DNA of 32,000 nucleotides from an archaeon GW2011_AR10 (GCA_000830275.1 CP010424.1:1050001-1082000), one strand, 5' to 3'; positions 1 to 32,000 are shown, numbered from the stretch's first letter. Numbers and translations: made by a program. Notes: generated by a model not told the origin, from the letters alone.

Positions 1-1187
1 CGCCTCCGCCCCCGCCACCATCACCGCCACTGCCAGAGCCGCAGTCTGCAGAGCAGTTGTCCTGGTTTTCGCCTGCATCACAGGAGCCGTTGCCGCAGGT
101 TGGAAGGGGTTCGCTTACCACGATTAAGCCAGTAAGGCTTGGGTTAGTGGAAGAAAAGTACTGGAACGTGCCAGTGGAATTGAATATTCTGCTGAAAGCT
201 GAATTAGGCGCAATAATGCCACTATCCCATTTGCCGTCAGGGTTAGGGGAAGTACCGGAAGTAGAGCTTTGGTTCACTGTGTCAAGGTTAATCCAAGTGA
301 CAGTTCTTCCAACAGCAATTGAGGCATTTGAAGGGGAAAACCCAGAACCATTAATGAAAATGTGCGTAGAGTCCTCCACACAGTTATTGATTGGCGCATT
401 AGAGCATGAAGCGCTGCAAGTGCTCGGCGCATTGCATTGGTCAATTGTGCATGTAACTGAATCAGGGCAGTCAGAATTTAGGATGCATGGGTTTGTTACA
501 ATTCCGGAACAGCAGAAGCCAGATGAAACTGGTTGGGTTCCGCAGAGGCAGGGTTCGCTTACCGGCCCACTAGGGCAAGAATCAAGCACAACATTGCTGC
601 ACTGCGCACTGCACGTTCCAGCGTTAACGCAAATATCTGTTGTAAGGGAATTGGAGTCATTGCAGCCAGCATCGTTAAAGCATGCAATAGGCGAACCGCA
701 GCTGCTTACATTAGCTGAAGGCAAGGTAACTGTTACGGAAACATTTTGTGCATTGGAATTGCTTACAAGACCATTGTAAAGGTTCAGGTCGCTAACCCCC
801 TGCCCTATCACATTCAGCTTAACCGTTGCAAGTGCCCCATTAGCAGGATTAATTTCCCCTGCAATTGTTCTAGTGCAAGCAACTTTCCCTACGTGGCCTG
901 GTGCAAAAGTCCAGTCAGATGAGTCAGTGCAGAACTGTTCGCTTGGAGAGGAAAGGTTTCCTAAAAGTTTAGTGAAAGTGATGCTGTTGTAGGAGAGAAT
1001 GCTGCTCTTGAAGTTTAGGTCAAACTGGTAGCCGTAAAGGTTGTTTACGTTTGCAGCAACAACATTTACATCAACCGTTTGCCCTACTGTTAATTGCTGG
1101 CTTGAAACAACCGCATTGATGTTGCCTGCGCCAAAAACACTGCTAGCAAACAGCAGAACAAAAAAAACAATAACTGGTTTCTTCAAT
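1..1187 (-). CDS. Secreted cohesin-domain surface protein, 5' part only (C-terminus lies left of the window), with Cys-rich spacers and a ligand-less cupredoxin-like domain
   Basis: It is absent from the ORF track because it runs off the window edge. Hand translation of the minus strand starts at TTG 1187-1185. An in-frame TGA lies at 1217-1215 with no ATG/GTG in between. The product begins KKPVIVFFVLLFASSVFGAGN (signal peptide). It continues VGQTVDVNVVAANVNNLYGYQFDLNFKSSILSYNSI...GALATVKLNVIGQG (cohesin-like pattern), then a Cys-rich stretch. Next comes FSPSNASIAVGRTVTWINLD...GTFQYFSSTNPSLTGLIVV (cupredoxin-like), then CGNGSCDAGENQDNCSADCG and a Gly-rich linker. The + ORF 57..779 is its antisense shadow. 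Confidence 0.75.
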
Positions 1188-1266
1188 AAATCCCCTGTAT
1201 TCTAATGCCCTTTTTCATATATTAACTTTTTGAGGCAATTTTTTTGTTCCAGCTTGTCCAGCAATT

Positions 1267-1278
1267 CTTTTTTAAGCG
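1267..1278 (+). promoter_or_regulatory. TATA-like box (CTTTTTTAAGCG) upstream of tRNA-Val
   Basis: It lies about 30 nt upstream of the tRNA 5' end. Near-identical boxes precede tRNA-Gly (GTTTTTTAAGGG), the Zn-ribbon gene (GCTTTTTAAAGG) and rpoK (GCTTTTTTAATT). Confidence 0.45.
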
Positions 1279-1308
1279 TACTCTGCCAAGAATTCTTAGC
1301 GGCTTAAT

Positions 1309-1414
1309 GGGCTCGTGGTCTAGTGGCTTGTTCCGCCAGTTGATTGCTGTGGAACCCATCAATGACAACACGTTTACATCGTGTAGGTCGGCAGTTCGAA
1401 TCTGCCCGGGCCCA
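1309..1414 (+). tRNA. tRNA-Val (anticodon UAC) with a ~32-nt intron at a non-canonical position in the D-loop region
   Basis: Acceptor stem is GGGCTCG/CGGGCCC with discriminator A. Anticodon arm is ACACG-TTTACAT-CGTGT (loop UU-UAC-AU). Variable loop is AGGTC. T-arm is GGCAG-TTCGAAT-CTGCC. D-stem halves GTCT...TGAC are separated by about 40 nt instead of about 8. The extra segment contains the hairpin GTTCC-N16-GGAAC. Total length is 106 nt against about 74 nt expected. No CCA is encoded. Confidence 0.8.
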
Positions 1415-1535
1415 TTCGGCTGAAACCTCAGCAGGCAAGGTGCAGAAAACCAGTTTTTCCGGTTTCTGTTCACCCACTTTTTGCTAATTGTGAAGCCAAA
1501 AAATATTTATATTAGAAAGGCCATGCTCTCTTTAA

Positions 1536-3413
1536 ATGAAGAAACCAAAACTGTTTTTAGTTTTGATTGCACTGGTTTTTTATTCTGCAGCTGTTTCAGC
1601 TGCTATGGCAAGCAGTATTTCACAGTATGGTATAACTTGGACATTTGACCAAGAGTATGAGACAGGCCAGTTCGTTAACGGCGATTATTGGGTGCTGGGG
1701 CCTGTGACTGTGACGAGTGTGACACCGGTATGGGATGGCAATAAGAATGGGTCAATGCTTGACCCTGTGCCGGGCGCGGATCAATCATATGATACAAGAA
1801 TTAATGATTGGTATAGATACAACGATAGCACTCGGGTGAGGTTTCCCACAACTATCAACGGCATTAAGTCACTCATATCTGTTAGAGGAGTGGACAATTA
1901 CAATTACTCCAGTAGTCAAAAGAGCGCCGTACATAGCGCAGCAGTTTTAACAATCGTGAATGAGGCTGTTCCTGCTGGAACATTCAGACCGGCTTTTGTT
2001 GCCGGGTCCAAGACATTTTACGGTACCTCCCAAGTAAATTACGGCTTGCTGCCGAATCTTCCTGCGCCGCCAAACGTGCCTGATTTATCTGGCGTCATGA
2101 AAATGCCTTGGCTCTATCATGGGCCAAAGACTTTTGGCGAGGAACTTATTTTTCCATTTTCGGACACCGGCAGTCCCTATCCGCTCACTCAGACGAAGCT
2201 TGTCTCTCGTATGTCTCTTGTCATTTTGCTTGACGTCCCCAATAAAAGAGAATTGACCGATCGATTGATCCAGTTAGGTATCGATAATTATCCTATGGCT
2301 TTGCAGAACAAAAATGCGTGGGTGGCTGACGGTGGCTACGGCGGCGGGCATAAGTGGCCTATCTTATTTGCTGGAATTATGTTGGATGATTCAGCGATGA
2401 AATCTCCACCCCAATTTTATGCGGCTCCCTATGCACCTATTTATAAGTTTGCTGAAGATGGATACCCATTTTATAACCAGCAGAATCGGGTGATGTTTGG
2501 TACTAATCAATGCTGGGCATTTTATGGATACCAAGCTCCTGACCCCCGTTGTAGTAGCAATTGCATGTGCCGCGATGGCGCCGGCCAACAGTATCCAGAA
2601 GACTTGCCCGGAGGGGGACACTATCGATTTATCACATCTCTTGCTTGGGTGGGTGAAGTGCTTGCTTCACGTATCTTGAATCAAACAACAGGTGCTATGA
2701 CACTCTGGAATCAACCGGCGTTCTACGACTACACTGATGAGTGGACAACTCGCCCTGACTGGTGGGTGAATAATTCAACAGCATATTATAGTGATATTTA
2801 TGGATATGGTGGAGATGGCGATGGATTTATGACATATATGTGGAACTTATACAGAGGACCAACTTGTTATGATCAAATCCAGAACGGCGATGAAACAGGA
2901 GTTGACTGCGGAGGAAGTTGTCCTGTGTGTGTTGTAGATTCATGTTTGAATGGAATTCAAGATGGCGATGAAACAGGAGTGGATTGTGGTGGAAGCTGCT
3001 CTTATGATTGTGCAGGGCAAGGTTTGGACCAGAATTTTTTACTACAAATAACTGCTTTGAATGGCAGTGTTTCCAGGAGCCCTGACAAGCTGGTTTATTC
3101 TAGTGGCGAGCTTGTTTCTTTGACTGCCGTGCCTAACTCAAATTATGGGTTTGTTTCTTGGGGTGGTGATGTTAACAGCATTCAGAATCCCGTAGCAATA
3201 ACCACGGATTCAAATAAAACAATTAATGCATTTTTTTCTTTGGTTTGTTTTGATAGGACTAATGACAGTGAAGTGAATATTTTTGATTTGGTGTTTGTTG
3301 CTATTCAAATGTTTTCTCAAAACCCTGATTTGGGTGCTGATTTGGATGCTGATTTAAGCGTAACGATTTCTGATTTGGTGTTAATGGGGATAGAGTTTGG
3401 AAGCAAGTGCTAG
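1536..3413 (+). CDS. Secreted modular protein: unknown ~440-aa N-terminal globular domain, two GDETGVDCGGSC Cys-rich repeats, a beta-repeat domain and a C-terminal dockerin-like module
   Basis: Signal peptide is MKKPKLFLVLIALVFYSAAVSAAMA. A tandem NGDETGVDCGGSCP / DGDETGVDCGGSCS repeat is present. LNGSVSRSPDKLVYSSGELVSLTAVPNSNYGFVSWGGDV resembles InlB-B/Listeria-Bacteroides type repeats. The C-terminus has two EF-hand-like segments, DRTNDSEVNIFDLVFV and DLDADLSVTISDLVLM, which together are typical of a dockerin. Confidence 0.8.
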   Translation: MKKPKLFLVLIALVFYSAAVSAAMASSISQYGITWTFDQEYETGQFVNGDYWVLGPVTVTSVTPVWDGNKNGSMLDPVPGADQSYDTRINDWYRYNDSTRVRFPTTINGIKSLISVRGVDNYNYSSSQKSAVHSAAVLTIVNEAVPAGTFRPAFVAGSKTFYGTSQVNYGLLPNLPAPPNVPDLSGVMKMPWLYHGPKTFGEELIFPFSDTGSPYPLTQTKLVSRMSLVILLDVPNKRELTDRLIQLGIDNYPMALQNKNAWVADGGYGGGHKWPILFAGIMLDDSAMKSPPQFYAAPYAPIYKFAEDGYPFYNQQNRVMFGTNQCWAFYGYQAPDPRCSSNCMCRDGAGQQYPEDLPGGGHYRFITSLAWVGEVLASRILNQTTGAMTLWNQPAFYDYTDEWTTRPDWWVNNSTAYYSDIYGYGGDGDGFMTYMWNLYRGPTCYDQIQNGDETGVDCGGSCPVCVVDSCLNGIQDGDETGVDCGGSCSYDCAGQGLDQNFLLQITALNGSVSRSPDKLVYSSGELVSLTAVPNSNYGFVSWGGDVNSIQNPVAITTDSNKTINAFFSLVCFDRTNDSEVNIFDLVFVAIQMFSQNPDLGADLDADLSVTISDLVLMGIEFGSKC

Positions 3414-3472
3414 TGCAATGCAAAGTGAAATAAAGTGCAGCATATTCGCAAATCAAATGCAGTTTAATGTAA

Positions 3473-3520
3473 GTTGTGTTGCCGTCCTATCTCGGATAGG
3501 CTTTGCAAGTTGCCGGCTGG
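3473..3520 (+). repeat. Copy A of an intergenic hairpin-repeat family (TTGT..GTCC-hairpin..TTTGCAAGTTG)
   Basis: Sequence is GTTGTGTTGCCGT-CCTATC-TCG-GATAGG-CTTTGCAAGTTGCCGGCTGG. It shares flanks with the 51-nt repeats at 24165-24266. The stem differs by two compensatory base-pair changes: CCTTCC/GGAAGG versus CCTATC/GATAGG. Confidence 0.6.
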
Positions 3521-3526
3521 GTTTTA

Positions 3527-3573
3527 GGCGAAGCCACTTTTGGTAAACCTTTCTTTAAAAAGTTTTAGCCGAA
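3527..3573. repeat. tRNA-proximal intergenic module, homologous to 25157-25205
   Basis: GGCGAAGCCACTTTTGGTAAACCTTTCTTTAAAAAGTTTTAGCCGAA aligns with GGCGGAGCCACTTTTTTGCAAACCTTTTGTTGAAAAGGTTTTGGTGGAGCC. By eye about three quarters of positions are identical. Confidence 0.5.
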
Positions 3574-3687
3574 TGCGACCGCCGGGAATTGAACCCGGGC
3601 CACAACCTTTTTGCAAAACTTCTTGAAAGCCAGAACTTTAGCCCTAGTTTTTGGCAAGGTTGCATCATGCCATTAGACTACGGTCGC
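3574..3687 (-). tRNA. tRNA-Gly (anticodon GCC) with a ~43-nt intron at the canonical 37/38 position
   Basis: Read on the minus strand. Acceptor stem is GCGACCG/CGGTCGC with discriminator A. D-arm is GTCT-AATGGCA-TGAT. Anticodon stem is CAACC/GGTTG with loop TTGCCA|intron|A. T-arm is CCGGG-TTCAATT-CCCGG. Total length is 114 nt against about 71 nt mature. The intron 3' end GTTTTG can pair with CAAAAC at the 5' splice region, which looks like a helix-bulge arrangement. Confidence 0.85.
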
Positions 3688-3713
3688 AAACAATATTATT
3701 TTTCCCACAAGAA

Positions 3714-3725
3714 CCCTTAAAAAAC
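3714..3725 (-). promoter_or_regulatory. TATA-like box (GTTTTTTAAGGG on the minus strand) upstream of tRNA-Gly
   Basis: It lies about 26 nt upstream of the tRNA 5' end and has the same box as tRNA-Val. Confidence 0.45.
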
Positions 3726-3847
3726 ATTAGAAAAGTACGGTTCTCCGCTGGAGTTTAAAATAGCACAATACGTTGGCAATCCTGCCTACTTCTTAGGGGT
3801 TGCTCAGGCAAACTCTTAAATATTAATAATTCCTATCTGTTAATGGC

Positions 3848-4276
3848 ATGCGCAGGATAATGTTTTTCAGGGTTGCTGGAAGGGATGTTTACCTTCCAAG
3901 GCTTGTTGGGGCATTCATTTTGCTTGCCGCGCTGCTTATGTTCATTCAGGCTTCCGCAAAAATGTTTGACTCTTGGGATAACCTCAAGGAAGTAGAGAAT
4001 TGTCTTGCAGTTGCTAGAACCGAGCCAGAGTTTTTTCCAACATGCCAGCAGAACGCTAAGGCTTCACTTGACCTATACGTGAGGCTTGGGCAGGACAACT
4101 TAACTGCGAGGCAGTTTTTTGGAGCACTGCTTGTGCCTATTGCAATGCTTTTGTTCTGGCTTGCAGTGCTGTTCGTTGGCTGGATTTTTTATAAAACAGG
4201 AGAAGTCGTTGTGCCAATTGAGGAATCCTGGCATGACTTCCCTGAAAAGAATCCCGGCAAAAAAAGGAAAAAGTAG
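3848..4276 (+). CDS. Hypothetical membrane protein (2 predicted TM helices, Lys-rich C-terminus)
   Basis: ORF track entry. Hydrophobic segments are LVGAFILLAALLMFI and ALLVPIAMLLFWLAVLFVGWIF. I recognise no family. Confidence 0.5.
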   Translation: MRRIMFFRVAGRDVYLPRLVGAFILLAALLMFIQASAKMFDSWDNLKEVENCLAVARTEPEFFPTCQQNAKASLDLYVRLGQDNLTARQFFGALLVPIAMLLFWLAVLFVGWIFYKTGEVVVPIEESWHDFPEKNPGKKRKK

Positions 4277-5680
4277 TTAAAGCGTTACCGCCTTAACCGT
4301 TCCTTCTTCAATTTTTCCCTTTCTCACTCCTACGATGCATTCAACCTTGTTTTCAGAGGCTTTTTCAACAAGCCGTTTGGTTATGATGCCATCGAATACA
4401 ACAAATTTTGCGTTCTTGTTTTCGTCCAGTGAAGTCACGAGGTCTCGAACGTTTACTTCGCTTAATTCGTTCATTTGCGCATCAAAGAGTTTTGCCTTAA
4501 GTGTTCCCTTAAGTTTCTCCATTACCGGGAGAAACTTTTCCCTGTCTTCCGGTGAAGCAGGAGCCTCCCGAATTGGCTCTTCGAACTGTTGCCTGCTATG
4601 CATGTAATCGTTTCTTTCTCTTGGTCTTCCCCCAGAGTACCTTGGGCTTCCATATCGGCTGCCTTCCGGCCTTCTTGGCCCTCTGCCGATTCCGCTTCTT
4701 TCAGGGTACCTTCTGTTGTATTGCCGTTCCCCAGATTCCCTGCTGTAGCTTCTGTGCTGATAGCCTTGCATTGGTCTTTCGCGTGAACCGAAAAAAGGCG
4801 CTTTAGGGAAAAAGGTTTCAGCTGAAGGCTCCTTTTCGAAAACCTTTTTCCTAAAAAAGTTTTCAGCCGGCACTTTTTTTTCAAGTGACTGGATTATTTC
4901 TTTTCTTGTAAGCTCTTCAACTTCTTTTCCGTCAGGTGCCCTTGCAATAAACTCCAGCCTGCCAAGTTGGCTGAACCTTCTTGCAATCAGCTCGCCGCCC
5001 CTGTCCCCGTCAACAAAAATTGTAACGCCTTTCTTTTCGCTAAGGTCAAGGATTGTTTGCGGGATTTTTCCGCCATCCATGCCGATGACGTTTTTGATGC
5101 TGTTCCTCAACAGGTTGACAACATCTGCTCTTCCCTCCACAACAATAATTTCCTTGCTGCTGTCAACATCAGGCCCAGCTGAAAGGTTTTCCGGGCCATA
5201 CTCAACTATTTTAGCTGACCTAACTTCTTCCCTTATGCCTTCTGTTAACTCCATTGCGTCAGGCATCTGCTCGCTCATGAACTTTTTGAGTATGTCGCTT
5301 GCTCTCTTCTTGATTTCCTCTCTTTTGTTTGAGCGCGCGTCCTCAATTGTTTCAATCGTGAACTTTGCCTCATAGGGGCCTACTTTGTCAACGCTTTCGA
5401 TTGCTGCTGCAAGCACTGATGTTTGCACCATGTCCATGCCGCTTGGAACAGTTAGTTCTCCTTTGGTTTTGCCCAAAATGTTTTTGTGGGTTATTTCAAT
5501 CCTGCCAACTTTGCCGTTTTTTTGGAGCTCTTTTAAGTCAAGTTCATCTCCTAAAAGGCCTTCGCTTTGGCCGAATACTGCTCCAACAATGTCTGGTTTG
5601 TCAACCACTCCGTCAATTTCAAAACTTATTCTAACCATGTATTTGGCTGTATTAACATATGTTTTTGCCATCTGCTTCAA
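4277..5680 (-). CDS. dnaG: Archaeal DnaG-type primase (Toprim; exosome-associated family) with an Arg/Gly/Ser/Tyr-rich insertion
   Basis: The Toprim signature is present: IIVVEGRADVVNLL ... IFVDGDRGGELI. The N-terminal region VNTAKYMVRISFEIDGVVDKPDIVGAVFGQSEGLLG is typical of archaeal DnaG. A low-complexity segment spans aa 298-365. Confidence 0.9.
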   Translation of the reverse strand: MKQMAKTYVNTAKYMVRISFEIDGVVDKPDIVGAVFGQSEGLLGDELDLKELQKNGKVGRIEITHKNILGKTKGELTVPSGMDMVQTSVLAAAIESVDKVGPYEAKFTIETIEDARSNKREEIKKRASDILKKFMSEQMPDAMELTEGIREEVRSAKIVEYGPENLSAGPDVDSSKEIIVVEGRADVVNLLRNSIKNVIGMDGGKIPQTILDLSEKKGVTIFVDGDRGGELIARRFSQLGRLEFIARAPDGKEVEELTRKEIIQSLEKKVPAENFFRKKVFEKEPSAETFFPKAPFFGSRERPMQGYQHRSYSRESGERQYNRRYPERSGIGRGPRRPEGSRYGSPRYSGGRPRERNDYMHSRQQFEEPIREAPASPEDREKFLPVMEKLKGTLKAKLFDAQMNELSEVNVRDLVTSLDENKNAKFVVFDGIITKRLVEKASENKVECIVGVRKGKIEEGTVKAVTL

Positions 5681-5699
5681 CTCCTTTGATTTTGCAGAA

Positions 5700-5981
5700 T
5701 TAGGGTTTTTTTAGGAGATTGAAGGCGCCCAATTTTGCAAGGGCTTCTTCCCTGCTTTTTTCAACTAAAACTTTTTTGTTCCGAGAATTTTTTCCTGAAA
5801 CAATTTTCACTTTTGCTTCGAGCAGTTTTTCAAGCTCTGCTTCAATTTCCTTGTTTGCTTGCCCCTTGAGGGGCTTTGATTTTGTTTTGAGTTTCAGCGC
5901 ATTTCTCCAGAAATCAAAGCCTTCTAGCTTGAATTCCTTTGAGTTTGACGTAACGTGCAGGTTCAGTATAAATCCTTTCAC
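5700..5981 (-). CDS. DUF167 / YggU-family protein
   Basis: KPLKGQANKEIEAELEKLL...VKIVSGKNSRNKKVLVE matches the DUF167 pattern (P..G.AN..l..fL...l......v.iv.G..sr.K). Confidence 0.7.
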   Translation of the reverse strand: MKGFILNLHVTSNSKEFKLEGFDFWRNALKLKTKSKPLKGQANKEIEAELEKLLEAKVKIVSGKNSRNKKVLVEKSREEALAKLGAFNLLKKP

Positions 5982-6187
5982 GTTTCTCGTTTTCTGAAAG
6001 CCTTAAAGCAACAAAAATAAACTCAAAACCTTCAAATTCCCTAAATGCAACCCTAATTTTCCAATTAAACCTTTAAATAAAGGTTAATACAATGTAATTA
6101 TAAAAGAAAACTTATAATAACCTAACCTTTCCCTCAGTTTTTTTGCTTACCTGAGAAAAAGCCAAATTAAAGCATTGAAGTGGTTTT

Positions 6188-6598
6188 ATGGCGCATTACA
6201 GTAAAGGTGCGAATGCTGAACGCGAACTGATTTCAATCCTTTGGCAGAACAATTTCAGTGTTGTTAGAACAGCTGGCTCTGGTACAAGCCCCCTGCCTGC
6301 CCCTGACCTGGTTGCATTAAGCAAGGAAAAAAAACTTGCCTTCGAGTGCAAGGCATGGAATGCAGGTTACTTGAACATTCCATTAAAGCAGATGGAAGAA
6401 CAGCTTTTCTGGTGTGAGAGGGCAGGAGCAGAACTGATTGTGGCATGGAAGATACCCCGCCAAGGCTTTTTGTTCCTTAGGCCGGAAGCATTCACGAAAG
6501 TCGGAAAAAGCTACGCGATTTCACGCAAAAAAGCCCTTACCTCTGCCATAAATCTTGGCATCATCCTTGGCCAACAGTCAAAACTAGGCATGCAGTAA
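6188..6598 (+). CDS. hjc: Holliday junction resolvase Hjc
   Basis: SKGANAERELISILWQNNFSVVRTAGSG...PDLVALSKEKKLAFECKAW matches the Hjc catalytic core (KG..ERel...GF.vvR.aGS...DlvA...l.iE.K). Confidence 0.9.
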   Translation: MAHYSKGANAERELISILWQNNFSVVRTAGSGTSPLPAPDLVALSKEKKLAFECKAWNAGYLNIPLKQMEEQLFWCERAGAELIVAWKIPRQGFLFLRPEAFTKVGKSYAISRKKALTSAINLGIILGQQSKLGMQ

Positions 6599-6728
6599 AT
6601 GATTTTATAATACTTCTTTATATTATATATATTATAAGCAGGATTGGGCATATTGTCCCGCGCACATGTTGGAGTAGCTTTATTGTGCTTCTGCTGGTTG
6701 GTGTTTTGCTGTGATTGAGCTTGAAATA

Positions 6729-6878
6729 ATGTTAAACGACCTCTCAAAGCTTTATGAGAAGGAAAAAGGCATTAGGAACCGTGTTCTGCTGGAAAAAGCC
6801 ATAGACTCCCTTAAAGACTATGAAACAGCAAAGTCAACAGTGCTGGAAAACACATATTTAATCAAAAAGCAGCGTTGA
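6729..6878 (+). CDS. Possible small helical protein (49 aa; alternative GTG start at 6711)
   Basis: It is too short for the ORF track. The product is MLNDLSKLYEKEKGIRNRVLLEKAIDSLKDYETAKSTVLENTYLIKKQR. A T8 tract at 6908-6915 follows and could be a terminator. There is no family support. Confidence 0.3.
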   Translation: MLNDLSKLYEKEKGIRNRVLLEKAIDSLKDYETAKSTVLENTYLIKKQR

Positions 6879-6924
6879 AATAAGGCAATTGCAAAATAAT
6901 TTCCTGTTTTTTTTCCTGTTCAAA

Positions 6925-7392
6925 TTAATGTTTTCTTTCCAAAGAACTGGCAATTTCTTGTAAAAGCCCAATATCCACAGAGGACCTTGATGAATAATAG
7001 TGTGACAAAATCCGCGGTTTTGATTTAAACTTTTTTGCAATATCTTCAAGGGTACTTGTAACATATGGGTTGACTGAAACCAAGACATCTGCTTTTTCCA
7101 GATTCTCGTTCGGCTTCAAAGCGTAATCGAATATACCGGATGCTTTTACGTCAAAGAATTTTCCCAAATTGTTTTTTTCCGTAAATTCATTGAATTCACC
7201 CCAAACCGCTGCTGACGTGTACAATCCAGCAGGGCACACGAAAATCACGCGGATTTTTCTCCCCTTGCTTTTACAAAACCTTTCAAGCGTCCTTGATAGT
7301 TCGCTTCTTTTTGGTAAAGCTCTTTTTCCCTTAAGTTTTCTGATTAGTTGCGTGTTTTTGGCAATAATTCTTTTTCTTTTCGGCTTTAGCAT
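6925..7392 (-). CDS. Basic N-terminal tail plus a PTS-EIIB(Lac/Cel)-like domain protein
   Basis: IRVIFVCPAGLYTSAAVWGEF ... ADVLVSVNPYVTSTLEDIAKK follows the EIIB type-3 pattern (vCaaGmSTS ... DvvLlgPQv...l..i). The first 40 aa are about 40 percent K/R. Confidence 0.45.
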   Translation of the reverse strand: MLKPKRKRIIAKNTQLIRKLKGKRALPKRSELSRTLERFCKSKGRKIRVIFVCPAGLYTSAAVWGEFNEFTEKNNLGKFFDVKASGIFDYALKPNENLEKADVLVSVNPYVTSTLEDIAKKFKSKPRILSHYYSSRSSVDIGLLQEIASSLERKH

Positions 7393-8052
7393 TCAAATCA
7401 CTGTTGCAACAAACAGCATTGTAACAGCAATCATGGCCATTATTACCATTATAATAATTGAATCAATGCTTGTTGTGGCAGCGCCGAAGGTAGTGAATAG
7501 AAGGTATATGTCTCCAACAGCGAAAGCTATCCCTAGAACAATCAGCAGCAGGCTGATATAGCGGTTCCTGGAGCCAACGCCTTTCAGCTTCAGTTCGTCC
7601 ATGTCAAGCTGGACTGTTCTTACTGCTTCCCCAAGCTCGTTGAGTTTTACCCTGACGCGCTCGCTCAAGTCTGTAACCCTGTGAACTGTTTCGTTTATCT
7701 GCTCTTCAAATGTCTTGCTTTGCCCTGTAACGTCTTTCTCGTACTGCCTTAAGTCAGCAATAACTGCTTTTGTCAATCGCTCCCTGTTTTCATCCGCTGC
7801 TTTCTTTGCTTCTTCCCCAATTATTCTCTCTGTTTGCCCCCTCTGCTCTTCAATGCTCTGCTTCACTATTTTTGTTATTTCGCTTCGCAGCAAGGCAAAG
7901 GTGTCTGCCTGCCCTAAAAGCAGGAGCCTTTTTGCTTTATCAGGGGCAACCCCTAATGTTTTAAGGCTTTGGATTATTTTTTCCTCGCTTTCCCCGTCGC
8001 GCACCATTTTCTGAATTATTTCAATAATGCTTGCTTCGGATTTTTCTGCCAT
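7393..8052 (-). CDS. Tail-anchored coiled-coil membrane protein, unknown function
   Basis: It has a small N-terminal helical domain, about 100 aa of heptad-like charged sequence and two C-terminal TM helices (YISLLLIVLGIAFAVGDIYLLF, IIIMVIMAMIAVTMLFVATVI). Its stop abuts the next start at 7393/7392. Confidence 0.55.
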   Translation of the reverse strand: MAEKSEASIIEIIQKMVRDGESEEKIIQSLKTLGVAPDKAKRLLLLGQADTFALLRSEITKIVKQSIEEQRGQTERIIGEEAKKAADENRERLTKAVIADLRQYEKDVTGQSKTFEEQINETVHRVTDLSERVRVKLNELGEAVRTVQLDMDELKLKGVGSRNRYISLLLIVLGIAFAVGDIYLLFTTFGAATTSIDSIIIMVIMAMIAVTMLFVATVI

Positions 8053-8057
8053 TCAGG

Positions 8058-8753
8058 TCACTCTGTTATAACTACCCTTTTTTCAAGTTTTTCCGTATTA
8101 TTTGCTATCTTCACATTAAAAAAAATTGTGGTTTCCCCTGTTTGGGTCGGGGTTAAGAAGTATGTTACCTGTGTGCAGTCCATTGAGTCAATCTCAATCT
8201 CTTTTTCAGTGCCTCCCTCTGCGAAAAAGGTTTCATTGTGGACCTCTGCTATTAGCGCTGTTTTTTTTCCAGCCTGCTCATTGCAAAGCTCGAACTCGAA
8301 ATTGAATGTGGAGCCCTTGAATATTTTGCTTGGAAAGTTGAGGTTGTAAACAAGGCCTGTTTCGCCGGCCTTCAGCACAACAAGCTTTTCGACTGCTTGG
8401 TGGAATGGGGCCTCTGCAACAATAGTAATCTGCCCCAAATTTCTGATGGAATTCAAATCAAGTGGCACTTCCTGCTGCGGCTTAACAGCCGGAAAATCAT
8501 CCAATGCTTTTTTTCCTTCAACTGGGTGAATGTAGGAAATAACAACGTTGTTTATTATTCTTGAGCTGTTGTTCTTGAACAAAACAATTTTCTCTCCTGT
8601 TTCAGGGTTAAACCGTTCATCTATTTCAAGGCCAGTGTTGAAGAGCGTTAGGTATGCAAGCATTCCTCCAAAAACCACGAAAATGAACAGAAAAAACATC
8701 ACCACAAGGCGCCTTCTCCCCTCGTTCATGGAAACACGTCCAATGCTACTCAA
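8058..8753 (-). CDS. N-terminally anchored extracellular beta-rich protein, unknown function
   Basis: The TM segment is LVVMFFLFIFVVFGGMLAYLTLF. About 190 aa with alternating beta-strand-like patterns follow. The true start may be the internal MNEGRRR. Confidence 0.5.
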   Translation of the reverse strand: MSSIGRVSMNEGRRRLVVMFFLFIFVVFGGMLAYLTLFNTGLEIDERFNPETGEKIVLFKNNSSRIINNVVISYIHPVEGKKALDDFPAVKPQQEVPLDLNSIRNLGQITIVAEAPFHQAVEKLVVLKAGETGLVYNLNFPSKIFKGSTFNFEFELCNEQAGKKTALIAEVHNETFFAEGGTEKEIEIDSMDCTQVTYFLTPTQTGETTIFFNVKIANNTEKLEKRVVITE

Positions 8754-8771
8754 TTAGAGGCATCCAATTAT

Positions 8772-9614
8772 TTAAAGGTTCTTTTTGCCTTTCTGCCAGT
8801 CAAGCAGGAGCATTTTGGATGCTGCCTTCACATCCGGCAGGCCGCCTTTTTTCAGCTTTCCTTTCCTTAGTGCGATTTCTTCCATTGCCTTTTCAGTGTC
8901 AAGCCCCTTAATTTTGACCCCGCAAATTTCTTCTTTTCCTCTTCCCTGCAACAGTTTCACTAGCTTTTCCGCTGCAAGCTCCGGTTCCTGCAATTGTCCC
9001 GGGCTTCTGGCGCCGATTAGTGCAAGCGATGTTTCATCCATTTCAGTTAATGGAATCACTCCAGGAGTATCAATCAGCAGTATTTTTTCGCTTACTCTTG
9101 CATACTGTTCTCCTTTAGTGAATCCAGCAGTGCTCGAAGTGCGCATTGTTTTCCTTCCCTTCAAGAGGTTTATTACAGAGCTTTTCCCGGTGTTAGGGTA
9201 GCCTACAACGCTTACTTTAACGCTTTTTCCCCTGCTTGCTTCAAATATTGCCTTCCTTAGTTTTGCCGTGCCAGTTTTTTCTGTGCAGGAAACAAAAACG
9301 GTTTCCTTCTTCAGGTCCATTTCTTGCGCTGCTTTCCGCGCGTTTTCAGTGCCGATTAAGTCAACCTTGTTGAACACAACAATCACTTTCTTTTTGTTTC
9401 TTCTTGCAATGTTTTCAATGCGCTTGTTCCTTGTCTGCTCCGGGAACCTGGCATCAATTATCTCCAACACAACATTGCTTCCAGCAATAGTCCTGCGCAC
9501 CCTGCCCCAAAAGCCTTTTTTATCGAAACGGTTTTTGAAACCGGGCCTTCGGCTGAAATCTTTTCCCTCGGAAATGTTTTCGGAAAACTGTCCGTGACTA
9601 AAATTCTTTTTCAT
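8772..9614 (-). CDS. Circularly permuted GTPase of the YlqF/RbgA ribosome-biogenesis family
   Basis: G4 (FNKVDL) precedes G1 (GYPNTGKSSVIN) and G3 (DTPGV). The C-terminal RKGKLKKGGLPDVKAASKMLLLDWQKGK is typical of RbgA-like proteins. Confidence 0.85.
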   Translation of the reverse strand: MKKNFSHGQFSENISEGKDFSRRPGFKNRFDKKGFWGRVRRTIAGSNVVLEIIDARFPEQTRNKRIENIARRNKKKVIVVFNKVDLIGTENARKAAQEMDLKKETVFVSCTEKTGTAKLRKAIFEASRGKSVKVSVVGYPNTGKSSVINLLKGRKTMRTSSTAGFTKGEQYARVSEKILLIDTPGVIPLTEMDETSLALIGARSPGQLQEPELAAEKLVKLLQGRGKEEICGVKIKGLDTEKAMEEIALRKGKLKKGGLPDVKAASKMLLLDWQKGKKNL

Positions 9615-9623
9615 TCAATCATC

Positions 9624-9857
9624 TCAGAACCTGAATGTGTTTGTCATGATGAATGCTCCTATCTTGAAAAGGTAGAATGCTCCCGCAACCAGCACTGCAA
9701 CCGCTGCAACCAAGCCAAGCGGGTTTGCAAACGAGAAAACCCTGTCAACAAGGAAAACCGACTGCAACTGCACAAGCCATACAAGCAGCGTGAAGCTTGC
9801 TGCAATGACCATCATCGCAAACAGCAGCATTACGATGTTTTTCAATGACTTAATCAT
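9624..9857 (-). CDS. Small 2-TM membrane protein
   Basis: ORF track entry with two hydrophobic helices. It is the first gene of a tightly packed minus-strand run. Confidence 0.45.
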   Translation of the reverse strand: MIKSLKNIVMLLFAMMVIAASFTLLVWLVQLQSVFLVDRVFSFANPLGLVAAVAVLVAGAFYLFKIGAFIMTNTFRF

Positions 9858-9868
9858 TTTGCTTCAGC

Positions 9869-10225
9869 TCACAGGAGCTTTAGTTCCCTTGTGTAGTGGT
9901 CCAGCTCATTTGATGGTGCGGGCCCAATGCCAATGCAGGTTACCTCTCCTGACTGCACCTGCGTATGGCCTGCATCTTTTATTAGGGCAGCCGGAAACTT
10001 TTTCTTTAGCGTTTCAAACCATTCCACCAATTCTTTTTTGCTTGAAACCTTGAGCACTACTTTTTTCATTCCCTGCTCTTTCCACTCTTCAACCCAAGCA
10101 GAGTTCTGCCTTGCGGCTTTCTCCATTGCAGAAATTGATGCATGCGCACTCTGGCTTGCAATTTTTCCGCGCCCCATTCCCAAATCGGTTCTGCAGATAA
10201 TTAATTGCTTGAATTCCATAACCAT
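9869..10225 (-). CDS. pth2: Peptidyl-tRNA hydrolase, archaeal/eukaryotic Pth2 type
   Basis: KQLIICRTDLGMGRGKIASQSAHAS ... IKDAGHTQVQSGEVTCIGIGP matches Pth2. I trimmed the start to ATG 10225 because the track start at 10300 would overlap mscS. Confidence 0.9.
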   Translation of the reverse strand: MVMEFKQLIICRTDLGMGRGKIASQSAHASISAMEKAARQNSAWVEEWKEQGMKKVVLKVSSKKELVEWFETLKKKFPAALIKDAGHTQVQSGEVTCIGIGPAPSNELDHYTRELKLL

Positions 10226-10244
10226 AAATAGGTTTTTTAGGTAT

Positions 10245-11132
10245 TTATTTCTTGCCTGTCTGCTGCTCGAAGTTTTTCCCGGTTTTTCCGGTAAAAACAA
10301 CCTGTGTGTGAGGATACGCTATTTCCACGTCATCCGCTTTGCTTATTCGGTCAAATATTTCCTGCGTTATGTTGCTTGCGGTTTCAGCCAGCCTCTTTGC
10401 GTGGGTGAAGTATTGAACACTGATTTTGATTCCGCTGTCCAAGAACAGCACTCTTACCTCTGGCTCTTCATCAGTTTTTTCGGAATATTCTTTTGTGTGG
10501 ATTACAGCAGAAGTCAAAACAATCTTCATTGCTTTTTTGAGGTTGCTTTCATAGGTTACGTTTGTGTTAACTTCGCTTAAAACAAGTTCGTCCTTGAAAG
10601 TGTAGTTGATGATGTTTTGCTCAAACAGGACAGCGTTTGGCACCATAATTGTTCTTCCTGAAACCGTTTCAGTTCCGATTGTTCCGCCGATTTCATGAAT
10701 GTAAATGTGCGTAAGGGTAATGTCTGAGACATCCCCTTTAATGTTCCCAATTATGATTCTGTCCCCTATTTCAAACGGCCTTTTTGTAACCACCATCGCC
10801 CAAGCGGCAATTCCTGCTATCGGCTTCTGTAAAGCAAAGCCCAATGCAGCTGAGAACAGGCCGAATGTCAGCCCAATGCCTGTAATTGAGCCGGAGTAGT
10901 AGAAGATAACTGCGATTGCAAGCAAAAATAGCGCGGTATACCTAATCAGCTTTGAGAAAATTTCCACGTTTGAAACCTGCTTCTTGGTTTTTGCCTTCCC
11001 AATAAGTGTTTTTTTCATTTTGTTAAGGGCAAAAGTGAACACTAGGTAAATGACCAGCAGAATACCAATGCCTGCTGCAATGGAAAAAAAATCCGATTCC
11101 GCCAGCACAAGCAGTGAATCAAAAAAGGCCAT
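10245..11132 (-). CDS. mscS: Small-conductance mechanosensitive channel (MscS family)
   Basis: TM helices are followed by RPFEIGDRIIIGNIKGDVSDITLTHIYI...GRTIMVPNAVLFEQNIINYT. The ATG at 11132 is preferred over the TTG at 11138. The TATA-like GTATTTTAATC lies about 25 nt upstream. Confidence 0.85.
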   Translation of the reverse strand: MAFFDSLLVLAESDFFSIAAGIGILLVIYLVFTFALNKMKKTLIGKAKTKKQVSNVEIFSKLIRYTALFLLAIAVIFYYSGSITGIGLTFGLFSAALGFALQKPIAGIAAWAMVVTKRPFEIGDRIIIGNIKGDVSDITLTHIYIHEIGGTIGTETVSGRTIMVPNAVLFEQNIINYTFKDELVLSEVNTNVTYESNLKKAMKIVLTSAVIHTKEYSEKTDEEPEVRVLFLDSGIKISVQYFTHAKRLAETASNITQEIFDRISKADDVEIAYPHTQVVFTGKTGKNFEQQTGKK

Positions 11133-11236
11133 ACACAAAAATGGTGATATCCAGATTAAAATACTTTTCTAGTATTGTAAGCGAACTCCAGAAACACTTT
11201 TATTCTGCCAAAAAATAGTTTCCTTTGCAGTTGCCC

Positions 11237-12118
11237 TCACATGCGTTGAAGTCTTTTGATGCGATCAGCTATCGGTGGGTGCGTTGAAAACAAATTATCC
11301 AGAAAACCCTGCCTGTTTTTAAGCGGGTTGTCAATGTAGAGGTGTGCTGTCGCCTTGTTTGCTGCTTCAAGCACTTCTTTGTCTCCTGCAATTTTTGAGA
11401 GGGCACTTGCCAGCCCGTCAGGGTTTCTTGTAAGCATTGCCGAATCAGCGTCTGCAAGGTATTCTCTCTGCCTTGAAACTGCAAACCTGATTATTGCTGC
11501 AACAATTGGCGTCAGAATTGCCAGCACTACTCCAAGCACAAGCATTATTATTCCTGCCCTGCCTTCATTCCTGTTCTTCCCCCACAAAACACTTCTCAGC
11601 AGGATATCGCTTAGCAGTGCGGTCAAGCCAACAAGCACCACAATGAGTGTCATTAATCTAATGTCATAGTTTTTTATGTGGCTCATTTCATGCGCTATTA
11701 TTCCTTCAAGTTCCTGCCTGTTCATTTTCTCAAGAATGCCTGTTGTCACCACTATTACTCCGCGTTCTGGGTTCCTGCCTGTTGCAAAAGCATTGAGGGC
11801 AGTGTCATCAATCACGTACGCTTTTGGTTTTGGTATTCCTGCTGCAACTGCCAAACCATCAATGAGGCTGTAAAGGTAAGGGTGCTCTGCTTTCTTTGCT
11901 TCACGAGCCCCACTAATGGATAGCACTATTTTGTCTGCAAAAAAATAGTCCACTGCAAGGTATATGATTAGGAATATTGTTCCAACGATTATGCCGAGGA
12001 AACCGCCTCCAGAGAACCACATTTCTCCAAGAACCCATGCAAGTGCTATTATGAAAACCGAGAATGCGGTTACGAGCAGCAACGTGTTCCGGTTGTTCTC
12101 GGCAATCTGCTCGTACAT
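11237..12118 (-). CDS. htpX: HtpX-type M48 zinc metalloprotease
   Basis: The HEMSH zinc motif (IAHEMSHIKNYD) is present with 4 TM segments. The C-terminal STHPPIADRI is typical of HtpX. Confidence 0.9.
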   Translation of the reverse strand: MYEQIAENNRNTLLLVTAFSVFIIALAWVLGEMWFSGGGFLGIIVGTIFLIIYLAVDYFFADKIVLSISGAREAKKAEHPYLYSLIDGLAVAAGIPKPKAYVIDDTALNAFATGRNPERGVIVVTTGILEKMNRQELEGIIAHEMSHIKNYDIRLMTLIVVLVGLTALLSDILLRSVLWGKNRNEGRAGIIMLVLGVVLAILTPIVAAIIRFAVSRQREYLADADSAMLTRNPDGLASALSKIAGDKEVLEAANKATAHLYIDNPLKNRQGFLDNLFSTHPPIADRIKRLQRM

Positions 12119-12128
12119 GAGTTTCCAC

Positions 12129-12689
12129 TCAGAACTTTACTTTCACTTGCCCTTTTGCTGCTTCCTCTACCTCAAAGTAGTCTCTCTTTCCGAGACCCAG
12201 CAGTGAGGCAATAATGCTGTCAGGCAGTGTTTCCCTTTTCGTATTGTACTTTAGCACAGTATCATTGTAAAACTGCCTTGTGTAAGCGATTTTTGACTCG
12301 ATTGCGGAAAGCTCTTCCTGCAGCATGAGAAAGTTTTTGTTTGCTTTCAGGTCAGGGTATGCTTCAGAAACCGCGAACAAGCTCTTCAATGCTCCTGTGA
12401 GCATGTTCTCTGCTTCAGCCTTTTTTACAATGCCCTGCGCTTTCACTATTTGTGCCCTTGCTTCCGTAACCATTTTGAACGTTGTTTTCTCGTGCTTTGC
12501 GTAGCCCTTAACCGTTTCAACAAGGTTCGGAACAAGGTCGTGTCGTTTCTTGAGCTGGACATCAATCTGGCTCCAGGAGTTTTCAATCCTGTTTTTGAGC
12601 TGCACAAAGCCGTTGAACGAGAGCACGAACCAAAGCACCAAAACAACTGCAATTACAATTACTGCTCCTGCAATCAGCTCCAAAACCAT
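12129..12689 (-). CDS. lemA: LemA family membrane protein
   Basis: An N-terminal TM helix is followed by [28 protein letters not shown]-like sequence and [10 protein letters not shown], the LemA pattern. The SD GGGGGT lies 7 nt upstream. Confidence 0.85.
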   Translation of the reverse strand: [186 protein letters not shown]

Positions 12690-12817
12690 TTAATTACCCC
12701 CAAGTTTTATGCAATAATGTATGCTAAAACCTTATTTAAGCAGCACTCTTTCCATAGGTAAATCTCGCCTCTAGACTCTGAGTTGTGGGTGCAAATCCCG
12801 TCGGTTTTGAGCGCTTC

Positions 12818-13315
12818 TCACTTCACTAATTGCCTGTTGATTGCGTTGTTGAAAAGCAAAAACACTATTGCTATTGACAGCACAAAAGAGCTTATTGCAG
12901 TGGCTTTTTCATTTCCAGGGATTACGATGTTTAGCAGGCTGAATAGGACACTGAAAAAGTCAACTATTATTGAGAAGAACGCTGAAAGGAATAATGCGAG
13001 CAAACTTGTTCCCCAAATTATAAAAAGGCATTTTGGAATATCCAGCCCTTTCAGATAATTGTTGTCTTTGAACACTGATTTTTGTTTAATCCTTTCGACT
13101 TTTTTGTTTGCAAAATAAAAAACCGCTATTGACAGTATTGAAGCATAGCTGCCATACAGCAAAAGGGAATGCATGCTTTGGTTGATAAAGTATAGTTTCA
13201 GGACTGGAAGCGAATAAAAAATAAAAAAAAGCATTGAAATTATTGCCAGTATGGGGTTCTTCCTGAAAAGCTCCAATAATGCGCTTATTCTTGAATTAAA
13301 ATATTCTTTAATCAT
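12818..13315 (-). CDS. Hypothetical 4-TM membrane protein in an AT-rich cassette
   Basis: ORF track entry. It is strongly hydrophobic and I recognise no family. Local composition is visibly more AT-rich than the flanks. Confidence 0.45.
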   Translation of the reverse strand: MIKEYFNSRISALLELFRKNPILAIISMLFFIFYSLPVLKLYFINQSMHSLLLYGSYASILSIAVFYFANKKVERIKQKSVFKDNNYLKGLDIPKCLFIIWGTSLLALFLSAFFSIIVDFFSVLFSLLNIVIPGNEKATAISSFVLSIAIVFLLFNNAINRQLVK

Positions 13316-13357
13316 TTTTCACAGCGCCTTTTGCATTTTTAATACTGCTTGCTCTTC

Positions 13358-13486
13358 TCACAATTCTGCAAGCTCAGCATAGAATGCTTTGTGTTCTTTT
13401 AAGTGCCTTTTAACAATGTTTTTAACATCCTTCCATTCTGCCATTGTTATTGGCTCTCTTTTTCCTTTTATTTTCATTTCTTTCAT
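13358..13486 (-). CDS. Possible 42-aa protein immediately downstream of doc
   Basis: Hand translation gives MKEMKIKGKREPITMAEWKDVKNIVKRHLKEHKAFYAELAEL. Its ATG begins 1 nt after the doc TGA (GAT TGA A ATG). There is no family support. Confidence 0.3.
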   Translation of the reverse strand: MKEMKIKGKREPITMAEWKDVKNIVKRHLKEHKAFYAELAEL

Positions 13487-13487
13487 T

Positions 13488-13850
13488 TCAATCGCCTCTT
13501 GTGTGGTTTGCAATCCAGGTTACAATCTCTTCAATATCTGTTTTTGGTTTAACCGACCAAACAACAACGTTAAATCTTGAAGTTGAGCCAACTTCTAATT
13601 TCTTCCCGTTAAGTTCGAGAAAAGCCAACATTGATTCAAATGCCGTTCTCTTGTTTCCATCCACAAAAGGGTGCCTTCTTGCAATCTCTATTAAGATGGT
13701 CGCGGCCTTCCTGTCGATGCCTCTGATATCGGCCACCTTGAATACGATGTGGTCAATTTCACCTTCGCTTCTTATTGAACCATCCGTAAAATGCTTGTTG
13801 ATATTGATAATAACTTCCTTTGAAAGCGTTTTTGCAAAAATTCTCGCCAT
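13488..13850 (-). CDS. doc: Doc-type Fic-fold toxin (death-on-curing family)
   Basis: The motif HPFVDGNKRTAF is the Doc variant H.F.[DN][AG]NKR, with K rather than the G of AMPylating Fic proteins. I trimmed the start to ATG 13850 (MARIFAKT). A TTTAAA box lies 25 nt upstream, which suggests a leaderless transcript. Confidence 0.8.
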   Translation of the reverse strand: MARIFAKTLSKEVIININKHFTDGSIRSEGEIDHIVFKVADIRGIDRKAATILIEIARRHPFVDGNKRTAFESMLAFLELNGKKLEVGSTSRFNVVVWSVKPKTDIEEIVTWIANHTRGD

Positions 13851-13854
13851 GCAC

Positions 13855-13880
13855 AAATTCTGTAAACTACAGAATTTAAA
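13855..13880 (-). promoter_or_regulatory. Perfect 10-bp inverted repeat (AAATTCTGTA-N3-TACAGAATTT) overlapping the TTTAAA box of doc; putative operator
   Basis: Both arms were read directly, at 13855-13864 and 13868-13877. TTTAAA lies at 13875-13880. The element sits 5 nt upstream of the doc ATG. Confidence 0.5.
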
Positions 13881-14110
13881 CATATCATTCTGGCGCTGAA
13901 ATAATTAGTAATCCCGCCTCCCGGAGCTGCAATAGCTCTCTGAACCCCTGAAAATTGCGTTTGTCTGGGTTTTATAAGGCTTTGCATGCAGGGATTACTT
14001 ATAACAAACAAAGAAGGACAAAAAATAACCCTATTTTTTTCTTAAGTGAAAAATTATCTGTTAACGCAGGATAGCGTTATTTTCTCTTTCTTGTAATAGG
14101 AGTTGATGAA

Positions 14111-15214
14111 TTGGATTTTAGTGAAATGAACATAAAGGACAGCATAAAGAAGGCCCTGCAAAGAAAGGGGTTCTTTAAGGCTTCCGAAATACAGGAAAAA
14201 GTCATTCCAGCAGCACTGCTTGGAAAAGACGTTGTCGGGAAATCAAGGACTGGAACAGGGAAAACGGCTGCGTTTGCCATTCCGCTTGTCCAGAAAATAA
14301 TTCCCGGTCAAGGGTTTTCTGCAATAGTGATTGTTCCAACGAGAGAGCTTGCAAGCCAGGTTAAGGAAGAAATTGCTTCCATTGCAAGCGGAAGCCACGT
14401 GAAAACATTGGCTGTTTTCGGCGGACAGAACATCCGCAGGCAAATGGATTTTCTTGAAAGGGAGCCAGAAATAATTGTTGGCACTCCCGGAAGGCTGATT
14501 GACCTCCTTTCTAGGGGCGCGCTTTCCTTGAAACGGTCAAGGTTCCTTGTGCTGGATGAAGCCGACAAAATGTTTGACATGGGTTTCAGGGATGACGTGG
14601 AGAGAATAATCTCCGTGCTTCCAAGGGAAAGGCAGACAATGCTTTTTTCTGCAACCATGCCGAGAGAAATTCTTGGAATGATTGACAGGCACATGTCACG
14701 CAATAAGGAGATTTTTGATTTAAGCGAAGACGATGCCCCAGTCCAAGAAGTGCAGCAGTTTTATTTGATGGCTGACAGGCACCAGAAGATTGATTCGCTG
14801 CGCAAAGTCTTGGTTGCATACAAATCAAAAACCCTTGTTTTCTGCAGGACAAAAAGAACCGTTGACTGGCTTGAAAGGCAGCTTTCAAATAGAGGAATAA
14901 GGGCGCTTGCAATTCACGGCGACAAGCCGCAAAACGCAAGAAACAGAATAATTGACAGGTTCAAGAGTTCAAGCGGCGGAGTGCTTATTGCAACAGACAT
15001 TGTTGCAAGGGGCATTCACGTTGATGACATTGGGAACGTAATAAACTTTGATTTCCCCCAGGAAACGGAAGCATACATTCACAGGATTGGGAGAACTGCA
15101 AGGCAAGGCAAACAAGGAATGGCAGTGAGCCTTTGCTCTAACCTCATGGAACTTGAAACCCTTAAAAGGGTTGGCGCAAGAAACAATGCAGTAATCCAGC
15201 CCTTTCAAGGCTAA
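14111..15214 (+). CDS. DEAD-box ATP-dependent RNA helicase (core only, no C-terminal extension)
   Basis: The Q-motif region is ASEIQEKVIP. The core motifs are motif I SRTGTGKT, PTRELA, DEAD (VLDEADKM), SAT, ARGIHVD and HRIGRTAR. A GGAG lies 9 nt upstream of the TTG at 14111. An alternative ATG start is at 14126. Confidence 0.9.
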   Translation: MDFSEMNIKDSIKKALQRKGFFKASEIQEKVIPAALLGKDVVGKSRTGTGKTAAFAIPLVQKIIPGQGFSAIVIVPTRELASQVKEEIASIASGSHVKTLAVFGGQNIRRQMDFLEREPEIIVGTPGRLIDLLSRGALSLKRSRFLVLDEADKMFDMGFRDDVERIISVLPRERQTMLFSATMPREILGMIDRHMSRNKEIFDLSEDDAPVQEVQQFYLMADRHQKIDSLRKVLVAYKSKTLVFCRTKRTVDWLERQLSNRGIRALAIHGDKPQNARNRIIDRFKSSSGGVLIATDIVARGIHVDDIGNVINFDFPQETEAYIHRIGRTARQGKQGMAVSLCSNLMELETLKRVGARNNAVIQPFQG

Positions 15215-15284
15215 CCATTTTCGTCTTGCACCGGCAGCTTACCCTCAAAAGTTATTTATATAGTGTTTTTTCCAACAACATTAT

Positions 15285-16382
15285 ATGATGGGCATTTCAA
15301 AGGTCATTGATGAAGCGGTTTCCTTTATTCATTCGAACGAGCAGAGCAAGAAGGGAATTGCTGAAAAGCTCCTGCCGTTGAAAGGGAAAAAGATTTCTTT
15401 TCCCTCCAAGGAACTGTTAGAGGAACTGCTTGTTTTCCCAGTGCATGGAAAGCCCCTTGAAGGAAAAATAGCAGGCGTTGATTCTGGCTTTGTTGACAAA
15501 AAGCTTGCCTCAGTTGACCTAGTGCTTATTAGGGCAGTTGGGGTTTTGTTCGAATATGAGAAAGGCTTTTTCCGGAAAAGCTCTTATGTGCCGGGCCTTT
15601 ACTCTTTCCCAATGCCGCACCTCTCAAACCATGCATTAGAACTTGACGAGTTTGCCTGCAGCAAGAGCCTTCTCCGCTTAAGGGAAGAGGTTTCAACCGC
15701 AAGGGAAGTGATTGAAAAGTTTTCTCCCGAGTATTGTTTTCTTGACGGCAGCATTGTTCCGCAGTACCAGGACAAGCCGAGAAAAGATTCAGTAATCAAT
15801 GAACTCTACCATTCAATTGTAAGAGAGTTTGAGGATTTGTTTGAAACAGCAGAGAAAAACAAGTGCATTCTTGTCGGCTGTGTGGAGGATTCCAGGGGAA
15901 GCAGGTTCAGGAGCGTCCTCCAAGAGGAAGTGCTGCAGCATGAAAAGCTTTTGCCATCGGAAAAACTGGATTACCTTTTTGATTCAGCGCTTTTGGATTA
16001 CTTGTTAAGTGTCGGCGAGAGAACATGTGCGCTTCATTACACTAAAAACATTTCCCAGCATCCTATCCTGAACGATTTTGATGAGAAGTGGTCCAAAAAC
16101 ATTTTTTCTTTTTACTTGAAGCCATCGCTTTATGACAGGCCGTTAAGGGTTGAGTTCATTAATGGTGCAGGGAACTTAACTGAGAAATCCAGTAAAATTG
16201 CATCAGTTGTTTTTTCGCTCAGCAGCCTTCACCGAGAGTACGCTTTCCCCTCTGTTCTGATTGAAGCTGATTTGCGCGCCCGCCTCAGGCCGGAGGAAAT
16301 TGATGTTGTTGTGAACAAGATAATGGACAAGGTTGCAAAAAACGTTAAAATGAAGCTGCGCAGGGACAGCAGGCCGTTTTAG
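15285..16382 (+). CDS. nurA: NurA 5'-3' nuclease
   Basis: NurA-like acidic motifs are present: IAGVDSGF, CFLDGSIVP, VGCVEDSRGSRF and a C-terminal FPSVLIEADLRARL. The TATA-like TTATTTATATAG lies about 25 nt upstream. Confidence 0.75.
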   Translation: MMGISKVIDEAVSFIHSNEQSKKGIAEKLLPLKGKKISFPSKELLEELLVFPVHGKPLEGKIAGVDSGFVDKKLASVDLVLIRAVGVLFEYEKGFFRKSSYVPGLYSFPMPHLSNHALELDEFACSKSLLRLREEVSTAREVIEKFSPEYCFLDGSIVPQYQDKPRKDSVINELYHSIVREFEDLFETAEKNKCILVGCVEDSRGSRFRSVLQEEVLQHEKLLPSEKLDYLFDSALLDYLLSVGERTCALHYTKNISQHPILNDFDEKWSKNIFSFYLKPSLYDRPLRVEFINGAGNLTEKSSKIASVVFSLSSLHREYAFPSVLIEADLRARLRPEEIDVVVNKIMDKVAKNVKMKLRRDSRPF

Positions 16383-16921
16383 TGATGAAAATGCTGAAGC
16401 CTGAAAGATTTTCAGACGTGGATGAGGCGCTGTGCAGGAGCGCCTTGCCTTTAACTCCGGAAGAAATTGATTTCCTGCACTCTCATGGGGTGAAATCAAT
16501 TGTTTCAATGGAGTCAATGCCTAGGGAGGCTTTTGAGCGAGCAAAACATCTTGGAATAAAGGTTTTCAGCTTTCCACATGTAACATCTGATTCGCTGCCA
16601 ACGGAAAAGGAAGCAAAGCATTTCTTTCAAATAATTCAGTTAACCAAAAAAAGCAAAGGAAAGGTGCTGGTTCACTGCAATATGGGGAGGCAGCGCACAG
16701 GACTAATGGTTGCGGTTTACCTAACAGCAAAAGGTGAAAACCCTTTGAGAGCCTATCAGCTTGCGGGAACGGCCGAGGTTGAAGTTAAAGCGCCTCTTGC
16801 CAAGAACTCCAAAACTCTTAGAAGCATGTTCAAAGAAATAAGTGCTGCAATAAAAATGAAAAAAACGCTGAAACCGCCTGCAAAGAAAAACGCAACCCCT
16901 AAAAGAAGGAGGCTGAAGTAA
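16382..16921 (+). CDS. Cysteine-dependent (CX5R) PTP/dual-specificity phosphatase-fold protein with a Lys/Arg-rich tail
   Basis: The active-site motif VLVHCNMGRQRTG lies at 16664-16702. The upstream PHVTSDSLP may supply the general acid. The C-terminus is KMKKTLKPPAKKNATPKRRRLK. The GTG start overlaps the nurA TAG by 1 nt (TAGTG). Confidence 0.8.
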   Translation: MMKMLKPERFSDVDEALCRSALPLTPEEIDFLHSHGVKSIVSMESMPREAFERAKHLGIKVFSFPHVTSDSLPTEKEAKHFFQIIQLTKKSKGKVLVHCNMGRQRTGLMVAVYLTAKGENPLRAYQLAGTAEVEVKAPLAKNSKTLRSMFKEISAAIKMKKTLKPPAKKNATPKRRRLK

Positions 16922-17024
16922 TTGTTTATGGTGGAAAAATGCACAGGAAAGCAATCAGGGCACTAAGAAAATTTAAAAGCGATATTGGGAGAAAGCTTTC
17001 GAGGTTTGGCAGAGGCGGCAACAA

Positions 17025-17228
17025 ATGAAGGAAGAAAAATTTTTCAGGTTCTGCCCTAACTGCGGTTCAATGAATGTGAAGCCGCTTTATTTCGGCTTAA
17101 GCCAAGATTTTGCCGCTCATTCCCCTGAAATGAAGTGCATTGACTGCGGTTTTAATGGTTTTATTGTTGAGTCAACCGCTGAACAAATTGCGGCTTTCAG
17201 GAAGGAAATGAAGAGAAAGGTGCACTGA
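17025..17228 (+). CDS. Small 4-Cys zinc-ribbon protein
   Basis: CPNCGS ... CIDCGF motifs are present. Its stop TGA is directly followed by the herA ATG. The AATTTAAAAGCG box lies about 45 nt upstream. Confidence 0.6.
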   Translation: MKEEKFFRFCPNCGSMNVKPLYFGLSQDFAAHSPEMKCIDCGFNGFIVESTAEQIAAFRKEMKRKVH

Positions 17229-18767
17229 ATGAGTGAAGAAATAGGAACAGTTATAAGCGGTCAGGAAAGCCCCTCTCCTTCCAAGCTGGAATTTGTGGTG
17301 AACAAGGGACTGGTGCACAGGGGCCAGTTTGTGGAAATGGATTCAAGCGACGGAACTCTAGTGGCTTTAGTGGTTGACGTTTACAAAACCAACCGCTACT
17401 TTGAGAGGGCAGAATCCGTCAAGGAGTTTGAGGCATCCGGCAGAAAAATGTTTGAGCAGTTTCCAACAAGCGAATGGGAGTACCTTGTTGCGCAATCCCG
17501 GCTTCTTGGGGTTTACACTAATGAAGGCCTGATTAAGCGCCTGACTTTTCCGCCCAGCCCAGGCACCCGCGTCAGGCCAGCTGTTGCTTTAACAATGGAA
17601 AAGTTTCTCGGCTTCGAAAAAGATGGCCTGCAATTAGGAAGGGTTGAGCACCCTGAAATGCCTGTTGAATTGAACATGACCCGGCTGCTCAAAAAGCACC
17701 TTGCAATTCTTGCAATGAGTGGTGCAGGGAAAAGTGTGGCATCAAAAGTCATTCTTGAAGAGCTCTTAGATAGGGGCAAGGAAAAAGGGCGGATTGCAAT
17801 TGTTGTAATGGACCCTCATGGAGAATACACTTCCTTTGCTGAGCCCGCTGCCGGAAAGAAGAGCTTCAAGGACTATTCCTCTAAAACAATGGTTGTTAAG
17901 GCTCGGGACATCAGGATCGGCGTTCCAAAAATCAGTGTTGCAATGATTGCAAGCATTATTCCTGGCTTGAGCGCAACGCAGAGAAGGGAGCTGGAAAGAA
18001 TTCTCTCAAGGCTGAAGAATGAAATGAGGCAGGGCTTAGGCCCATTTGACTTGGCTACCTTAAGGAATTCCATTTCGCAGGATGAAGAAATAAAGGATGC
18101 AACAAAAGGCGTTCTTGTCAGCTGGATTTATTCACTCGAGGATCTGAGGCTATTTTCTAAAACTGATTCGCCTAGCATTAACGATGTTGTCAAGCAAGGA
18201 AAACTCACGGTTGTTGATTTGTCAGAAATAGTTGATATGAGAAAAAAGCAAATAATTGTCTCGTACTTTTCTTCCAAGTTGTTCAATGAGAGAAGGCAGG
18301 CCAGAATACCGCCGTTTCTTCTCGTGATAGAGGAAGCGCATCAGTTTTGCCCTGAGCGCACAAGAGAGGAAGCAGCAATTTCAAAGAAAATAATTGAAAC
18401 AATTGCAAGGGAAGGAAGAAAATTTGGTGCATCGCTTTGCCTTATTTCGCAGAGGCCGATTAATCTTTCAACTACTGCGTTGTCACAGTGCAACACGCAT
18501 CTCATATTGCGTGTCACAAACCCTTATGACTTAAAGCATATAGGCGAGAGCTCTGAGGGCATTGATTACAAGAGCCAAGAAATGATTACTTCGCTTAAAG
18601 TTGGTGAAGCTCTCATTGTTGGGGAAGCAGTTAATCAGCCGGTTTTTTTCAAGGTCAGAAAGAACAAATCAGCAGAATCAAAGCACGAGATTTCCTTGGA
18701 GGAAGCCGCACTGAAATTCGAGGAAGGAAAAGAGAAAGAATTAAAAGAAACTGAAGAGTTCTTATAG
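17229..18767 (+). CDS. herA: HerA hexameric DNA helicase/translocase (FtsK-HerA superfamily)
   Basis: The N-terminal barrel-like segment is GTVISGQESPSPSKLEFVV...GQFVEM. Walker A is AMSGAGKSV. Walker B is FLLVIEEAHQF. A later segment is GASLCLISQRP. The SD AAGGTG lies 6 nt upstream. Confidence 0.9.
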   Translation: MSEEIGTVISGQESPSPSKLEFVVNKGLVHRGQFVEMDSSDGTLVALVVDVYKTNRYFERAESVKEFEASGRKMFEQFPTSEWEYLVAQSRLLGVYTNEGLIKRLTFPPSPGTRVRPAVALTMEKFLGFEKDGLQLGRVEHPEMPVELNMTRLLKKHLAILAMSGAGKSVASKVILEELLDRGKEKGRIAIVVMDPHGEYTSFAEPAAGKKSFKDYSSKTMVVKARDIRIGVPKISVAMIASIIPGLSATQRRELERILSRLKNEMRQGLGPFDLATLRNSISQDEEIKDATKGVLVSWIYSLEDLRLFSKTDSPSINDVVKQGKLTVVDLSEIVDMRKKQIIVSYFSSKLFNERRQARIPPFLLVIEEAHQFCPERTREEAAISKKIIETIAREGRKFGASLCLISQRPINLSTTALSQCNTHLILRVTNPYDLKHIGESSEGIDYKSQEMITSLKVGEALIVGEAVNQPVFFKVRKNKSAESKHEISLEEAALKFEEGKEKELKETEEFL

Positions 18768-18768
18768 C

Positions 18769-19914
18769 ATGGCTTCGCTAGGGCTTTTTATTTTTGTAAT
18801 TGGCTTAGTTGTGCTAATAAAGGGTGCTGACCTGTTTGTTGAGGCAGCAGCCAAAATTTCAAGGCTTCTCGGGGTAAGCCCTTTTGTCATTGGCTTGACG
18901 CTGGTTGCAATTGGCACATCCTTGCCTGAGCTTGCAACATCCATAACGGCTTCTTTTTCTGGTAATCCTGATTTGATTATGGGAACAATTGTTGGAAGTA
19001 ACATTGCAAACATTTCGTTCATTGTTGCCATAACTATTTTGCTGGGTGGGGCAGTAAAGGTTGACAAAAAGATTTTTGAGAGTGATGCTTTCATAATGTT
19101 TCTTGCTTCAATTCTTTTGTTTTATTTCAGCTTGAATGGCGTGGTGGGCTTTTTTGAGGGGCTCTTTTTTCTTGTTGCGTTCATAGCCTACATGGCTTTG
19201 CTTTTCAAGTTGAAGCCTCGTTTTGAGCAGATTCTGGATTTCCAGCAATACCTTAAAATAATTTATGGGATGGGCTTGTTTTTGCTTAACCTGAAAATGT
19301 ACAGGGAAATAGTGAAGCATGGCCTTAACCCTGCAACTTACCGTGGCCTGCTTGAGGGGGACAAAGAAGACGATTTCGAGGGGCTATTTGGGAAAAAGCT
19401 TGAGAAAAAACGCACGAAAGAATTCATTGAGCAATACCGCAGTAAACTCATTAGCAGACTATTAAAACAGCTTATAATTTTCTTTTTTGCGGTCATCGGA
19501 GTATGGCTTGGCGCCAAGTTAACAGTTGACGGGGCAGTGGACATTGCAAGCTCCCTTAACATTTCAGAGGAGGTTATTGCTTTGACTGCGATTGCTGTTG
19601 GTACCTCGTTGCCTGAGCTTTCAGTGTCACTTTCCTCTGTGAGAAAAGGCTTTGACAGCATTTTTCTTGGCAACATTATCGGGAGCAACACTTCAAACAT
19701 CCTTCTTGTTCTGGGCATTTCGGCAATTATTCGGCCAATCCAGTTTTCACTAGCTTCCTTTGTTTTGCCTTTAGCAATAATGATTATTACTACAACTGCT
19801 CTGATGGTTTCAATTTACGGTGACTGGAAAATCAGCAGGCTTGAGGCCACAGCATTTCTCATTTTATATGGTGTTTTCCTTTACCTGACGTTTTTCTCCG
19901 CTGCTGCAGGGTGA
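18769..19914 (+). CDS. CaCA-family Na+/Ca2+ exchanger (YrbG-like)
   Basis: Two alpha-repeats are present, GTSLPELATSITA and GTSLPELSVSLSS, each followed by GSN(I/T)(A/S)NI. About 10 TM helices and a long charged central loop are apparent. Confidence 0.85.
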   Translation: MASLGLFIFVIGLVVLIKGADLFVEAAAKISRLLGVSPFVIGLTLVAIGTSLPELATSITASFSGNPDLIMGTIVGSNIANISFIVAITILLGGAVKVDKKIFESDAFIMFLASILLFYFSLNGVVGFFEGLFFLVAFIAYMALLFKLKPRFEQILDFQQYLKIIYGMGLFLLNLKMYREIVKHGLNPATYRGLLEGDKEDDFEGLFGKKLEKKRTKEFIEQYRSKLISRLLKQLIIFFFAVIGVWLGAKLTVDGAVDIASSLNISEEVIALTAIAVGTSLPELSVSLSSVRKGFDSIFLGNIIGSNTSNILLVLGISAIIRPIQFSLASFVLPLAIMIITTTALMVSIYGDWKISRLEATAFLILYGVFLYLTFFSAAAG

Positions 19915-20006
19915 AACCGCACCGGAAACGCGTTCAAGGAAAAATCGCATCGGAAATGCGCTCTCCTCCGTTTTTGTTTTTAAACCACGAAAACCATTCC
20001 CTTTGT

Positions 20007-21542
20007 ATGGCTCCCAATATTGTGTTCGTTTCGAACGCCTCTTACTTGCCCGAAAAAAGGCAAATTGTAGTTGAGTTCTCCAACAAGGATAAAAAAATTT
20101 CCAGGGGGTTCTCGTTTTTTCCTTTTGCTTTCATTTCAAGGCAGAGTGTTAGTGCCATAGCGCTCCATGAACTGGTTTTGCAGCATAACCACAAGCGGTT
20201 CAAGTTTGAGGTCTTGGATGATAGCTCCACAATGCTTGTGGCAGCAACTTTTGACGACTTAAAAATTATTTCAATTCTTTTAGAAGAAAAATTTGGCTTT
20301 AAGCCTTTGCTTCTTAACCCAGTTACACAGTTCTTTGCTGAAAGAAACTGGAGTTTCTTTGATTCCTTTCAGTTAATTGACGGCGAACTGGAAAAAGTTC
20401 ACGGCATTGAATTGCCTGCAACCGCTTCATTTTTCCAAGGCAATTCTGTTGAGGATTTATTTGGTGAGCTGCAGGAATCCGGCACTAATGCAGAAAAAGA
20501 ATTTATCCAAAAAATATGCCTTTCAAACATTTTAAGCGTGCCGCCGCAGCTTGTTCCAAGCGAATCATTTCTTCAGGCAGAAGCCCTTCTGGAAAAAATT
20601 TTTTTCAAGAGCCATTTTCCTGTTAATGTCAGAAAACCTGAAAAAGAGTTCAAGGAAAAAAGAGCTGAAATCAGGGGCTTGTTTTCTGATGTTGCAGAGT
20701 TAAGTTTTCAGGGGGTTTGGAGCACGCTTTTAACTTTTCCTTTTTTTAACCTCGGTTTTGAGTCAATAAACTGCTCTTGCTGCAAGCCAGATAGTGTTGA
20801 GGAAACAAACCTGCTGCCCAATTCACTGGTTAACTGCAGGTTTAATGTTGATGGCACGTACTTTGTTCCAACAATGGGTGACTGGGGCACAGAATTCCAC
20901 AATTCCAGGCCTTCGCAGGCTGAAAGAAACTTTTACAAAAAGGAATGGAACCTAAGCTCTTTTCCAGCAGGCCCTTTTTTCAGAGGGCAGCTTGAGCTCT
21001 TGCCTTTTCCTGATGCAGTGCTACTTAAAAGCAATGAAACTGTTTCATTTGCAAGTACTGGCCACATACTTAAATGGTTCTGTAAAAAACGCGAGTCATT
21101 CCTCTCAGTGGAAGTTTCTGCCCTAAACAGGCAAGCTGCCCTCCATCTCAAATCCCTTGAATCACTGAACAAGCAACTGATTTCTTCTCACGGCATTCTT
21201 TTCTCTTCAAGAGAAAAAACCGGTTTTGGTGTTGCTTTCAGGGAATCTTTTGCTGAATCAATTAATTCCTTGCTGTTTCAGCTGCCTGTGGTTTTGTCCT
21301 CAAAAAATTCAAGGTTTTACAGCTACGAGCTGGCAGAAGCACTAGACTGGATTCAGGCAAGTGTTCTTCAAAACTTCAAAGATTTTGCAGAAAAACAGGG
21401 CTCAAAGCAGATTCACCGCGATTCGAGCAGGGTTTTTGTCAAAACAAAAACCCCACTTCTGCTAGTGGAAAGGTTTTCCTCAAAGCAAGGCATTCCAAGG
21501 CCATTGGTAAAGAAAACCCTAAAAATAGCCTCCTTCGGCTGA
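20007..21542 (+). CDS. Truncated, catalytically inactivated family-B DNA polymerase-like protein
   Basis: By eye it is collinear with archaeal PolB. NIVFVSNASYLPEKRQIVVEF..FFPFAFI matches the N-terminal domain. AELSFQGVWSTLLTFPFFNLGFESINCSCC occupies the motif A position (DF.SLYPSII..hN.sp.T), but the Asp is missing. LISSHGILFSS matches the motif B region. RFYSYELAEALDWIQAS...KQIHRDSSRVFV occupies the motif C position (Y.DTDS), but DTD is replaced by RDS. Most of the exonuclease domain and the thumb are absent. The track ORF starts at GTG 19911, overlapping the CaCA stop. ATG 20007 is the more likely start. Confidence 0.55.
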   Translation: MAPNIVFVSNASYLPEKRQIVVEFSNKDKKISRGFSFFPFAFISRQSVSAIALHELVLQHNHKRFKFEVLDDSSTMLVAATFDDLKIISILLEEKFGFKPLLLNPVTQFFAERNWSFFDSFQLIDGELEKVHGIELPATASFFQGNSVEDLFGELQESGTNAEKEFIQKICLSNILSVPPQLVPSESFLQAEALLEKIFFKSHFPVNVRKPEKEFKEKRAEIRGLFSDVAELSFQGVWSTLLTFPFFNLGFESINCSCCKPDSVEETNLLPNSLVNCRFNVDGTYFVPTMGDWGTEFHNSRPSQAERNFYKKEWNLSSFPAGPFFRGQLELLPFPDAVLLKSNETVSFASTGHILKWFCKKRESFLSVEVSALNRQAALHLKSLESLNKQLISSHGILFSSREKTGFGVAFRESFAESINSLLFQLPVVLSSKNSRFYSYELAEALDWIQASVLQNFKDFAEKQGSKQIHRDSSRVFVKTKTPLLLVERFSSKQGIPRPLVKKTLKIASFG

Positions 21543-21562
21543 AACCTTTTAAGAAAAGGTTT
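21542..21562. repeat. 9-bp-arm palindrome AAACCTTTT-AAG-AAAAGGTTT directly at the PolB-like stop codon
   Basis: Read directly. Identical arms recur at 25177-25198, and a related palindrome lies at 6068-6085. Confidence 0.6.
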
Positions 21563-21610
21563 GCGAAAAGGGGCCTTCGGCTGAACCACGGCTTGTCAGG
21601 CATAAACGAA

Positions 21611-21622
21611 GCTTTTTTAATT
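21611..21622 (+). promoter_or_regulatory. TATA-like box GCTTTTTTAATT upstream of rpoK
   Basis: It has the same box type as the tRNA promoters. Its position favours the second ATG (21668) as the rpoK start. Confidence 0.4.
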
Positions 21623-21667
21623 TTTGTATAGATAATTATGTTCTATAAGCTGATTTTAGCGATCCCT

Positions 21668-21874
21668 ATGGAAGTTCTTACGAGATTCGAGAAAACTAGG
21701 CTGATTAGTGCGCGTGCACTCCAGTTATCTTTGGGGGCGCCCCCGTTCTTGAAGGCAAAAAAGGGGATGTCAATGCTTGATTTGGCTAACGAGGAGCTTA
21801 ACGCAAAACTTATTCCTTTGGCTATTTTAAGGCAGTTTCCCAGCGGAGAAGTAAAAAAAGTAGAGGTTTTTTGA
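21668..21874 (+). CDS. rpoK: RNA polymerase subunit K (Rpo6/omega-like)
   Basis: LTRFEKTRLISARALQLSLGAPP matches the Rpo6/RpoK core. The track ORF begins at 21638, but the TATA box at 21611-21622 would place the transcription start near or after that ATG. Confidence 0.85.
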   Translation: MEVLTRFEKTRLISARALQLSLGAPPFLKAKKGMSMLDLANEELNAKLIPLAILRQFPSGEVKKVEVF

Positions 21875-22057
21875 TTGGGCAAAGCGGTTCCAAAAAACAT
21901 TAAGGCAAGGGCAAGGTCCTTAATGGAGGCATTTCCTGATGTGTTTTCATCAGATTTTGAGAAAAACAAGGAGTTCTTGAATTCGCTTGGCTTGCCTTTC
22001 TTTAAGTCAACGCGAAACAACGTTGCTGGCTATATTTCAAGGCAAAAGCACAAGTAA
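21875..22057 (+). CDS. rps17e: Ribosomal protein eS17 (S17e)
   Basis: GKAVPKNIKARARSLMEAFPDVFSSDFEKNKEFL...RNNVAGYISR matches eS17. The TTG start immediately follows the rpoK TGA. Confidence 0.9.
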   Translation: MGKAVPKNIKARARSLMEAFPDVFSSDFEKNKEFLNSLGLPFFKSTRNNVAGYISRQKHK

Positions 22058-22059
22058 AC

Positions 22060-24123
22060 TCATTCAATGCCTTGGCTGACAGGCACGGTTACCCCATTTT
22101 CGTCTTTTTCTCTTTCAAGAATGTAGAGGGTGCTGCTTGCAGCATTGGTCATTTCCCTGTCATGGGTTATGATAAAGATTTGCTCCACTAATTCAGGCAG
22201 ATGCTCTTTCATCATTTTGCTTAAACCTGAGACAGTGCTGCTGTCAAGGTTGTGGGTTGGCTCGTCTAGAATAAGCCAGCCAAGGTTCTGGGTTAAGACA
22301 AGTGAAACCGCTATTCTAACGGTTATTGCAGCTGCAGAGCGCTCTCCACCGCTTAATATGCCTTCAGTGTTCACCCACTTTCCATCCATTTCCTTAACCT
22401 CAATTTCATAGTTTCCTGCTTCATTTATGTGAACTCGTGCACTCACATAGTCATTGTAAGGGTAAATTCTGGGCCATATGTCCTCCATTGCATCATTTAC
22501 TGCGTCAATCAAAGTTGTCCTCAGCTCTGTTTGCGCAGCCCTCAGCGCGTTAATGAACAGCGAAAACTTTTCATTTGTCCCCTCAATTTCCTTGGTGGTT
22601 TCCTCCAGCTCCCTGATTTTTTCAAGCTGTTGTTTCACTGCCTTGATGTGCTGGCTTAGTTCTGCTATAAATTCTTCATCCAAAGAAATCTCTTTTCTAA
22701 CCGAACTTGCTGACTCTTTTAATTCAGTTGCAAGGTTGCGTTTCTTCTGCAGTTTTTCTTCATCAAACTCAAGGCCACTCAACTGCTTTTCAAGTTTCTC
22801 TTTTTCTTCTTTTAGGGCAATTGCTTCTTGCTGTTTTTTTCCAGCGTTTTTTGCCTTTTCCAGAAGCTCCCGTAGTTCAAGTCCATGCTCCTTTAATTTT
22901 TCAATTGCTTCTTCTTTCAGCCTGATATTCTCCTCGTTTTCTGAGATTTTTTCCACAGCTTGTTTTTCCTTTCTTTCAACTGTTTTCATTTCCTGAATAA
23001 TTTTTTGCCGTTCAGCGTTGTTTTCATCAATCAACTCTTTCTTTGTGTGCTCTTCGAGTTTCCTCCTGCACACAGGGCACTCGGCTTTTGCTTCAGCCAA
23101 TCCAACTGAAGACTCTTTAAGCTCAAATGCTTTCTGTTCTAACAGCCCTTTGCTCTGAAGCAAGTGGTTCAATTCTTTTTGCAGCAACTTTTCATTCTCC
23201 TTCAGTTCCTTTGCCTGCTTCTCTTTTTCTGCGACTTTTATTTTCAGCTCCTTGGAATTCGCTTCAATTTCTTCAAGGCTCTTTCCCATAGTTTTTGCCC
23301 TGATTTCTTCAAGGCTTTTCTGTGTTTCCTCTATTTTGGTTTCAGTTTTAACAATCAGTTCCTTAAAGAACTTGAACTCTTTCTCCTTTTTCTCCATCTC
23401 TTCCACTGCTTTGCTCACTTCAAGCAGCTTGGATTTCTTTTGTTCCAGCGATTTTTTAAGCTCGCCTATTTTTTCTTCTTTCTCTTTTCTTTTTTTCTCG
23501 GTTTCCTCCAGCTGCTTTGAGTCAAATGACTTTCTTTGCTCTTCAACCCATTTTTTTCTTTCCAAAACATCCCTTTTCAGCCGGTTCAAAACGCTTATGG
23601 CATTGCTTCTTACTCTCTCATACCGGTTCAGCTGCAGCAGGTCATCAAACTTTTCTTTCCGCTGCGAAGCATTAAGCTTCAAAAAAAAGTCTATCTGGTT
23701 TTGTTCAGAGTATACGCCTCTGCTGAACAGCTCGTAAGGAATCTCGGTTAACTCCTCTATTTTTCTAGTGACATCAGTTGGTTGCGGTCCGGCAATAAGC
23801 CGGTCTTCCTCAAAAAGCTTCGCTTGGTTAGAGCCGTGCCTTTTCACTATTCTTTCAACAGAATAATTCTTCCCGTTGTAGTCAAACCCGACTTTGATTA
23901 TGGATTCGCTTTGGATTGTTGGCTTTGCCATTATAATTTCTTCCAGCTTCAATGCCCGTGCATTCAGTTCAGGAAAAGTCCCATACAGGGCAAAAGAAAT
24001 CGCGTTCATAACTGAGCTTTTTCCAGAGCCCATTTTTCCGATTAAGACATTTGTGCCTTTGCCAAACTCAAACTCTGACTTGGCGTGACTGCGCCAGTTC
24101 TCCAAATAAACTCTCTTAATCAT
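22060..24123 (-). CDS. rad50: Rad50 SMC-like ATPase (short form, 687 aa)
   Basis: The N-terminus is MIKRVYLENWRSH. Walker A is GKMGSGKSS. The zinc-hook CPVC lies at 23068-23079. The signature motif is LSGGERSAAAI and Walker B is LILDEPTHNLD. I trimmed the start to ATG 24123, which has the SD GGGGGT 8 nt upstream. The track start at 24150 would run into the repeat region. Confidence 0.9.
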   Translation of the reverse strand: MIKRVYLENWRSHAKSEFEFGKGTNVLIGKMGSGKSSVMNAISFALYGTFPELNARALKLEEIIMAKPTIQSESIIKVGFDYNGKNYSVERIVKRHGSNQAKLFEEDRLIAGPQPTDVTRKIEELTEIPYELFSRGVYSEQNQIDFFLKLNASQRKEKFDDLLQLNRYERVRSNAISVLNRLKRDVLERKKWVEEQRKSFDSKQLEETEKKRKEKEEKIGELKKSLEQKKSKLLEVSKAVEEMEKKEKEFKFFKELIVKTETKIEETQKSLEEIRAKTMGKSLEEIEANSKELKIKVAEKEKQAKELKENEKLLQKELNHLLQSKGLLEQKAFELKESSVGLAEAKAECPVCRRKLEEHTKKELIDENNAERQKIIQEMKTVERKEKQAVEKISENEENIRLKEEAIEKLKEHGLELRELLEKAKNAGKKQQEAIALKEEKEKLEKQLSGLEFDEEKLQKKRNLATELKESASSVRKEISLDEEFIAELSQHIKAVKQQLEKIRELEETTKEIEGTNEKFSLFINALRAAQTELRTTLIDAVNDAMEDIWPRIYPYNDYVSARVHINEAGNYEIEVKEMDGKWVNTEGILSGGERSAAAITVRIAVSLVLTQNLGWLILDEPTHNLDSSTVSGLSKMMKEHLPELVEQIFIITHDREMTNAASSTLYILEREKDENGVTVPVSQGIE

Positions 24124-24164
24124 TAAACGGTAACCCCCGTTCGGCTGCAAAGTCAGCCGGCACC

Positions 24165-24266
24165 TTGTACGTGTCCTTCCTTCGGAAGGACGGTAGTTCG
24201 TTCTCAGTTTGCAAGTTGTACGTGTCCTTCCTTCGGAAGGATGGTAGTTCGTTCTCAGTTTGCAAG
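24165..24266 (+). repeat. Two tandem 51-nt repeats, each with an 8-bp inverted repeat GTCCTTCC-TTC-GGAAGGAC
   Basis: The unit TTGTACGTGTCCTTCCTTCGGAAGGACGGTAGTTCGTTCTCAGTTTGCAAG occurs twice, at 24165-24215 and 24216-24266, with 1 mismatch. That mismatch (C to T) turns G-C into G-U on a + strand RNA but into an A-C mismatch on a - strand RNA. Confidence 0.9.
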
Positions 24267-24338
24267 TTGTGCCGTGCGTTGCATGGCATTGGCCTGCCTT
24301 TTAGGTCTCGCACAATTGGTGTCATAACTAAAATTATA

Positions 24339-24424
24339 GCAAAACGCTTAAGTAATTGAACATTGAACTTGCGTTTTGCATCTAGCAAACAGCAATAAAA
24401 AGTTCAAAAATATAAGCTGTTTGC
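24339..24424. repeat. Two related 9-bp inverted repeats, each enclosing a 22-23 nt AT-rich loop
   Basis: The first pair is GCAAAACGC (24339-47) / GCGTTTTGC (24371-79). The second pair is GCAAACAGC (24385-93) / GCTGTTTGC (24416-24). On the minus strand the loops contain T5 tracts, which could terminate aEF-1beta. TATAATTTTAG follows and could be the rad50 TATA box. Confidence 0.6.
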
Positions 24425-24443
24425 TATAGTAGTTAAAATTATT

Positions 24444-24707
24444 TTAAAGTAAGGTCATCTGCTCTAATTCTGCGTCCTCAACGGTTTTTAGGGCCTTTAT
24501 TTTGCTTGTTACGTCCTCGATTGCCATTTCATCCTTTTCTGGCACCAGCACGCCAAGCTTTAAGACTTCAATTCCAAAGCCTATTGGCTCACGCTTTACA
24601 TCCTTAACCTTGCAGTTCTTCAGCTGCCTTAAATCCTGCTCGGTTTCAGCTAGCTTTTCTGGGTCCTTTGGTATGACCTTGAAAACCGCAAAAGTGCTTC
24701 CAACCAT
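24444..24707 (-). CDS. ef1b: Translation elongation factor aEF-1beta
   Basis: FKVIPKDPE...REPIGFGIEVLKLGVLVPEKD...VEDAELEQMTLL matches aEF-1beta. The SD GGAGGT lies 7 nt upstream. Confidence 0.9.
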   Translation of the reverse strand: MVGSTFAVFKVIPKDPEKLAETEQDLRQLKNCKVKDVKREPIGFGIEVLKLGVLVPEKDEMAIEDVTSKIKALKTVEDAELEQMTLL

Positions 24708-24746
24708 AAACTGCGACCTCCGTTTTAACTGAAACCGCAGTTAACT

Positions 24747-24796
24747 AAAACTTTGGCAACTGAAATATGTTTAATTATTTCTTTCGCCAAAGTTTT
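24747..24796. promoter_or_regulatory. Perfect 11-bp inverted repeat AAAACTTTGGC-N28-GCCAAAGTTTT bracketing an AT-rich TATA-like core
   Basis: The arms lie at 24747-24757 and 24786-24796. The loop contains TTTAATTATTT, which could serve as a TATA box for aEF-1beta (minus strand) or for a + strand transcript starting near 24802. Confidence 0.5.
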
Positions 24797-24800
24797 ACAC

Positions 24801-24920
24801 GGTGTGCCATACTCCTTTCAGTTGTATGGCACTGGCTCGGCTCTTGCGAGCCTCGCAAAATGGTAACCTCAATTTACGAGGTGTGGCATTTTCAGTGCCA
24901 CGTGCTCGTTTCACTCGCAT
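24801..24920. ncRNA. Candidate structured RNA or structured spacer with four consecutive hairpins; function unknown
   Basis: H1 is GTGCCATAC-N11-GTATGGCAC (24804-24832). H2 is GGCTCG-GCTCTTG-CGAGCC (24834-24852). H3 is CCTC-N7-GAGG (24867-24881). H4 is GTGGCA-TTTTCAG-TGCCAC (24883-24901). The loops of H1 and H4 share TTTCAGT with the hairpin at 25329-25347. There is no ORF. The strand is undetermined. Confidence 0.35.
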
Positions 24921-24931
24921 AAATTAACCCA

Positions 24932-25087
24932 TTATGGGCCAACAAACCCGCATTTCTTGCAGGTGTAAGTTTTAGAGGTTGCCCGCGCCTTATGTGAGCG
25001 CACAATCCATTCTTCAAAACAGCCAGGGCACCTGAATTCCACAAAGTCGCCGATGACCTGCGTGTTAGTTGTACTGCAAATCTTCAT
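24932..25087 (-). CDS. Small Zn-ribbon protein (COG2888-like, typically linked to aEF-1beta)
   Basis: MKICSTTNTQVIGDFVEFRCPGCFEEWIVRSHKARATSKTYTCKKCGFVGP follows the C..C...CP.CG...C..C...Y.C..CGF.GP pattern. The track N-terminal extension to 25216 reads through intergenic repeats (APPKPF/APPKLF) and is rejected. Confidence 0.75.
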   Translation of the reverse strand: MKICSTTNTQVIGDFVEFRCPGCFEEWIVRSHKARATSKTYTCKKCGFVGP

Positions 25088-25146
25088 TTCAATCAAACCA
25101 AAGTTTAAATAATTAGGGTTATACGTAATTCCTATAGAGTATCCTT

Positions 25147-25212
25147 TAAAAAGCTTTGGCGGAGCCACTTTTTTGCAAACCTTTTGTTGAAAAGGTTTTG
25201 GTGGAGCCAGAG
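25147..25212. repeat. Composite intergenic module: direct repeats AAAAG(C/G)TTTGG(C/T)GGAGCCA flanking the palindrome AAACCTTTT-GTTG-AAAAGGTTT
   Basis: DR1 lies at 25148-25168 and DR2 at 25189-25210. The palindrome arms lie at 25177-25185 and 25190-25198. The module is homologous to 3527-3573. The box GCTTTTTAAAGG (25143-25154, minus strand) is the probable Zn-ribbon gene promoter. Confidence 0.6.
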
Positions 25213-25220
25213 CCAATAAA

Positions 25221-25294
25221 GGGCCTATAGCTTAGTGGACCAGAGCAAACGGCTTCGGACCGTTAGATCGGGGGTTCGAGTCCCTCTAGGCCCG
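25221..25294 (+). tRNA. tRNA-Arg (anticodon UCG), no intron
   Basis: The cloverleaf was read directly. Acceptor stem is GGGCCTA/TAGGCCC with discriminator G. D-arm is GCTT-AGTGGACCA-GAGC. Anticodon arm is AACGG-CTTCGGA-CCGTT. Variable loop is AGATC. T-arm is GGGGG-TTCGAGT-CCCTC. Confidence 0.95.
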
Positions 25295-25391
25295 TAAAAA
25301 CGGAAAGCTCCGTTTGCGAGCTGTACGTGTCCAACTTTCAGTGGGACGGTAGTACTGCTTCAGCCAGCGAGGTGCCTGTAAAACGGAAAAT
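25294..25391 (+). repeat. Copy D of the hairpin-repeat family, bracketed by the direct repeats GTAAAAACGGAAA / GTAAAACGGAAA
   Basis: The direct repeats lie at 25294-25306 and 25378-25389. The core CTGTACGTGTCCAACTTTCAGTGGGACGGTAGT shares TGTACGTGTCC and GGACGGTAGT with the 24165-24266 repeats, but has a different stem-loop (GTCCAAC-TTTCA-GTGGGAC). The hairpin AAACGGA-AAGC-TCCGTTT lies at 25298-25315. Confidence 0.6.
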
Positions 25392-25407
25392 ATTTAAAAT
25401 TTGAGGA

Positions 25408-26091
25408 ATGAAAATGCCGCGGCCAAGAAAAAGATTGGAAAGGAAAAAGCCAGTTTATGGTACAGGGGCGATGGAGGGAGTAGAGTCAATAGTAAAAAGA
25501 CTTAAAGGAAGAAAACTTGTTCACAAAGTATTCCGTTTGGGTTGGCTTGAAAAACACCTTGATTTTGGCGGAAATTTAAGGTGGATTTCTGAAAGATATG
25601 GAACAATGATGCAAGACGCAAGAAGAGACTCCAACCTAATGGGTAGAAAAAGTCTTCATACAATTCCGCCAAACCAGTGGAAAATGTCAACCTTTATATT
25701 GGCAGGCCATTCGGTGGATGTAATTAATACTGCAAGAAGGCTTGGAATTCCAACGCCAAAAGTTTTTAGGTCAGTTTTGGTTGACAAAAAATATTACGCT
25801 ATCGAAATGAGTGACTTATCGAAGCGCGGCACAACTATCCTTGCTGGTCATCAGCTAAATTACGCACAGTATCAGAGAGGCATAAGCAATTATGAAGAAT
25901 TAATGCGACAAATATGGGGGGATACAGAAAAATTGGGCAAGGCAGGTTATGTGGAAAGCTCACAACACTTACCTTTTGGGGGCTGGCTGATCAGAGTTAA
26001 CAATAAAACCAAGATTGCGGAACGGTTCTTTGTTGATGCAACAAACTTCGTTTACATAAAAGAACCAGAAATTGTAAAAAAGAAAAAATGA
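25408..26091 (+). CDS. Hypothetical basic protein; possibly a degenerate protein-kinase-like fold
   Basis: ORF track entry. The N-terminus is PRPRKRLERKK. The segments ARRLGIPTPKVF...KYYAIEMSDL and ERFFVDATNF loosely resemble RIO/Bud32-type hinge and DFG-like regions, but no H.D catalytic loop is visible. The start could be ATG 25414, which has GAGG 7 nt upstream. Confidence 0.45.
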   Translation: MKMPRPRKRLERKKPVYGTGAMEGVESIVKRLKGRKLVHKVFRLGWLEKHLDFGGNLRWISERYGTMMQDARRDSNLMGRKSLHTIPPNQWKMSTFILAGHSVDVINTARRLGIPTPKVFRSVLVDKKYYAIEMSDLSKRGTTILAGHQLNYAQYQRGISNYEELMRQIWGDTEKLGKAGYVESSQHLPFGGWLIRVNNKTKIAERFFVDATNFVYIKEPEIVKKKK

Positions 26092-26092
26092 T

Positions 26093-27490
26093 TCAGTATT
26101 CCCCGAATTCCTCTTTTCCTTTAAGGTAAGAGGAGAACCATTCCTTGAATGCCTTGTTTTTATTGTAGAAAGCCAAGACTTTGGGGTCAGCCATTACTCC
26201 TGACCTTTTCTTTAGTGCCCTTGCAATATTGGCTTTTTCAGTCTGGCTCAATTTTTTCAGTAGTTCCTTCAGGAAAATTGTTGCAACCCAGTGCTTTCTT
26301 TCAATTTCCACAACCCATCTTCCATGTTCAATGCGGGGCCCACTCAACGGGTTTTTGTGAAATTTCAGGAATCTTTCGCTGTGCGGTTCATTTGTTACTT
26401 CAGGCCCAACTCTTTTAGCTGCTCTTTCCAGCTTGTTGGACTTTAAGTCAAAAACTATCACTGCATGCATTTTTTCATCAGTCCACTCAGATGAACGCAG
26501 AACCGCAAACTCTTTTCTTTCAAGCTCGTTAACAATTTTTTTCCGCATTCTTTTCAGCTGCCCCCAGAAAACATCTGAAACAGTTTTTGCAGGGTAAGAG
26601 AACTCTATTACAATCAGGCCCTCTTTTTCAATGAACTTTTTTGCCTGTGCTGCAGTCAAAGTCTTTGCTTTCTTTCCGAAGAAAAAATTTGTGGAAGGCT
26701 TTTTCAGGAAAGCCCGCGCAGCAGCAATGACTCTGGAGAACTGGTTCAATGAGAGTGCAGCGGCAACGTTCCTGTTTTTGTCAACAGGGTCAACTACAAT
26801 TAGTGGCGCTCCAAACGTTTTCCTTGCATAATCTTCAGCTAACTGTTTTTCAATGTCAATAACTTCTTCTTTCTCCCATTTTGCAACTGCTTTGATAGTG
26901 CTCTCAAAGTCCCCGTAATTCAGAATAAGCAGCTCCGTTACATAGCCCGGAACAGAGCTTGTCTTAAGCTCCGCGCCGTACGCCTTAACCCCTTTCAGGA
27001 ATTGCCTTAACAGCCTTACCTCGTCCTTTTGTTTTTCGCTTAATTTTTTTTGAAGGTAAGCGTTGTGGAACGGGCTCCTGTCAACAGCGCTTTTTTTTGA
27101 TTCAGTGCCAGTTATTTTGTAGCTTGGCACAATGTCCACTTTGAAACCGCTTATCTCGCCCCGAATGTAGGGGTGCTCTGAGTAAGCTTTCTCCCACTTG
27201 TGGCCCCTGAAAACTGCCTTTCCAATCCTCAGGCCCTCTCGTTCAAATTCTTTCCTTGAATAGTCTTCAGGGAAAAGAACAAAAATGTCAATGTCTCTGT
27301 CACCTTTCAAATGCGTGCCCCGTGCAAGGCTTCCCGCGAGCAATACCTCAACCTGCCCTCTGCCAGTTTTCCTTACTTTTTCAATCAGCTTTCGCGAAAA
27401 AATTTCCTCTTCCAAGATTTCTTTTTTGCTTGGCTTGATTTTTTCCAGGACTTTTGCGAGAAGCTGCTTTATTTTAATCACCCAAATCAA
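26093..27490 (-). CDS. cca: Class I (archaeal) CCA-adding tRNA nucleotidyltransferase
   Basis: LAGSLARGTHLKGDRDIDIFVLFP is the Pol-beta-type NTase motif (GS...DiD). The downstream RSPFHNAYL and the overall length are typical of archaeal CCA enzymes. The TTG start was not verified. Confidence 0.85.
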   Translation of the reverse strand: MIWVIKIKQLLAKVLEKIKPSKKEILEEEIFSRKLIEKVRKTGRGQVEVLLAGSLARGTHLKGDRDIDIFVLFPEDYSRKEFEREGLRIGKAVFRGHKWEKAYSEHPYIRGEISGFKVDIVPSYKITGTESKKSAVDRSPFHNAYLQKKLSEKQKDEVRLLRQFLKGVKAYGAELKTSSVPGYVTELLILNYGDFESTIKAVAKWEKEEVIDIEKQLAEDYARKTFGAPLIVVDPVDKNRNVAAALSLNQFSRVIAAARAFLKKPSTNFFFGKKAKTLTAAQAKKFIEKEGLIVIEFSYPAKTVSDVFWGQLKRMRKKIVNELERKEFAVLRSSEWTDEKMHAVIVFDLKSNKLERAAKRVGPEVTNEPHSERFLKFHKNPLSGPRIEHGRWVVEIERKHWVATIFLKELLKKLSQTEKANIARALKKRSGVMADPKVLAFYNKNKAFKEWFSSYLKGKEEFGEY

Positions 27491-27554
27491 GTAATAGATT
27501 ATAAATAGTAGAATATCATTAAATATAATGGTTTAAGAGTTTGCTTGGAAAGCG

Positions 27555-29126
27555 GTGGTTTTTTTGGCTTCTTCGTTGAAAGAAATTAAAGGAGTTAAAG
27601 TTGATTCCTACGGTGAAACAGAGATATTTGAGGGCTTCCCTGTTTTTTTCTACTCAGTTGTTCAAGCCCCTCTATCAGAGCAGGAAAAAAACATTGCCTC
27701 TCTTTTAAGGAGCCTGATTGTGGGCAAGATTTCACTTGATGCAGCGCAGCAAAGTTCCGCACTTAAAATCGGCTCAGATTTCTTGGCAGAATTTCAGGAC
27801 AGGATAATCAGCACTGTAAACTACAAGGAGGGGCTGAGCAAAATCATGTCCCCAGAGGACTACGATGCATTAAGGGTTGATCTGATTGCCTTGCTTAAAC
27901 AGTTTTTTCCTAATCTGAAAAATACTCCTGAGCTGGTGAATCAGGTGCTGGATGCAACGGTTGGCTATGGCAGGATTTCTTCGCTGATGCGTGATTCAGA
28001 ACTGGAGGAAATAATGATTAACGGGTTCGACAGGCCAGTTTTTGTTTTCCACAAAACATTTGGGATGTGCAAAGCAAACCTTGTTTTCCAGAAAGGCCCT
28101 GAGCTGGAACTATTAATCAACAAAATTGCCAGCACTGTGGGGAAAACATTTGACGATTCAGGCCCGCTGCTGGACGCAAGGCTGCTTGGCGGTAACAGAG
28201 CCAATGCAACTTATCCATTAGTTACGCCTTTTGGCCCATCGCTTACAATCAGAAAGTTCACTAGAACCCCGCTATCAATAATTGACCTTATTGCGAACAG
28301 CACTCTATCCAGCGAGCTTGCAGCATTCCTTTGGGTTATGGTTGAAGGCTTAAACATTGAGCCAATGAACATTATAATTACCGGCGGCACCGGCAGCGGG
28401 AAGACAACAACTCTTAATGTGTTGAGCTCTTTTATACGCCATCAGGACAGGATTGTTACAATAGAGGACACTCTTGAGCTTGACTTGGGCAGCCGAGAGA
28501 ACTGGGTTCAGCTTGAGTCAAAGCCTCATTCCCGTGAGTCGCCTGAGGTGACAATGGATGACCTGTTAAAGAATGCTTTGAGGATGCGTCCTGACAGGAT
28601 TCTTGTTGGAGAAGTTCGTGGCTCAGAAGCAAGAACGCTGTTTGTTGCAATGGACACTGGCCATCAGGGCAGCATGGGGACGTTGCACTCTAACAGCAGC
28701 AGTGAAATGATTCTGAGGCTGAAGGCTGAGCCCATGGGTGTGCCAGAAGCAATGATTCCGCTGCTTGACCTCATCGTCGTTCAGTACAGGATGTACATTA
28801 AGGGAAAGGGCATTTTGAGGAGGATTGCACAGGTTTCTGAGGTTGCTTCAATGGAAAAGCAGGCCCTGCTCAGCAACGTTTTTGAGTGGAACCGCTCAGT
28901 TGACAAGATTGTTAAGACAGACATTCCAAGCCATATAATGGAAAAGCTGGCCGACAAAACAATGAGAACCAAAAAGGAAATCAGCCGCGAAATTGACGTG
29001 AGGAAAAAAGTGTTTGATTGGATGCTCGCAAACAATATACACTCCACTCCTGATGTTGAAACAGTAATTCAGCGCTACTATTATGATGCTGAAACAATAC
29101 TTGAACGGGTTGCAGCTGACTTATAG
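27555..29126 (+). CDS. FlaI/PilB/VirB11-family secretion or type IV filament assembly ATPase
   Basis: Walker A is ITGGTGSGKTTTLN. The Asp box is IVTIEDTLEL. Walker B is RPDRILVGEVRGSEA. The His box is GHQGSMGTLHSNS. The GTG start lies about 25 nt downstream of an AT-rich TATA region shared with cca. Confidence 0.85.
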   Translation: MVFLASSLKEIKGVKVDSYGETEIFEGFPVFFYSVVQAPLSEQEKNIASLLRSLIVGKISLDAAQQSSALKIGSDFLAEFQDRIISTVNYKEGLSKIMSPEDYDALRVDLIALLKQFFPNLKNTPELVNQVLDATVGYGRISSLMRDSELEEIMINGFDRPVFVFHKTFGMCKANLVFQKGPELELLINKIASTVGKTFDDSGPLLDARLLGGNRANATYPLVTPFGPSLTIRKFTRTPLSIIDLIANSTLSSELAAFLWVMVEGLNIEPMNIIITGGTGSGKTTTLNVLSSFIRHQDRIVTIEDTLELDLGSRENWVQLESKPHSRESPEVTMDDLLKNALRMRPDRILVGEVRGSEARTLFVAMDTGHQGSMGTLHSNSSSEMILRLKAEPMGVPEAMIPLLDLIVVQYRMYIKGKGILRRIAQVSEVASMEKQALLSNVFEWNRSVDKIVKTDIPSHIMEKLADKTMRTKKEISREIDVRKKVFDWMLANNIHSTPDVETVIQRYYYDAETILERVAADL

Positions 29127-29131
29127 GCTCA

Positions 29132-29656
29132 TTAAAGTTTTTTTTCAAACAACTTGCCGTATACTGGCCCTTTTGGAGTCAGCTTTGACTCCATTAAGTC
29201 AATGCTTTTGACTTTGAATTCTTTTATGAAGCTGGCCCTGTTTAGTTCTTCCGCTAGCTCGCTTACTTGTTTTCTGCCCAGCGATTTGTTCCGTGCAAGC
29301 GTTACGTGCGAGTGAAAACTATCGTTTTTCAGTTCAAGCAGTTCATCCAATTCTCTGCTAAGCTTTTCCAGTTCACTGCTTCCTTTTCCAACTCCAACCC
29401 ATAAAACCCTTCCATTGAAGTGTCCAATGCCCTTCAACTCCACTGAAAACTTTTTTTGGGTGGTTTTCAGTAGGTTTTCTTTCAATTTTTCAATTGCTTC
29501 CGGGCTAAAGTAGCCAAGAAACTTTAGTGTGATGTGAAGGTTCTCTTCTTCCACAACCTTCATTTTGTCTTTCGGCAGCTTTGAGGAAAAAATGCCGACA
29601 ATTTCTTTCCTGATTTCTTGCGGAATGTTGACTGCAACAAAAACCCGTTTGTTCAT
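29132..29656 (-). CDS. ligT: 2H phosphoesterase (LigT/ThpR-type RNA 2',3'-cyclic phosphodiesterase / 2'-5' RNA ligase)
   Basis: Two H.T. motifs are present, LHITLKFLG and SHVTLAR. I trimmed the start to ATG 29656, which forms an ATGA overlap with the taw3 stop. Confidence 0.8.
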   Translation of the reverse strand: MNKRVFVAVNIPQEIRKEIVGIFSSKLPKDKMKVVEEENLHITLKFLGYFSPEAIEKLKENLLKTTQKKFSVELKGIGHFNGRVLWVGVGKGSSELEKLSRELDELLELKNDSFHSHVTLARNKSLGRKQVSELAEELNRASFIKEFKVKSIDLMESKLTPKGPVYGKLFEKKL

Positions 29657-30240
29657 GAAAGTTTTTTCCTGCATGCTTCTTCGAATTTCCCAAGAGTGCC
29701 ATAATTCTTTTCAAGTTTTCTGTTGGCTTTTTCCACTACAAATTCTAAGTGGCCCCTGCTAATTAGAATCTTGTCGTCTTTCTTTACCGGCAAGGACATT
29801 CGCTGAGTTCCCACTATTTCAAGCAAAAATTTCCCTTTTTTTGCCACCATTATTCCGCCTCTCTTGATGCCGCATTTCCTCATTATTTCCAGGATTTTTT
29901 TTGCTCCCTCAATGCTTTCCGCCCCGATGTGCAGGATTAGCGGCTCTTGTTTTAGCCACAGCTCGTCCTTGGTTTTTTCCTCAAGTGCATTCCAGACTTC
30001 GTCAGCTGAAACGGTTGAATGCCATTTCCTGTGAAATGCAGATTCCTGCTTTGATTCCTCTGCGTTAACTTTTAACAGCACGATTCTGCCGGAGCAGCTG
30101 CTTGAAGTGAAAAACTGCTTGGTTGAAGCAATGAATCGGCATAGGGAAACCAGTTGGGGGTCCATTTTTCCGTTTATGGCAGCGTCCTCAAATGTTTTTT
30201 TGTGGTGTTCTTTCACCATTTCGAACCTTTTTTCAAGCAT
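29653..30240 (-). CDS. taw3: tRNA wybutosine-synthesizing protein 3 homologue (Taw3/TYW3 family methyltransferase)
   Basis: FFTSSSCSGRIVLLK ... LWLKQEPLILHIGAESIEGAKKILEIMRKCGIKRGGIMV matches the TYW3 pattern. Confidence 0.75.
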   Translation of the reverse strand: MLEKRFEMVKEHHKKTFEDAAINGKMDPQLVSLCRFIASTKQFFTSSSCSGRIVLLKVNAEESKQESAFHRKWHSTVSADEVWNALEEKTKDELWLKQEPLILHIGAESIEGAKKILEIMRKCGIKRGGIMVAKKGKFLLEIVGTQRMSLPVKKDDKILISRGHLEFVVEKANRKLEKNYGTLGKFEEACRKKLS

Positions 30241-30312
30241 GCGGCCAACTCATTATGTAGAACTTACTACATTAAATTTTTAATCCTCTTCCAGGGAAAT
30301 ATTTTAGATATA

Positions 30313-31119
30313 ATGTTAAAAAAGCCTTTATTTTTGCTCGCGCTCTTGGTTCTTTTTCCGCTTGCTTTAGCCGATGTACTTATGATTTCGCCGTTTGAGA
30401 AAACGCTTTCGGTTGGTGATGTGGTTGAACTTGGCTCAATCGCTCCAGGCGAATCCTTTGAACTGATATTCTCTGATGAAAGCCTTTTGGGGCAGGAAAT
30501 TATGTGGAGCAAGGCTTCAGTGAAGCAGTCTTCGCTTCCTGCAGCATGGGCTGCCATTGACTCGGAGGAAGGAAAGAAAAGACTTGTTGTTTTGGTTTCA
30601 GTGCCTGCAGCAGCAAAACCAAATGTTTACCAGTTTAAAGTGGCTCTATCCAACGATGACTTTCAACTCAGCGAGGAAATAACAGCCAAAATAGATGTAA
30701 AGAAGGGCCTTATCAAAGCAGTAATTGACGAGGCAGAGCTAAACCAAAGCCCGATGGTAAACGAGAAAGTTAAGTTCAACATTGTTCTAACAAACTCCTC
30801 AATTTCTGATCACAGGGTAAAGGTCAAGTCAACACTGCCTTTCAACTGGTTCGAGGAAAAAGAATTCATTGTGCCGGCAAAGCAGGTTGTAGAACAGCAA
30901 CTGTTAGTGGCCCCAAGGGTTTTCGGCAGAAAGGCATTCTCGTTTTCTGTGGTTTCAGAGCTGAATGGAGAGCACATTTCCTCTTTTGATTCAGTGCTCA
31001 GCGTAAAACCAACGCTTAAGGGAAAGTTTGCTTCTTCTATTTCCGGGTTCCCGTTCTTCACTGTAACGCTGTTGCCTTACCATTTCTTTAACGCATTGTT
31101 CTCCTTGTTTTTTGTTTGA
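30313..31119 (+). CDS. Secreted beta-rich protein with a C-terminal hydrophobic anchor, unknown function
   Basis: The signal peptide is MLKKPLFLLALLVLFPLALA. Two beta-sandwich-like halves follow. The C-terminus is SGFPFFTVTLLPYHFFNALFSLFFV. The track start at 30154 overlaps taw3 and is rejected. Confidence 0.6.
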   Translation: MLKKPLFLLALLVLFPLALADVLMISPFEKTLSVGDVVELGSIAPGESFELIFSDESLLGQEIMWSKASVKQSSLPAAWAAIDSEEGKKRLVVLVSVPAAAKPNVYQFKVALSNDDFQLSEEITAKIDVKKGLIKAVIDEAELNQSPMVNEKVKFNIVLTNSSISDHRVKVKSTLPFNWFEEKEFIVPAKQVVEQQLLVAPRVFGRKAFSFSVVSELNGEHISSFDSVLSVKPTLKGKFASSISGFPFFTVTLLPYHFFNALFSLFFV

Positions 31120-31139
31120 TTCCACTTGAATGAAGTCTT

Positions 31140-32000
31140 ATGGCAAAGCAGATGCTTGCACTGAACCGGATTCTTTCGGAGGTTAGAGAGGGCAGCATTC
31201 AGTCTCAGTTCCAGCTCAACAAGGTGAAAATCCGGGCAGCCAGAAAGTTCGGGTTAAAGCAACTTCCAACAAACGCTGAAATTATTGCTGAAGCATCAGA
31301 AGAGGACAGGCGCGCCTTTCAGAGAATCCTTTCCAGAAAACCTGTTAGAAGCATTTCAGGCGTAACAGTTGTTGCAGTAATGACAAAGCCTTATGGCTGT
31401 GTTGCCAAATGCATTTACTGCCCTTCCTCTCTTGTGCCAGGCAAAGAAACCCCTAAAAGCTACACTGGCTTTGAGCCTTCAACAAGGCGCGGCATGATGT
31501 TCAACTTCAACCCGTACAGGATTGTCGAGAACCGGCTGAAGCAGTACAGGGAAATAAACAATTTTTCTCCAAAAATTGAGCTCATACTTCAAGGAGGAAC
31601 ATTCACTGCGCTGCCTTTTTCTCATCAAAAATATTTTGTAAAGCGCTGCTTTGATGCGGTCCTCGGGAAAACAACAAGCTCTTTGAGTGAAGCGAAGTCA
31701 CTTGCCGAACACAGCCAAAACCGGGTTGTAGGGTTGACAATCGAAACAAGGCCTGACTGGTGCAAGGAAAAGGAAATAAACCGGATGCTTTCCTATGGCG
31801 TAACCAGGGTTGAGTTAGGGGTGCAAAACCCTGACAATGAAATATACAGGCGCTCAAACAGGGGCCACACAGTTGAGGATGTTGTCGAGTCAACGCAGTT
31901 GCTGAAGGATTCCTCGCTGAAAGTATTATATCATTTAATGCCAGGCTTGCCAGGCTCAACACCTGAAGCTGATTTGAGAAACTTTAGGAAAGTTTTTTCA
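31140..32000 (+). CDS. elp3: Elp3-type radical SAM / acetyltransferase tRNA modification enzyme (N-terminal part; continues beyond the window)
   Basis: It is absent from the ORF track because it runs off the window edge. Hand translation gives MAKQMLALNRIL...KPVRSISGVTVVAVMTKPYGCVAKCIYCP...ELILQGGTFTALP...VGLTIETRPDWC...GVTRVELGVQNPDNEIYRRSNRGHTV...YHLMPGLPGS, which is the typical Elp3 radical-SAM core. Confidence 0.85.
   Translation, partial: MAKQMLALNRILSEVREGSIQSQFQLNKVKIRAARKFGLKQLPTNAEIIAEASEEDRRAFQRILSRKPVRSISGVTVVAVMTKPYGCVAKCIYCPSSLVPGKETPKSYTGFEPSTRRGMMFNFNPYRIVENRLKQYREINNFSPKIELILQGGTFTALPFSHQKYFVKRCFDAVLGKTTSSLSEAKSLAEHSQNRVVGLTIETRPDWCKEKEINRMLSYGVTRVELGVQNPDNEIYRRSNRGHTVEDVVESTQLLKDSSLKVLYHLMPGLPGSTPEADLRNFRKVFS

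Follow-up and report, generated by a model that had tools for sequence, protein, structure and literature searches.

What, if anything, stands in for mre11 when the genes of archaeal end resection are found without it? Clustering of herA, mre11, rad50 and nurA is documented for "most hyperthermophilic archaea" (PMC2288612); the first-pass annotation had called it classical for archaea, which holds for the hyperthermophiles and goes too far for archaea in general. The window (the whole stretch of 32,000 nucleotides that was analysed) comes from the metagenome-assembled genome (MAG) of a groundwater archaeon of the Iainarchaeia ("Diapherotrites", DPANN). Here nurA, a CX5R phosphatase gene (PTP), the gene for a 67-aa four-Cys zinc ribbon and herA follow one another head to tail, and the annotation had proposed that a different fold holds the phosphoesterase slot beside NurA and HerA. 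We consider it reasonably probable that this is the nurA-herA operon for end resection typical of the Iainarchaeia, with the zinc ribbon as a lineage-specific accessory protein of HerA(-NurA) and the PTP as a facultative add-on, not as a replacement of Mre11. The features concerned are the following.

15285..16382, plus strand: nurA, 365 aa, 5'-3' nuclease partner of HerA (Pfam NurA, PF09376, E=2.8e-13, residues 61-333)
16382..16921, plus strand: small atypical dual-specificity/PTP-fold Cys phosphatase, 176-179 aa depending on the start codon (Pfam Tc-R-P, PTP-SAK, Y_phosphatase2 and DSPc, 1e-10 to 8e-9)
16922..17024, plus strand: spacer of 103 nt with a TATA-like box, TTTAAAAG, at 16973-16980 (read from the sequence)
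17025..17228, plus strand: C4 zinc-ribbon protein, 67 aa, 'long' subtype (Cys10/13/38/41; slot family)
17229..18767, plus strand: herA, 512 aa, hexameric FtsK/HerA-type DNA translocase/helicase (Pfam DUF87, E=5.7e-32)
20007..21542, plus strand: conserved PolB-like protein of ~510 aa (no Pfam match; 3' of herA in almost all relatives)
22060..24150, minus strand: rad50, 687-696 aa, short coiled coil and CPVC zinc hook (Pfam SMC_N and Rad50_zn_hook; NCBIfam Rad50)
24165..24270, no strand: tandem repeat, 51 nt x 2.1, in the upstream spacer of rad50 (TRF, 98% matches, score 205)

The nurA-herA pair and its conserved surroundings

The profile searches that the annotation had called for bear out both outer genes (NurA and DUF87 scores as listed), and HerA also matches the NCBIfam HerA model (E=5.6e-45, under the equivalog cut-off); the match of its N-terminus to the HAS-barrel is weak (0.0057, Pfam). 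The HerA translation contains a Walker A motif (SGAGKS) and a Walker B motif (VIEEAH), as befits a HerA, and NurA has the residues of a NurA nuclease, D66, D154, E201/D202 and H259 being invariant in an alignment of 25 orthologs. Its 556 homologs are named NurA in Diapherotrites MAGs. The pair resembles the HerA-NurA complex of hyperthermophiles (Sulfolobus, Pyrococcus; herA-mre11-rad50-nurA operon) in that the genes of a NurA-domain nuclease and a HerA (DUF87/HAS-barrel) ATPase adjoin, Rad50 with its zinc hook is encoded nearby, and catalytic and Walker motifs are kept. However, the cluster of the Iainarchaeia lacks mre11 class-wide, the PolB-like gene, rpoK and rps17e lie between herA and a convergent rad50, herA is preceded by one or two small zinc-ribbon genes, and the nurA-herA gap may carry PTP, HAD or toxin-antitoxin cargo.

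Conservation was assessed in 3 + 80 relatives. Across 84 species-level loci the block reads nurA, a variable slot, herA, the PolB-like gene, rpoK and rps17e, followed on the opposite strand by rad50 and EF-1beta, and independent assemblies of the window's species have an identical gene order. All 84 species have the locus, in one copy and in synteny with core genes (PTH2, rpoK, rps17e, rad50, EF-1beta and the CCA enzyme), the hallmark of a housekeeping operon that is inherited vertically. The gene junctions within the window are consistent with operonic coupling. At the first of them (...ccg ttt TAG TG ATG AAA ATG...) a GTG start overlaps the stop codon of nurA by 1 nt, so the overlap reported by the annotation (TAGTG) holds with this start; public gene calls use in-frame ATGs at 16385 and 16391, and the two genes are closely packed with any of these starts. 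At the second, the TGA of the zinc-ribbon gene abuts the ATG of herA at 17229 with no gap, exactly as had been described. The spacer between PTP and zinc ribbon, with its own box, is likewise as reported. The box TTTAAAAG lies 52 nt upstream of the zinc-ribbon ATG and is a possible internal promoter for the zinc ribbon and herA, judged from its sequence; the spacer may thus uncouple the PTP from their expression. It also contains a basic ORF of 29 codons (16939-17028), whose TGA overlaps the zinc-ribbon ATG.

rad50 and the absence of mre11 from the cluster

The annotation had placed rad50 3.3 kb from herA on the other strand, behind a repeat-rich spacer and without mre11, and this stands. Its scores (SMC_N, E=7.9e-16; Rad50_zn_hook, 24.6 bits against a cut-off of 24.3; NCBIfam Rad50, E=6.4e-63) and the CPVC, LSGGE and LILDEP motifs readable in the translation identify a Rad50, of 687 aa with the start ATG at 24123 used in public gene calls. 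It converges with the herA block, in nearly all relatives with the same position and orientation. The upstream spacer measures 293-320 nt, contains the 51-nt repeat and is followed by EF-1beta, not by mre11.

Nor is there an ORF with Mre11 motifs in the window, as the annotation had observed by eye. None of its ~40 ORFs matches Metallophos (PF00149). Starting from P. furiosus Mre11 (a probe validated against PDB 1ii7), a jackhmmer search combined with regular expressions for calcineurin motifs I-V (DxH, GDxxD/H, GNH[DE], H, GHxH), gave no match among 9,891 ORFs of at least 35 aa from 1.34 Mb comprising the window and the loci of relatives. A further 10 kb upstream of the window were equally devoid of Mre11, bringing the surveyed part of this genome to ~42 kb; the literature searched contained nothing on an mre11 elsewhere in it. 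Since the block from nurA to rad50 is conserved in 84 loci and never includes mre11, the missing neighbour is a trait of the lineage rather than a slot filled by another enzyme. Given this class-wide separation, one may ask whether Rad50 functions without Mre11 in genomes as reduced as these. A farther-reaching scenario, in which the Iainarchaeia have lost Mre11 altogether and resect with Rad50, NurA, HerA and a lineage-specific zinc-ribbon subunit under optional regulation by a phosphatase, is quite unlikely; if it were true, these archaea would have a resection machine independent of Mre11, and the zinc-ribbon proteins would be a new component dedicated to it.

Occupants of the gap between nurA and herA

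Of 73 complete species-level loci, 46 (63%) have a member of the zinc-ribbon family in the slot, 15 have a HAD-like hydrolase there and 10 (14%) a PTP. The slot is empty in nine, where nurA and herA are directly adjacent, with a gap of <120 nt. Other cargo includes VapBC and MazEF toxin-antitoxin pairs, a MazG-like gene, a methyltransferase-like family, proteins without known function and, by inspection of the sequence, a GNAT-looking ORF; the gene order inside the slot differs between loci. Because toxin-antitoxin modules and unrelated cargo collect here, adjacency alone is weak evidence of a shared function. The short gap would accept insertions, the C4 zinc ribbon being its commonest and apparently ancestral occupant, and the PTP would have been added to the operon in a minority of species. 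In the 15 lineages with a HAD-like gene the zinc ribbon is missing, as it is from the nine empty slots, so it must be dispensable or replaceable. In the HAD superfamily the residue at Asp+2 is the acid/base of phosphatases; the slot family has a Trp at this position.

The phosphatase

By its sequence and predicted fold, the PTP is apparently a canonical small atypical dual-specificity phosphatase and should be active. The P-loop VLVHCNMGRQRTG is an intact HCX5R motif of the HCX5R(S/T) type (within the stretch VHCNMGRQRTG), all 22 nearest relatives keep H97, C98, G101 and R104, and a candidate general-acid Asp lies in HVTSDSLPT, near the family consensus PxxDxxxPT with an offset of one residue. 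The AF2 model (pLDDT 94.4) has the PTP fold, and its best Foldseek matches are VHZ/DUSP23, Tk-PTP, PTPMT1, SsoPTP and Siw14 (probability 1.00). With SsoPTP, Tk-PTP, human VHZ/DUSP23 and PFA-DSP/Siw14 it thus shares a PTP fold of ~150-180 aa and the HCX5R(S/T) P-loop (Foldseek E ~2e-7 to 6e-6, TM-score 0.6-0.8; sequence E 5e-7 to 8e-5). However, it is only 17-25% identical to the solved structures, and its branch is a small one (22 representative clusters at E<=1e-10, of 1.84 billion) with a 'PL[QR]AY' helix and a basic RRRxK tail, here PKRRRLK at the C-terminus; moreover, embedding in a nurA-herA operon is seen only in the Iainarchaeia. Neither the PDB sequence matches nor the top 50 Foldseek matches include a polynucleotide-end phosphatase (PNKP-type HAD 3'-phosphatase; PTP-fold 5'-phosphatase of RNA or polynucleotides, such as BVP/PIR1), and an RNA triphosphatase is likewise missing from those 50.

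The distribution of the PTP is patchy. Among the 84 species loci, 13, from several NurA clades, have it in the slot, and a single copy was met elsewhere (L078); the closest relative of the window (L007) lacks it, and in most slot copies the catalytic Arg has been lost. The grouping of the window PTP with the copy at L024, a locus from another NurA clade, suggests that the gene has moved laterally, and the wider family outside the lineage adjoins nurA or herA in none of 82 loci (2 looked-up contigs and 80 metagenome loci). The PTP most likely would dephosphorylate proteins. Phosphorylation of both NurA and Rad50 in S. acidocaldarius is mentioned in a passage of PMC6555300 that cites Reimann et al. 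(2013), and as these are phosphoproteins in Sulfolobus, the operon's own products are plausible substrates. The PTP would be an occasional and possibly regulatory add-on, at most hinting at phospho-regulation of resection of the kind known from Sulfolobus phosphoproteomes.

The zinc-ribbon protein

The annotation's suggestion that PTP and zinc ribbon could be dedicated partners of HerA-NurA fits the zinc ribbon, a conserved neighbour, and the PTP only weakly. The stop codon of the zinc-ribbon gene lies at a median of 15 nt before herA, of which it is nearly always the directly preceding gene, and the family is spread across most of the NurA tree. It comes in a 'long' form of ~60-70 aa, as in the window, and a 'short' one of ~37 aa, often in tandem. 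Its signature, CPxCGS...CxxCG[FY]xG and then a basic helix at the C-terminus, contains the four cysteines of a C4 zinc ribbon (C10, C13, C38 and C41), which are invariant in the family alignments; the AF2 model (pLDDT 77.8) has four short strands and a C-terminal helix at 52-66. Two CxxC knuckles forming a zinc ribbon are shared with generic C4 ribbons (C-terminal ribbon of TFS/RpoM, RPA12, small zinc-finger proteins of the aS21/HVO_2753 type), and the family profile finds only such ribbons, namely RpoM-2 (7oqy_Y, E=3e-8) and HVO_2753-like proteins (E=5e-5). The family differs from them in its own signature and in lying almost exclusively directly 5' of herA. For the whole structure, Foldseek gave no significant match (best E=0.25).

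Outside the slot, one extra copy was seen within +/-10 kb (L012). Strong homologs in a collection of 5.8 billion proteins are, where named, nearly all labelled Diapherotrites, with one exception in a MAG labelled 'Micrarchaeota'; the single strong homolog whose context was looked up has the order nurA, small ORF, zinc ribbon, herA, and three weak matches elsewhere are unlinked. The gene would be placed for co-expression and translational coupling with herA, and its product most likely serves the HerA(-NurA) motor as a small regulator or accessory subunit, which might dock on HerA or on DNA ends via the ribbon and the basic C-terminal helix. The literature searched contained no HerA-NurA accessory subunit of the zinc-ribbon kind. 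As HerA-NurA is the archaeal long-range resection motor, the tiny protein encoded directly before herA in the majority of the class's species is a concrete and cheaply testable candidate for a new accessory factor.

Alternative readings

The proposal that another fold has taken over the phosphoesterase slot would mean that the PTP, with the zinc ribbon, fills the role of the missing Mre11 and acts on DNA ends, e.g. by removing 3'- or 5'-phosphates before resection. The tight packing of its gene with nurA, homologs that recur at precisely this place in several NurA clades, a basic tail that could bind nucleic acid, a second hydrolase superfamily (HAD) at the same position in other clades and the lack of mre11 from the window and ~1.3 Mb of relatives' loci can all be read in this way. 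However, nurA-herA pairs without mre11 are the norm of the class, with the slot often empty or holding varied other cargo. The PTP is found in only ~14% of species, not including the closest relative, most slot copies lack the catalytic Arg, and the wider family never adjoins nurA or herA. Its neighbours by structure and sequence are protein and inositol-pyrophosphate phosphatases, not DNA-end phosphatases, the HAD slot family has its Trp at Asp+2, and the endo/exonuclease chemistry of Mre11 is beyond a Cys phosphatase. The proposal is therefore not supported, and a replacement of Mre11 by the PTP appears very unlikely.

The two genes could also be chance cargo, functionally unrelated to HerA-NurA, that hitch-hikes in a permissive insertion hot spot. 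The VapBC-like, MazEF-like, MazG-like, GNAT-looking and methyltransferase-like genes in the slot, its variable gene order, the nine empty loci and the grouping of the window PTP with that of L024 speak for this, and for the PTP alone it is quite plausible, if short of an even chance. For both genes together it is unlikely: 63% of species, distributed over most of the NurA tree, have the zinc ribbon, nearly always directly before herA and, apart from the extra copy and the 'Micrarchaeota' MAG, almost nowhere else, and such a widespread and near-exclusive position is not expected of random cargo. A defence island, in which HerA-NurA with toxin-antitoxin-like and enzyme cargo would be an anti-virus system instead of a repair module, might be suspected from the toxin-antitoxin modules gathering in the slot and from matches of HerA to 'anti-phage HerA' models of PADLOC and NCBIfam (E ~1e-36 to 1e-50). 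However, these matches reflect general HerA homology, the best NCBIfam score being that of the repair-type model, and NurA, PTP and zinc ribbon have no PADLOC match. The locus is also single-copy, universal and syntenic with core genes, which leaves a defence role extremely improbable. An anti-phage HerA system as such, sought with its partners (Sir2, DUF4297 and others), was rejected, as PADLOC matches HerA only and the distribution is universal, not patchy.

The PolB-like neighbour of herA

Judged from its sequence, the ~510-aa protein encoded 3' of herA is probably an inactivated family-B polymerase-like protein. PolB structures are the only matches of its family profile; they are weak (E 0.07-0.28) and cover motifs B-C, with the catalytic YGDTDS replaced. 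Inactivated family-B DNA polymerases of archaea have reportedly been described by Rogozin, Makarova and Koonin. The weak alignment to motifs B-C and the replaced YGDTDS recall these proteins, but the ~510-aa protein is much shorter than PolB and its E-values are marginal. Orthologs are present in most loci, at 25-39% identity.

Organization of the nurA-herA locus

The nurA-herA operon of the Iainarchaeia is a lineage-specific variant that carries a conserved gene for a small zinc ribbon, and the phosphatase gene found with it in the window is secondary. The gene map and junctions drawn in the first-pass annotation are reproduced by the ORF listing and profile searches, and comprise:

15285-16382 (+): nurA (Pfam NurA, 2.8e-13)
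16382-16921 (+): PTP/dual-specificity (DSP)-fold phosphatase, PTP (P-loop VHCNMGRQRTG; several DSP families, ~1e-10)
17025-17228 (+): C4 zinc ribbon, 67 aa (four Cys, two CxxC knuckles)
17229-18767 (+): herA (DUF87, 5.7e-32; NCBIfam HerA, 5.6e-45)
22060-24150 (-): rad50 (zinc hook; 3.3 kb downstream of herA)

The nurA stop codon is part of the sequence TAG-TG at the junction with the PTP gene, and other in-frame ATG starts lie 3 and 9 nt downstream. PTP and the zinc ribbon are separated by a 103-nt spacer with a TTTAAAAG box 52 nt upstream of the zinc-ribbon ATG, and the TGA of the zinc-ribbon gene directly abuts the herA ATG. The spacer also holds a 29-codon, strongly basic ORF (MHRKAIRALRKFKSDIGRKLSRFGRGGNK; 16939-17028, +), the TGA of which overlaps the zinc-ribbon ATG (ATGA). 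An identical NurA is encoded in groundwater MAG contigs (GCA_013332025.1, GCA_018304495.1, JGI 3300025309 and others), with the gene order unchanged in each.

The census of relatives consisted of three contexts looked up individually and 80 species-representative loci, fetched by NurA alignment with ±10 kb of flank each and analysed with tblastn and iterated HMMs (loci are numbered L007, L009 and so on). The NurA homologs carry the names 'Candidatus Diapherotrites / Iainarchaeum', of the DPANN lineage. A block of constant order, nurA, slot (the nurA-herA gap), herA, variable genes, a ~510-aa protein, rpoK, rps17e and, on the opposite strand, rad50 and EF-1beta, extends across the class; in the window, a Na/Ca exchanger occupies the variable position. 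Iainarchaeia-type nurA-herA blocks also occur in bins labelled Falkowbacteria, Chloroflexi/Chloroflexota, Thaumarchaeota and Micrarchaeota (L033, L048, L056, L066, L064/L065), labels that probably reflect mis-binning or mislabelling.

Contents of the nurA-herA gap

At 73 loci the sequence covers nurA as well as the N-terminus of herA, and at these the content of the slot varies widely.

Table. Occupants of the nurA-herA slot at 73 loci
Zinc ribbon only: 37 loci
Zinc ribbon and PTP: 9 loci
PTP only: 1 locus
HAD-like hydrolase: 15 loci
Essentially empty (gap <120 nt): 9 loci
Other genes only: 2 loci

Further cargo includes AbrB/MazE-like and PIN (VapBC-type) pairs, PemK/MazF pairs, a MazG-like gene, an ORF that looks like a GNAT on inspection of its sequence, and unknown proteins of 200-290 aa. 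Repeated insertion of toxin-antitoxin modules marks the gap as an insertion hot spot. AbrB/MazE-like genes, with or without PIN, were seen in L018, L019, L026, L027, L028, L032, L034 and L049, and PemK/MazF with a partner in L052, L063, L068 and L069. A reading of the locus as a defence system was dropped, PADLOC being uninformative.

The HAD-like hydrolase (L009:11108-11776; Pfam HAD_2, E=2e-22) directly follows nurA, is duplicated in some loci, and was found at 16 loci in all (also L051, L052, L065, L068, L069, L073, L075, L076, L078, L080, L081, L084, L086, L088 and L089). On the NurA tree it is confined to clades devoid of the zinc ribbon, so that hydrolase and zinc ribbon exclude each other. 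Motif I of the hydrolase reads FDLWxTL, with a Trp at Asp+2, the acid/base position in phosphatases of the HAD superfamily, which argues against a canonical phosphatase.

The zinc ribbon

The proposal that the zinc ribbon is a conserved neighbour of nurA and herA is supported, as the gene is present at 46 of the 73 loci; the median distance from the end of the last zinc-ribbon gene to herA is 15 nt (37/46 within -11 to +64 nt), and the family is spread across most of the NurA tree. Two subtypes exist, often in tandem, short then long: the short form has ~37 aa, while the long form, to which the window copy belongs, has ~60-70 aa and the pattern CPxCGS...CxxCG[FY]xG, with a basic helix after it. 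All four Cys are invariant in the family alignments. Among 5.8 billion proteins searched with a profile, 86 members were found, and the named strong matches were nearly all labelled Diapherotrites, with one from a 'Micrarchaeota'-labelled MAG. The context of one strong match, when looked up, proved to be nurA, a small ORF, the zinc ribbon and herA; three weaker matches from other phyla had neither herA nor nurA nearby. The AF2 model (pLDDT 77.8) consists of a ribbon and a C-terminal helix and gave no significant structural match in Foldseek, and at the sequence level only generic ribbons are similar.

There is thus strong comparative evidence pointing to a functional link between the zinc ribbon and herA, since the position is conserved, translational coupling is likely, and the family is almost confined to this context. 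The protein is a candidate new accessory factor of the nurA-herA operon, which could serve as an accessory subunit, as a module docking onto DNA ends or HerA, or as a regulator.

The phosphatase

PTP belongs to a sparsely populated family. A word-indexed search returned only the protein itself, and an exhaustive phmmer search of 1.84 billion representatives only 22 clusters at E<=1e-10, with small archaeal DSPs as the nearest relatives (labels: Altiarchaeota, Korarchaeota or unnamed MAGs). The HCxxGxxR loop is invariant among these relatives, which also have in common a 'PL[QR]AY' helix and, at the C-terminus, a basic tail. Such a tail is missing from the other slot proteins; as a family trait that includes members outside the lineage, it was discarded as a slot-specific docking motif. 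The model (pLDDT 94.4) most resembles VHZ/DUSP23, Tk-PTP, PTPMT1, SsoPTP, PRL, Siw14 and TpbA, in agreement with the sequence-level PDB matches, and no polynucleotide phosphatase is among the top structural or PDB matches.

PTP-like genes occupy the slot at 13 of the 84 Iainarchaeia loci. Because their distribution on the NurA tree is patchy, L007, the sister of the window, lacks the gene, and family members outside the lineage are unlinked to herA and nurA (two contigs looked up; 0/80 loci in a metagenome scan with a four-sequence alignment), PTP is a facultative, lineage-restricted addition to the operon. The PTP and NurA trees are only loosely congruent (rho 0.28), with the window PTP pairing with that of L024. 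All slot copies keep the Cys, and the catalytic Arg is found only in the window, L024, L028, L015 and perhaps L032. Within ±10 kb, a PTP-like gene stands outside the slot only once (L078:7805-8335, -); this copy, which runs opposite to nurA and lies ~1.7 kb upstream of it, lacks the catalytic Arg.

The first-pass annotation placed PTP in a 'phosphoesterase slot' vacated by Mre11. Its underlying observation and the association of the zinc ribbon with the operon stand, but this interpretation is not supported: the ancestral arrangement looks like nurA-(zinc ribbon)-herA without Mre11, and the chemistry of a nuclease is beyond a Cys phosphatase. Two phosphatase folds in one slot, PTP and HAD, might indicate that phosphatase activity is required there, an argument weakened by the Trp at Asp+2 of the HAD protein and by the frequent absence of the catalytic Arg from PTP. 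A role as a regulatory protein phosphatase is plausible, since Rad50 and NurA are listed among the phosphoproteins of Sulfolobus acidocaldarius in a passage citing Reimann et al. 2013 (PMC6555300). PTP may also be a hitch-hiker in the slot.

Rad50 and Mre11

The clustering of herA, mre11, rad50 and nurA, which had been taken as classic for archaea, is stated for 'most hyperthermophilic archaea' but not for archaea at large (PMC2288612). That the window holds no ORF with Mre11 motifs was confirmed: profile searches gave no match to the calcineurin-like phosphoesterase family among its ORFs, and neither jackhmmer seeded with Pyrococcus furiosus Mre11 (a probe near-identical to PDB 1ii7) nor a motif regex found an Mre11-like ORF. 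The same two approaches found none in 1.34 Mb of the relatives' loci. No mre11 lies in a further 10 kb upstream of the window (~42 kb of this genome surveyed in all), and the literature searched contained no statement on Mre11 in Iainarchaeia or Diapherotrites. Given the class-wide block and the lack of Mre11-like ORFs in the 1.34 Mb, the detached rad50 and the absence of an mre11 neighbour are traits of the lineage and not quirks of one genome. A true loss of Mre11 from the genome is improbable, as Rad50 is well conserved and its zinc hook intact.

The gene upstream of the rad50 spacer is EF-1beta, not mre11. The spacer contains a 51-nt tandem repeat (24165-24270; 2.1 copies, 98% identical), each unit of which holds a short palindrome, TCCTTCGGAAGGA. 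The rad50 gene of L007 has a Pfam Intein_splicing match (10082-10174).

Other features of the locus

The ~510-aa protein (20007-21542, +), which consistently comes after herA, has orthologs in about 70 of the relatives' loci (e.g. L008:14344-15882) and no Pfam match. It was considered as a cryptic Mre11 and rejected, having no similarity to Mre11. Against the PDB, a profile of 30 orthologs gave weak matches (E 0.07-0.28), all of them to family-B DNA polymerases, in an alignment that covers motifs B-C with YGDTDS replaced. Four clustered Cys (C256, C258, C259, C359) are invariant. The protein is probably PolB-like and inactivated.

The herA ORF has a length of 747-1695 aa at 15 of the 73 loci (L012, L019, L020, L024, L026, L027, L031, L032, L034, L035, L045, L054, L055, L057 and L064). 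In several, such as L012, L024, L026, L027, L031, L032, L034, L035, L054 and L064, likeness to the window HerA restarts at about residue 170-187, near the P-loop, a pattern consistent with one or two inteins.

Elsewhere in the window, a 114-nt Rfam tRNA match (3574-3687, -; 52 bits), not reported by ARAGORN, is probably an intron-containing archaeal tRNA. A Fic/DOC-family gene (13488-13883, -) lies ~1.4 kb upstream of nurA and overlaps at its end a 51-aa ORF immediately downstream (13358-13513, -), with which it possibly forms a Doc/Phd-like toxin-antitoxin pair.
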